Shown here: positions 1 through 38,892 of the stretch, piece after piece
Layout of the letters: the number at the start of each line of letters is the position of its first letter
How positions within the stretch are numbered: the stretch's first letter is position 1
Source of the DNA: a virus
DNA length: 38,892 nucleotides
IMG/VR virus record: IMGVR_UViG_3300045988_147897
Direction: 5' to 3' (one strand)
Program-made: the position numbers and the translations under genes
The notes under the pieces: generated by a model
What the model saw: only the letters and a program-made list of their open reading frames with translations
What the model was told of the DNA's origin: nothing
The model's database searches: none

Positions 1-44
1 ACAAGCCCCCCGAACCTCAAAGAAGGAGAAAAACATGGACATGC
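1..44. repeat. 44-bp direct terminal repeat, left copy (acaagccccccgaacctcaaagaaggagaaaaacatggacatgc); identical copy at 38849..38892
   Basis: Exact identity of window positions 1..44 and 38849..38892 read directly from the sequence. The repeat contains the RBS and ATG of the ORF at 35..427. Confidence 0.9.
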
Positions 45-427
45 ACGCCGCAACCCAGGCGTTCAACGAAGCTGCCACAAAGGCATGGACCAACTGCGAC
101 ATCGTCGGTGTCCCCGGCTGCCCCGGCTTTACGTTTGCCGGCCCGGCCTGCCCCACAGAGGGGTTCTTCGTAGCTATCGCCTACAACGGACGCGAGATCG
201 CCCGCGTTGACGGCGACGGCCTCGACCCGATGACGGCACACTTCTACCCGACCCCGCGTGAGGTTGTCGCGCTCGCCGACTTCAAGCACGTTATCAAGAT
301 GATTCGCCAGGGTTTCCTTCTCCCCCTTGACTCCGATTTCAACTACTGGCTCGCAAACAGTGACAGCTCTAGCTACCACTGGGAGTTCGACTCAGGAATC
401 GGTGTTGTGTCTCCCGCCGAGGCCTGA
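35..427 (+). CDS. hypothetical 130-aa protein with 4 Cys (CDIVGVPGCPGFTFAGPACP); candidate moron/lysogenic-conversion gene
   Basis: ORF-track ORF; near-consensus RBS AAGGAGA 7 nt upstream of ATG; followed by a hairpin terminator; only plus-strand gene on the left 36 kb. Confidence 0.55.
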   Translation: MDMHAATQAFNEAATKAWTNCDIVGVPGCPGFTFAGPACPTEGFFVAIAYNGREIARVDGDGLDPMTAHFYPTPREVVALADFKHVIKMIRQGFLLPLDSDFNYWLANSDSSSYHWEFDSGIGVVSPAEA

Positions 428-439
428 CAACAAGGGAAA

Positions 440-476
440 GCCCCCACCGCCCAGAAACGGGTCGGTGGGGGCTTTG
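440..476. terminator. bidirectional intrinsic terminator hairpin (GCCCCCACCG-N13-CGGTGGGGGC followed by TTT)
   Basis: Perfect 10-bp GC stem between convergent genes 35..427(+) and 491..1372(-); T-run on the plus strand and TTTCCC on the minus strand. Confidence 0.6.
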
Positions 477-490
477 CGTGATGCGGGGGC

Positions 491-1372
491 TTAGGGGTGG
501 ACGGTGGTCGGCCAGGAGGCCATGAGGCCGCCCGCGCCCTTCCCGAGCGCGGTCTGCGCCTGCCCCGCGTTCGTGATGATGTGCGCAATTGTGGGCTTTC
601 CGGTCGCGGTGAGTTGCTGCCACGCGGCGGCGGGCGCGTTCCATTCGAGGCCGAGCACGTCCCAGCGGGAGGTATCGGCGGTGGCGAGCTCGTTTGGGTA
701 CATCATGCACATGGTGCGGTATCCGCGTGCCTTGGCGCGGTCCACGGACCCGGCGTTGACAAAGTGCTTCCACAGCACCCGGCGTTCGGGGTGGCCGTTG
801 AAAGCGTCATCGAGCAGATCGTACAGGTCCAGTTCGGCCTGTAGGTCAGAGCTGTTCGCGTCCTGCTTCGATGAGGTCACCTTGTGGTCAATGGCGAGGA
901 CGACGTCGTCGGGGATCTGCTCGAGTAGGTCGGTGAACCTCATGAGCGGCCCCGACGCTTGTCGCAGGGTTTTCAGCGTGTCCCACGGCGTGGACCAGAT
1001 CGGTAGCTTCGTGCCGGGCACGACGCGCTCCGTCGTCCAGTCGTGAATCATCACGTATTCGCCAGACGCGCACCGGCGTAGGGAGATTTCGAGCGCCTTG
1101 AAGCCAGCGCGCAGGGACGCGTCGAGGCCCGCCTGCGTGAATTCCGGGTACTCGGTGCCCCCGAGGCGGTGACTGATGTAGAAGGGCCGCTTCGCTAGGA
1201 ACTCAGCGACCAGGTCACGAGAGGCGCCCGCCGGGGTTGCGGTACGTGGTCGCAGGGGGATGTCGCCGCCTTCGCGTCGGCGGCGGTACAGGCGGCCCGT
1301 CACGTCCCCACCGTCACGACGACGCACGCGCAGCACGCGGCCCACCGGGACGTTTTCGACGGCGTCACGCAT
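491..1372 (-). CDS. glycerophosphodiester phosphodiesterase (GDPD)-family protein; moron
   Basis: Motifs SHRLGG...PEFT...GFKALEISL...GEYVMIHD match the GDPD signature HR(G)..EN/FT..E.D...HD. Start moved to the internal ATG (MRDAVENV) 4 nt after the stop of the upstream gene; the N-terminal 67 aa of the ORF-track ORF are an Arg/Pro-rich out-of-frame extension. Confidence 0.6.
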   Translation of the reverse strand: MRDAVENVPVGRVLRVRRRDGGDVTGRLYRRRREGGDIPLRPRTATPAGASRDLVAEFLAKRPFYISHRLGGTEYPEFTQAGLDASLRAGFKALEISLRRCASGEYVMIHDWTTERVVPGTKLPIWSTPWDTLKTLRQASGPLMRFTDLLEQIPDDVVLAIDHKVTSSKQDANSSDLQAELDLYDLLDDAFNGHPERRVLWKHFVNAGSVDRAKARGYRTMCMMYPNELATADTSRWDVLGLEWNAPAAAWQQLTATGKPTIAHIITNAGQAQTALGKGAGGLMASWPTTVHP

Positions 1373-2459
1373 TGGGCACCACCACCTGGACGCCCGCGCC
1401 GTTCGAGGTCTGCGTGTTCGGGTAGGTGACCGTGAGGTCGCCCGCCTGTGCGGTGCGGCGCGCCACGAGCACGGTCTGCAGGTTGCTGCCTTCCTGGGTG
1501 GCGAACTCAAGGCGATCCCACCCCGTGTTGATGGTGACCTGGTCGGCGGTTTCCGGCGCCGTCGTGCGCTCAAACGCGAACCCGAGCGTCAGGCCGGTCG
1601 TCGTGGGAACCTCGGGGGCCGTGCAGGTGCCCGTCTCAGTGGGTTCGGCCTGGCGCTTCTTGACCTGGCCGACAACGGGGGTGCCGCCGCCGCGGGTGTT
1701 GACGGCTGCCCAGGCGGCCTCGACGGGATGCGACGTGCGCACCGTCAGCTCGGGGGCCCAGGGGCCGACGGCCACCGTGAACCTCATGGTGCCGATCCAG
1801 TAGGGCTCGACGAGTGTCTCAAACCCGGCGGGGAAGGCGAATGACTGGCCGTTGACTGCCTTGGTGTTGACTGCGACGATCGCGCGATCGCCCGCCTGGC
1901 CCGCTGTCTTGATGGCGATCGTGTCGCCGATGTGCTGCCCGGCTGCGTGGCTAACCAGTGTCGGGCCCGCCGCGGGGTTCGGGCGGGTCTCTCCATGGTC
2001 GTCATGTCCCGGCGCGTCTGCCTGCTCGGTGAGCAGATAAACCGTGCCATCGGGGAGGGCTTCGGCTTCGGCGCGGGTGTTCACGATCTTGATGTCTGCG
2101 AGTGTCAGGGGCTTGCCCTGCTCGTCGACGAGGGGCGTCCCGCCGGGGCCGGGGGTTGGGGTGTCGGGCGTGACGGGCTGGGCGGTGAGGAGGTCGCCGA
2201 GCGTCATGGTCTGCCCGTCAGTGAGGGTCACGTCGCGTTCGGCGAGGAGACCTGTCGGGGAGGCGACGGACACGACGTAGCGGCCAGGCCGTAGTTCGGC
2301 GGTGACGTGCCCGTCGTCGCCCTCGCTGGTGACCGAGCCGGGGACGATGAGATCACCGTCAGGCGTGCGCGTGGGATTGGGGTTCGGGGTAGCGGTGATC
2401 GTGACGGTGACGGGCTGGCCGGTTGGCGACTTAACGCGGCCCTTGATGGTGGCAGTCAT
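1365..2459 (-). CDS. hypothetical 364-aa protein with N-terminal CarboxypepD_reg/transthyretin-like beta-sandwich motif (GRV..G.PV...I.A....DG....PGRYVV)
   Basis: ORF-track ORF with ATG and RBS GAGGACC; Thr/Pro-rich linkers; lies after the lysis cassette. Confidence 0.5.
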   Translation of the reverse strand: MTATIKGRVKSPTGQPVTVTITATPNPNPTRTPDGDLIVPGSVTSEGDDGHVTAELRPGRYVVSVASPTGLLAERDVTLTDGQTMTLGDLLTAQPVTPDTPTPGPGGTPLVDEQGKPLTLADIKIVNTRAEAEALPDGTVYLLTEQADAPGHDDHGETRPNPAAGPTLVSHAAGQHIGDTIAIKTAGQAGDRAIVAVNTKAVNGQSFAFPAGFETLVEPYWIGTMRFTVAVGPWAPELTVRTSHPVEAAWAAVNTRGGGTPVVGQVKKRQAEPTETGTCTAPEVPTTTGLTLGFAFERTTAPETADQVTINTGWDRLEFATQEGSNLQTVLVARRTAQAGDLTVTYPNTQTSNGAGVQVVVPNA

Positions 2460-2550
2460 TGGTGGTCCTCACTGTGTAGCTGGGCGGTGCAGGGGGGTGC
2501 CCCGCCGCCCACGCCGCGAGCCTCGGGGGTCGTCGCGGCGCGGGGGCGGG

Positions 2551-3045
2551 TTACTTGGTGTCGCGGGCTTCTAGCGCCTCGATGCGGTCATAGATCGACT
2601 TATGCGTGTCGTGCGCGTGCGCGTCGATCAGGCGAGTCGCCGATTCGCGGGCGGTGCGTTCGTCGTGGATCTCCGCTGACATGCGGGCGCCGCGCTCATC
2701 GATGCGGTCGATGCGGGCCTTCAAGTCCGACAGGCTTTCGCCGTGGCTGTCGAGCGTGGACGCGACGCGGTCGACCGCTTCACTGACGGCCTTCACCGTG
2801 TCGCGCACGGTGTCGAGGTCGTCCCTGATGTTGGTGCTGTGGTCGTTGCTGACCTGAGCGTCGGCGGACTGGGCGGCGGCCTTCGCCTCCTCAGCGGCGC
2901 GGGTCGCCCGTTGTAGGTGCGACTCCATGCTGGTTTTCAGGCGTGCAAAGCCGACGGCGGCGGCGCCGCCCAGACCGGCGATCAGGACGGCGACCAGCCC
3001 GTTCAACGCCTCGATGACCTTAGGGTCGGTGAGGATACTGGTCAC
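2551..3045 (-). CDS. membrane-anchored coiled-coil protein (one N-terminal TM helix, long heptad-rich C-terminus); possible lysis accessory or moron
   Basis: Hydrophobic segment LNGLVAVLIAGLGGAAAVGF followed by a charged Ala-rich coiled-coil-like sequence; ATGA overlap with the holin stop. Confidence 0.45.
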   Translation of the reverse strand: MTSILTDPKVIEALNGLVAVLIAGLGGAAAVGFARLKTSMESHLQRATRAAEEAKAAAQSADAQVSNDHSTNIRDDLDTVRDTVKAVSEAVDRVASTLDSHGESLSDLKARIDRIDERGARMSAEIHDERTARESATRLIDAHAHDTHKSIYDRIEALEARDTK

Positions 3046-3458
3046 TGGGCACGGTCACCGCCCGAACCACGGTCCGCGTCGCGGGCGGCCAGCCAGGCGT
3101 TCAGGTCGGAATACTTGCGCACTTCCTCGACGGTTTCGCCGCCGGGGGTCAGGGCGCCCGCCCAGTCAATCAGGGACACGCCGTTGATCTTGATGCCCGA
3201 GAGCACCTGGAACACGGACCACGCGACGCCCAGGAACACGGACGCCTGCGCGAGGAAAAGCTGCCAGGTCGCCGGGTAGGAGCCCGAGACCCAGACGGCG
3301 AGAGAGACGACGACGGCGACGCCCGCGAGCAGAACCTTACGGCGGGCGGGTGTCCAGTACGGGCGGTCGAGCGCCGCCTGCACGACAGGCCAGATCAGGC
3401 CGACAACGACCGTCACCAGGAACGGATCGGCCTGCAAGCCGAGGAGGAGATTGTTCAC
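3042..3458 (-). CDS. putative holin (3 predicted TM helices)
   Basis: GTG start with RBS GGAGAAGGGA, 1 nt after the endolysin stop; TM segments PFLVTVVVGLIWPVV, VLLAGVAVVVSLAVWV and LFLAQASVFLGVAWSVF; the upstream part of the ORF-track ORF is an out-of-frame extension overlapping the endolysin gene. Confidence 0.55.
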   Translation of the reverse strand: MNNLLLGLQADPFLVTVVVGLIWPVVQAALDRPYWTPARRKVLLAGVAVVVSLAVWVSGSYPATWQLFLAQASVFLGVAWSVFQVLSGIKINGVSLIDWAGALTPGGETVEEVRKYSDLNAWLAARDADRGSGGDRAQ

Positions 3459-3459
3459 G

Positions 3460-4296
3460 TCAGTTTCCCTTCTCCGCGCCCGCGAGCGCGGTGTTAATCG
3501 CGGTGTTTGTGGTGGGGCCGTAGATTTCGTCGTCGTCCACGCCGACGGCGCGCTGGAGGTCGCCGACGACGCGGTCGTGCGCCTCGTCCGATGCGTCTCC
3601 CCAGATGCCGTCCGCCTCCGTGCCGATGACGGACTGGACGTACTCCACGCCGAAGGGGAACTGGCGGCCTCCCCAGGAGCTTGCGGCGACCACGGCATAG
3701 ATGCGCTTGGTGGTGTCGGGGCCGATGATGTTGTCGGTGGTTGCGCCGACCGCAGCCTGCAGCGCCGTGACATCGGTGTAACCGGAGGCGGTGGGCGCTT
3801 CGCCGTAGTGCGGTCGGATGATGGCGCAGACCGAGTCCCAGCCTCGGGTGCGGCGCCACACGCCGCCGCCGTTCGACTGCGAGCCCGCTGCGCCCGAGCT
3901 GGTGTTGAATTCGATGGTCTGCAGCCATCCGCCGTAGTTGGCTTCGACGATGCCGACGTGGTCGGCGATTCCGTCGTCGTCCCAGTCGAAGCAGACCAGG
4001 TCGCCGGGCGCGGCCTGAGTCATCGGGGAGACGAGTCGGCCTTCGCGGGCGGCGGCGTTGATGCCGTAGGGGACGTAAGCGAAGTCGCCGCCGGGTAGGA
4101 CGGACTGTTTCTCTTCGTCGGTCGCGCACCAGGACGCGCCCATAGCGCAGAAAGGCACGCCCGACGTTCCGTAGTAGGCGCCGTGCTTCTGGGCATACCA
4201 ACGTCCGTACTTCGAGCCTTCCTCGGGGTCGTCCCATCGGGTGTAGCCGATTTCGCCCGCTGCCCAGGCGAGGACGTTCTGTGCGGTCATGCTCAT
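3460..4296 (-). CDS. endolysin: N-terminal Cys/His peptidase (CHAP/NlpC-P60-like) domain plus two C-terminal PG_binding_1-like repeats
   Basis: Conserved Cys (GVPFCAMGASW) and His (IADHVGIVE) context; C-terminal repeats LQAAVGATTDNIIGPDTTKRI and LQRAVGVDDDEIYGPTTNTAI. Confidence 0.75.
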   Translation of the reverse strand: MSMTAQNVLAWAAGEIGYTRWDDPEEGSKYGRWYAQKHGAYYGTSGVPFCAMGASWCATDEEKQSVLPGGDFAYVPYGINAAAREGRLVSPMTQAAPGDLVCFDWDDDGIADHVGIVEANYGGWLQTIEFNTSSGAAGSQSNGGGVWRRTRGWDSVCAIIRPHYGEAPTASGYTDVTALQAAVGATTDNIIGPDTTKRIYAVVAASSWGGRQFPFGVEYVQSVIGTEADGIWGDASDEAHDRVVGDLQRAVGVDDDEIYGPTTNTAINTALAGAEKGN

Positions 4297-4406
4297 CGGT
4301 CGGCCTCCGTCTGCTCGTAGGGGATGAAGATCGGGTCGACGACGTCGGGCGGCGTGTCCGTCGCGGGCGTCATCGATGCCATAAGCTGCTCGATGGTCGG
4401 TTCCAT
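4293..4406 (-). CDS. small acidic 37-aa ORF (MEPTIEQLMASMTPATDTPPDVVDPIFIPYEQTEADR) coupled to the endolysin start
   Basis: Strong RBS GAGGAG 6 nt upstream of ATG; ATGA overlap with the endolysin start; below the ORF-track length cutoff. Confidence 0.35.
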   Translation of the reverse strand: MEPTIEQLMASMTPATDTPPDVVDPIFIPYEQTEADR

Positions 4407-4433
4407 GTGTTTCTCCTCTTCGGGTATGGGAAA

Positions 4434-4459
4434 GCCCTCGGACGGGCGTGTCCGAGGGC
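4434..4459. terminator. hairpin GCCCTCGGAC-GGGCGT-GTCCGAGGGC between the tail genes and the lysis cassette
   Basis: Perfect 10-bp stem directly downstream (minus strand) of the stop of gene 4478..5101. Confidence 0.5.
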
Positions 4460-4477
4460 CTGAAGAATTGGTGTCTG

Positions 4478-5101
4478 TCAGTAGCCGGTGGCGTGGAAAG
4501 TGAAGCTCACGGCGGTGGCCACGTCACGATCAGGGAAGGTCAAACGGAACCCGGTCGCGTTGACGATGTCGACCGCCCAGCGGGTCGGGACGTGCGCGTT
4601 AACGTCCGCGTTCACCTGCCCGTACGCGAACGTGACGCCCACGTGGACACAGTCATCAGGGAAACTAACCGGGAAGTTGATAAACGGGGTGACGCAACGC
4701 TTCGCGCCGGCGACGCCCTCGTACTGCGCGAACCCAGTCCAGCGCCCATGCTGCTCCACGCGCGGCGCCTGGGCGGGGACCGACGCCTTCGCGCCGACAA
4801 CCCAGTTACCCGCGGCGGCCCCGTACGTGATGACAGGGGTCAGGCGCGTGAGTTCCCACTGGCCGCGCTGATTCTTCCTGCCCTCGCACTTGTGGACATG
4901 ATTTGACATGTCAAAGTAGATCGGGCGCGCCTGCGTAGGCGGCTGTCCCGCGCGTGCGGCGGCGTTGCAGATGTTCACCGCCTCGTCGTAGGTATCGACG
5001 TGGTTGATGTGGCTGATCGATCCGGCGGTCTTTGGCCAGGTGGCGAGGATGTCCTCGCCGGCCTCGGGCACACGGACACGGTTCCAGTTTTCGACGGTCA
5101 C
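4478..5101 (-). CDS. hypothetical tail-associated protein (207 aa)
   Basis: ORF-track ORF located between the tail-fibre gene and the lysis cassette; no recognisable motif. Confidence 0.45.
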   Translation of the reverse strand: MTVENWNRVRVPEAGEDILATWPKTAGSISHINHVDTYDEAVNICNAAARAGQPPTQARPIYFDMSNHVHKCEGRKNQRGQWELTRLTPVITYGAAAGNWVVGAKASVPAQAPRVEQHGRWTGFAQYEGVAGAKRCVTPFINFPVSFPDDCVHVGVTFAYGQVNADVNAHVPTRWAVDIVNATGFRLTFPDRDVATAVSFTFHATGY

Positions 5102-5112
5102 GGTGGTTCCCC

Positions 5113-6849
5113 TTACTGTCGCAGGTAGGTGGCGGCGAATCTGTAGTCCTTCAAAGTGGCGTAGGACTTTTGTGTTGATTGCAGGGCGATTCCGAGGCGC
5201 TCGCCCTCAGCGCAGCGGATCATGCCTGACGTGCGGATCGTCATGTACTGGCCGGGGCCGGCGGACCCGTACGCGTAGACAGATCCGAACGCTGAGGTCG
5301 GGGAATAGACAGCGCCCCTTGCGGCGTTCGTGACCGCGAGCAGCACTGTTCCGTCCCACCCGTAGGACTTGACCGCCGCCCACGCCTCGACCTGATACAC
5401 GCCGGCTTTCGGGACCGTGACGGTCTGCCCACCGTCCGACGACTTCCAGGTGCCGCCGGTCTCTACGAGCTTCCGCCCGCCCGTTAGGAGCTGTAGGCGG
5501 TTCCACACGTCATTGTTGAACACCGTGGACGTGACCTCGCCCGACGCCCAGCACAAGGCCGGCTTGTCCGCGAGCGCATCCCAAGGCACTTCAGTTACCA
5601 GGGTCCGGCGCCCGTTGAGGGTCTGCCAGTAGGCGAGGCCGGTCGGGGTGAGCGCCGCGTCATTGCCCTTGCCGTCTGCGAGCTGAATCTGCACGGCTTG
5701 ATTGGTGCGGGTCATGCTTATACGCGACGGTGCGGGGTCTGAGTACGCCTCGGTCCAGTTCGTGAGGGTGAGGCGGATCGGCCAGTGGCGGCCAGCCGAG
5801 GGCACGGTGAGCGGCCAGGTGGCGGTGACCCTGATCTGGCGGTCGTCGGTGGCCTCGAGGTCGCCGACGTTCAGGGTGAGCGTGCGCGTTGTGGCCTGGC
5901 TGGTCGAGGTGGCGCTGACGGCGGGGTCACCGCCGATCAGGTAGGTCGCCGTGACGGTCGCGCCGGCGGGGGCAGTCAGGGTGAGGGTCACGCGCAGGTC
6001 GCGCACGGCTTTGCCGGTGGTGGGTGTCTGGTAGGTTTCGACGTGTTCGGGCCCCCATGTGGGCTGGGCGATCTCAAAAACCGGGTGCCCGCCTTGCCAG
6101 CGGGCGGTGGTCGCGGGGTTCTGGCCGTTCGGGGCCCCTTGGGTGAATGCGGCGCGCCAGAGCATGAGTTGGTCGCCGCGTTGGGTGCGGGCGGTGCCGA
6201 CGCCGCCGAGCACGAACTCAGAGCCGCGCAGTTGTGCGCCGCTAATCCACTTGCCGGTGATCCGGTCTGCGATCAGCTCGCCGGGAATGACGGCGTTTTC
6301 GGCGCGGATCTTGTCGACGACCGTGAGGGTGTCGAAAGCGGCGAGCTTGCTGTAGAGCGCTTCGGATGCGACGATTTCGCGGGCGGTGACAGTGCCGGCC
6401 TTGATGCGGGAACCGTCGATAGGGCCGGTGGAGGCTTCGGCGATCTTGCGGGTGAGGTCGTCGCGGGTTTCCTCGATGGCGGCCTGCGCACCCTGCAGGG
6501 CGGCGGACGCCTGGTTCGCGGCGTCGCGGGCGGCCTTCGCGGCCTCGCCCACGGGCACCGTCACAACGCCGGTCGGAGCGGTGACGGTGGGCGCGTGGGC
6601 AAGGGTGGCTACCCCGGTGGTGTCGCGGTCGAGGCGGACGGGCGCGCCCTGCCAGGTGATGCCAGCCGTCGAGGGCACGACAACGCTGGTGCCGGGCGGG
6701 GCGCCGTGGGGGGTGACCTCGACGAGGCCGGCGCCCTGGTCGACGATGCCCGTCACTGTGCCCTGCACGGGCCCCGTGTGCGGTGCGGGGCCGCGCTGTG
6801 GGGTAAGGTCAAGCCAATCAGAGAGGCTATCGAGCTGAGACACTTGCAT
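5113..6849 (-). CDS. tail fibre / receptor-binding minor tail protein (about 578 aa, Thr/Gly/Ala-rich, beta-rich)
   Basis: Position after the Dit/Tal-like genes; ORF-track start is TTG, so the start was moved to ATG (MQVSQLDS) with a GGAGG RBS. Confidence 0.55.
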   Translation of the reverse strand: MQVSQLDSLSDWLDLTPQRGPAPHTGPVQGTVTGIVDQGAGLVEVTPHGAPPGTSVVVPSTAGITWQGAPVRLDRDTTGVATLAHAPTVTAPTGVVTVPVGEAAKAARDAANQASAALQGAQAAIEETRDDLTRKIAEASTGPIDGSRIKAGTVTAREIVASEALYSKLAAFDTLTVVDKIRAENAVIPGELIADRITGKWISGAQLRGSEFVLGGVGTARTQRGDQLMLWRAAFTQGAPNGQNPATTARWQGGHPVFEIAQPTWGPEHVETYQTPTTGKAVRDLRVTLTLTAPAGATVTATYLIGGDPAVSATSTSQATTRTLTLNVGDLEATDDRQIRVTATWPLTVPSAGRHWPIRLTLTNWTEAYSDPAPSRISMTRTNQAVQIQLADGKGNDAALTPTGLAYWQTLNGRRTLVTEVPWDALADKPALCWASGEVTSTVFNNDVWNRLQLLTGGRKLVETGGTWKSSDGGQTVTVPKAGVYQVEAWAAVKSYGWDGTVLLAVTNAARGAVYSPTSAFGSVYAYGSAGPGQYMTIRTSGMIRCAEGERLGIALQSTQKSYATLKDYRFAATYLRQ

Positions 6850-7903
6850 ATACCTCCAAGTCAACGCGCATTTGCGCGTCAGAATCGGCCAGATCGATGG
6901 AATAGCCGGTGACGGTGCCGGTCACAACCTCCTCGCCCGTCTCGACTGAGATCGTGTCCCACAACTCAATGCGCGGGTCAGATGCGAGGGCCAGGCTGCG
7001 CGTGCCCCTGGCGGCGAGGGCCTTCGCCCTGTACGTTTCCGCGGCCTGCTGAACCGTGCCCTGCAGGTCGGTCATCTGCATTTCGCTGCGCTCGGTGACC
7101 ACGCCGTACACGGCGGGCTGGTAGGGCGCGTCGTACAGTGTCGCTATGCCGTCGTAGTGTGGGGCGTCGCCGCCGCCTTCAGGGGTTTCACCGGTCGTGC
7201 CAACGAACCAACGGTTCGGGCGGCGCTCACTGCTCTTGCGTGCGGCCTCAATGAGGAGATCCCGCCCCGTGTAGGTCTCAGACGCGACCCCTGTCGTGTG
7301 TTTCCACACGTGCAGGGCACCGTCAGGGCGCACCGTCCAGGCGAGCCCGTACGCGTCCGCAAGTTTCCCCATGGCCTCCGTGCGGGACGTGCCCCACTCG
7401 AACGTTCTGGGTATCGCCTGGTCGCCGTCATCCACGATCACCTGCAGGCCCCCCTCGTCGGGGGCACCTGCGAGGCGCTGAAACTCAGACGAGACGGTCG
7501 CGCCGCCGGGCGGGGACGACGGCCAATCCATCGGGTTCTTCTCGCACCGCTGCAGGAGATCGTACGCGGTGACGGATACACCACCGGCGCTGGTTTCTTC
7601 CCACGCGTCGATCTGGTAGATACCGACCGTAACGCGGGTAGTCACACCCCCCGTGGTGATCGTCTGTTCCACGCGGAGCCGCTGCCCGAAGTTATTCAAC
7701 GGATCAGCGGGGTCACGAGGCACCCACCCATGAGGGGCCTCGAGTGTAAGGCGCTCGCGGGGCGTGCGGTCCGTCGACGCTTCGAGCTGCGCGCTGACGA
7801 CGGGGATGTCGTCGGCCAGGATGCGGCCGGCAAGGACCGATGTGACAGAAACGTCGATGGTGGTCGGGGCGGCGAGCGCCGCTGCGTTCGGCCCGCCCCT
7901 CAT
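6827..7903 (-). CDS. minor tail protein (tail-associated lysin/Tal-like position)
   Basis: Gene order after the Dit-like gene; ATGA overlap with the stop of the upstream gene at internal Met 18 (MRGGPNAA). Confidence 0.5.
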   Translation of the reverse strand: MRGGPNAAALAAPTTIDVSVTSVLAGRILADDIPVVSAQLEASTDRTPRERLTLEAPHGWVPRDPADPLNNFGQRLRVEQTITTGGVTTRVTVGIYQIDAWEETSAGGVSVTAYDLLQRCEKNPMDWPSSPPGGATVSSEFQRLAGAPDEGGLQVIVDDGDQAIPRTFEWGTSRTEAMGKLADAYGLAWTVRPDGALHVWKHTTGVASETYTGRDLLIEAARKSSERRPNRWFVGTTGETPEGGGDAPHYDGIATLYDAPYQPAVYGVVTERSEMQMTDLQGTVQQAAETYRAKALAARGTRSLALASDPRIELWDTISVETGEEVVTGTVTGYSIDLADSDAQMRVDLEVYASVSAR

Positions 7904-8625
7904 GGCATCCCCGCGTATTCGCGCAGGAGGTCCACGTAGGAGCGGCCTCGCCACTTAGAGCGCGCGTCCCACGCGCCCCACGTGACCACGGGGATAGTGC
8001 CGACCAGGGCGCGGGCCTCGTCCATGTCGATCTGACGGTAGTCGAGGGTCCATTGGCGGCGGACCCGGTCTCGGCGGCCCGTCCGCTGGCTGGTTGCGTG
8101 CGTGATGGCGAGGACGCGGACGGCGGGGATGTCGCAGTCCTGCAGGTCGCAGGAGTCGTGTGAGTGAATGGCGATCACGGGCTGGCGGGCTTCGAGGATG
8201 CGTTCGAGGCGCGCGCTTTCCTCAGCGTAGGCGAGGAGTTCGAGCCGCCCGGTGTAGGCGGCGGCGACGCCCGCCCAGCGGATGACGGGGGTGCGGCGGG
8301 CGTTGATGTCCGTCGCGGTCGCACGCGTGTCGTAATCGCGCGCGTCGTCCCCGATGTAGGAGACGACGGCCCGCTGACGCGAGTCAAGGCTGGTAATCAC
8401 GTAGCCTTCGCCGCGGCGTGTGAGCGTGAACCGCTGCCTCCCCACCGTGTAGGTCGTCGCCACGCCTGGCGGCGCGAGCGGGTCGCACACGGACACGGCG
8501 GCGCGGCCCGCCTCGGCGGGGAGGATGACGCGGTTGCCGTCGCTCACTGCGAGGGCAGCGTCCGCGCCGTCCAGGTAGAAACAGGGCAGCCCCGTCTCAC
8601 GGTGTATCCATGCCTTGATTGTCAC
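7900..8625 (-). CDS. distal tail protein (Dit)-like
   Basis: Roughly 240-aa gene immediately after the tape measure gene, GTGA-coupled to the tape measure stop; positional inference. Confidence 0.45.
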   Translation of the reverse strand: MTIKAWIHRETGLPCFYLDGADAALAVSDGNRVILPAEAGRAAVSVCDPLAPPGVATTYTVGRQRFTLTRRGEGYVITSLDSRQRAVVSYIGDDARDYDTRATATDINARRTPVIRWAGVAAAYTGRLELLAYAEESARLERILEARQPVIAIHSHDSCDLQDCDIPAVRVLAITHATSQRTGRRDRVRRQWTLDYRQIDMDEARALVGTIPVVTWGAWDARSKWRGRSYVDLLREYAGMP

Positions 8626-11600
8626 TGTACGCTCCTCACGACCTTGACGGCTTCGGTTCGCGCGAACGCGCGCGCCTGCTCACCCGTCCAGGGGTTGGTG
8701 ACAACCGCCGTGACGTGGACGTTCGCCGCCCCTGCGCCCGTCGCGTTGCCTCCCACGCCGCCGGTCGCGTACGGCGTCGCATGGCCGGGGATGTAGGTGC
8801 CGCCGAAGATATCGGCGATCTGCCCGAGGATGGCCTCGCTGCGCTTGCGCTTGGACTTGGCGAGCGGGATGTACCCTTCGCCGCCGGTTTCGGGCTCGGC
8901 CCAGACGCGCCAGGCGCCCGCCGGGGCGATCTGTGCGACGTGGCGTTCACGGTGGAAACCGCCGCCCGCGTAGAAGGACAGGACGGACCCGTCGGCTTGC
9001 GCAGATGGGCCGCCCGACTGGCTGTACTGGCCGACGATGTTCACGTACCAGGTTTGCCCATTCCACGCGGCCTTGATGCCTTCCATCTTGCCGCTGACGT
9101 AATCGTTAGCGTTGATGTTGACATACGGGCTGTAGCCGTCGATTGCGGCCTTGATGATTTCGAGCTTCGCGTTCGCCTGCTCGTTGTTTCCATCGATGGT
9201 GACCGTGCCCGTCGCGGCGTCCACCTGGCCGACCGACGCGGCCAGCTGCGCGATAGCTGGGTCGCTGTTCGCGTCAATCGTGATCGTGCCGTCCTGGTTC
9301 TTCGCGTAACCGAGCGTCTCTAGGATCGTCGTAATAGCGGAATCGTTGACGGCGTTGATCGTGATCGTGCCGCCGTTCTGGGCCTGCACGTAGGCGATAA
9401 ACGCGTCAACGGACGCGTTCGCCGCCTGTGTCTCAGCGGTCACGTGAGACTCGATGTTCGTCGGGATCAGGTTCAGCTGATCGGCGAGGTTCGCGGCGTC
9501 CTCAGCGGACAAGCCCATGGCCTGCGCAACACTGATGAAGTTGTCGCGGGTCAACTGCATGGCGGCCTGCATATCCTCCATGGTGGCGCCGTTTTTCTCC
9601 ATGGATTCGACGAGCTCCCATCCGCTCTTGGCGAGGTCGTCGAGCGCGGCCTGATTGGCGCGGCCCGCCGCCGTCGTGATGTCGAGCGTCTGGCCGTTTT
9701 TTTCCACGGCGGCGTTCGCCGCGTCAATCGCGTCATACAGGCCACGCCAGGAACCGCGCTCCCCCAAGATGATGTCCTGCAGGGTCTTCTGAGCATCGAT
9801 CAGGTCGTGCGTCGCCTTGGCCTGGTCCTCCATGGCCTTCGCGGCCTGGTTCGCGGCGCCGGCGAGCTTGTCCTGAGCCGACGCGTTAGCCACGCCAGCA
9901 CGCGCGGCCTGGTCGTTCATCTCAGCGGCCTTGCCCATGGCGGCCTGGGTCTCGTCCAGGGCTTGACGCGCGTCGTGTTCGGCGTCGGCTATCTCTTTGC
10001 CCCATGAGCTCAGGCCGGGGCCCCGGTCGTTCGTCTTGCGAACGTTGTCTAGGAGGGCGCGGACGCGGGCGTTGGCTTCCTCAGATCCCATGGCGGCGTC
10101 GACGTAGTCGTTTATGTCGCCGCCGAGTTTCTCGAAAGCCGAGGCGCCTGACATGTGGCCGCCCCAAAATGTCTTGGTTTCTTCGTTCAGGCGTTTCAGG
10201 GCGGCGCCGCGCGTCGCGCCGGTAGCCGCGTTCGACACGGCGTCCAGGGTTTCGGCGAACTCTTGGGCCATGGCAGTTGCGCGGGCCTGCTTCGCCTGGT
10301 AGTCGGACAGGGCGCTGGTGAGCGCTCCGAGTGCGACGGTCGCGGCCAGGCCCCAGGGGCCACCGAACGCGCCCATGAGGGCAGATCCGGCGCCCTTTGC
10401 GGCGCGTCCGATACCAGACATAGCGGGGCCGGCGGCCTGCGCGAGCGCGCTGATGTTCGACACGCCGTTCGCGCGTGCGGTAACCCACGCATTGCCGAAG
10501 CCACTGATGGCGCCGCGAGCGTCCGACAAACCACCGCGCATAGCCTCAAACCCGCTGCCAATGCGGGTGATGAATGGGATCGAGCCGTTCAGGGACGACA
10601 AAGCCGTGCGAACGTCGGTGATCGTCGTAAAGATCTTCATGCCTGCGCCCGCTGTAAGCGTCGCGGCGGACGTGAAGGCGACGAGGCCGAGCGCGCCCTG
10701 CTGCACGGGGGCAGGAAGGGCACTGAAAGCGTTGACGGCCTGCTCAGCAAACTGGACGAGCGTACGCAGGAAGTCATTAGCGCCCGAACCGCTCTTGATA
10801 AACAGGGTCTCGAACGAGCCGCCGAGCTTCTCGAGGTCGCCGTTGAGGTTGTCCATGCGAGCCTCGGCGGTTTCCGCCGCATAGCCCGCATCGTTGACCT
10901 TGTCGATCCAATCCTGGATGCCCTGGGCGCCCTGCTCGTACAGGATCGACGCAGACCGGATCGCGTCGTCGCCGAACATCGTTTTGAGGGCGGCCTGGCG
11001 GTCCTCGGCGGTGAGCTTTGACAGGCTGTCGTGGAGCTGCCCCGCGTAGTTGGCGAGGCCGACGAACTGCCCCTGCGCGTCGTACGCACTAATGCCGAGC
11101 TCTTCCATGGTCTTCGCGGCCTGCTTAGACTGTGGGGTCATGCGCAGGAGCATTGTCTTAAACGAGGTGCCAGCGTCCGAGCCGATGTTTCCGGCGGCGG
11201 CGAACGCCGCGAGCGCGCCCGTGGTTTCTTCGATGCTGAGGCCGGTCTGGGAGGCGACGAGGCCAGACTGCTTGAGGGCCGCGCCGAGGTCGCTCACGTC
11301 GCCCATGGCCTTGCCTGCGCCGGCGGCGAGGAGATCGGCGACGTGGCCGACGTCGGAGCCTGAGAGCTTGAACTGGGTAAGGGCGATTGATGCGATTCCG
11401 GCGGCGTCGGCGACCCCCATGCCGCCGGCGGCGGCCAGGTCGAGCGACCCCTTGAGGCCACCGTTCAGGATGTCAGCGGTCGAAACGCCGGCCTTGGCGA
11501 GCTCTTCGATTGCGCCGGCGGCTTCGGATGCGCTGAACGCCGTGTCCGCGCCCGCCTGAATCGCCGCCTCCCTGAGGAGGTCCATGTTCTCAGCGGACTC

Positions 11601-11900
11601 GTGCGTGGCCGCCTGCACGTTGCTCATGGCCTGGTCAAAGTCCGCGAAGCTCTTGACAACGTAGCCGGCGGCGGCCGCCGCGGCGACACCGTACCCAACC
11701 ATGGCGGTCGAGGCGGTGTCCCAGGCGGCGCGCTGCAACTGGGCGGACTGGGCGAGGCGGCCCATGGTGGTCTCGGCCGTCTTGCCGGTGGGGTCGCCCT
11801 TCGCTGCGAGCTGGTCGAGGCTCGTCGCCGCGCTCTTGATCTGGCGGTTGAAGTCGGCGACGTTTGCGCGAAGTGTGACCTTAATTGACCGTTCAGTCAT
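8622..11900 (-). CDS. tail tape measure protein (1092 aa)
   Basis: Very long Ala/Gly-rich alpha-helical protein between the chaperone genes and Dit; internal ATG (MTERSIKV) with RBS GGAAAGG. Confidence 0.8.
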   Translation of the reverse strand: MTERSIKVTLRANVADFNRQIKSAATSLDQLAAKGDPTGKTAETTMGRLAQSAQLQRAAWDTASTAMVGYGVAAAAAAGYVVKSFADFDQAMSNVQAATHESAENMDLLREAAIQAGADTAFSASEAAGAIEELAKAGVSTADILNGGLKGSLDLAAAGGMGVADAAGIASIALTQFKLSGSDVGHVADLLAAGAGKAMGDVSDLGAALKQSGLVASQTGLSIEETTGALAAFAAAGNIGSDAGTSFKTMLLRMTPQSKQAAKTMEELGISAYDAQGQFVGLANYAGQLHDSLSKLTAEDRQAALKTMFGDDAIRSASILYEQGAQGIQDWIDKVNDAGYAAETAEARMDNLNGDLEKLGGSFETLFIKSGSGANDFLRTLVQFAEQAVNAFSALPAPVQQGALGLVAFTSAATLTAGAGMKIFTTITDVRTALSSLNGSIPFITRIGSGFEAMRGGLSDARGAISGFGNAWVTARANGVSNISALAQAAGPAMSGIGRAAKGAGSALMGAFGGPWGLAATVALGALTSALSDYQAKQARATAMAQEFAETLDAVSNAATGATRGAALKRLNEETKTFWGGHMSGASAFEKLGGDINDYVDAAMGSEEANARVRALLDNVRKTNDRGPGLSSWGKEIADAEHDARQALDETQAAMGKAAEMNDQAARAGVANASAQDKLAGAANQAAKAMEDQAKATHDLIDAQKTLQDIILGERGSWRGLYDAIDAANAAVEKNGQTLDITTAAGRANQAALDDLAKSGWELVESMEKNGATMEDMQAAMQLTRDNFISVAQAMGLSAEDAANLADQLNLIPTNIESHVTAETQAANASVDAFIAYVQAQNGGTITINAVNDSAITTILETLGYAKNQDGTITIDANSDPAIAQLAASVGQVDAATGTVTIDGNNEQANAKLEIIKAAIDGYSPYVNINANDYVSGKMEGIKAAWNGQTWYVNIVGQYSQSGGPSAQADGSVLSFYAGGGFHRERHVAQIAPAGAWRVWAEPETGGEGYIPLAKSKRKRSEAILGQIADIFGGTYIPGHATPYATGGVGGNATGAGAANVHVTAVVTNPWTGEQARAFARTEAVKVVRSVQ

Positions 11901-11959
11901 TGGCTTGTGCCTTTCCGCGCTGTCGCGCCGCTGATGTGCCGGGGCACCCCGCCCGGCGT

Positions 11960-12304
11960 CTAGTCCTCGGTGCCGGTGAAAACCACCGCCGGGACCATGC
12001 CGGGCGCGGGCCCGTTCTTGTGCTTCTTCCGCCACAGATCGAGGGCCATCTGGGCATTGTCTTGGCGTTCTTCCACCTCGAAATAGCCCTCGTAGTCGCC
12101 TTCGGTGAGGCGGCGCGGGTACCCGTAGGAGCCGACGCGCGTATCCTCGTACATGTCGAGCGCCCCCGCGAGCGTGCTGTCAAGCTCGCCCCACGATTCG
12201 CCGGGGACGCCCAGGAACTCGGTCGGCCTGACGCCCCACTTCTTCGCGCTTCGGAGCGCCCGAACCAGCCACGCTCCCGCGGGCCGGTCCAGGCACTCCG
12301 TCAC
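11960..12304 (-). CDS. tail assembly chaperone, second ORF (GT-like position)
   Basis: GTG start overlapping the stop of 12301..12831 (GTGA); lies in the -1 frame relative to the upstream chaperone, but that frame is open for only 11 codons upstream and no slippery heptamer was seen. Confidence 0.4.
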   Translation of the reverse strand: MTECLDRPAGAWLVRALRSAKKWGVRPTEFLGVPGESWGELDSTLAGALDMYEDTRVGSYGYPRRLTEGDYEGYFEVEERQDNAQMALDLWRKKHKNGPAPGMVPAVVFTGTED

Positions 12305-12831
12305 GAAGGGACCGAGATCGTCGGCTTCATCGTGTTAACGGTGGCGACCGCCTGCACCAATGCGACGACCTGGGGTTCGATGCGGTCGCGCAGGGTGGCG
12401 AGCATGTCCACGGTGAGGCCTTCGGGGGCGGTGATCTGCGCGGCGAGCTGCTCGAGTGTGGCCTGGTCGCCGTCGACGCAGCGCTCGTCCATGTCCTTGC
12501 GGAAGCGCTGCACCCATTCGGCGGATCGGCCCTGCACGGTGATGTCGAGGGCGGACGCGCGGATCTGGTCGGCGACGTCGCGCATCTGTGCTTTGATGTC
12601 GCGCATGTCGTCGACGTTGGCGGCGCGCTTCGCTTCGTCGTACCTGTTTTCTAGGGCGGACAGGTCGGCGAACAGGTCGCCCCTTGCGTAGAGGGTGACC
12701 GTGCGCTGCACGGGTGTGACGCCCGCGATCCAGGCCGCGAGGTCGAAAGTCTCAGGGGTGACCGGGGCGTCGGGGGCCGTGTGGGTGAGGTTGAGGTCGC
12801 TCATCGTGAGCTCTTCTTCGTAGGCTGCCAT
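12301..12831 (-). CDS. tail assembly chaperone (gpG-like position)
   Basis: Acidic 176-aa protein between the major tail and tape measure genes. Confidence 0.45.
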   Translation of the reverse strand: MAAYEEELTMSDLNLTHTAPDAPVTPETFDLAAWIAGVTPVQRTVTLYARGDLFADLSALENRYDEAKRAANVDDMRDIKAQMRDVADQIRASALDITVQGRSAEWVQRFRKDMDERCVDGDQATLEQLAAQITAPEGLTVDMLATLRDRIEPQVVALVQAVATVNTMKPTISVPS

Positions 12832-12950
12832 GCCATGCTCCTAGCTGCGTGCGTGTTCGGGCTGCCGTGTTGGTGTGGTGGGGTGTGCCCGCCCGGCAGG
12901 TCTGGCAGCCCAATTACGGAACCTGCCGGGCGGGAGATAAGGGGGACGCG

Positions 12951-13472
12951 TCAGAGAACGTCGCCGGCGGCTTCCACGTCCTCGGCGGCGTCCATGATGT
13001 TCAGCTTCGCGGTGCGCTTGATGTAGCCCGCGAAGCGGTCGGACGGCTTGGTAGGCGTTCCGAGGACGGCCTCGTACACCGACACGATGTCACCAATTTC
13101 CAGCGGCTTGGACTCGACGGGGCCTTCACGTTCGACCAGCCAAATTGTCGTCCCCTTCTTCTTGATGAGGTCCCAGACGAAGTCGTCGGCGGCGACCGGC
13201 TTGCCTTCCTCGTCGAGGTAGCGCAGAACGGTGATGTTGCCAGCGTAAGTCGTAGGCCCGGGGGCCTTGCCATCGCCCTTCTTACACATTTCCTGTTCAG
13301 CGATTTCCGTGTCCGACTCAGCGCCGAGCGCGTAGTCGCTCTTCAGGATGTGGCACGAAATCTTCTTGCCAGCGGTGATTTCAGCGACGGCGGGCTTCGC
13401 CAGGTTCTTTGGCTTCGTGGTGAGCGCCCACAGGGCGATGCGGCCATCGGCCAAGGTCTTAGCTCCGGGCAT
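12951..13472 (-). CDS. major tail (tube) protein
   Basis: Position and size (173 aa from internal Met MPGAKTLADG); the upstream ORF-track extension is Arg/Pro/His-rich junk. Confidence 0.55.
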   Translation of the reverse strand: MPGAKTLADGRIALWALTTKPKNLAKPAVAEITAGKKISCHILKSDYALGAESDTEIAEQEMCKKGDGKAPGPTTYAGNITVLRYLDEEGKPVAADDFVWDLIKKKGTTIWLVEREGPVESKPLEIGDIVSVYEAVLGTPTKPSDRFAGYIKRTAKLNIMDAAEDVEAAGDVL

Positions 13473-13675
13473 TACTTGTCTCCTTCGGTGAGGTGGTCGG
13501 TGGTGTCGTCCCCAAGGTCGGGGGCGTCGTGGGTGTCCTCCTGGCCGCAACACAGGGGTTCGCGGGCCTCGGGGGGCGGGGTGAGAGTCCAGTCCTCACC
13601 CCAGATCGGGTGCCCGATCCAGTGCTCGGGGATGTCCTGGAAAACGCCGGTTCGGGTGTTGTATGCGGTGACCAT
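13472..13675 (-). CDS. small hypothetical protein (67 aa)
   Basis: ORF-track ORF coupled to its flanking genes. Confidence 0.35.
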   Translation of the reverse strand: MVTAYNTRTGVFQDIPEHWIGHPIWGEDWTLTPPPEAREPLCCGQEDTHDAPDLGDDTTDHLTEGDK

Positions 13676-13676
13676 G

Positions 13677-14114
13677 TCAGGGCTCTTTCGTTTCGGGGGT
13701 GGCTTGCGCGCAGAACGTTACGGTGCAGTAGCGGGGCGCTCGGTTCGCGGGCGCGCCCACGGTCGAGTTGTCCGAGCGCACATCCGTCACGCCCACGTGC
13801 TTGAGCGGGAAGCAACGCCAGCCGGGCACCGTTGGGACCTCACCTTTCAGGAGGGCGGTCACCTGATCGGCGAGGTCCAGGACGTTCGCGGTGGTGGGTG
13901 CGACGACCTGCACGTGCAGGCGCACGTCAACATCACCGCCGCATCCGCTCATGGCCTCGGACTTGGCCAGGGTGGGCGGGCCCCACACGAAAACGAACGG
14001 CGGGCCGGGGTTGCCGGGCGGGTCACCGACGAACGCCTTGACAGACACGCCCGACGACGTGAGGGTGGCGAGACGTGCGCGCATCTGCATCATGATGTCA
14101 AGGGTCAACCCCAT
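13677..14114 (-). CDS. tail terminator / tail completion protein (positional call)
   Basis: Gene order between the head-tail joining genes and the major tail gene. Confidence 0.4.
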   Translation of the reverse strand: MGLTLDIMMQMRARLATLTSSGVSVKAFVGDPPGNPGPPFVFVWGPPTLAKSEAMSGCGGDVDVRLHVQVVAPTTANVLDLADQVTALLKGEVPTVPGWRCFPLKHVGVTDVRSDNSTVGAPANRAPRYCTVTFCAQATPETKEP

Positions 14115-14494
14115 AGCTCTCCTACAATGTCGGCGACGGCCTTCTGGAATGCCGCGGCTTCTTCGTTCAACGGTTCGATGGGGTCGCGGGTGTGGCCGCC
14201 GCCCCGGCTGGTGCCGAAATAGGCGATATTCGCCAGGGCGCCAGAGGGTTTGTCGGGGCCGATCTCCGCTTCAATGGTGTGATCCCCGTCGATGAGGTCG
14301 TACGAGATGGACCGGGCGACGGCGCGGATGCCCACGTTGCCCGACGCTTCGAGGTCTGCCTGCATGGCGCGTTTGATGTTCAGCGCGCCCCGGCTCACGG
14401 CGGGCCTAAGCCAACGCGAGAGTTCGCCAGGCATCCGGGTAGCGTCGGCGGCGATCTGCCTAACCTCGGTGGTGTCAATCTCGATGCCACTCAC
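14105..14494 (-). CDS. HK97 gp10-like head-tail joining protein
   Basis: GTG start (VSGIEIDTTEVRQ) with RBS GGAGA, GTGA overlap with the upstream stop; 129 aa; the rest of the ORF-track ORF is an out-of-frame extension across the neighbouring genes. Confidence 0.45.
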   Translation of the reverse strand: MSGIEIDTTEVRQIAADATRMPGELSRWLRPAVSRGALNIKRAMQADLEASGNVGIRAVARSISYDLIDGDHTIEAEIGPDKPSGALANIAYFGTSRGGGHTRDPIEPLNEEAAAFQKAVADIVGELWG

Positions 14495-14874
14495 AGCAAA
14501 TCGTCTCCGTTGGTTTCCACGTCCACCTGGAAACGCCGCGAGGTAACGTGCGTCTTGTCGAACAGCCCCGTCACGCGGAACACGCTCAGGTAGCCTGCGA
14601 CGCGGATCAGGTCGCCGACGCGCACGGCGTCCACGTGGTGCGGGAGGTGGATGCTGTACCGCTGGATGGTGACGAGTGCGCCGGCTGCGTTCGCCGCGGT
14701 CTCGTGCGCCTCGTACGTCTGGACCTTGCACGGCCCAGACCACACGGGGGCCTCGGTAACGTGGTCGAGGCCGTCGGGACCGACGGTGACGGTCGGTCGG
14801 GTGACGGTCGCCCGGTCGGTCATGAGGGCTTCGGCGGCCTTGCGGCCTGCGATTACGGCGGTGCGTGCGCTCAT
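14491..14874 (-). CDS. head closure / head-tail adaptor protein
   Basis: Internal ATG (MSARTAVIAG) in an ATGA overlap with the stop of 14871..15278; positional call. Confidence 0.45.
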   Translation of the reverse strand: MSARTAVIAGRKAAEALMTDRATVTRPTVTVGPDGLDHVTEAPVWSGPCKVQTYEAHETAANAAGALVTIQRYSIHLPHHVDAVRVGDLIRVAGYLSVFRVTGLFDKTHVTSRRFQVDVETNGDDLL

Positions 14875-15278
14875 GCCCAGCCTCCCGCCGGTGTGGTGTC
14901 CGCGTCGCGTCCCCCAAGCCAGGGAGCGGGGGTGAGCACGGGCATGTATGCGCCAGATGTGGAGCCGTCCTGAGAGAGCCGGGCCCATTCATCGGCGGTG
15001 AGGGTGAGCTCTACGGCGGATGCGGCGGCGTCCAGCGTGTAGCTGTAATCGTCGATACGCTCATTCCGCTTGCCGTCAGGATTGCGGGCGCGGCGGGCCA
15101 CGACCTCGCTGATAACGTCGGCGAGGATCTGACGGTCAAGCGCGGCCAGGTCGCCGAGGCGGGCACTGATAATGCGCTCCGTCTTAGAGATCCAGTTCAG
15201 GATCTGCGCTTGTTCGTCAGGGTCGGTGATCGGGCGGCCCAGGGTGGTCGCCACGTCGATTACGGTCGCGTAGGCCAC
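14871..15278 (-). CDS. head-tail connector (gp6-like) protein
   Basis: 135-aa acidic protein following the major capsid gene; typical position and size. Confidence 0.5.
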   Translation of the reverse strand: MAYATVIDVATTLGRPITDPDEQAQILNWISKTERIISARLGDLAALDRQILADVISEVVARRARNPDGKRNERIDDYSYTLDAAASAVELTLTADEWARLSQDGSTSGAYMPVLTPAPWLGGRDADTTPAGGWA

Positions 15279-15424
15279 GCGGGCCCCCTATCAGTCGTCA
15301 GTGGTGGTGGTGTGCCCGGCGGGGCCACGTCGCACGTACCCGAGCCGCTCCCACAGGGGGAGTTGACTCGCGGGCACGGCGACGTGAACGCCCGCCGGGC
15401 TCGTCAAGTGAGCGACCGGGTCGG

Positions 15425-16336
15425 TCACTTACGGGCGATCTTGACGAAAGCGTCCTTGTCGGAGACCGTGAAGCCGTACTCGGCCTCCGCGCGCACGGCG
15501 ACGAGGTTGTTCTCGTACAGGGAGACGAGTTCGCCGTTGATGGTGACGGTCGCCTCCGTGGAGATGTCCATGGTGATACCGCCGACAGTGCCCCACGCGG
15601 CCTTGGTCCAGTCGCCCGCGAAGCCGACGGTCTTTCCGTCGCCGACGTTCTCGTGCATGTAAGTGGCTCGGCCAAGGACGGAACCCGAGCGGAGAGCGGG
15701 CACGGCTCCGGTGTACGCGGCCTCAGCGAACAGCGGCTTGCCCGTCGTGTCCTTGGTGTTCAGGAGGTCAATCTCGAAGCCTGTATCAAAGGCAAACCCC
15801 GTGACCTTCTTCTTCGGGGTGCCCTGCAGGTTCAGGGCCATTGCCTTGACGATATCGTCGTAGGTGTTGGTGCCGGCGACGTTGCCCAGGGTCAGGGTCT
15901 TGGTCGTTGCGGCGAGGGTGGTCTCGAACGGCGAGGTGCCGTTGCCGTCGCCGCCCTTGTTGTGGAACACGGCGAGATCGAAGGCCCGTGCGAAGGCCTC
16001 GGAGAGGAGGGCCTTCAGGGTCTCCGAGTAGCCGCCGGGGTTGGCTCGGATAACCTCCTGAGAGGCCACCGCAATAGCGGTCAGCTTCTCGGGCTTCATC
16101 TTCACCAGGCCGAGGCCTGCCTCGGTGGTGTGCTTTTTCGTGCCCTCAGCGGTCCAGTTGGCGGTGGGCTTGCTGGTGACGATGGGGAAGGCCTGGCCCG
16201 AGGCTCCGAGGGGAACCTTGCGGATGAGGGACATAGCTGCCGAGCCCTTGGCGGCCTCGTCGAAAATGGGGCCGGCGAGTTCCGGCTTGATAAAGCCGTT
16301 AAAGTCGGCGAGCTTCTTTGCGGCGGTGATTGCCAT
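15425..16336 (-). CDS. major capsid protein (HK97 fold)
   Basis: 303-aa Gly/Thr/Ala-rich protein following the scaffold gene; characteristic gene order scaffold-MCP-connector. Confidence 0.75.
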   Translation of the reverse strand: MAITAAKKLADFNGFIKPELAGPIFDEAAKGSAAMSLIRKVPLGASGQAFPIVTSKPTANWTAEGTKKHTTEAGLGLVKMKPEKLTAIAVASQEVIRANPGGYSETLKALLSEAFARAFDLAVFHNKGGDGNGTSPFETTLAATTKTLTLGNVAGTNTYDDIVKAMALNLQGTPKKKVTGFAFDTGFEIDLLNTKDTTGKPLFAEAAYTGAVPALRSGSVLGRATYMHENVGDGKTVGFAGDWTKAAWGTVGGITMDISTEATVTINGELVSLYENNLVAVRAEAEYGFTVSDKDAFVKIARK

Positions 16337-16392
16337 GGTGGGGTGCTCCCTTCGAGCGGTGAGTTGTGGGGTGGGGTGGGCTGCTCAGGGTG

Positions 16393-16899
16393 TCAGCGCC
16401 CGCCGACGGCCTCGATGAGCATTGCCGTGAGCGCGTCCGTGGTGGTCGTCGGTTCGGGCGCGCCGCCCTGAGACGGGTCGGGGCGCATAGCCAGCGGCGT
16501 GGGCTGCGCGTCAGATGCCGGGGCGGGTGCGGGGATCGCGGCGAGGAGCTTTTCAGCGGACGCCGTCAGCTCCTCCGTGTTGCTGCCCTGCAGGAAGTCC
16601 GCGAGCGCGTCAGGCACCTTCATGCTGTGGATGACCTCGGCGCGGGCGAGCTTCGCCTGCAGTTCCGCGACCGTGGCGGCGGCCTGTTCGGCGGCGGCGG
16701 TTCCGGCGGTCTTGGTCTCGTCGAGGCTCACGGACAGGGCCGCGATCTGTGCTTCGAGATCCTTGACGCGGGCGTCGGCTGCCTTGCGTGCGTCGCGTTC
16801 GGCGCGTAGGGCCTTGACACCGCCCTCGTTGAGGGTTTCCTCAGCGGCGGCCTCGTTGGCGTTGGTGTCCGGCGTCTGGTCGGGGGTTTCGGTGGGCAT
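16393..16899 (-). CDS. scaffolding protein
   Basis: Ala/Glu-rich coiled-coil protein immediately upstream of the major capsid gene; ATG with RBS GAAAGGAAACC (the ORF-track start is GTG 27 nt further upstream). Confidence 0.6.
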   Translation of the reverse strand: MPTETPDQTPDTNANEAAAEETLNEGGVKALRAERDARKAADARVKDLEAQIAALSVSLDETKTAGTAAAEQAAATVAELQAKLARAEVIHSMKVPDALADFLQGSNTEELTASAEKLLAAIPAPAPASDAQPTPLAMRPDPSQGGAPEPTTTTDALTAMLIEAVGGR

Positions 16900-16967
16900 G
16901 AGTGGTGGTTTCCTTTCTCGAATCACTCGAGGGGGCCGCCCGCGCCGTCGCGGCGCGAGTCGGGGGC

Positions 16968-18248
16968 TTACACGTAGGCGAGCAAGTAATCGCGCTCGAT
17001 TCTTTCCAGCTTTCGCATGAGGAAAATCTCGCCTTTGCTCTCTGTCGCGGCGTAATAGCGGGCTTCGACTTCGGCGGCGATACGGGGAGTGAGCGGCGTG
17101 TCCCTACCGCCGATGCGAGCGCCGCCGTGGCGCTCTTGGGCGTACTCCGACCAGGGGTTGAGTCCCCGTTTCACGTCCTCCCAGTCGCGGGTGGCAATGA
17201 AAACGCGGCGCTCGGCGGCGGTGAGGTTAGATTGCAGAAGATTCGTGCTCTTGCCCTCACGGCGGCCCCTGATGACTCCGGCGGACGACTGCCCGCGCCC
17301 GGTGATATAGCCGTGCGCGCGCAACGCCTCGATGGCCTGTTCACGGTTCGGGTTCAGGCGGTAGATTGTCTCCGGGGTCCACCGTTCGCGGCCACGTAGG
17401 ATGCGGCCCGCCCATCCGTATTTGCTGGTGCCTTCTTTCGTGATAGTTCGCCAGCGTCCGCCGCCGAAGTTTCGCCAGTCCAATTCGCGGCGGGCGTTCA
17501 CGACCTGGTACATGTCAGCCCCGTCGCGGATTGCCTGCGCGCCGGCGTTCGTGAACACGCGGTTCTGCTCGGCCTCACTCATCCGGTTAAACGCCTCGTA
17601 CGGGTCGTCAATGAGGCCGTGCGCGAACGCTTCGGCCTGGTCCGTGACCATGGTCGGCACATGCTTGCAGTCGCACCTCGGGTGCCGTAGAAAACCCTGA
17701 TTCCAGCGGTAAAACGAGCCTGCGAGGACCACGCACCGCGAGCATGACGGCGGGTTGAGCATCCGCACGTAGCCGGTTCGTGGTCGGGCGGCGATCTGTA
17801 CGCCCGCCGCGCCCCTGCCCGCGTCCGCTACCTCGGTGAGGACCATCATCGATAGCTGACGGGCGCCCGCCGCGAGCGCCTGGGCGGGTTCCATGCCGTC
17901 GGCTATGAGTGTGCGGGCGGTGATGGCGGGGGCGCGCAGTAGGGTGTCGAGGGGGCGTCCGTCGCCGGTGACGCCGGCGAAGGCGTCGGGGTCGACGATG
18001 CCGTCAGGTTCGGCCCATTGGCCTTGTTCTCCGAGTGCGAGGGCGCCGCTGACTAGGGCGCTGGCCGCCGCCGTGCGCTGCGCTGTGGTAATTGCGGCGG
18101 CGACGGTGGGGATGCGTTCACGCCAGGCGTCGGCGATCCAGTTGGGGCCGAGCTTGCGCCAGTGGCGGGCGGCGACGGCGAGGGCGCGGGCCTCCTGTTC
18201 ACGGACCAGCCCGTAGTGGTGTTCAATCGCGGGCGGGATCGAAGCCAT
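16968..18248 (-). CDS. MuF-like minor head / head morphogenesis protein
   Basis: 426-aa protein immediately after the portal gene; positional call. Confidence 0.45.
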   Translation of the reverse strand: MASIPPAIEHHYGLVREQEARALAVAARHWRKLGPNWIADAWRERIPTVAAAITTAQRTAAASALVSGALALGEQGQWAEPDGIVDPDAFAGVTGDGRPLDTLLRAPAITARTLIADGMEPAQALAAGARQLSMMVLTEVADAGRGAAGVQIAARPRTGYVRMLNPPSCSRCVVLAGSFYRWNQGFLRHPRCDCKHVPTMVTDQAEAFAHGLIDDPYEAFNRMSEAEQNRVFTNAGAQAIRDGADMYQVVNARRELDWRNFGGGRWRTITKEGTSKYGWAGRILRGRERWTPETIYRLNPNREQAIEALRAHGYITGRGQSSAGVIRGRREGKSTNLLQSNLTAAERRVFIATRDWEDVKRGLNPWSEYAQERHGGARIGGRDTPLTPRIAAEVEARYYAATESKGEIFLMRKLERIERDYLLAYV

Positions 18249-19599
18249 GGGCGGCGTCCGTCTCGTCGGTCAGCGCGGGGGTGGTCTTTTCCAGGAGTCG
18301 CAGGAGGTCGGGGTCTGTTTCCTCCTCGCGCAGGTAGGCGCGCTCCGTGGCCTTGCGGGCGTCATCCCAGCCCAGCTCATCCCAGGCACCCTCGCGGCTA
18401 ATGAGGGGCTTGCCGCCCGCGAGCTTCTGCAACGCATCCGCTTTTTGGCTAAACGTGGGCGTCGCCGGGTCATGCCAGGCCACATTCACGGCGCCCATGG
18501 GGACCGTGTGGCCCATGATGCGCGCGGCGATTGTGAGCGCACGGGACAGGGCCGCGCCACACTCAGCGTTGACCCGCTCCACACGCTTCACCAACTTCGA
18601 TTCCTCAGCGCGAATCGCGCCCTCAGCGGGCGGGTTCGTGGTGATGAGGCCGAAATAGCGGGCCGGGAAGCCGGTCAGCGAGGCGGCGAGCTTCCCGTAC
18701 AGCTCAATCGTGCTGTGAAAATTGCTCAGCTCGCCGGGGGCAAGCTGCGTGACCTTCGCGCCCGCGTTCTGCAGGGCCACAAACGGGTTGAGATAATTCG
18801 TCCACGCGGACGGGTCCGCGAAGTCGCTGCGCTTGGCGCCCATGATGATTCGCTTCGGCACCGCGTTCGTCTCCAAAGCGGCTTGCATCTGGGTAATCGC
18901 GCGAGCGGCCGCGTCGGTGACACCCATGATGTCGTCCATCTCCGAGTGGCCGGTCGTTTCACCCGTCATCTGGCGATTGAAAGACGGAATGACGGGGACG
19001 ATGCCGAGCCGGTGCTCGTCACGGTCCACGATGCGCCACGCGCCGCCCACCGTCGCATAGGTGGTGGTGGCGTTCGGCGTGTAGATCGTCGCGTAGCGCG
19101 TCTGCGTGCCGTCGGCGGCCTGGTCGGTGACAATGCGCACCGCGTGCGTGATTGTCTTGCGGCGATAGTCGTACTTGACAGTCATTTGGCGGGGAGACTC
19201 CACGCAAATGATCGGATAATCGCCCTCGGCGTCGCCCACACCGACGGACAAGTAAGCCCGCCCGTAAATGAGACGGTCTCTCTTCCACTTGCACAGCTCG
19301 GCGTCGAGATCGTTCGCGTCGATCATGGCGCGCAGATCCTCAGCGACTTCAGGGTGTGCGGGGACCATGATCCCGCGCACGTCCTGCCGCTCCTCGATGG
19401 TGTCGACAACTACCCTAGGCCAGTTGACGACGGTCTCGAGGGTGCGCAGAGACGGTGGCAGCGCCAGACCAAGGTGCTGAAGGGTCTGCCTTCCCTCGTA
19501 ATAGGCGCGGTGCTTGCGGTCGTCGGGTGCCGTGAGGTTCAGGGCGTTCTCAGCGTCGGCGAGCAGGCGTGCTTCGTCGCGGGTGATCTGGTCAGTCAT
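18223..19599 (-). CDS. portal protein
   Basis: 458-aa protein directly downstream of the large terminase gene; typical size and order. Confidence 0.75.
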   Translation of the reverse strand: MTDQITRDEARLLADAENALNLTAPDDRKHRAYYEGRQTLQHLGLALPPSLRTLETVVNWPRVVVDTIEERQDVRGIMVPAHPEVAEDLRAMIDANDLDAELCKWKRDRLIYGRAYLSVGVGDAEGDYPIICVESPRQMTVKYDYRRKTITHAVRIVTDQAADGTQTRYATIYTPNATTTYATVGGAWRIVDRDEHRLGIVPVIPSFNRQMTGETTGHSEMDDIMGVTDAAARAITQMQAALETNAVPKRIIMGAKRSDFADPSAWTNYLNPFVALQNAGAKVTQLAPGELSNFHSTIELYGKLAASLTGFPARYFGLITTNPPAEGAIRAEESKLVKRVERVNAECGAALSRALTIAARIMGHTVPMGAVNVAWHDPATPTFSQKADALQKLAGGKPLISREGAWDELGWDDARKATERAYLREEETDPDLLRLLEKTTPALTDETDAAHGFDPARD

Positions 19600-19614
19600 A
19601 AGGGTGCGTGTCCT

Positions 19615-21255
19615 TTACCATGCGAAGCTGATAGCGCCGCCGGCCTCCCAGCCTTCGGCGTGCTCATCCGCCGCGGCCTCGTGCGCGAGAATGTCGGCCA
19701 TGAGCACGTCGATCTTCATGTGCTCGGCGGGCTTGCCGAGGATGAACTTGTCGCCGGGCTTGGCGACCTTGCGGGCGTGAAGTGCGCACAGCTTCGCGGT
19801 CTCATCCGGGGTGTGGGTGGTTAGGCCTTCGGCGAGGTCCTCACGGAAACGCACCAGCGCCGCGAACATGCGGGTAATCGAGTTCGTCGGCCACTGCACG
19901 ACCACGTAATCGCCGTACAGCTGTTCCCAGTGGTCGATCTGGGTCTCCCAGTGGCGCGGGTCGCAGTAGAACCGCTGAACCGTGTAGCGGTCCATGAGTT
20001 CGGCGACCGCCGCGTCCACCTCGCCCCTTGGGATGCGGCCCTCGGGCCACTCCTCCGGGTTCCACACGGTAGGCCGCTGATCCGGCCCGTACGTGGGGGT
20101 GAATCGTAGGCCGTCGACGGTTTCGGCGCGGATCGCCGTCCAGTCACCAGACCGCGAACCGTCAAACCCGAGCGTGATCTCGCACCCCGGCTCGGGCTGG
20201 GTCTCGCGTGTCTGGCGATCCCAGACCTTCTCGGTGAGATACGACCCCTTGCCTTGCACAAGCCGGTTGCCGAAGAAGCGCTCGGCCTGGGTGGGGTCGG
20301 TTTCCATGAGTTCGTCGACCTCGGCGTCGATCGCCTTCGGGTCGACCCACGGGGACGAGGCGTACACGAAGCGGTGAATCTTGGAGCGATCCGCCTTCTT
20401 CGTGTAATCCCAGTCGAGCGGGGGCCTTTCGTAAAACTTGAAGATGTCGCGCGCCCGGCTCTGGTAGGCCTGCTGCGCCGCTGAATCTTCCATCGGATCC
20501 CACGGGTTCGTGAGCTCAATCGTGCGGCCTTGCATACCGGCGACGGCGCGGCGGATCGTTTGCCAGGTGTTGAGCACGCCCGACTGAGGCGTATACAGGC
20601 CCGACTCATCCGCGATAGCGCAGGTGAAGGGCTGGCCGAGCTTTGACCTGGCCGCCGACGTGACGGGCACGATCTTGCCTTCATTCGGGAGACGTACGAA
20701 ACCCTCACGGACGCGCACGAAGTCTCCGAGCGGGCCGCTCTTAATCATGGCCTGCAACGGCTCGTACACGTTGCGGGTCTGGTCCTCAGCGAAGGCCAGG
20801 AGGGCAATCAGGCTTTTATCGCGCGGGCGGCCCATGGCTTCGCCCGCCTCGTACCAATACTCCCAGCCGCACCCGCACCCGTGGTCTGAGCACCTGTATA
20901 CGTCGCCGTCGCGCGCCCACCCGGCGAACATTGCGGGTCCGACGCCTTCCGCGAGCGCAACCGCCGCCGCGAGCGGCGACTTACCCGACTTCTGAGGCCC
21001 AACCCACAGGCTACGGCGGTAGGCGAAGGGCTCCACCAGGCGATGCGGGTCAGGCTTCGCGGTCGCCTTGACGCGGTAATGGTTCGCGTTGCAAAACAAC
21101 TGCCACCCATTCAGCACGAGCGGTTGATTGAAGTAGACGCCAGACGGGACGAGGCAGTGGGCTTCGACCCAGTCCGAGATCAGAAAACCCAGCGTGTGGA
21201 GCGGGTTGAAGTCTAGGGCGAGCGGGGGCGGCGCGTACTCGTCATGCGCCATCAC
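19615..21255 (-). CDS. terminase large subunit
   Basis: Walker A motif GPQKSGKS; 546 aa; overlaps the end of the small terminase gene. Confidence 0.85.
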   Translation of the reverse strand: MMAHDEYAPPPLALDFNPLHTLGFLISDWVEAHCLVPSGVYFNQPLVLNGWQLFCNANHYRVKATAKPDPHRLVEPFAYRRSLWVGPQKSGKSPLAAAVALAEGVGPAMFAGWARDGDVYRCSDHGCGCGWEYWYEAGEAMGRPRDKSLIALLAFAEDQTRNVYEPLQAMIKSGPLGDFVRVREGFVRLPNEGKIVPVTSAARSKLGQPFTCAIADESGLYTPQSGVLNTWQTIRRAVAGMQGRTIELTNPWDPMEDSAAQQAYQSRARDIFKFYERPPLDWDYTKKADRSKIHRFVYASSPWVDPKAIDAEVDELMETDPTQAERFFGNRLVQGKGSYLTEKVWDRQTRETQPEPGCEITLGFDGSRSGDWTAIRAETVDGLRFTPTYGPDQRPTVWNPEEWPEGRIPRGEVDAAVAELMDRYTVQRFYCDPRHWETQIDHWEQLYGDYVVVQWPTNSITRMFAALVRFREDLAEGLTTHTPDETAKLCALHARKVAKPGDKFILGKPAEHMKIDVLMADILAHEAAADEHAEGWEAGGAISFAW

Positions 21256-21787
21256 TGCCGCCGTCGACGACGGTCATACCAGCGAGACGAGCGCGGGAAG
21301 AGCGGCGACGCTGTGGCCGCTCGGCGGTCTCAGCTTCGGCGGCGGGTGCCCCGGTCGTGATCTGCCACTGGTGCAGGGCGAGGCCAGAGGCGGTGAGGCC
21401 GATCTGGTCGGCCAAGCGCAGGAGCGCGGTCTTGTCACCGGCCTTCGCGCCTTCTTCCTCGCAGGTGACGGCCAAGCGCACCCACTGAGCGACGTTGTAG
21501 GTCATCCACGGCTGTTCGCGCCACACCTCAGATTGCGGCTGTCGCCACGCCCACTCCCACAGTTCGAGTTCACGCTTCCAACGTAGCTCGGTTGCCAGCT
21601 TGCGGAAGCGGCGCCCGCCGTTGGGCAGGGTTTCCCAGAGCTGCATGGGGGGCATGGCGAACTCGGGGACGGTCGCGGTTGCGGGTACGCCGCCGAGCTG
21701 TCGGAAGTTAATGCCGCGTGCGTCGCTTCGGGCACTGTTGGGGTTGACGGGCGGCCCACTTCGGGCGCGCGCTCCACCGGAAGGCAT
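21242..21787 (-). CDS. terminase small subunit (P27-like position between HNH and the large terminase)
   Basis: ATG with GAGGAG RBS; HNH-small terminase-large terminase gene order. Confidence 0.45.
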   Translation of the reverse strand: MPSGGARARSGPPVNPNSARSDARGINFRQLGGVPATATVPEFAMPPMQLWETLPNGGRRFRKLATELRWKRELELWEWAWRQPQSEVWREQPWMTYNVAQWVRLAVTCEEEGAKAGDKTALLRLADQIGLTASGLALHQWQITTGAPAAEAETAERPQRRRSSRARLAGMTVVDGGSDGA

Positions 21788-21961
21788 GGTCGGTCTCCTC
21801 GCTGGCCGGCGTCGCGCCTGCCTGCAGGGCCACCTCGGCGTCGCGCCGGGCGGCTTTTTCGGTTTCGGGCGGGTGGTTTTGAACCCTCCGCGCTTTTTAC
21901 ATCCCTCACCGGCGGTCTGACGGGGCCCCGGTCGGGGCCACCCCCCTGGGGGGTGTACGCG
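21788..21961. other. non-coding region between the HNH and small terminase genes: candidate cos/packaging site with phased A-tracts and GC palindromes (GGCCCCGGTCGGGGCC, CACCCCCCTGGGGGGTG)
   Basis: 174-bp intergenic stretch in the HNH-terminase context; minus strand shows TAAAAAGCG and CGAAAAAGCC about 34 bp apart. Confidence 0.3.
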
Positions 21962-22309
21962 TCAGTCCGTTTCGGTTCGGTCGTATTTGTGCGCCACTTT
22001 GCCTGCGGCGCTGCGATTGCAAAAACGATGTTCAGGCCCGCGAATGATCGAACGATCGTCGTCATCGTGACCAAGATCGAACGGCTCGCCGGCCTTGATG
22101 GGTTGGCCGCACCGCCAGCATGTGGCCTGGCCGGCTTCGACGAGGCGGGCGGCCCGTGCCCGGGCGGCCCGGTAGTGGCGGTCGTATCCGCGTGCGGTTG
22201 AGTAGCCTCGTTGCTGTTCGTGCTCGCGGTTGTGGGTGGGGCATAGGCGGGGGCCGGGGTGTGGGATGAGGGCGGGGCAGTTCGGGTGTGAGCAGCGGCG
22301 GCGGGCCAT
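21962..22309 (-). CDS. HNH endonuclease
   Basis: Motif CSHPNC...CPTHN...DLGHDDDDRS...EHRFCN; internal ATG (MARRRCSHPNC) with GAGGA RBS; the N-terminal 73 aa of the ORF-track ORF are a junk extension. Confidence 0.75.
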   Translation of the reverse strand: MARRRCSHPNCPALIPHPGPRLCPTHNREHEQQRGYSTARGYDRHYRAARARAARLVEAGQATCWRCGQPIKAGEPFDLGHDDDDRSIIRGPEHRFCNRSAAGKVAHKYDRTETD

Positions 22310-22460
22310 GGTCTGTGTCCTCGCGGCGTGGGCTGGGCGGGCGGGCGTTGCGGTGTCGTGTTGCTCGCGCGGTTGTGTGCCCGTCGTTGGGCTTGTGGTC
22401 TGCGCTGCTTGGCGTGTGCCGTGGTCTGCACCCCTGCGTGTGGGTGGTAGGTGATACGCA

Positions 22461-22494
22461 AGACCCCCGACCTGGTGGCTGAGGTCGGGGGTCT
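22461..22494. terminator. hairpin AGACCCCCGACCT-N8-AGGTCGGGGGTCT at the early/late operon boundary
   Basis: Perfect 13-bp stem in the 265-bp gap between the HTH gene and the HNH gene. Confidence 0.5.
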
Positions 22495-22575
22495 TGGTAT
22501 CGATCAGGAGGCCGGGTAGCCGTGGCACACTACACCCGCTTCGTGTGTGACACTACCACACTTACGCGTTATCCG

Positions 22576-22947
22576 CTACTCGGTATCTGCGCGTGTCGCG
22601 ACCTGGTCGCGGTGGGCTTTCTGTAGCTTGGTGGTGGCTTTGACGGCGGCGGCGAGGTCGCCGTCGATGGTGGCATCCATAGTGTCGCGGCGTTCCATGA
22701 GCTTGACGACGACGCCTACGGTCTCGGGGTCGCCTTGGGATGCGAGGGGCCATAGGGCGGCGCTCATCTTGTCGAGGCGGCGGGCTTCGACGTCGGGGTC
22801 GTAGTCGCGGGGGTCTTGCTTCTTCCCGGCTTTGATGAGGGCCTTCACGTCCTTGACGGTGGTGTCGAGCATGTCGGCGATCTTGGCGACGCTGAGGCCA
22901 GCGGTGGCGAGGTCGAGGGCGCGCAATGCCAGGTCGGTGTCAGTCAC
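22576..22947 (-). CDS. HTH DNA-binding protein (123 aa); possible late-gene regulator
   Basis: HTH-like segment GLSVAKIADMLDTTVKDVKALI; last gene before the early/late terminator. Confidence 0.5.
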   Translation of the reverse strand: MTDTDLALRALDLATAGLSVAKIADMLDTTVKDVKALIKAGKKQDPRDYDPDVEARRLDKMSAALWPLASQGDPETVGVVVKLMERRDTMDATIDGDLAAAVKATTKLQKAHRDQVATRADTE

Positions 22948-23407
22948 GGTGCGCCCTTTCTACTGCGTATGCCGCCGCGCGGTGGGCAATGTTCTCGACG
23001 ACCAGACCGGGGAGCGGTTCGGGCACGTGGTTGATCTTGCACTTGCGTCGCCACTCGATAGTGTCGTCGTCGTGGACCCATATCAGGCCGATTGATGAGT
23101 CAATGACAGGGCTTGTGTCAATGAGTCCTTCGGGCACGGCATACAGGAAGCGGTGTGTGACGCGCTTCCAAGGGCGGATCTTCGCCCAGGTTTCGCGCTT
23201 CGCATCGGCCTTATCGACCTTGATTTCGATTGCTGTCCTGATCTGCTTGTCGATCATGAGGGCGTCGATGCGTCGCTTTAGGGAGTCGTGGCCTTCGGGA
23301 GCGTAGAGGTTTGCGAGCTCGTGCTCGTCGCTGATGGTCAGTTCGGGCACGATAGCCGCTGTTGGCCAGGCCTTACGTAGAGCATTCAGGATGTCGTCGG
23401 CGTTCAT
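22940..23407 (-). CDS. putative PD-(D/E)XK-family nuclease (155 aa)
   Basis: Internal ATG (MNADDILNAL) in an ATGA overlap with the upstream stop; D...EIK motif (IDALMI...AIEIKVDK); the upstream 125 aa of the ORF-track ORF are Arg/Pro/His junk. Confidence 0.4.
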   Translation of the reverse strand: MNADDILNALRKAWPTAAIVPELTISDEHELANLYAPEGHDSLKRRIDALMIDKQIRTAIEIKVDKADAKRETWAKIRPWKRVTHRFLYAVPEGLIDTSPVIDSSIGLIWVHDDDTIEWRRKCKINHVPEPLPGLVVENIAHRAAAYAVERAHRD

Positions 23408-24147
23408 GCTGCGCCCTGTTCGCGGTCGAGGCGGTCGTGGACGGCGCACACCTGGTAGAGGGGCCCAGGCTGTATTGGCACGTGGCCTCGGTGTGCCCAC
23501 TGGCGGAGCCGGTCGTGGGAGAGGGTGGGGAAGGCGTTGTGGAGGGTTGCCCAGTCCACATAGATTGCGGGGTTGCGGGTGTTTCGGAGTACGTCGTTCA
23601 ATGCGACTTTTCGGGTCATTGCTTGGTCTTCCTTGTCTTGGTACCACCTGTCGCAGCGTTCGCAGGAGCCGTGTTCGGGGATGCCGTGAGGGGTGGGGTC
23701 TGTGGTGATTGCGCCGCCGCAATTCGGGCAGGTGCCGATGGTGGCGGGGGTGTGGCCGGTGGCTCGCGCGAGGATGTGCCACGTGTCGGCGATCGTCTCG
23801 GCGAGGGCTTCCCAGTCGGCGGCGTGGTCCTGCGCCCAGTCCACGGTGCCGATCAGGTAGGGGAGCGTGGACCGGCGCGCGGGGGCTGGTTCGTGGCGTT
23901 CGTCGGCGAGCTGCATCGCCCAGGGGTGGAGGATGTCGAGCACGCCGCGGCTGGTTCGGATTCCGGCGGGGCCGTCGTCGGTTGTGTCGAGGACGGCGGC
24001 GAGGCGGTAGGGGAGACCCGTGCCGTTGCCGCTGTGGCCGCCTGATGTGGGGCGGGGGGAGTGCAGGCCGGTCGCGGTGTGGGCAGCTGTGTCGAGGGCG
24101 GGTAGCCAGGCGGCGATCTGTGCGAGCATCTGCGTGGGTGTGGGCAT
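23404..24147 (-). CDS. hypothetical Zn-finger protein (CPNCGG...CERCD)
   Basis: ORF-track ORF with RBS GGAAGGGAGA; two CxxC pairs. Confidence 0.45.
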   Translation of the reverse strand: MPTPTQMLAQIAAWLPALDTAAHTATGLHSPRPTSGGHSGNGTGLPYRLAAVLDTTDDGPAGIRTSRGVLDILHPWAMQLADERHEPAPARRSTLPYLIGTVDWAQDHAADWEALAETIADTWHILARATGHTPATIGTCPNCGGAITTDPTPHGIPEHGSCERCDRWYQDKEDQAMTRKVALNDVLRNTRNPAIYVDWATLHNAFPTLSHDRLRQWAHRGHVPIQPGPLYQVCAVHDRLDREQGAA

Positions 24148-24190
24148 TGGCGGGGGTCTCCCTTCCGATTTTAGAGGGGGGGTGTGGGGA

Positions 24191-24661
24191 TTAAAACGGG
24201 GGGTCGGTGGGCATGGGTTGGTTGGCCCATGGGGTGCCGCCTCCGGGCTGGCCGGTGGGGTTGCCGGGGGCGGGGGCGGGGGCGGGGCCGCGCTGGTCCT
24301 GGTACTGACGGCGGGCGGCTGTCGATCCCAGGAAACGCGGGTTGAGGATCTCGAGGGCTTCGTGACGCTGCCCGTCCTTGCCGGTGAATTCAGCCTTGGC
24401 GATCACGCCACTGACGGCGACCTGGTCGCCCTTCCGGCATGTCTCTGCGACCCAGGAGTACCGTTCGCCCCACAGGGCGGCGCGCACCCACAGGGGGGCG
24501 CCTGCGTCCTCCCAGTCGCCCGTGGGCTTGCCGTCCTGGCCCTTGCGCTGCCTGCGCGGGGTCGCGCAGATGCGCAGTTCGGTGACCTGTTGGCCGCCCT
24601 GGGTCCAGCGGACCTCGGGGTCGGCGCCCAGGTTGCCGGTGATCGTTGCTTCGATTGCCAT
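24191..24661 (-). CDS. ssb: single-stranded DNA-binding protein
   Basis: N-terminal OB-fold sequence MAIEATITGNLGADPEVRW...LWVRAALWGERY...VAVSGVI, Gly/Pro/Gln-rich tail, C-terminus DPPF. Confidence 0.8.
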   Translation of the reverse strand: MAIEATITGNLGADPEVRWTQGGQQVTELRICATPRRQRKGQDGKPTGDWEDAGAPLWVRAALWGERYSWVAETCRKGDQVAVSGVIAKAEFTGKDGQRHEALEILNPRFLGSTAARRQYQDQRGPAPAPAPGNPTGQPGGGTPWANQPMPTDPPF

Positions 24662-24830
24662 GGTTGATGTGTCCTTTTTGTTGATTTCACGCCGTTTGTG
24701 GGGCGTGGGCTGGTTGGTGTGGGGCCGCGAGCGCTGTTAACCGTCCGTCGGGTCGATTCGCTGTGCGGCGTTTTGCGGGCCTTTCAGACCGTCGGGTGGG
24801 TGTGGGTACCGCCGGGGGGCTGTTCGCCCG

Positions 24831-25313
24831 TCAGCGGCCCGTCCCGGGGGCGTGGCGGGGTGTTGCTGCGTCGAGCATGGCCTGCCACTCTGGCGGCGGG
24901 GGCTGGGAGGGCAGTTCGCGGGGCTCTCGGGGCGTGCGCTGAATGGCGTGCCAGGCTCGGGCGTCGGCCTGCGTGGCGTCGCAGCCAGCGCGGATGGCGC
25001 GGATCTGGGCTTTCTTCCACGCCGCCCAGTCGCCGGGGCTGTCGGCGAGCTCGTCGGGCGGCCCGGGCAGGCCCATGCGGACGGCGGTTTCGAGCCTGGC
25101 CTTGCCGAGGGCGCGCCACCTGCGATTGATGTCCGCCGGCATGACCCAGGCGCGCTCGTCTCGGTAGTGCTCGCCCACGATGCGCAGCGCGTCCTGCAGG
25201 GGCATGTCCCGGTCGAGGGCTTCGGCCCATGCGAGCGCGGCTGCCTGGTCGGGCTGGCGGTTGTCGAACGCGGCGGCCTTGGCGAGGACCTGCGCGGCTT
25301 CGGTGCGGTTCAT
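24831..25313 (-). CDS. hypothetical replication-module protein (160 aa)
   Basis: ATGA-coupled to the replication initiator gene; no motif recognised. Confidence 0.4.
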   Translation of the reverse strand: MNRTEAAQVLAKAAAFDNRQPDQAAALAWAEALDRDMPLQDALRIVGEHYRDERAWVMPADINRRWRALGKARLETAVRMGLPGPPDELADSPGDWAAWKKAQIRAIRAGCDATQADARAWHAIQRTPREPRELPSQPPPPEWQAMLDAATPRHAPGTGR

Positions 25314-26227
25314 GCTGCGCCTCCTTCGATGGCGATCAAGCTGGGCGGGCTGGCGGGCTGGTGGTTTGGGTCGAGGCTCTCAGCGAGGGCGAGCCAGCCG
25401 TTGACGCGGTCGCTGGTTGTGGCGCGCGGGGCGGGGCCGCGTGCGGGTTGGTGGGCTTGTTCCTGGCACCGCCTGGCCCAGTTGCGCCAGGTGGCTGCCC
25501 AGTCGGTTTTGCGGCCCTTGGCGCCGGGCTGCGCGGTCCAGTAGTCGCGGAAGCGTTCGACCTCGAGGAGGTTCGCCGCGGCGGGCGCGTTGGTTCGGGT
25601 CCAGTCCGCGATGGCCTGGTCAGGCTGCCACCCGTCGGGCAACCGCGTGCCCCGGGCCTTCGATGACTTTGAGGCTGGCTTGGTGTTCGCGGTTGCCGGT
25701 GCCGCGTCAGCGGCGACGGTCTGAGTCTCAGCGCTCGCGGACTCGGCGGCTTCGGTTTCGTGAGAGGGGCCTAAAAGGGTGTGCTTCCCTGTTCCCTGTT
25801 CCCTGTTCCCTGTTCCCTGTTCCGGGAGTGAGCCCTCAGTGAGTGTGCAGTGAGGACTCAGTGAGGCCTCAGTGAGTGTGCAGTTTTCGGCGTTGTACTG
25901 CGGGAAACGCGGTTTTGACGGGCGGTTGATTTTCTGGTGCTTGTCCCAGCTGTTGATTTGCAGGTATTTGCGTCCGTCGGGGCCCTCATAACGGGTAATT
26001 AGACCCTGTTGTGAGAGGCGCATGAGGCCTCCGTGAGTCCTCAGTGAGGCCTCAGTGAATGTGTCGAGAGGGTACAGGTCGCACTGAATGAGTTGGGGCT
26101 CGTCGCGGCCCACGCCGTTGTCCTCGACGTACGACCACAGGCCGATAAATAGGAGCCTGTCCTCGATGCTCAGGGCGGCTATGTCCTCGCTGCGCCAGAA
26201 TTCTGGCTTGATGGTTCGGATGCGCAC
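25310..26227 (-). CDS. putative replication initiator / replisome organiser (N-terminal winged-helix-like domain MRIRTIKPEFWRSEDIAALSIEDRLLFIGLW); carries internal iterons
   Basis: Conserved N-terminal phage replication-protein-like motif; internal DNA repeats and an AT-richer spacer (see the iteron and repeat features below). Confidence 0.5.
   Translation of the reverse strand: MRIRTIKPEFWRSEDIAALSIEDRLLFIGLWSYVEDNGVGRDEPQLIQCDLYPLDTFTEASLRTHGGLMRLSQQGLITRYEGPDGRKYLQINSWDKHQKINRPSKPRFPQYNAENCTLTEASLSPHCTLTEGSLPEQGTGNREQGTGKHTLLGPSHETEAAESASAETQTVAADAAPATANTKPASKSSKARGTRLPDGWQPDQAIADWTRTNAPAAANLLEVERFRDYWTAQPGAKGRKTDWAATWRNWARRCQEQAHQPARGPAPRATTSDRVNGWLALAESLDPNHQPASPPSLIAIEGGAA
25787..25821. 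repeat. (CCCTGTT)x5 perfect heptanucleotide tandem repeat inside the replication initiator gene (encodes EQGTGNR-EQGTGK on the minus strand)
   Basis: Read directly from the sequence; the unit length is not a multiple of 3. Confidence 0.9.
25835..26059. promoter_or_regulatory. candidate origin of replication: two clusters of CTCAGTGAG(G) iterons (4 copies at 25835..25876, 3 copies at 26029..26059) flanking a roughly 150-bp AT-richer spacer, all inside the initiator gene
   Basis: Repeated 9-10-mers read directly; lambda-O-like ori-within-initiator architecture. Confidence 0.45.
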
Positions 26228-26239
26228 GGCTGTTACCTC

Positions 26240-26578
26240 CTAGTCTGTAGGCCTTGCGGCGGCTCGTTCCTGGATTTCATGCCACTTGCCGATCCATGTC
26301 ACCCAAGGCGTCATGCTGACAGAGTCGTCGTTCTTGGTGATGAGGCCGTAGCGTTCGCAAATGTTCACGCGTTGCATTGCGTCGTGGATGCCGAGGCGGT
26401 TGACGGCGACTTCGAGGGGGATGACGCCGTCGGTTTCGGGGTGTGCGGCGCACCAGGCGAGGGCGCGAACGTACCAGAGTTCGGCGTCGGGGCCGACGGC
26501 GATAATGGCCGGGTCGTCGTAGTAGGCGGCAGCGAGCGCAGCGTAGCGGCCTGGCCGCTTGAAGCCGGTGTGTGCCAT
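26240..26578 (-). CDS. hypothetical protein (112 aa)
   Basis: Internal ATG (MAHTGFKRPG); the N-terminal 29 aa of the ORF-track ORF are Arg-rich junk overlapping the previous gene. Confidence 0.45.
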   Translation of the reverse strand: MAHTGFKRPGRYAALAAAYYDDPAIIAVGPDAELWYVRALAWCAAHPETDGVIPLEVAVNRLGIHDAMQRVNICERYGLITKNDDSVSMTPWVTWIGKWHEIQERAAARPTD

Positions 26579-26769
26579 TAGTTTGTCCTTTCGTCTGGCT
26601 CTATGCGGATCTCTATTTGCTGGTAGGCGGCGACTGTGAAGCCGCTGATGTCGGCGATCACCCAACCGGCGGGGATGGTCTGTAGCGCTTCGATGAGCTC
26701 GTCAGGGGCGATTCGTGCGCCGTGTTCGATACGGATTGTGAGTAGCTCGGTGCGGCTGGCGCTAAGCAT
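26578..26769 (-). CDS. small paralog 5 of the tandem family (about 63 aa)
   Basis: Shares a beta-strand/D.P/helix/P.A.I/...I.I.(Y/E) pattern with the four genes downstream (higher coordinates). Confidence 0.35.
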   Translation of the reverse strand: MLSASRTELLTIRIEHGARIAPDELIEALQTIPAGWVIADISGFTVAAYQQIEIRIEPDERTN

Positions 26770-26959
26770 CTTCGGCCTTCCGCTTCGGCTGCGTGTAGTA
26801 GGTGATATCAACGCACGTGCTGTATCCGCGTGATACGGCGTCGATGGTGAGGATGCGGGCCGTGAGGGGCAGGGCGTTGATTTCCTGGGCGAGCTGTGCG
26901 GGGCTGATGCCGAACGCGGCGTTGAAGCTGACGCGCTTCGTGTCGATCTTCCGGGGCAT
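26762..26959 (-). CDS. small paralog 4 of the tandem family (65 aa, C-terminus TCVDITYY)
   Basis: TAATG overlap with the stop of 26959..27168; conserved C-terminal motif. Confidence 0.45.
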   Translation of the reverse strand: MPRKIDTKRVSFNAAFGISPAQLAQEINALPLTARILTIDAVSRGYSTCVDITYYTQPKRKAEDA

Positions 26960-27168
26960 TACTTGTCCTCCCACGGCATTACGGTGGTGTAGAAGATGTC
27001 GACGCGGCGCGTTGGAATCGGCCCGTCATCTTCGGTGATGCGCATTTCGACGATGTCCGAGAAGGCGGGCATTTGATCGAGTATGTGTTTCACGGTGTCC
27101 GGGAGAATTGGCATGTCCTCGGTGATGGTGAATGCCGCGTAGTGGTCCGGTTTGCGTGTGCGGGGCAT
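26959..27168 (-). CDS. small paralog 3 of the tandem family (69 aa, C-terminus RRVDIFYT)
   Basis: ORF-track ORF; conserved motif. Confidence 0.5.
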   Translation of the reverse strand: MPRTRKPDHYAAFTITEDMPILPDTVKHILDQMPAFSDIVEMRITEDDGPIPTRRVDIFYTTVMPWEDK

Positions 27169-27172
27169 GTCA

Positions 27173-27412
27173 TTACCTCCTGACCAGGTCGCGCGTATCT
27201 GTCACGTAGGTGATCGTGAGTGTTCGCTTTGCTGCCTGGGCTATCTCACGTGGTTCTTCCACTGGGATGTCAGCGACCGATAAGCCTGTGATAACTGCGC
27301 TGTCCGGTAGGGTGTCGCTTAGCGCGCGAATGAGGTCACCTTTTTTGAGCGGGTCACTCTGATCCCAGGAGATCGTCACGGTGTGGGTGGTCTTGGCGTA
27401 AATGTTTCCCAT
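27173..27412 (-). CDS. small paralog 2 of the tandem family (79 aa, C-terminus RTLTITYV)
   Basis: ORF-track ORF; conserved motif. Confidence 0.5.
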   Translation of the reverse strand: MGNIYAKTTHTVTISWDQSDPLKKGDLIRALSDTLPDSAVITGLSVADIPVEEPREIAQAAKRTLTITYVTDTRDLVRR

Positions 27413-27413
27413 G

Positions 27414-27614
27414 TCAGTTGCCCTTCTTGGCGGGTTCGCGGTAGTTGATGATGAGGCGCCGCGTACCTGCGAACGGCCCGTTGGGCTCTACGCCTACGTC
27501 GTCGATGACGGCGCCGGGTTTGAGCTGGGAGAGGATGGCGGTCATGGTGCTGGCGGGGACGCCGTCGTCGTGGAAGAACGTCGCGGTGAATTGGCCTCGG
27601 GTGTAGTGCTTCAT
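27414..27614 (-). CDS. small paralog 1 of the tandem family (66 aa, C-terminus RRLIINYR)
   Basis: ORF-track ORF; ATGA-coupled to RusA. Confidence 0.5.
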   Translation of the reverse strand: MKHYTRGQFTATFFHDDGVPASTMTAILSQLKPGAVIDDVGVEPNGPFAGTRRLIINYREPAKKGN

Positions 27615-27994
27615 TTGTTGGTCTCCTGTTCGTGAATTATGAGGGTCACCGTATGGGTGCCCTTGGGGGCTTTCTGTGGGTCGCGCTCAAACGCGACGCT
27701 GGGGATGTGGGTGTGGTCATCGTCGTCCCAGACGCGGGCGTCGACCAGGCCATCGATGATTGCTTTCACGGTGGGCGCGGCGTTGGCCGGGTCCGCTCGA
27801 GTGGCCGTGGGGTAGCCGATTACGGCGGTGACCGTGGACGATCCAAGCCGTTTGCCTGCTGCGCCTGTGATGCGGGCTTCGCTGGCGGCCAGGGCTCGCA
27901 GCATCCGCGTTCGCCGCATCCTGGTCGACCAGTGGAGCCGTTGGTTGGCTGTGAGCCATACGGCGGGGTGCAGGGTGAGGGCGAGGCGGATCAT
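27611..27994 (-). CDS. rusA: RusA-like Holliday junction resolvase
   Basis: Motifs LTANQRLHWSTR and IIDGLVDARVWDDDDHTH; 127 aa from the internal ATG in an ATGA overlap with the upstream stop. Confidence 0.6.
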   Translation of the reverse strand: MIRLALTLHPAVWLTANQRLHWSTRMRRTRMLRALAASEARITGAAGKRLGSSTVTAVIGYPTATRADPANAAPTVKAIIDGLVDARVWDDDDHTHIPSVAFERDPQKAPKGTHTVTLIIHEQETNK

Positions 27995-28848
27995 TGCTCG
28001 CCCATCTGCGTGAGGCCGACGGCGACGGCGTGCGCGGCCTGCAGGGGCACGGTACCTGAGTAGATGAGCCCCATACGGTCGTCGTGTGAGAGATGCAGGC
28101 TCGGTGTGCTCACGTAGCCGACCGGGAGGCCCATCATCCATTCCACGAATCCGATAGACAGGCGGCCCCCGGTCATGGTGGTGGGCAGCGAGTATATCGG
28201 GTAGGGGTAGCGCTCGCCCGTGACCTTCTCCCAGTGTTCGAGGGCGCGCGTGAGTGCTTTGTCGGCGTGGCCTTCCATGTCATCCTGCGTCCATCTGTAT
28301 GCTTCGCTGTCTAGGTGGGTGCAGTAAGCGCTCGGGCTGGTCCATAGGGTGCCGGTCCACGGGGCGGTGTCCAGGTAGGCTGCGTTCACCGTGGGCACGT
28401 CGATGTCGTTACGGACACCGATTGCGTACGTGCGAAGCCGACGGTGGGGGGCGCCAACCGCGTTCGAGCACAGGCAAGGCCATACCGTGCGGTATCCGTG
28501 ACTGGCGAGGTGATCGCAGATGGGCACGGCTTCGTCGTTGGGGAGTTGTACCTCGACGATGGCGAGCGGGGGCTTGTAACCGCCGCCGATCAGCGCGCGG
28601 CCCGTGGTAAGCCAATCAGAGAATCCGTTGATGGTGAGCACGTCCACCATAGGGGGCAGCGTATCGAATCCGGTGTACGCGCCCGCGCGAGGGTGGTGGT
28701 ACCGCATAATCATGCGGCCCGCGTAATCGAACGGCTGGCCGGGGTGGGCGTGCCATGCGAGCTGTGCGCCTCCCAGGGCGGCTGCCACACCGATAGGGAG
28801 GCCACCATAGCCGGGGTTAATAGCACCGATTGTCAGTTCAGTTTTCAT
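27991..28848 (-). CDS. degenerate C5-cytosine methyltransferase homolog (probable pseudo-enzyme): catalytic PCQ replaced by FSD, ENV by EVQ, and Q.R.R by R.R.R
   Basis: Alignable by eye with the C5-methyltransferase at 29414..30661: motif I NPGYGG vs FTGYGG; GAPHRRLRTYAIG vs GAPHQRARFFLIG; FVEWMMGLPVGYV vs FVEWLMGLPDGHV. ATG with AGGAG RBS. Confidence 0.55.
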   Translation of the reverse strand: MKTELTIGAINPGYGGLPIGVAAALGGAQLAWHAHPGQPFDYAGRMIMRYHHPRAGAYTGFDTLPPMVDVLTINGFSDWLTTGRALIGGGYKPPLAIVEVQLPNDEAVPICDHLASHGYRTVWPCLCSNAVGAPHRRLRTYAIGVRNDIDVPTVNAAYLDTAPWTGTLWTSPSAYCTHLDSEAYRWTQDDMEGHADKALTRALEHWEKVTGERYPYPIYSLPTTMTGGRLSIGFVEWMMGLPVGYVSTPSLHLSHDDRMGLIYSGTVPLQAAHAVAVGLTQMGEQ

Positions 28849-29122
28849 CGTCGCTCCTATACTGTGACGCGCCGTCGGCGGTGACCTCTGGAACTACCTT
28901 GATATGCATAGGGCTGCGTTCATCCGGTGAGAAAACAACCAAGCTGCCAGCGTCCGCGATCCACCTATAGCCGCAACATCCTGTCAGCCAGCGCTCGGGG
29001 TTGTTAACTTCGACGGCAATTTCGCCGTTCTTATTGGTGACGGTCACGCCGAGGCCCCATGCTTTCAGGGCTTTGGTGTCGGCCTCGGGGTCGCCCGTGA
29101 GCCTGTAGGCATAGAAGTTCAT
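28838..29122 (-). CDS. hypothetical protein (94 aa)
   Basis: Internal ATG in an ATGA overlap with the upstream stop. Confidence 0.4.
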   Translation of the reverse strand: MNFYAYRLTGDPEADTKALKAWGLGVTVTNKNGEIAVEVNNPERWLTGCCGYRWIADAGSLVVFSPDERSPMHIKVVPEVTADGASQYRSDDEN

Positions 29123-29427
29123 GAGAGATCCTCCTCGCTGATCGGGGCGCCCGCGTGCGAGTACCAGGCGCGGAAGTCGGTCGCCGTCCTGTTCGAGACG
29201 CGCACACGGCCCGGCGTGGACACGATCATGTCGCCTTCCATGGCCCACACGGCGGTGCCGGGGCCGACCAGGAAGATCGTGCCCTCGGTGTCGGTGGTGA
29301 TCGTCTTACGCGCGATCTTGGCGATCACGCCCGCGTTGTCGCGGGTGAGGCGTACGGCGCGCACCATGACGCGCTCCTGGTACGTGCGAACGCCGTCAAG
29401 ACCGGCGAGCGGGTCAAACGCTGACAT
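29119..29427 (-). CDS. hypothetical protein (102 aa)
   Basis: ORF-track ORF; coupled to its neighbours. Confidence 0.4.
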   Translation of the reverse strand: MSAFDPLAGLDGVRTYQERVMVRAVRLTRDNAGVIAKIARKTITTDTEGTIFLVGPGTAVWAMEGDMIVSTPGRVRVSNRTATDFRAWYSHAGAPISEEDLS

Positions 29428-30661
29428 TTTCAGCCTCCTTAGCTGTGTGAATGAGGGTGCGGACCGCGAGCGCGGCTTGTTGTGGCACGACGCCGTTTCC
29501 GAGCATCCTGAGTTGGCGTTCTCGGCTTAGGTCGAGGTCGGGGCCGGTGACGTGTCCGTCTGGTAGGCCCATGAGCCATTCGACGAACTTGGCGGATAGT
29601 TGGGGTTTGCCGCCTGCTCGTCGGGGTGGGTTGGTGGGTGGTGGGGCGGCCCGTCCGGTGACGTGTTCCCACCGTGCGATTGTGGGCGCGTATGGGCCGT
29701 ATGTGCCTGTGAGTGCGTTAGCGACCTCATTCAAGGTCGGCCCGTATCCGGCGCCCGAGTAGGGGGCGGATACGGCTTGCGGTGTGGGGAGTAGGCCGCC
29801 GGTTGGGAGGAGGCCGTTTTCGACGATGATCGCTAGGTCGGTGACCCGCTCCCTGCCCGGCTTTTTGCGTAGGTGTTCGGACGGGCTGTTTCCCGAGGGC
29901 TGCGCAACCGGGGTGGGTAGGAGCTGCACCGCCTGGGTGAGGCTGTGGCCTGTGCCGTCTTGGTGGCGTCCGGCTTTGTGGTCTGACGCGGTGGGGGTCG
30001 GCATTAGAGTGCCGAGATCTGGTCCTGCAGACTCACGGTGTGGCCGCCGGCTCGGCGCTTGTCGGGGTGTTGTGGGCCGCCGCATGTCCCAAGGTTGGCC
30101 GTCGGGGTAGCCAATAAGGAAGAATCGGGCGCGCTGGTGGGGTGCGCCGGCGTCTGAGGCGCGTACAACACGCCACGCTGTGCTGTACCCGAGGGAGGCC
30201 AGGTCTCCTGCCACACGTCCGGCTGCCCTGAGAGCAGGTCCATTTGCTCCCGTTCCCAGCATTGTCGGCTCGGATTCCACCGGGCTATAGGCTCTCGCAC
30301 TTAAAGCTCCTTGCACGTTTTCCCACACGACGAGGCGGGGTTGGATGGTTTCGATTGCGGCGGCCATGGATTCCCACAGGCCCGAGCGTGTTCCTGTGGC
30401 CATGCCTGCGCGTTTGCCTGCGAGGCTTAGATCCTGGCAGGGTGAGCCACCGCATATGATGTCGACGGGTTCCACGTCTGCCCAGTTGATCTGTGTGATG
30501 TCGCCGAGGTTGGGGGTGTCAGGCCAGCGCACCTGCGCGAGCTTGCAGGGACCAGGTTCTACGTCGCTTGTCCAGGCGACCCGAGCGTCGGGGTCTAGGG
30601 CCATTGCGACGCCCATATCGAGGCCCCCGTACCCGGTGAACAACGAACCGATGGTCGTCAT
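29414..30661 (-). CDS. DNA (cytosine-5)-methyltransferase
   Basis: Motifs I FTGYGG, IV GGSPCQDLS, VI ENV, VIII QRARF, X LGNGV; internal ATG (MTTIGSLF) in an ATGA overlap; 71-aa junk N-terminal extension in the ORF-track ORF. Confidence 0.85.
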   Translation of the reverse strand: MTTIGSLFTGYGGLDMGVAMALDPDARVAWTSDVEPGPCKLAQVRWPDTPNLGDITQINWADVEPVDIICGGSPCQDLSLAGKRAGMATGTRSGLWESMAAAIETIQPRLVVWENVQGALSARAYSPVESEPTMLGTGANGPALRAAGRVAGDLASLGYSTAWRVVRASDAGAPHQRARFFLIGYPDGQPWDMRRPTTPRQAPSRRPHRESAGPDLGTLMPTPTASDHKAGRHQDGTGHSLTQAVQLLPTPVAQPSGNSPSEHLRKKPGRERVTDLAIIVENGLLPTGGLLPTPQAVSAPYSGAGYGPTLNEVANALTGTYGPYAPTIARWEHVTGRAAPPPTNPPRRAGGKPQLSAKFVEWLMGLPDGHVTGPDLDLSRERQLRMLGNGVVPQQAALAVRTLIHTAKEAENVSV

Positions 30662-30864
30662 GGCCGGCTTCTTTCGCTGGTGAGGGTGTCGATGGTGTCG
30701 CGGATGTTGGTCGCGTGCGTGTTCGTGACGTGATCTCGCGCGGCGTTGTCCATCTGTGTTGCGGCTTGGTTGATCGCGTCCCGTAGAGCAGCCACGGTGA
30801 TTGCGTCGCGCAGCCGGGCGGCGGACTCCGCATACGGGCTCTTGTAGGGCCATTCGATGGTCAT
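30658..30864 (-). CDS. hypothetical protein (68 aa)
   Basis: ATGA-coupled on both sides between the two methyltransferase genes. Confidence 0.4.
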   Translation of the reverse strand: MTIEWPYKSPYAESAARLRDAITVAALRDAINQAATQMDNAARDHVTNTHATNIRDTIDTLTSERSRP

Positions 30865-31889
30865 GCTGCGTCACCTCCCATGCTGAACAGGTCGAGGGGT
30901 GCTTCGATGCCGTGCTTGAATCGTTCCTTGATGAGCGGGATGTAACGGTCGTCGAGTTCGCATCCGACCGCCCGCGTGTTCTCCATGGCTGCCGCCTGCA
31001 GGGTCGTTCCAGACCCGGCGAACGGTTCGAGGATCAACGCGCCCGGGCGCACGACAAGACGAATCAGGTACCGCATGAGCTCGAGCGGCTTCACGGTGAC
31101 GTGCTGTACCCCCCCCACCTTCGGGCGCTCGGACGTTGGGGCCTTCGGCTGGTACCGGAACACGGGCCACGCGTGGTCGGGCGCGTCCTGCTCGACGGCG
31201 ACGGCCATGGCCTGCTCGCCCATGAGCAGGTTCGGCGGGTACAGGCCGCCCACTGCGTCCATTCCTGCGCGGATGTTCATCGCGCCGGTGCCGTGCTCAC
31301 GGACGTTGTCGACCAGTCGGCCCTCGAACGGCTTTCGCGCGACGACGATGGGTTCCCACGCGGGCTTCAGACCGACGCCCCATCCTTCCCAGGCTTTTGC
31401 CTCGTCAGTGACAGGCTTGCCGGTGGCGTTTGTCTTATAGCTGGCCATATCTGTTGCAACGGCGCTCGTATCCCAGCGTTCAATCACGCGCCCTTCGCGT
31501 TGGTCGAGGACGCCCGCGACGCGGTCGAACGCTGATGATAGGTCCATTCCGGCGGGTTTGCCGTCGGCGCGTATCCAGGCCATGGCGTCGCGGACCTCGA
31601 AGCCGGCGTCCTCGAGGCCGCTCGTGAGCCGGTGGCATGTACGGGTCGCGCTGAACGCGAGCATGTAGCCGCCGGGCTTGATGACGCGCAGCGCCTCCTC
31701 ACCCCATGACTGGGCCCATGACTGAAAACCCGTGGGGGTGGCGGTGTCCCACTTCTCACCCTGGAAGGCGAGCCCGTAGGGCGGGTCGGTGATGACGGCG
31801 TCGAAGTGGTCGGCGGGTAGGGTTCGCATGATGTCCCTGCAGTCGCCATGGTGCAGGGTGATACCGTCGTACAGGTCGATGCCGGTCAC
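30861..31889 (-). CDS. beta-class N6-adenine (or N4-cytosine) DNA methyltransferase
   Basis: DPPY motif IV upstream of motif I FAGSGTT (N6_N4_Mtase architecture); GTG start overlapping the RecT stop (GTGA). Confidence 0.8.
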   Translation of the reverse strand: MTGIDLYDGITLHHGDCRDIMRTLPADHFDAVITDPPYGLAFQGEKWDTATPTGFQSWAQSWGEEALRVIKPGGYMLAFSATRTCHRLTSGLEDAGFEVRDAMAWIRADGKPAGMDLSSAFDRVAGVLDQREGRVIERWDTSAVATDMASYKTNATGKPVTDEAKAWEGWGVGLKPAWEPIVVARKPFEGRLVDNVREHGTGAMNIRAGMDAVGGLYPPNLLMGEQAMAVAVEQDAPDHAWPVFRYQPKAPTSERPKVGGVQHVTVKPLELMRYLIRLVVRPGALILEPFAGSGTTLQAAAMENTRAVGCELDDRYIPLIKERFKHGIEAPLDLFSMGGDAA

Positions 31890-32866
31890 GCCGCGCCCCC
31901 GTTCGGGTCGGTGTTGTCGCCGTAGTCGAAGATGGGGGCCGTCTCGTCGATGATTTCGGCCTCGGCCACGGGTGCAGGTTCGGGCTGCGCGTGGTTGCTG
32001 TTGTAGATCGCGAGGAGCTCGGTGTGGAGCGTGGCGGCTTGCTCGTCGTTCAGGGCGGGCACGGCGACTAGCTGGCCGAGGCAACGCTTGCACAAGTCCT
32101 TATATGCAGCCTGTGTGAAGCTGAGGGTTTCGAGGCCCTTTGCGACGCTGGCCTGCGCGGGGGTGAGGGGCTTGTCGAGGGGCGCGGGCTGTGACGGGGC
32201 CGACGCGGGCTTCGCGGCTGGCTTCGCCTTCGCCGCCGTGGCAGGCTTGGTGGGGGCGTCGTCCACGATCTCAGCTTCGAGGACTTCGCCCGTGTCGGTG
32301 ATCGTCGCCCCGAAGTCCTCGGGGCTGTAGATCATGCCCATGAGGGCTTCGGATGCGCCTTGACGGACGACCTCGGTGATCGCGCGCGCCCTGAGCATCT
32401 GGGTCGGGTATTGCGTCCAGGGGCCGCGCTGACCCCACAAGCCAGCCTTCACGGCCTTGTCCTTGTCCCAGGTGACGGTGAACTCGAACTTCTTGTCATC
32501 GGCGCGGATCAGTGTCGCGGTCACACTTTCGGGGCTGTTTTCGACGATGCGCAGGGTGTGCCCTGCGCGGCGGATCACCGCTGCCATGAGGTCCGAGGAC
32601 AGTGTCGCCCTTCCGTTGATGACGGCGATTGATGCGAGGGCTTGGAGGGGTTCGAGGCCGAGGGCTGCGCCGGTTTCGGCGGCGACGAAGGCGTTCGCGG
32701 CGTTGCCCCTGTATGCGGTGGGCAGGATCGTCGAGGGGGCGAGCCTGGCAATGTAGTCGGCGCGCTCTTGCAGGCCGGCGGTGATGTAGGAGAAGCCGGG
32801 TGCCGGGGTGGGGGTGGGTTTCGTGGCGGCCTTGCCGCGAGGCTTAGAGATCTCGGTTGATGCCAT
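31886..32866 (-). CDS. recT: RecT-family single-strand annealing recombinase
   Basis: Blocks GAALGLEP...INGRATL...GHTLRIVENS...GPWTQYPTQMLRARAI resemble the RecT core; Lys/Pro/Ala-rich linker and acidic C-terminus. Confidence 0.7.
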   Translation of the reverse strand: MASTEISKPRGKAATKPTPTPAPGFSYITAGLQERADYIARLAPSTILPTAYRGNAANAFVAAETGAALGLEPLQALASIAVINGRATLSSDLMAAVIRRAGHTLRIVENSPESVTATLIRADDKKFEFTVTWDKDKAVKAGLWGQRGPWTQYPTQMLRARAITEVVRQGASEALMGMIYSPEDFGATITDTGEVLEAEIVDDAPTKPATAAKAKPAAKPASAPSQPAPLDKPLTPAQASVAKGLETLSFTQAAYKDLCKRCLGQLVAVPALNDEQAATLHTELLAIYNSNHAQPEPAPVAEAEIIDETAPIFDYGDNTDPNGGAA

Positions 32867-33005
32867 GGTCGGTGGTCCTTTCAGTAGGAGAGGCCGATGG
32901 GGTATAGGCCCAGTCGTCTAGTTCGTTCTGCATGTCGTATGCGCAGTCCTCACATAGGTTGTGAGGGGGGGGCAGTTCGTCGCCGCAACGCCTGCAGGTG
33001 TTCAT
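32844..33005 (-). CDS. small Zn-ribbon protein (53 aa; CRRC...CEDC) containing a C8 homopolymer tract
   Basis: ATG in an ATGA overlap with the stop of 33002..33340; four Cys in two CxxC pairs; overlaps the RecT start. Confidence 0.4.
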   Translation of the reverse strand: MNTCRRCGDELPPPHNLCEDCAYDMQNELDDWAYTPSASPTERTTDHGINRDL

Positions 33006-33340
33006 TCCGTGACCTTCCTACGTCGATTGGTGGCCTGCCTGCGCTTCGCTTCTTCCTGGTCCCAGGAGAGCCACACGAGATAGCCGCCCTGCCCGTCTGA
33101 GCGGGAGTCCACGACCCAGAAGGAGCCGCGCTTGTTGAGGTTCTGCGCGTAGGCTCGGATGGCGTCGACGCGGCGTCGGGGCCAGCCGCCGGTCTCACTG
33201 CCGTCGTTGGGGACGAGGAACGTTTCGCCGGGGTGGGTCTGGATATGGCGCCGTTCGGCGGGGGTGGTGATTCGCAGGAATAGGGGGGCGTGCGAGCCGA
33301 TCTGCATCTTGCCTGGGATCTGCGCCTTGCGGATCGTCAT
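33002..33340 (-). CDS. hypothetical protein (112 aa)
   Basis: Internal ATG in an ATGA overlap; the upstream 94 aa of the ORF-track ORF are Arg/Pro/His junk. Confidence 0.4.
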   Translation of the reverse strand: MTIRKAQIPGKMQIGSHAPLFLRITTPAERRHIQTHPGETFLVPNDGSETGGWPRRRVDAIRAYAQNLNKRGSFWVVDSRSDGQGGYLVWLSWDQEEAKRRQATNRRRKVTE

Positions 33341-33552
33341 GCCTGCTCGCCTCCCTGCTGTTCTTCGCGGCCCAGGAGGGCGGTGCCGAGGGCGATTCCG
33401 GCGGCGGTGGGGATGAGGGCGAGGACGCCGGCGGCGAGGTTGCGTTCGTAGCAGGCAAGCAGCATGGCGAGGACGCCGTAGGTAGCGGATGCGGCGGCGA
33501 TCAGGTGGTAGATCGTTGCGGCGGGCTTGGAGTAAGCGGGTACGTATCGCAT
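33337..33552 (-). CDS. small membrane protein (71 aa, 2 predicted TM helices)
   Basis: Hydrophobic segments IYHLIAAASATYGVLAMLLA and VLALIPTAAGIALGTALL; ATG with RBS AAGGACA. Confidence 0.45.
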   Translation of the reverse strand: MRYVPAYSKPAATIYHLIAAASATYGVLAMLLACYERNLAAGVLALIPTAAGIALGTALLGREEQQGGEQA

Positions 33553-33573
33553 GGTTTTTGTCCTTTGGTTGAT

Positions 33574-33610
33574 TAGAGGGGTGGTGGGGGCCGCCGGGCT
33601 GCCAGCGGGG
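33574..33610. terminator. GC-rich hairpin GTGGGGGCCGCC-N13-GGCGGCCCCCAC (candidate terminator/attenuator)
   Basis: Perfect 12-bp stem in the 79-bp gap after gene 33632..33925; no U-tract. Confidence 0.4.
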
Positions 33611-33631
33611 CGGCCCCCACACGGGCAGGGG

Positions 33632-33925
33632 TTAGGCGGCGAGCGGCTCGGCGGGCACCGTTGCGGCGATCTGCCTTGCAATCGCTTCGCGCGCGTCGAC
33701 TGCATTCACCGTCTCGTCTATTGCGGTGATGATCTTCGTCATCTGCGTGTGCTCTCTACTGAGCATTTTCTGTGCTGCGCGGATAGCCATTTCGTTGTGG
33801 AGGGCTTCGACCTTCTTGTGGTCGGCATCTGCACTGAGGCGTTCCTCCTTGAGGAAGGCGCGCAGCCAGCACAGGTCGTCGAGGGTGAGTTCAAGCGGGA
33901 TTAGCTGGTCCTTGCTGTCGGTCAT
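33632..33925 (-). CDS. hypothetical protein (97 aa)
   Basis: ATGA overlap with the stop of the surface-protein gene. Confidence 0.45.
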   Translation of the reverse strand: MTDSKDQLIPLELTLDDLCWLRAFLKEERLSADADHKKVEALHNEMAIRAAQKMLSREHTQMTKIITAIDETVNAVDAREAIARQIAATVPAEPLAA

Positions 33926-35190
33926 CGTCCGTTGCCTCCCAGGTAACGGCGGTTGATGACGTATCCGGCGGTGGCGAGGGCTGCGCCGATCAGGAAGGAC
34001 GCGAGGGCAACGCTGATGCCGTCGAGGGTGGCGCCGGTCTTGGCGAGCTGAGCCGCCGGGGCCGGGGTGGGCTGCACGTCGGCCTTCGGTTCGGGCTTCG
34101 GGGTCGCGTGCGTGGGTGCGGGCACCGGCTCGGTCGTCACGCGCGGCTCGGGAGTGGGGTCAGGCGTCGCCGCGGGTTCATCCGAGGGCGTCGGCGCGGG
34201 GGCCGGGTTGGTGGGGGTCGGCTCAGGAGTCGGCTCCGTGGAAGGCGTCGGGGCCGGGGTGGGCTTCATGGTTCCGTCGCCGTCCGTGCCACCGCTGGCC
34301 TTGATCGTCGCGGTGGCCTCAAGGCTCTGACCGTTGATCGTCGCGCGGTTGGTGTAGGTCGTCTGGCCCTCGACGGGCTGCGTCGCCTCCGGGAAGGTCA
34401 CGCACACGAGCGCGCCAGCCGGGGGCGTGAAGGTCAGCGTGTGCTTCGTGTCGTCCAGCTTGCCGTCCGTCCACGACGTCGTGTCCGGTGCCCACGTGGG
34501 GCCGGTCGAGCACTTCACCGCCGCGTGCAGGGCGTTGGTCTCATCCGTGATCGTGTACTCGGTGCCGGGGTCCACCTTCCACTGGATACCCCAGGAGATG
34601 GACCCATTGGCATCGGTCCACCCGTACTTCATGGTCTCGGGGCGCGCGTACTCGAAGTGCGCCGGGCCGGTGCAGTCGTTCGAGCAGGTGCCCGACCCGT
34701 CCTTATCGCCCCACACAAGCGTGCGGACGGTCTCACCATTCAGGGTGATCTGGGTGGACTCAGTGCCCACGGCCTTATCGGTGAGCTGCGCGCGGGCGTG
34801 GAACGTGCCGGACACGTCCTGCTTCGCCGCCCACGCTTCGGGCACGTCCGTCACCGTGCAGGTGAGCTGCGCCTGGTCGGCGGCGCACTCACCAATCCGG
34901 GTGCCGTCGTCGAGCGTGAACGGGAAGCCAGCCCTCCAGGCAAAGCCTCCGTCAACGCTGCCAACGGTGAGAGTCGAGCCGACCGTCAGGTGCGGGGTCT
35001 GCCAGGTGCCCTCAACGGTCACCTCGCTTGTGGTCTGGCGAGACGCACTGGTGGCCTTGGTGACCTGTGCGCTGATCGGCTCGGGCGTGGTGGGGGCCGC
35101 GAGCGCGGGGGCCGCGGCGGCTGCGACGGCGAGGCCTACGGTGAGGCCGAGGCCTGCGAGCGTGTACTTGGTGGTGTTCTTGGTGTTCAT
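33922..35190 (-). CDS. sortase-anchored cell-wall surface protein (signal peptide, beta-rich domain, Pro/Thr/Glu linker, LAKTG sorting motif, TM helix, RRYLGGNGR tail)
   Basis: N-terminus MNTKNTTKYTLAGLGLTVGLAVAAAAAPALA; C-terminus LAKTGATLDGISVALASFLIGAALATAGYVINRRYL is a class-E-sortase-type LAxTG cell-wall sorting signal. Confidence 0.7.
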   Translation of the reverse strand: MNTKNTTKYTLAGLGLTVGLAVAAAAAPALAAPTTPEPISAQVTKATSASRQTTSEVTVEGTWQTPHLTVGSTLTVGSVDGGFAWRAGFPFTLDDGTRIGECAADQAQLTCTVTDVPEAWAAKQDVSGTFHARAQLTDKAVGTESTQITLNGETVRTLVWGDKDGSGTCSNDCTGPAHFEYARPETMKYGWTDANGSISWGIQWKVDPGTEYTITDETNALHAAVKCSTGPTWAPDTTSWTDGKLDDTKHTLTFTPPAGALVCVTFPEATQPVEGQTTYTNRATINGQSLEATATIKASGGTDGDGTMKPTPAPTPSTEPTPEPTPTNPAPAPTPSDEPAATPDPTPEPRVTTEPVPAPTHATPKPEPKADVQPTPAPAAQLAKTGATLDGISVALASFLIGAALATAGYVINRRYLGGNGR

Positions 35191-35196
35191 CGTTAT

Positions 35197-35346
35197 TCAG
35201 TCCGTTTCGGTGTCGAGGGTGAGGTCAAGGGCGTTGATGCGGGCTTCCTGAATGAGGCGGCGGACGCGTTTGTCGGTGCAGGGGCGGGAGGGGTGCTTGA
35301 TCCACCAGGTGGTGGAGTGGAGCCATTCGACGGTTGCGAGGGTCAC
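35197..35346 (-). CDS. small ORF (49 aa; VTLATVEWLHSTTWWIKHPSRPCTDKRVRRLIQEARINALDLTLDTETD)
   Basis: GTG start overlapping the stop of 35343..35606 (GTGA); below the ORF-track cutoff. Confidence 0.3.
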   Translation of the reverse strand: MTLATVEWLHSTTWWIKHPSRPCTDKRVRRLIQEARINALDLTLDTETD

Positions 35347-35606
35347 TGGTGGGCCTCCTCGTCGGCTTCGGATTCAGCGGCGGCGGCCTGGTCGGCGTAT
35401 TCGGTGAGGGACTTCTCGAAAAGTGCGTTCATGACTTCGTCGGGGTGGTTGGCGACCATGAGGCCGGCGATCATGAGGGCGCGGATGCAGTCGGGTGCGA
35501 CGGCCCAGGCGAGGCGGTGGCGGACGCCGTGCCAGCCACGGTGCCCGAAGCGCAGGGCGTCGATGTCTCCCTGGTACTTGGCGGGGATCAGCATCTCGGT
35601 GGTCAC
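35343..35606 (-). CDS. hypothetical protein (87 aa)
   Basis: GTG start overlapping the upstream stop (GTGA); the rest of the 247-aa ORF-track ORF is Arg/Pro junk. Confidence 0.4.
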   Translation of the reverse strand: MTTEMLIPAKYQGDIDALRFGHRGWHGVRHRLAWAVAPDCIRALMIAGLMVANHPDEVMNALFEKSLTEYADQAAAAESEADEEAHQ

Positions 35607-35827
35607 TTGTCGGCCCCTTCCTGGTCGGCGTTGGTGAGGTCGATCAGGTTGCCGATCTCGTCGATGGTGAGGGTGAACGCGCCGATGATGTGGTCGCGGG
35701 CCTTGGGGTTGACGGCGGGCATGTCGAGCATCCTCATGGCGTCGAGGGTGCGGGCCTGTTCGCGGTGGAGGGCGGCGCGCACGAGGTGCGCCTGCCTTGG
35801 GGTTAGGGTGGTACCGTTGATCTGCAC
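35603..35827 (-). CDS. hypothetical protein (74 aa)
   Basis: GTG start with RBS AGGAAAGGA; the upstream part of the ORF-track ORF overlaps the xis-like gene in another frame. Confidence 0.4.
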   Translation of the reverse strand: MQINGTTLTPRQAHLVRAALHREQARTLDAMRMLDMPAVNPKARDHIIGAFTLTIDEIGNLIDLTNADQEGADK

Positions 35828-35898
35828 GATCTTGTCCTTTCCTGGGTCGTGCGTGGGTCTCGCGGGGTGGCAGCCTCGCGGGGCCCGTTCTTTTCTTG

Positions 35899-36162
35899 TT
35901 ACGCGGCCCGTTGGGCTGCGCGTGTGGCGGCTGCCTTGCGGGCTGCCTGCGAGCGGTTGCTGCGCGGGGTGATCCTGCCTTCGCCGGGTTCGGCGGCGTG
36001 CCGGGCTTGGTAGGCCTGCAGGGCTTCGGCGGGGATGCGCCACCCGGCCCGGCCCTTCTCGTTCCACGCGGCGATCTGCCCGTCACGGATGCGACGACGA
36101 ACGGCGGCGGGGGAGAGCCTGAGCATCTCGGCGGCCTCGGCGAGGGTGAGGATCTGAGTCAC
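35899..36162 (-). CDS. xis: excisionase / Xis-like HTH DNA-binding protein
   Basis: LTLAEAAEMLRLSPAAVRRRIRDGQIAAW...WRIPAEAL is a typical Xis/HTH_17 pattern; GTGA-coupled to cro. Confidence 0.6.
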   Translation of the reverse strand: MTQILTLAEAAEMLRLSPAAVRRRIRDGQIAAWNEKGRAGWRIPAEALQAYQARHAAEPGEGRITPRSNRSQAARKAAATRAAQRAA

Positions 36163-36386
36163 GCGGCCTCCTCGGTGCGGGCTTCTGCGTCTGCCATGAG
36201 GCGGCTCGGGGTCTCGTAGCCGAGGGCGGCGCTGATGGTGGCGATCTCGCCTAGCGTGAAGTCGCTCTCACCTGAGAGTTTGCGCGCAAGCGTTGTGCGC
36301 GAAAGTCCAACCTTCTTTGCGAACGCCCGAACCGAGCCGCCGTCATTGATGATTCGCAGTTTGAGCTCTGTTTGCAGCGCGTTCAT
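36159..36386 (-). CDS. Cro-like XRE-family HTH repressor (75 aa)
   Basis: HTH segment SVRAFAKKVGLSRTTLARKLSGE; ATG with GGAGGG RBS; divergent from the cI-like gene. Confidence 0.65.
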   Translation of the reverse strand: MNALQTELKLRIINDGGSVRAFAKKVGLSRTTLARKLSGESDFTLGEIATISAALGYETPSRLMADAEARTEEAA

Positions 36387-36407
36387 TGTGTCCCTCCTTT
36401 CCGGGGT

Positions 36408-36423
36408 GGCCCATTTGTGGGCC
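36408..36423. promoter_or_regulatory. operator O1: GGCCCATTTGTGGGCC (6-bp inverted half-sites, 4-bp spacer)
   Basis: Read directly; lies between the cro promoter -10 and the cro RBS. Confidence 0.55.
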
Positions 36424-36434
36424 GCATGTGAGTA

Positions 36435-36464
36435 ACCATAGCGGCCCAGAAGTGGGCCAGTCAA
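36435..36464 (-). promoter_or_regulatory. candidate cro promoter (PR-like): -35 TTGACT (36459..36464) and -10 TATGGT (36435..36440) on the minus strand, 18-bp spacer
   Basis: Sigma-70-like hexamers positioned about 50 nt upstream of the cro ATG. Confidence 0.4.
36443..36458. promoter_or_regulatory. operator O2: GGCCCAGAAGTGGGCC
   Basis: Fills the 18-bp spacer of the candidate cro promoter. Confidence 0.55.
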
Positions 36465-36505
36465 GTCGAAACGCGAAAGTTCCTGACGCAATGCCCCTAC
36501 CAGGT

Positions 36506-36521
36506 GGCCCGTTTCTGGTCC
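36506..36521. promoter_or_regulatory. operator O3 (imperfect): GGCCCGTTTCTGGTCC
   Basis: 2 mismatches to the half-site consensus; immediately upstream of a CATAAT -10-like hexamer for the cI-like gene. Confidence 0.4.
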
Positions 36522-36526
36522 ATAAT
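36521..36526 (+). promoter_or_regulatory. candidate -10 (CATAAT) of a PRM-like promoter that would give a leaderless or near-leaderless cI-like mRNA
   Basis: Hexamer ends 7 nt before the ATG at 36534. Confidence 0.3.
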
Positions 36527-36533
36527 TGGGCGC

Positions 36534-36803
36534 ATGAGTGTCACAGCATTTGAGCCGCATGACTACGAGCAGGCCGTCGCAGCCGCCCTACGTGCCGAAA
36601 TGGGCCGTCAAGACATATCGTTGCGCGCGCTTTCAACTCGGTCGGGAGTTTCGCGGTCACGGCTGATGCGAATTCTTGCTGAGGAGGGGCAGACCGCACC
36701 CATGACCGTCACAGTCCTAGAGGCGCTGTGCCGCGCGCTCGGCGTATCGATGACGCGTGTGCTCACTGATGCTGAAAACATGCTCACAACCGGGCGGGCA
36801 TAA
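36534..36803 (+). CDS. cI-like XRE-family HTH repressor (89 aa)
   Basis: HTH segment ISLRALSTRSGVSRSRLMRIL; divergent from cro; the ORF-track start at 36504 is GTG, so the start was moved to ATG. Confidence 0.6.
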   Translation: MSVTAFEPHDYEQAVAAALRAEMGRQDISLRALSTRSGVSRSRLMRILAEEGQTAPMTVTVLEALCRALGVSMTRVLTDAENMLTTGRA

Positions 36804-36807
36804 AGCA

Positions 36808-36838
36808 GACCCCACCAGGCAGGCGTCCTGGTGGGGTC
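36808..36838. terminator. hairpin GACCCCACCAGG-CAGGCGT-CCTGGTGGGGTC directly after the cI-like stop
   Basis: Perfect 12-bp stem 5 nt after TAA. Confidence 0.55.
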
Positions 36839-36927
36839 ACGCGCATTTAGAACGCCCGTGCGCGCGGGCAACCCAGGGGGCCGACCCTGGTTCAATATGT
36901 GTGCGCTTGAGGTGAGCATATCATGGC

Positions 36928-36943
36928 GGCCCACTAGTGGGCC
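36928..36943. promoter_or_regulatory. distal operator O4: GGCCCACTAGTGGGCC (perfect 16-bp palindrome) about 480 bp from O1/O2
   Basis: Same half-sites as O1/O2, in the non-coding region between the cI-like gene and int. Confidence 0.5.
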
Positions 36944-37127
36944 ATAAAAGACCGCCGCCCCTGCAATGACATTCCCGATCATGAGCAGAGGCGGCGGGGT
37001 TCGCGCGGATGTAGGCGGCGCGTGCGCCTGGGCCTCTCGCGTCGGGGCGCGGTTTACCCAAGAGAGAACCGCCCAGCTACCCGAAGATGCCGAGCGATCG
37101 GTTACGCCCATTCTACCAGTGGCCGCC

Positions 37128-37239
37128 CACATCTGCGTCCAGGCCGTGCCGCCGATATGAGAAGTCCCCACACGGAACCCGGTCGGGAAGTGTGGGGATA
37201 CTGCCCCTAGTTTACCTCGCGGCGGGCACATCTGCGTCC
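37128..37239. repeat. 13-bp direct repeat CACATCTGCGTCC (37128..37140 and 37227..37239) flanking hairpin TCCCCACAC-N15-GTGTGGGGA (37166..37198)
   Basis: Read directly in the 814-bp non-coding region upstream of int. Confidence 0.6.
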
Positions 37240-37320
37240 TCACACGGGGGGCGCGCGAGAGGCAAGGTGTCAAGACGATAGCCCGCGAGCGCGAGGCTAC
37301 GCGACCCCGATTTTAGGTGC

Positions 37321-37548
37321 GTGTCACGTGACACGCGCACAACGTCACGCAACGGTGTTTTACGCCTATTCAAGGCCAGTCAGAAAAACCGACTTTGCAT
37401 TGCAAAATCAAGACCTTTCCCCACCGTCGCACCGCAAACCCAAAAACACCCTGTGCAGAGACATGGTCCCCACACCCTCACAACAAAAACCGCACTATTC
37501 TGCGGTAAAGTGGGGATGTGGGGGCCGCGTGACACGCGCGCGTGACAC
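37321..37548. repeat. GTGACAC/GTGTCAC heptamer sites: palindrome GTGTCACGTGACAC (37321..37334) and GTGACACGCGCGCGTGACAC (37527..37548) bracketing a 190-bp A-rich region of about 50% GC
   Basis: Read directly; lies immediately upstream of the int start at 37618. Confidence 0.6.
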
Positions 37549-37617
37549 ACATGCTAATCAATCGGAGTACAATCAAGACCAAGCAAGACACGCAAAGATC
37601 AAGCAAGGCGGCGCAAC

Positions 37618-38781
37618 ATGGCATCTGTCAAGGCGGTAACGCACCGTGACGGCACCGTCGTGTACCGGGTCCGATACCGCGCGGGAGGCCGAAACCCAGT
37701 CGTGGAAACCTTCTATGATGCCGCGAGCGCCCAGCGCTTCGCCGACCTCGTCGATCGCATCGGCGGGGCAGCCGCCCGCGAGCTGCGCAGCCTCGACGAC
37801 CTGGCCGCCGCCGACACGCCCACCGTCGCCGCGGCGCTCGAACACCACCTCGAAGCCCTAGCCGCGTCCGCTACGCCTGGCACGATCAGTCGATACCGTC
37901 AGATCGTGCGCGACCGCATCGAACCCCACCTCGGCCTAATCCCCGTTGACATGCTCACCCGTCACACGGTCACGAAGTGGGTCGCCGACATTCGCCACAC
38001 GCCCGTCACGCGCGGGGCCACCGCCGGGCGGCCCCCGTCAGCAAAGACAATCCGCAACGCCCAAGCCCTCCTCAGTGCGGCCCTGCAACGCCTTGTCAAC
38101 GAGGATGTGATTCCCCGCAACGTTGCGAAGGCCGTCCCCCTCCCTAAGGACGCGACCGTTCGTGAGATGAGGTTCCTCACCCCCGACGAGTTCGCGCGCC
38201 TCCACGCACAGATCCCCGCCGATTACCAGCCGTTCGTCGCTGCCATGTATGGCCTCGGCCTACGCTTCGGCGAGGCAACCGCCCTCACGGTCGCCGACAT
38301 CGACCTCGACGTCGCCCAACCAGTCGTGCGAGTGAATAAGGCCTGGAAGGTTGGCGAACACGGGTCCCGCTATCTAGGGGCCCCGAAAACCAAGCGCGGG
38401 CGGCGAACAGTCACCATCCCCGCGCCCCTGGTCCCTGAGCTGCGCGGCGCGCTCGCGGGTAAGGCGGCGGATGAGCTGGTATTCACGGCGCGCAGGGGCG
38501 GGCCGATCACGTCGGCGCCGTTCCATAATCACATCTGGCGGCCTGCGTGTGATGCGGCTGGGTTGTCGCCGCGGCCGCGCGTGCATGATCTGCGTCATTC
38601 GCACGCGTCGGCGCTGATCGCTGCCGGCGTGCCTCTGCCTGTGGTGCAGCGCCGCATGGGCCACGAGTCGATTCAAATGACGGTTGACGTGTATGGGCAT
38701 CTAGCGCCCGATGCCTACGCGGGCGCTGCTGAGGCTATGAGCGTGGCCATGGGAGGGGTTGCGCCTCAACTCGGCATGTGA
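37618..38781 (+). CDS. int: tyrosine integrase (site-specific recombinase, phage integrase family)
   Basis: C-terminal catalytic context HDLRHSHASALIAAGVPLPVVQRRMGHESIQMTVDVYGHL (R...HxxR...Y); N-terminal SAM-like domain. Confidence 0.9.
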   Translation: MASVKAVTHRDGTVVYRVRYRAGGRNPVVETFYDAASAQRFADLVDRIGGAAARELRSLDDLAAADTPTVAAALEHHLEALAASATPGTISRYRQIVRDRIEPHLGLIPVDMLTRHTVTKWVADIRHTPVTRGATAGRPPSAKTIRNAQALLSAALQRLVNEDVIPRNVAKAVPLPKDATVREMRFLTPDEFARLHAQIPADYQPFVAAMYGLGLRFGEATALTVADIDLDVAQPVVRVNKAWKVGEHGSRYLGAPKTKRGRRTVTIPAPLVPELRGALAGKAADELVFTARRGGPITSAPFHNHIWRPACDAAGLSPRPRVHDLRHSHASALIAAGVPLPVVQRRMGHESIQMTVDVYGHLAPDAYAGAAEAMSVAMGGVAPQLGM

Positions 38782-38848
38782 TACACAGCTCCCTGATGTA
38801 GCTTGCGTGATACATTGTGCGCGGGCTATAGTTATTACATCGGGAGGG

Positions 38849-38892
38849 ACAAGCCCCCCGAACCTCAAAGAAGGAGAAAAACATGGACATGC
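38849..38892. repeat. 44-bp direct terminal repeat, right copy (identical to 1..44), 67 bp after the int stop
   Basis: Exact identity read directly. Confidence 0.9.

Follow-up and report, generated by a model that had tools for sequence, protein, structure and literature searches.

The 364-aa protein and the GDPD-fold phosphodiesterase encoded downstream of the holin-like gene in this phage appear to form a split, late-expressed and probably virion-associated wall-polymer phosphodiesterase, a reading to which we assign a probability of about 60% and in which the adjacent 164-aa protein is associated with the holin and the 130-aa protein is separate cargo. The DNA analysed was the whole stretch of 38,892 nt of IMG/VR record IMGVR_UViG_3300045988_147897 (hereafter the window), which originates from an oral Actinomyces/Schaalia phage. 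An earlier note on this DNA had grouped the four genes into a single moron or lysogenic-conversion cluster and had assumed for them no virion or lysis role. All four open reading frames are present downstream of a CHAP lysin and a holin-like gene, with several of their details corrected here, but the supposed cluster consists of three conserved late genes on the minus strand and one variable accessory gene on the plus strand. The region is made up of two tail ends, that of the late operon and that of the int-side gene set, which meet at a shared hairpin, and is not one accessory cluster (Table 1).

Table 1. Features of the region and context genes, with positions in the window.
Feature	Position	Strand	Remarks
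130-aa acidic cytoplasmic ORFan	35..427	+	variable cargo slot where the rightward int-side genes end
Bidirectional terminator-like hairpin	437..475		separates the GDPD and 130-aa genes, which converge on it
GDPD-fold phosphodiesterase, 293 aa	491..1372	-	actinophage E.S subfamily
364-aa fibre-like protein	1365..2459	-	CarboxypepD_reg-like N-terminus, linker, middle domain, domain X
GC-rich hairpin	2501..2550	-	lacks a U-tract; in the 91 nt that separate the 164-aa gene from the 364-aa gene
164-aa type-II-like membrane protein	2551..3045	-	start overlaps holin stop (GTGA)
Holin-like protein, 138 aa	3042..3458	-	GTG start 4 nt after lysin stop
Endolysin (CHAP domain), 278 aa	3460..4296	-	context gene, starts the lysis cassette
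Tyrosine integrase (int), 387 aa	37618..38781	+	context gene, reads towards the 130-aa gene
Promoter-like leader of the 130-aa gene	38803..38882	+	TTGCGT, 18 nt, TATAGT

The location of these genes at a genome end opposite int, next to a 44-nt terminal repeat, proved to be an artefact of where the window was cut. Bases 1-44 are the same as bases 38849-38892 and correspond to the 3' part of an internal, duplicated promoter/leader; therefore int reads straight into the 130-aa gene and the region lies beside int. A leader of ~90 nt occurs twice per genome, before different genes and with a nearly invariant core, in the relatives L005, L009, L010 and L012, and the window holds one full copy. Its 5'-UTR includes a hairpin (GGGAGGG...CCCCCC) and GAAGGAG as ribosome-binding site, and the leader was missed by a simple sigma-70 scan because its -35 hexamer matches at only 3/6 positions. 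The attP site is placed just upstream of int (~37467), where homology with the integrated relative L005 stops beside a tmRNA gene; the Phage_integrase domain was found by Pfam on the L005 orthologue of int, and in the integrated relative the whole cluster is on the int side of the prophage.

With its own leader and terminator, its lower GC content and its variable slot, the 130-aa gene appears to be the only moron-like gene of the four, and it would be a separately transcribed variable cargo adjoining int. Its GC (0.61) and GC3 (0.76) are below those of the late genes (0.67-0.69 and 0.83-0.87, respectively), and its slot is occupied by unrelated genes in L005 and L012. Homologues fall into only 15 clusters, all in relatives of ~38-40 kb. 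The protein had been described as having four cysteines and the best ribosome-binding site in the window; it has three (21, 29 and 39), of which only C21 and C29 are invariant in the family, and its AAGGAG is one of about six equally good sites. No match to it was found in Pfam, PHROG, NCBIfam or PADLOC, nor a fold match for its AF2 model (pLDDT 64). The bidirectional terminator proposed next to this gene is supported by a terminator-like hairpin that is strong on both strands (plus strand, -37.6 kcal/mol, z -4.0; minus strand, -34.7 kcal/mol, z -4.6) and has AAA and TTT at its sides, but was missed by a simple terminator scan.

The 164-aa, 364-aa and GDPD genes carry the signs of a late operon. 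The order lysin, holin, 164-aa, 364-aa, GDPD is common to all relatives sampled, namely L005, L009, L010, L012 and the prophage xhp1 of Schaalia odontolytica XH001 (MG941013), whose gp25-gp28 are the nearest comparison, and the order and orientation of the trio are kept at 46-92% identity in these phages and prophages. Even among relatives with different lysin types (CHAP, ELLD-type or Amidase_2), the trio stays in place. Start and stop codons overlap at the holin/164-aa junction (GTGA) and at the 364-aa/GDPD junction (ATGcgTGA), the GC3 of the trio (0.83-0.86) equals that of the structural genes, and a simple scan of positions 1-4500 found no sigma-70-like promoter. In the reading of the earlier note, these genes would be expressed by the prophage and head groups of teichoic acid or phospholipid could be remodelled by the GDPD, so that receptors are modified or superinfection is excluded. 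We consider this improbable: the trio behaves as conserved core genes instead of variable cargo, its coding sequences overlap, its composition is that of late genes, the scan found no promoter for it, homologues occur in strictly lytic phages, and PADLOC gave no match. Of the four genes, the 130-aa gene alone behaves like a moron, and the assumption that no virion or lysis role exists is contradicted by the comparative data. Hydropathy analysis detected neither a signal peptide, a TM segment nor a hydrophobic N-terminus in the 364-aa protein or the GDPD; because it has no export signal, a prophage-expressed GDPD would stay cytoplasmic, and nothing would deliver it to teichoic acid in a lysogen. 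In favor of such a role, the cluster lies at most ~4 kb from int and attP, the classic place for conversion genes, and Xhp1 lysogens do exclude superinfection, but this exclusion, which has not been linked to these genes, acts after attachment, contrary to what receptor removal predicts (PMC13578794).

The GC-rich hairpin that parts the 164-aa gene from the 364-aa gene may also indicate that, in this sublineage, the genes after it are transcribed as a separate unit, so that independent regulation of the 364-aa/GDPD pair is conceivable. It has a fold energy of -48.9 kcal/mol (z -3.8), and is kept in L005, L006 and L009 and missing in xhp1, L010 and L012, whose 164-aa and 364-aa genes abut or overlap; it is possibly a sublineage-specific attenuator or RNA-stability element.

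The cassette upstream comprises an endolysin with a CHAP match (Pfam, E 1.4e-7) and 94% identity to the xhp1 lysin, followed by a holin-like protein with about three TM-like segments by hydropathy, a match to the phrog_565 holin (PHROG, E 0.001) and 79% identity to xhp1 gp24. Directly after the holin in the window, xhp1, L005, L009, L010 and L012 comes the 164-aa gene, which would be translationally coupled to it. As predicted, its product is a membrane-anchored protein, with a single N-terminal hydrophobic segment (~residues 10-36) and a charged, helical remainder by hydropathy, whose coiled-coil matches are generic only. It matches phrog_15808 (E 7.5e-30) and, more weakly, phrog_404 (minor tail) and Rz-like spanin families; a DUF2746 match is sub-threshold, and its 222 homologue clusters are all within the same phage group. 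Second holin-like or lysis-timing proteins are found in actinophage lysis cassettes, for example Gp5 of mycobacteriophage Ms6; with these and with the i-spanin Rz topology the 164-aa protein shares a small size, a single N-terminal TM, a long charged or coiled C-terminal part and a gene directly after, and overlapping, that of the holin. Its sequence is not significantly related to that of any lysis protein characterised so far. Since the host has no outer membrane, a spanin is unneeded here, and position and topology suggest for the 164-aa protein a role in the lysis cassette, as a partner of the holin or in the timing of lysis.

The GDPD gene starts at the ATG at 1372, in an 8-nt overlap with the end of the 364-aa gene, and its product is similar in length to xhp1 gp28; a longer ORF of 360 aa that begins at 1573 was rejected. 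The N-terminal 55 aa are Arg-rich and linker-like, with a duplicated RRRxGGD. The GDPD fold, which the earlier note had set as a point of refutation, is confirmed by the match of the family profile to GDPDs of the PDB (E 4e-19); the protein itself also passes the PF03009 cut-off in Pfam (27.6 bits against 23.6) and matches phrog_17803 (E 4e-103). The change of the E.D motif into E.S is real (E95-I-S97). It is a conserved signature and not decay, but metal-dependent catalysis could be altered or lost with a Ser at this metal site. Among 147 sequences, S97 is Ser in 127 (86%) and Asp in 5, conservation reaches 95% or more at H68, R69, E77, E95, H110, D111, K164 and H264, and D162 is always D or E. 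As judged from this alignment, E.S is a hallmark of the subfamily, with both catalytic His, the Arg and the Lys conserved.

Canonical GDPDs (UgpQ/GlpQ, T. tengcongensis 2pz0 and S. aureus 2oog) share with the phage protein the TIM-barrel GDPD profile match and the catalytic layout HR...E...E.x...HD...x.K, and differ from it in having the Asp of E.D where the phage has Ser, and Glu as the third ligand where the phage family mostly has Asp (D.K). GlpQ is secreted with a signal peptide, which the phage GDPD does not have. An auxiliary metabolic role, in which the GDPD would free glycerol-3-phosphate or phosphate from glycerophosphodiesters and ease phosphorus limitation, has been proposed for the vB_MoxS-R1 homologue (PMC9030533). 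Metabolite substrates would suit a cytoplasmic enzyme, and NCBIfam gives weak matches to metabolic GDPDs, far under the cut-offs (34.5 bits against 264 for the equivalogs of canonical GDPDs). We regard this role as highly improbable, given the altered metal site that sets the family apart from UgpQ/GlpQ, the placement of the genes in structural or lysis operons, the nutrient-rich oral habitat of the host, and a near-constant fusion or coupling to a tail-like beta domain of ~200 aa that has no metabolic rationale.

That domain, here called X, is the C-terminal all-beta part (~165-364) of the 364-aa protein, and is modelled by AF2 with pLDDT >90. Upstream of X are a CarboxypepD_reg-like beta-sandwich (~1-90), a Pro/Thr-rich linker and a small middle domain. 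The CarboxypepD_reg-like N-terminus suggested previously was recovered by Pfam (E 1.7e-6, 28.7 bits), below the cut-off of 32.3, and precomputed PF13620 calls exist for many homologues that are 85-92% identical. The N-terminal domain is modelled at low confidence (AF2 pLDDT 43-67), and in the PDB it resembles neck-fibre, collar and tail-tip proteins only marginally (E >= 1e-3). The 364-aa protein matches phrog_30808. In BFVD, the fold of X matches the N-terminal parts of GDPD fusion proteins, as well as numerous Mycobacterium and Gordonia phage proteins labelled "minor tail protein", labels which are mostly predictions themselves.

Across the sequences compared, fusion of X to GDPD predominates in a large subfamily of actinophage GDPDs. 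Of the 96 representatives with a long N-terminus, 84 have X ahead of GDPD according to an iterated X profile, whose later iterations may include some drift. Such phrog_17803 fusions include CN1A gp51 (Clavibacter), Hyperion gp29, vB_MoxS-R1 gp45 and ValentiniPuff gp77 (Microbacterium phages) and the metagenomic P0141, in which X (39% identity) and GDPD (41%) occur in a single chain; the 364-aa protein matches the N-terminal part of CN1A gp51 by tblastn, a match that the alignment supports. They have in common with the window both domains and their order, the conserved catalytic set, the LE.S motif and a YPN.Q..NG motif at the end of X, and differ in being single polypeptides of ~480-800 aa, whereas here there are two overlapping genes and X carries N-terminal domains of its own. 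Since most relatives have X and this type of GDPD in one polypeptide, the 364-aa/GDPD pair can be read as a split two-domain enzyme. Several of the fusion phages are lytic and, unlike this window, carry the gene inside the capsid-to-tail block, which is its location in CN1A, Hyperion and Magritte; Hyperion is a lytic phage of cluster EG without integrase or repressor (PMC7302621).

In this window, xhp1, ValentiniPuff, vB_MoxS-R1 and ZL12, the gene follows lysis genes and not tail genes, and because of this placement in at least five lineages a lysis-accessory role fits equally well. The pair would then be soluble and absent from the virion, being released with the endolysin via the holin lesion to cleave phosphodiester-linked wall polymers from within and help lysis, or to rid debris of receptors that would trap progeny, like LysB or a receptor-destroying enzyme. 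The tight late operon shared with the lysis genes and the lack of signal peptides, as in the holin-dependent CHAP lysin, agree with such a role, and, in line with this as well as with a virion-associated enzyme of the lytic cycle, the Xhp1 GDPD protein was seen by immunogold inside cells in lytic infection, its "baseplate-associated" label being given by analogy only (PMC13578794). This reading is nevertheless rather unlikely in our view, considering that the fusions of CN1A, Hyperion and Magritte lie well away from the lysis cassette, with capsid genes on one side and tail genes on the other, that the X fold resembles minor tail proteins, and that GDPD is joined to tail-protein regions in some relatives: in P0269 to a phrog_17388 minor-tail region, while the "tail fiber" phrog_16641 includes this GDPD. 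Furthermore, xhp1 gp27 has a tandem-repeat, fibre-like N-terminal stalk in place of the CarboxypepD_reg-like domain. In other respects xhp1 is close to the window, with the same order of lysin, holin, TM/coiled-coil protein, X-domain protein and GDPD followed by a convergent int, identities of 46% (164-aa), 51% (X) and 60% (GDPD), the E.S motif (ALEVSV) and the 8-nt gene overlap; it differs in an extra 135-aa gene (gp26), in the missing 130-aa gene between GDPD and int, and in an int only 28% identical.

A virion-associated enzyme has a precedent in the baseplate protein of Staphylococcus phage 812 (9eul/9euf), which is matched by the GDPD family profile (E ~8e-16) and likewise combines a GDPD-fold domain, a Gram-positive host and the two retained catalytic histidines. 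The function proposed for its GDPD domain is the cleavage of wall teichoic acid as the phage penetrates (PMC13433997). The phage 812 protein is a myovirus baseplate protein of ~840 aa without X, encoded in the tail module, and its virion location was solved by cryo-EM, whereas a virion location is predicted for the GDPD of the window.

We propose that the 8-nt overlap couples the translation of the 364-aa protein and the GDPD, whose products would probably form a complex active in the lytic cycle. X and the N-terminal beta-sandwich may serve in attachment or carbohydrate binding, and the GDPD, which keeps the catalytic His pair, the Arg and the Lys and has the Ser of its subfamily in place of a metal ligand, would cleave phosphodiester bonds in a teichoic-acid-like wall glycopolymer or a related head group. 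The pair could, less likely, be soluble and freed at lysis; most likely, it would be a virion-associated accessory fibre or enzyme for adsorption and wall penetration.

Only one of the four genes that the earlier note had taken for a moron or lysogenic-conversion cluster beside the holin fits the moron concept, namely the plus-strand gene encoding a 130-aa protein, while the traits of the three minus-strand genes (the trio, encoding a 164-aa membrane/coiled-coil protein, a 364-aa protein and a GDPD-family glycerophosphodiester phosphodiesterase) are those of core late genes. Synteny was compared in five relatives, whose 364-aa orthologues are 49-92% identical to that of the window, and the genes for holin, TM/coiled-coil protein, 364-aa protein and GDPD were kept in the same order and orientation in all five, with coding sequences that mostly overlap or abut. 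In GC3 (0.83-0.86) the trio matches the genes for tail, portal and terminase, and it shows neither the variable presence nor the deviant composition of morons. At the motif level, no sigma-70-like promoter was detected within positions 1-4500 by a simple promoter scan and the coding sequences overlap, yet a hairpin precedes the 364-aa gene in this sublineage. This GC-rich structure without a U-tract (positions 2501-2550, minus strand, -48.9 kcal/mol), which lies between the 164-aa and 364-aa genes, is kept in three metagenomic loci (L005, L006 and L009) and absent from the isolate phage xhp1 and from loci L010 and L012, where the two genes abut. A possible role is attenuation or stabilisation of the distal part of the late transcript.

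Gene models were obtained by reading the minus strand, which holds nearly all genes of this siphovirus-like DNA (GC about 63-71%), and by comparison with xhp1, the prophage of Schaalia odontolytica XH001, which is the sole related isolate in the phage collection and shares 86% DNA identity with the window in the lysin region. Human oral samples were the source of most metagenomic relatives. A 360-aa ORF from a mechanical ORF list was rejected as the GDPD gene, given that its xhp1 counterpart, gp28, is 293 aa long and has the same 8-nt overlap. All domains previously called in this region were found again: CHAP in the lysin (Pfam), GDPD (PF03009, 27.6 bits against a cut-off of 23.6, covering only profile positions 1-122) and a sub-threshold CarboxypepD_reg in the 364-aa protein (28.7 against 32.3 bits). 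ARAGORN found no tRNA in the window, and no Rfam family matched anywhere across it. The endolysin is swapped among syntenic relatives, with the holin and the three downstream genes unmoved.

Coordinates of features in the window and in related loci
Feature	Genome	Coordinates	Strand	Remarks
130-aa ORF	window	35-427	+	convergent with the GDPD gene
Hairpin between 130-aa and GDPD genes	window	~437-475	both	stable on either strand
GDPD	window	491-1372	-	293 aa; ATG shares 8 nt with the preceding stop (ATGcgTGA)
Fibre-like protein	window	1365-2459	-	364 aa
Gap between 164-aa and 364-aa genes	window	2460-2550	-	91 nt; strong GC hairpin
Membrane/coiled-coil protein	window	2551-3045	-	164 aa; start overlaps holin stop (GTGA)
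Holin-like protein	window	3042-3458	-	138 aa; about three TM segments
CHAP lysin	window	3460-4296	-	278 aa; first gene of the lysis cassette; CHAP endolysin also in xhp1 and L009
int	window	37618-38781	+	reads towards the 130-aa gene
Leader	window	38803-38882		
Leader copies	L005	~13188-13291 and ~14335-14434		equivalents in L010 and L012
Endolysin, ELLD-containing	L005	8138-9025		295 aa
Endolysin, Amidase_2	L010	5177-6121		
Endolysin, Amidase_2	L012	5311-6096		
ROS/MucR protein gene	L005	12033-12725		
ROS/MucR protein gene	L010	9029-9718		
ROS/MucR protein gene	L012	8965-9657		

The 364-aa protein and the GDPD are best understood together. In tblastn searches the 364-aa protein matched the N-terminal part of gp51 of Clavibacter phage CN1A, a 728-aa 'phosphodiesterase' whose C-terminal part is a GDPD homologue, and alignment revealed the same arrangement in gp29 of Hyperion (512 aa) and gp45 of vB_MoxS-R1 (624 aa), both from Microbacterium phages. 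In these fusions, some 220 aa form an N-terminal domain that closes with YPN.Q..NG..Q, and a short linker leads on to the GDPD. A search of 1.84 billion representative proteins returned 846 members of this family (clusters at 50% identity), mostly 450-800 aa long and with the GDPD beginning at residue ~230-300. A profile of domain X, the C-terminal all-beta domain of the 364-aa protein, was built with residues 160-364 of that protein as seed, and its initial pass recognised X in 33 of the top 150. By the end of the fifth iteration X had been detected in 84 of the 96 representatives with at least 180 residues before the GDPD, and it was N-terminal to the GDPD in every instance. By plain BLASTP, a single metagenomic chain of 629 aa (P0141) matches both X (39% identity) and the GDPD (41%). 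Given that X is fused to the GDPD in most of these relatives, the X-GDPD module is, in the Schaalia phage group, divided over two translationally coupled genes, those for the 364-aa protein and the GDPD.

A programmed +1 frameshift at CCC-AAT that would re-fuse the two ORFs is permitted by the window sequence; it was rejected, since no slippery motif is common to the junctions of xhp1, L005, L010 and L012, and the overlap frame differs in L012, and ordinary translational coupling is preferred. Residues 12-40 of the GDPD hold a duplicated Arg-rich motif (RVRRRDGGDV / YRRRREGGDI), a duplication shared by xhp1. In alignments this motif falls on the linker between X and GDPD in relatives with the fusion, and it is a candidate site for docking of the 364-aa partner.

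An AlphaFold2 model of the 364-aa protein, built with 32 homologues, showed residues 165-364 with confidence as an all-beta domain (pLDDT >90) and was poor for the N-terminal third. No Pfam family covers X, and no solved structure is related to it in sequence. Against BFVD, where its matches are themselves predicted models, X matched the N-terminal parts of GDPD fusions (ValentiniPuff, CMP1) and many annotated minor tail proteins of Mycobacterium and Gordonia phages (E 1e-6 to 1e-4, TM at most 0.66-0.72 on the target). Matches in the PDB were marginal (E 1e-3 to 7e-2) and came only from the low-confidence N-terminal beta-sandwich; they comprised the Ur-lambda tail tip, the XM1 neck, the A-1(L) neck fibre and the DEV collar. 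Where the window protein has its CarboxypepD_reg-like domain, the counterpart in xhp1 (gp27) has instead a tandem-repeat, fibre-like N-terminus. Tandem DNA repeats of 54 and 81 nt (positions 4565-4757 of the xhp1 locus) there encode peptide repeats of the LSGYATK.E type, a region that appears fibre-stalk-like. Homology of xhp1 gp26 to the 364-aa N-terminal domain is not claimed, BLASTP having found none (E >0.3).

Profile comparison bore out the GDPD fold proposed in the earlier note, in that the hits of the family profile include at least 25 GDPDs of solved structure, which are TIM barrels (best E 4e-19). The same profile matches a baseplate protein with a GP-PDE domain from Staphylococcus phage 812 (9eul/9euf, E ~8e-16); in the central spike of that phage a GDPD-fold petal domain has been shown and is proposed to cleave teichoic acid (PMC13433997). 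The replacement of the catalytic E.D motif by E.S, which had cast doubt on activity, is real. Over 145-147 aligned relatives, conservation is 97% for H68, 98% for R69, 97% for E77, 95% for E95, 98% for H110, 99% for D111, 99% for K164 and 97% for H264. The catalytic His pair, Arg and Lys (HR ... HD ... x.K; H68, R69, H110, D111 and K164) are therefore present, and the three acidic metal ligands deviate from the GDPD canon, with E95 retained, Ser at 97 and D162 as the third ligand. Position 97 is Ser in 86% of the relatives and Asp in 3%, and position 162 is Asp in 84% and Glu in 16%. Given this prevalence of Ser, S97 reads as a selected subfamily signature beside an intact catalytic His pair and not as decay; as judged from the alignment, the S97 and D162 substitutions define a divergent GDPD subfamily. 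The X-GDPD family is both large and distinctive in its active site (E.S, D.K). No phosphodiesterase assay of any subfamily member has been reported in the literature, and recombinant protein from xhp1 (GDPD-Xhp1) was produced solely to raise antibody (PMC13578794).

The genomic setting of the family also bears on its role. CN1A, Magritte and Hyperion, the last being a lytic phage of cluster EG without integrase or repressor (PMC7302621), have the fusion gene between their capsid and tail genes. In ValentiniPuff, vB_MoxS-R1 and ZL12 it comes directly behind the lysis genes, as does the GDPD gene in the window; this post-lysis placement was seen in the window and four other lineages, and in all cases, including those inside the capsid-tail block, the GDPD gene is co-oriented with the late genes. 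In a long relative (P0269) the GDPD is joined to a minor-tail region (phrog_17388), and phrog_16641, a 'tail fiber protein', includes this GDPD. Taken as a whole, the comparative data favour an enzyme that is late, directed at the wall and paired with a partner domain.

Three readings of this GDPD have been put forward, each as a proposal. The vB_MoxS-R1 homologue was proposed as an auxiliary metabolic gene for phosphorus acquisition (PMC9030533), a function that we regard as most improbable for a gene placed among late genes and tied to X. GDPD-Xhp1 was called, by analogy, a 'predicted baseplate-associated protein', and was detected by immunogold in an examination that covered infected cells and not virions (PMC13578794); no proteomic data on purified virions were found in the literature for any homologue. 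Lysogenic conversion, the role suggested in the earlier note, would have a prophage-made GDPD remodel host teichoic acid. Proximity to int, a post-lysis position and the lack of an obvious structural role make this annotation tempting, but they are insufficient to call a gene a moron, and it is corrected here. By 19-residue Kyte-Doolittle windows, hydrophobic N-termini are absent from both the 364-aa protein and the GDPD, and no h-region comes after the Arg-rich N-terminal stretch of the GDPD; an enzyme made by the prophage would therefore not reach teichoic acid, and with the synteny, GC3 and promoter scan of the trio this makes lysogenic conversion by the pair very unlikely.

We observed fusion of the two domains, conservation of their residues and synteny of the pair, and propose that the pair would act as a late-expressed, two-subunit, wall-directed phosphodiesterase, of which we infer the complex formation, substrate and location. 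The 364-aa protein would use X and its N-terminal domain for attachment or for binding carbohydrate, and the GDPD is predicted to hydrolyse phosphodiester bonds in a wall glycopolymer, for which teichoic-acid-like or glycosyl-phosphate polymers are candidates. We estimate a probability of about 0.5 that the pair is virion-associated, as the joined minor-tail region and the capsid-tail placement in some phages would suggest; a soluble lysis accessory or receptor-destroying enzyme, which would suit the position after the lysis genes, seems unlikely.

The gene for the 164-aa protein overlaps that of the holin and stays behind it in all relatives, and the protein has one N-terminal hydrophobic segment (TM at ~10-36) and otherwise only generic coiled-coil matches. 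Tblastn against phage genomes found it in xhp1 only, and a large-database search returned close relatives with uninformative names. Matches to Rz-like PHROGs were weak (E 3e-4 to 7e-3) and may be explained by coiled-coil composition; the top-scoring PHROG has no assigned function, and another carries a minor-tail label. The protein resembles the single-TM second holin-like proteins of actinophages as well as Rz topology, and from position and topology we infer a role in the lysis cassette, either as a partner of the holin or in timing.

The 130-aa gene, in contrast to the trio, shows the variable presence and deviant composition of a moron. Its slot is occupied in L005 by a 132-aa acidic protein and in L012 by a 69-aa protein, both unrelated to it, and in L010 by a homologue of 71% identity; its GC (0.61) and GC3 (0.76) are below those of the late genes, and only 15 homologue clusters were found. 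At the motif level the gene has its own conserved promoter-like leader (TTGCGT-N18-TATAGT), a terminator hairpin and a strong ribosome-binding site. That site had been described as the best in the window, but its AAGGAG is one of about six such sites. Likewise, the protein had been credited with four Cys, and we counted three, of which only C21 and C29 are invariant in the small family, so that a four-Cys zinc protein was rejected. The AF2 model is of low confidence (pLDDT 64), Foldseek gave no PDB match below E 0.4, and no Pfam, PHROG, NCBIfam or PADLOC (defence-system) match was obtained.

The leader of this gene also explains the ends of the window. Bases 1-44 are identical to bases 38849-38892, and the linear ends are therefore not biological; the 44-nt terminal repeat was rejected as a physical genome end or att site, being part of a duplicated internal leader. 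The leader, of about 90 nt, consists of TTGCGT, 18 nt, TATAGT, a 5'-UTR hairpin (GGGAGGG...CCCCCC), GAAGGAG and ATG, and across the group it runs TTGC.., 18 nt, TATAGT, TCGGGAGGGACAAGCCCCCCGAACCTCA, GAAGGAG. Relatives carry two copies per genome, each ahead of a different gene, with a core that is nearly invariant and stays almost constant even where the phages' proteins are only 50-70% identical. No Rfam match was found for the leader. Simple promoter and terminator scans overlooked its promoter and both big hairpins, which rest on direct folding and conservation. The leader could serve as a shared promoter/operator, control translation through its hairpin or be a hotspot of recombination by which cargo is exchanged.

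Locus L009, which is 100% identical to window positions 1-6427, carries both leader copies, and in its compared part (1-1220) the 1.15 kb between them holds three genes, for a 115-aa protein, a 136-aa HTH protein and a 71-aa MerR-type Xis-like protein. The 136-aa and 71-aa genes are found in every relative and are missing from the window, indicating that the 1.15 kb was lost either by inter-leader recombination or by assembly collapse. The window is thus probably not a complete genome, and an assembly collapsed across the repeat is more likely than a recombinational deletion; the reading direction from int to the 130-aa gene holds in either case.

In L005, a prophage integrated in an 83.6-kb contig, the order is tail genes, lysin, holin, 164-aa, 364-aa and GDPD genes, followed convergently by 230-, 132-, 71-, 136- and 113-aa genes and int, and then by a tmRNA gene and host ABC-transporter genes. 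This order puts the cluster on the int side of the prophage and not, as had been supposed, at the opposite end. Homology between window and L005 breaks off at window position 37467, just upstream of int, where attP is therefore placed. In the regions compared (window ~37389-37520, L005 15741-16116) the break overlaps in L005 the 3' end of the tmRNA gene (ssrA), which implies integration at ssrA. The int of xhp1, reportedly a linear-plasmid-like prophage, is very different from that of the window (28% identity). A protein of 229-230 aa with a C-terminal ROS/MucR zinc finger is encoded by the last int-side gene, convergent with the GDPD gene, in three relatives (L005, L010 and L012); this gene is missing in the window and L009.

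GDPD-type wall enzymes ending a late or lysis operon are a known kind of phage gene, already annotated in xhp1, and what is added here is modest, namely the split X-GDPD architecture and the conserved Ser-substituted active site of a large family. The true site of variable cargo in the phage group is where the 130-aa gene and the duplicated leader lie. Actinomycetota walls commonly hold phosphodiester-linked glycopolymers. We suggest, tentatively, that the pair and the X-GDPD family of ~850 clusters may form a class of actinophage virion appendages, a head, neck or tail fibre tipped by a Ser-substituted phosphodiesterase with these glycopolymers as substrate, made as two gene products in the oral Schaalia phages. 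In the oral Schaalia-TM7x system, in which Xhp1 now serves as an experimental model, gp27 and gp28 as a split two-domain module bear on receptor identification and on anti-GDPD immunolabelling. Xhp1-like phages reportedly bind the Saccharibacteria episymbiont TM7x, and if the appendage reading is true, a fibre-tip phosphodiesterase could contribute to that binding.

Follow-up and report, generated by a model that had tools for sequence, protein, structure and literature searches.

The region at 36408–36943 lies in the lysis/lysogeny control region, or immunity switch, of an uncultured Actinomyces-type temperate phage. Besides a divergent pair of genes for two HTH proteins, it carries four 16-bp palindromes that are very probably genuine immunity operators. 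Three lie between the two genes and the fourth lies beyond the repressor gene, beside the predicted promoter of a structured RNA that converges on that gene. Taken as a whole, the switch is of a familiar kind, with a predicted repressor-gated RNA arm as its unusual addition. The phage is a temperate siphophage of Actinomyces-like oral bacteria with a genomic GC content of roughly 67%; the window, by which we mean the whole stretch of DNA analyzed, is 38.9 kb long.

The cI-like immunity repressor gene (36534..36803, plus strand; ATG at 36534, stop codon at 36801–36803) encodes 89 aa with a single XRE/HTH_3 domain, as judged from its ORF, Pfam matches and an AlphaFold model. The cro-like gene (36159..36386, minus strand), an ORF for a 75-aa HTH_3 protein, starts at the ATG at 36386 behind a Shine-Dalgarno GGAGG at 36397..36393, is present in all related loci, and heads a leftward early operon whose next member is a xis-like HTH_17 gene (35899–36162). 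The two start codons delimit the 147-bp divergent gap reported in the preliminary description.

Pfam matched the repressor to HTH_31 (32.3 bits, cutoff 27), HTH_26 (31.6, cutoff 22) and HTH_3 (25.2, cutoff 23). HTH was all that Pfam found, at residues 16–74 of 89, and a LexA/S24-like C-terminal domain is absent; lacking the S24 peptidase domain, the repressor is unlikely to undergo RecA-type autocleavage. The AlphaFold model (pLDDT 87.6) has five helices and nothing further, the five-helix HTH domain of Cro/C1 type that characterizes the XRE/HTH_3 family. Its best PDB folds were ClgR and the controller proteins of R-M systems (Foldseek against ClgR, TM 0.79, probability 1.00). An exhaustive protein search showed the repressor family to be narrow, with four proteins at E≤1e-10, so the alignment behind the structure model is shallow. 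The cro-like protein scored above the cutoffs of both HTH_3 and HTH_26, and the best PHROG of both proteins was phrog_4583, 'transcriptional repressor'. BLASTP gave no alignment between cI and Cro. By eye, and within the HTH only, cI residues 29–52 match Cro residues 18–41 at 10 of 24 positions, including G-x-S-R-x-x-L-x-R-x-L. Because its turn and recognition helix resemble those of the repressor, the 75-aa Cro-like protein probably binds the palindromes as well.

Two perfect operators and a weaker third had been described in the divergent gap, and all three were found there. O1 (GGCCCATTTGTGGGCC, 36408..36423) and O2 (GGCCCAGAAGTGGGCC, 36443..36458) match GGCCCA-N4-TGGGCC exactly, with centers 35 bp apart, and O3 (GGCCCGTTTCTGGTCC, 36506..36521) has two mismatches. 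The distal fourth site, put at about 480 bp away, is likewise present: O4 (GGCCCACTAGTGGGCC, 36928..36943) is an exact match and a perfect palindrome, 485 bp from O2, 520 bp from O1 and 422 bp from O3. A search of the whole window, proposed in the preliminary description as a check, found exact matches at these three sites only (36408, 36443 and 36928), all inside 536 bp, against none in 100 dinucleotide-preserving shuffles. Searching with the 14-bp core returned the same three sites versus 0.12 expected. Matches with two mismatches occurred eight more times outside the switch versus ∼5 expected, which is chance level. We likewise put down to chance an overlapping two-mismatch site at 36517; relatives carry CATAATGGGG there, and the site is not conserved.

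The operators sit on the promoters. A consensus scan of 35800–37700 found exactly one sigma-70-like promoter, TTGACT-18-TATGGT, on the minus strand. This PR-like promoter (36435..36464) has its −35 at 36464..36459, an 18-bp spacer and its −10 at 36440..36435, and probably starts near 36428, which would put O1 at about +5..+20. O2 was said to fill the spacer exactly; it does lie inside, but covers 16 of the 18 bases. TATGGT was retained in 28 of 28 distinct sequences from related loci, and AGTCAA and ACCATA were invariant. On the plus strand, the putative repressor promoter (PRM-like) has the −10 hexamer CATAAT at 36521..36526, 7 nt (36527–36533) before the ATG, and a repressor mRNA from it would be leaderless, starting at 36534. 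The 7-nt distance and the conserved leaderless design agree with what had been proposed, but O3, at −28..−13 of this promoter, overlaps the first base of CATAAT rather than abutting it. The hexamer is CATAAT, or TCATAAT in five loci; its 7-nt distance from the ATG is constant, while the 7 nt themselves vary. The placement of O2 in the PR spacer, of O1 at about +5..+20 and of O3 at the leaderless repressor −10 is conserved throughout.

All four operator positions were kept in 36 loci (35 related loci), which comprise 28 distinct sequences with repressors 81–94% identical. Variation was concentrated in the spacers, with 8 of 12 spacer columns variable versus 7 of 36 half-site columns (Fisher p=0.004). 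Thus the N4 spacers, A/T-rich in a genome of roughly 67% GC, drift while the half-sites are nearly invariant. O1 stands at a constant −126 from the cI ATG and shows seven spacer variants; its half-sites are invariant except in L008/L047, where O1 and O2 no longer match O3 and O4. The left half of O3, GGCCCG, is identical in all 37 loci that retain O1–O2; its right half is TGGTCC, TGGGTC or, in L022, the perfect TGGGCC, and O3 as a whole is imperfect in every relative. Variants with a 98-bp deletion are the product of O1–O3 recombination. O4 lies at +393..+398 from the cI ATG in the 36 loci, and one relative, L042, has O1–O3 and neither O4 nor the RNA.

Related loci align through the cI stop codon, the RNA and O4, and diverge only near 37450, ∼650 bp downstream of the stop codon. 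ARAGORN found no tRNA gene at this divergence point, and a tRNA scan of the window found none either; L004-type loci have a tRNA 3′-end-like stretch there. An attP core inside the repressor gene, as in integration-dependent immunity of the BPs/Brujita type, does not fit loci that remain alignable for so long past the stop. A DNA search of a 1.9-kb region against GenBank phages gave no match, nor did Rfam 15 covariance models on both strands of 35000–38892 with E-values up to 1.

A heteroimmune sister group (L052, L053, L059–L062 and L065) has xis, the int region and the RNA in common with the group above, and a different repressor and cro. Here a second palindrome, GTCYC-N6-GRGAC, occupies all four equivalent positions. 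Its O2′ lies inside the spacer of TTGCGT-17-CATACT, with O1′ just downstream, and O3′ abuts TAGAAT/TAAAAT-N7-ATG, a repressor start of like design. O4′ (GTCCC-N6-GGGAC) lies 5 nt upstream of TGYTACGAT and 476–519 bp from the switch. In L062 there were five type-2 sites with at most one mismatch versus 3.2 expected, a count not significant on its own. In L051 the operator adjoining the RNA fits the adjacent type-2 repressor and not the upstream type-1 gene. Comparison of the sequences shows the operator type swapping along with the immunity type. A looser RNA pattern scan of IMG/VR added only unrelated matches and no third immunity type. The type-2 distal site differs symmetrically from the PR sites (GTCCC..GGGAC versus GTCTC..GAGAC); because of this, and of the difference between O1/O2 and O3/O4 in L008/L047, equal binding of all sites by one protein is not guaranteed.

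O4 also has a candidate promoter beside it. On the minus strand the extended −10 TGATATGCT (36915..36923; TG at 36923..36922, hexamer TATGCT at 36920..36915) would place O4 at about −35..−20 of an RNA promoter; no −35 element was found for it. The pattern TGnTAYGnT is present in 32 of 32 distinct sequences spanning both immunity types, and the neighboring bases vary. In type 1 the linker between O4 and the TG always measures 4 nt; in the heteroimmune group it measures 5 nt. Of the TANNNT hexamers in 36364–37053 just two are conserved, both on the minus strand and each adjoining a perfect operator. By itself TGNTANNNT would be expected ∼19 times by chance in the window, an estimate from base composition. 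Candidate hexamers for a rightward promoter near O4 were wrongly spaced or not conserved, and we rejected such a promoter.

Downstream of this extended −10 we predict a structured RNA of roughly 110 nt (36798..36908), assigned to the minus strand from promoter position only. It has four helices (MFE −53.7 kcal/mol, z = −3.2): a closing helix (36906..36902 with 36845..36841), hairpin A (36890..36873), hairpin B (36869..36854) and, next, a terminator. In the consensus structure 98.2% of cells were paired, against 91.3% in shuffles (0/500 as high) and at most 50% when the structure was slid along the alignment. Compensatory changes occur at six pairs, though the independent events behind them are few (two immunity types, two haplotypes of hairpin A). 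The closing helix is among the covarying parts, CG in 12 sequences and UA in 7, and the predicted start at 36908 falls 1–2 nt before the 5′ arm of this long-range helix. An O4-type site and the RNA co-occur in 44 of 44 RNA-bearing loci.

The terminator hairpin (36808..36838) is common to the convergent repressor gene and RNA. O4 had been placed downstream of a cI terminator; downstream it is, but on the plus strand the hairpin lacks a T-run. One is found on the minus strand instead (36807..36798), where it overlaps the cI stop codon, and a terminator scan scored the hairpin on that strand only. Comparison of the two immunity types shows three covarying pairs in its stem; neither strand of the type-2 terminator carries a good U-tract. 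Directly upstream of O4 is a second, leftward intrinsic terminator (36944..36997, minus strand), with arms at 36952–36964 and 36985–36997 and a T-run at 36949..36944. An RNAduplex scan of the window with the unpaired segments of the RNA found no trans target, returning only the self-antisense locus and matches to non-coding strands.

From this layout we derive a composite switch, including a local promoter role for O4, that we regard as moderately probable. A dimer of the 89-aa XRE-type repressor would bind the 16-bp palindromes. O2 in the PR spacer and O1 just past the start would jointly shut the leftward early operon (cro, xis, etc.), and O3, lying over the leaderless promoter, could serve either negative autoregulation or as a Cro site by which the repressor is switched off. 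O4, more than a looping partner, would be the operator of a third promoter, the minus-strand extended −10. This promoter would drive the roughly 110-nt RNA back toward the repressor gene, ending at the shared hairpin with a U-tract that overlaps the cI stop codon. With O4 on the RNA promoter and O1/O2 on PR, the repressor in a lysogen would silence PR and the RNA together, and its loss would turn both on. The likeliest role for the RNA would be antisense action at the repressor mRNA's 3′ end, or read-through antisense transcription; either would reinforce lytic commitment. Taking this further is tentative, and we hold the full proposal as doubtful: the repressor may gate the small RNA via O4, and the derepressed RNA may act on the repressor mRNA by 3′-end pairing or read-through antisense, forming a positive-feedback arm toward lysis. 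The terminator, operator, extended −10 and RNA would then be a modular cassette that keeps its RNA and swaps its operator with the immunity module.

O4 had been read as placed for long-range looping of the lambda OL-OR type, and we found nothing specific in support of this, though looping could coexist with the local role. Such a distal auxiliary operator would loop to O1–O3 via repressor oligomers, as in lambda OL-OR or with the flanking sites of phage 186, tightening PR repression and helping to fill O3. In lambda the looping operators each control a promoter as well, so looping is compatible with O4 acting as a promoter operator. Looping would be in keeping with the perfect operator 422–520 bp from the switch in 36 loci and with its equivalent at a similar distance in the heteroimmune group. 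Small five-helix XRE proteins can also bind cooperatively as pairs of dimers, as does C.Esp1396I, a fold match of the repressor that forms a tetramer on DNA. The repressor gp33(103) of mycobacteriophage BPs is tetrameric in solution, yet is reported not to bridge DNA molecules (PMC4557955). Against looping, the repressor is one 89-aa HTH domain without the C-terminal oligomerization/cleavage domain of lambda CI, and the intervening repressor gene and RNA simply account for the distance. The O3–O4 spacing drifts by 1–5 bp among relatives (421–426 bp), so helical phase is not conserved, though at such a distance this is not discriminating. L042 retains the switch without O4, and O4 tracks the RNA module and not the switch. 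We consider it unlikely that O4 serves mainly in looping. From the sequence comparisons a local promoter role is the better fit; the fixed 4-nt gap to an invariant extended −10 heading a structured RNA would be enough to explain the presence of O4.

Folding energy gave opposite answers on strand for the two structured elements near O4. For the upstream terminator, G-U pairs added up to 52 read as minus strand versus 14 as plus, and it was more stable as minus strand in 18 of 28 sequences. The RNA body folds more stably as plus strand in 30 of 32 sequences, by a mean of 4.5 kcal/mol (in the window its plus-strand z is −4.65), and one-sided changes in the RNA produce five G-U pairs on the minus strand versus four on the plus. 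Since the plus strand folds better, transcription reading through from the repressor gene could make this region the 3′ UTR of the repressor mRNA. O4 separates that gene from the att/int module, and repressor sitting on it would then be a roadblock or insulator against read-through into att/int, or would shield the immunity region from incoming transcription. With no plus-strand U-tract at the hairpin after cI, read-through is plausible. This reading nonetheless leaves unexplained the invariant minus-strand TGnTAYGnT at a fixed 4–5 nt from the operator, and the covarying closing helix that begins at the start predicted from that −10. Two hairpins, moreover, flank the element already, and we think this reading quite improbable. 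That the palindromes are not repressor operators at all, but arose by chance in GC-rich sequence, form hairpins in RNA or DNA, or bind another protein such as the xis-like HTH_17 product or a host factor, is most improbable. A 6-bp hairpin is possible for every one of the 16-mers, and the paired changes in L008/L047 would preserve pairing in a hairpin as well. But no exact site is expected by chance, O2 occupies a promoter spacer that is not transcribed, and the type-2 arms, 5 bp around an AT-rich spacer, would not make stable hairpins. In the heteroimmune group, moreover, the sites change with the repressor/cro module while xis stays constant.

The composite switch resembles lambda CI/Cro in its divergent HTH genes separated by three related palindromic operators, one on the lytic promoter and a weaker one on the repressor promoter. 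The lambdoid pattern of at least three intergenic operators overlapping both promoters is found here, with O1–O3 conserved in 37 loci. Also as in lambda, the repressor mRNA would be leaderless, like that from PRM, and a further operator several hundred bp off would have its own promoter. Unlike lambda, the 89-aa repressor lacks an S24 peptidase/oligomerization domain. Nor is there a middle operator near −42 for PRM activation; the center of O2 (36450.5) comes 83.5 bp before the putative start at 36534, and at about −83 is too far for activation in the lambda style. The distal operator, finally, would control a putative short non-coding RNA convergent on the repressor gene and not an early operon.

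The RNA itself resembles lambda OOP (and P22 sar) in being, as predicted here, a short RNA with its own promoter and terminator hairpin, directed toward the 3′ end of a lysogeny-regulator gene. The conserved extended −10 and, in type 1, the minus-strand U-tract would accord with such an RNA, but folding energy favors the plus strand. OOP overlaps 52 nt of the cII coding sequence, whereas here nothing but the stop codon and the common 31-nt hairpin overlaps. The target here would be the maintenance repressor instead of cII, and control would come from the phage's own immunity operator. The lambda OOP promoter, pO, carries a LexA repressor site (PMC5869508); no actinobacterial LexA box was seen by eye in the switch.

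Mycobacteriophage BPs, whose small repressor gp33(103) has five binding regions and four promoters under its control (PMC4557955), is another actinobacteriophage with a single palindrome type at several promoters, and has the same order of leftward early genes, rightward repressor, att and integrase. Here, unlike in BPs, att is outside the repressor gene and no ssrA-like tail is evident, and the operators are simple 16-bp inverted repeats instead of a 12-bp palindrome with a variable partner. No sequence relationship is detectable between gp33 and the 89-aa repressor. ClgR and the R-M C proteins (PDB 5woq, 3f51/3f52 and 3clc; TM about 0.75–0.8) are likewise small five-helix XRE dimers that read short palindromes, and strong and weak sites side by side give C proteins a switch that depends on their concentration. 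These are cellular or R-M regulators, however, and at 12–30% identity the similarity is one of fold and no sign that function is shared. The closest GenBank phage proteins, at 33% identity, are Rothia phage Spartoi gp38, annotated 'immunity repressor', and a hypothetical protein of Actinomyces phage xhp1; we found no experimental backing for the Spartoi annotation. Spartoi has a similar arrangement (leftward excise, rightward small repressor, gap, tyrosine integrase) and a −10-like TATGGT 6 nt before the ATG; no GGCCCA-type palindromes or RNA counterpart were seen in it.

We know of no characterized immunity switch from phages of Actinomyces or oral actinobacteria. This one offers a compact study system, with a 16-bp operator and proteins of 89 and 75 aa. 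Controls for specificity and loss of function are naturally at hand in a heteroimmune partner built on a like plan and in operator-to-operator deletions that remove the lytic promoter. The operator/repressor pairs are possible orthogonal regulatory parts for high-GC Gram-positive hosts. Should the O4-controlled RNA prove real, the maintenance repressor of these phages would directly keep down a non-coding RNA directed against the gene that encodes it, a form of feedback for which, to our knowledge, CI-type switches offer no described case.

The window can be read as the genome of a temperate siphophage, ~39 kb long, in which the minus strand carries almost every gene. A plus-strand tyrosine integrase gene (37618–38781; Pfam Phage_integrase, 2e-23) lies at the right end, next to the plus-strand gene for an 89-aa cI-like HTH repressor (36534–36803); divergent from the latter is the gene for a 75-aa cro-like HTH protein (36159–36386, minus strand), followed by an xis-like HTH_17 gene (35899–36162, minus strand). 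The portal is actinophage-like (45% identity to Arthrobacter phage Hum25), the repressor's closest phage proteins, each at 33% identity, are gp38 of Rothia phage Spartoi ("immunity repressor") and a protein of Actinomyces phage xhp1, and the genome bin that yielded a close relative, L001, is labelled uncultured Actinomyces; no DNA-level match to the switch region was found among GenBank phages. Inside the early leftward operon, 33922–35190 (minus strand) encodes a protein of 422 aa that has a signal peptide, a stalk rich in proline and threonine, and the sortase motif LAKTG; it may be a surface protein involved in lysogenic conversion or exclusion.

Searching the whole genome for GGCCCA-N4-TGGGCC gave three exact sites, the predicted operators O1, O2 and O4 (starting at 36408, 36443 and 36928), and none in 100 shuffles; the 14-bp core found the same three, versus 0.12 expected. 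The weaker O3 of the preliminary description was recovered at 36506 with two mismatches, and its 147-bp cro/cI gap and 35-bp O1–O2 centre-to-centre distance stand. The only sigma-70-like promoter found in 35800–37700 was TTGACT-18-TATGGT on the minus strand, the leftward cro promoter PR. O2 does lie in its spacer, but occupies 16 of the 18 bases rather than filling it exactly; O1 covers about +5 to +20. Likewise CATAAT (36521–36526) is 7 nt before the ATG at 36534, but O3 overlaps its first base instead of abutting it. A hairpin follows cI (36808–36838), but its T-run is on the minus strand, where it overlaps the cI stop codon, with none on the plus strand. A weak operator-like site at 35340–35355 (GGGTCACTGGTGGGCC, two mismatches; GGCTCATTTGTGGGCC, one mismatch, at the equivalent site in the L005 group) falls at a constant −1194 to −1200 from the cI ATG, where the stop and start codons of two early genes overlap in GTGA; either a weak fifth site or coding sequence conserved by chance could account for it.

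Genome, viral and metagenome collections were scanned for related loci; 47 were recovered, and their repressors are 81–94% identical. Counting the window, 36 loci, which make up 28 distinct sequences, have sites at −126, −91, −28 and +393 to +398 from the repressor ATG. Among distinct O1, O2 and O4 variants, 7 of 36 half-site columns vary versus 8 of 12 spacer columns (Fisher p=0.004), and the core CCCA-N4-TGGG shows no variation; the N4 spacers are A/T-rich. Wherever O1–O2 are retained, O3 is imperfect, its left half GGCCCG and its right half TGGTCC, TGGGTC or, in L022, the perfect TGGGCC. The PR −10 and −35 are invariant among relatives. So is the CATAAT-to-ATG distance, while the intervening 7 nt vary, as expected for a leaderless start.

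In two loci (L008 and L047) all four O1/O2 half-sites changed together from GGCCCA to GCCCCA, making O1 and O2 perfect 18–20 bp palindromes and leaving O3 and O4 unchanged. K4, F17 and V44 occur only in the repressor of these loci (the cI protein is also in L051), with no change in the Cro HTH; the variant may differ in specificity or affinity. Natural deletions in the region equivalent to 36408–36521 end inside operators: a 35-bp O1–O2 fusion (L019, L020) removes the PR −10, and a 98-bp O1–O3 fusion (L018, L024, L025, L028–L030, L043, L044, L051) removes PR and O2. Elements with such operator-to-operator deletions look decayed. L043 has a frameshifted cro, two more small HTH genes in tandem after cI, and a different integrase on the other strand.

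The strongest computational evidence that the four sites, O4 included, would act as immunity operators is a swap seen in a heteroimmune sister group (type 2, the window's group being type 1). Its seven viral contigs (L052, L053, L059–L062, L065) were recovered by a pattern scan for a predicted structured RNA between the repressor gene and O4 (36798..36908, minus strand). With type 1 they have xis, the integrase region and the RNA in common; the repressor (ORF of 99 aa, ~95 aa from the leaderless ATG) and cro (108 aa) differ. The layout of the switch is unchanged but built on another palindrome, GTCYC-N6-GRGAC: the spacer of a TTGCGT-17-CATACT promoter contains one site, a second follows just downstream of the promoter, a third abuts the TAGAAT/TAAAAT-N7-ATG of the repressor, and a perfect distal GTCCC-N6-GGGAC lies ~476–519 bp away, downstream of the repressor gene. 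The argument comes from operator type switching at all four positions with the repressor/cro module as xis stays unchanged; the pattern is short, L062 by itself has no significant excess of it, and the case is one of position. Between the distal GTCCC..GGGAC and the PR sites, mostly GTCTC..GAGAC, the difference is symmetrical (e.g. L062:9500–10100).

The minus-strand order around O4 (36928–36943) is a strong T-run hairpin (36997..36944), O4, a constant-length linker and TGATATGCT. The hairpin folds better as minus-strand RNA (52 G-U pairs versus 14 on the plus strand), indicating a leftward terminator. Its inner stem and loop are inverted at L040:1835–1880 (window 36952–36997), reading TGACATTCCCGATCA versus TGATCGGGAATGTCA in all other relatives, which looks like a flip between inverted arms. 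From O4 to the extended −10 is 4 nt in type 1 and 5 nt in type 2; in 32/32 distinct sequences of both types TGnTAYGnT keeps its T, G, T, A, G and T, and neighbouring bases vary. Only two conserved TANNNT hexamers occur in the 36364–37053 alignment, the PR −10 and the one beside O4, both on the minus strand. Given this conserved extended −10 at a fixed linker, O4 would cover about −35 to −20 of a predicted extended −10 promoter without a −35, a position suited to repression. In all RNA-bearing loci (36 type-1, 7 type-2 and L051), the operator before the RNA promoter is of the same type as the adjacent repressor; L042 has O1–O3 and lacks both RNA and O4.

A long-range helix pairs 36906..36902 with 36845..36841, and its 5′ arm begins 1–2 nt after 36908, the start predicted from the extended −10. 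It encloses two hairpins, precedes the shared terminator hairpin and favours an RNA over a DNA structure. Paired cells amount to 98.2%, versus 91.3% in shuffles (0/500) and ≤50% with slid partners (19 sequences, both types). Compensatory changes affect six pairs, among them CG to UA in the closing helix, and stem from few independent events. The type-2 terminator is without a clear U-tract, Rfam gave no match to the RNA, and no trans target was found in the phage. One-sided wobble counts for strand are 5 versus 4. The body folds better as plus strand in 30/32 sequences, in favour of the alternative that the element could belong to the repressor mRNA as its read-through 3′ UTR; a minus-strand transcript is what the O4-adjacent promoter predicts.

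Looping, proposed for O4 in the preliminary description by analogy with lambda OL–OR, is compatible with a local promoter role but unlikely to be the main purpose of the site. Adjacent sites can be bound cooperatively by small XRE proteins, and BPs gp33(103), which regulates four promoters, is a tetramer in solution (PMC4557955), so higher-order repressor contacts are possible. Nothing here requires them, however: the repressor gene and the RNA by themselves account for the 422–520 bp distance, the spacing shifts by 1–5 bp among relatives, and O4 tracks the RNA, not the switch. The repressor model (pLDDT 87.6, five helices) best matches ClgR and R-M controller proteins, and neither it nor a domain search revealed a λ-type C-terminal domain. 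Integration-dependent immunity was rejected, as relatives align ~650 bp past the repressor stop and diverge only near 37450.

There the relatives split into alternative att/int modules, with tRNA 3′-end-like GGGGGGTTCGATTCCCCCC at the divergence point in L004-type loci. Direct and inverted repeats (37107–37239 and 37317–37551) flank this point, with CACATCTGCGTCC twice and the partly palindromic GTGACACGCGC three times; they are probably integrase arm sites and attP.

Like lambda, the system has a three-operator switch and a putative leaderless repressor mRNA; unlike lambda, its repressor is without the S24/oligomerisation domain, and O2, centred at −83.5, is too far for repressor-promoter activation. 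The predicted RNA, convergent and gated by an operator, is laid out like lambda OOP (PMC5869508) but differs in target, overlap and control. Rothia phage Spartoi (L069, 24884–28120) has the same layout, with a leftward excise gene, a rightward 91-aa immunity repressor, a 467-bp gap and a tyrosine integrase. The 6-nt distance there from TATGGT to the repressor ATG suggests that small repressors with leaderless starts occur commonly in this phage neighbourhood.
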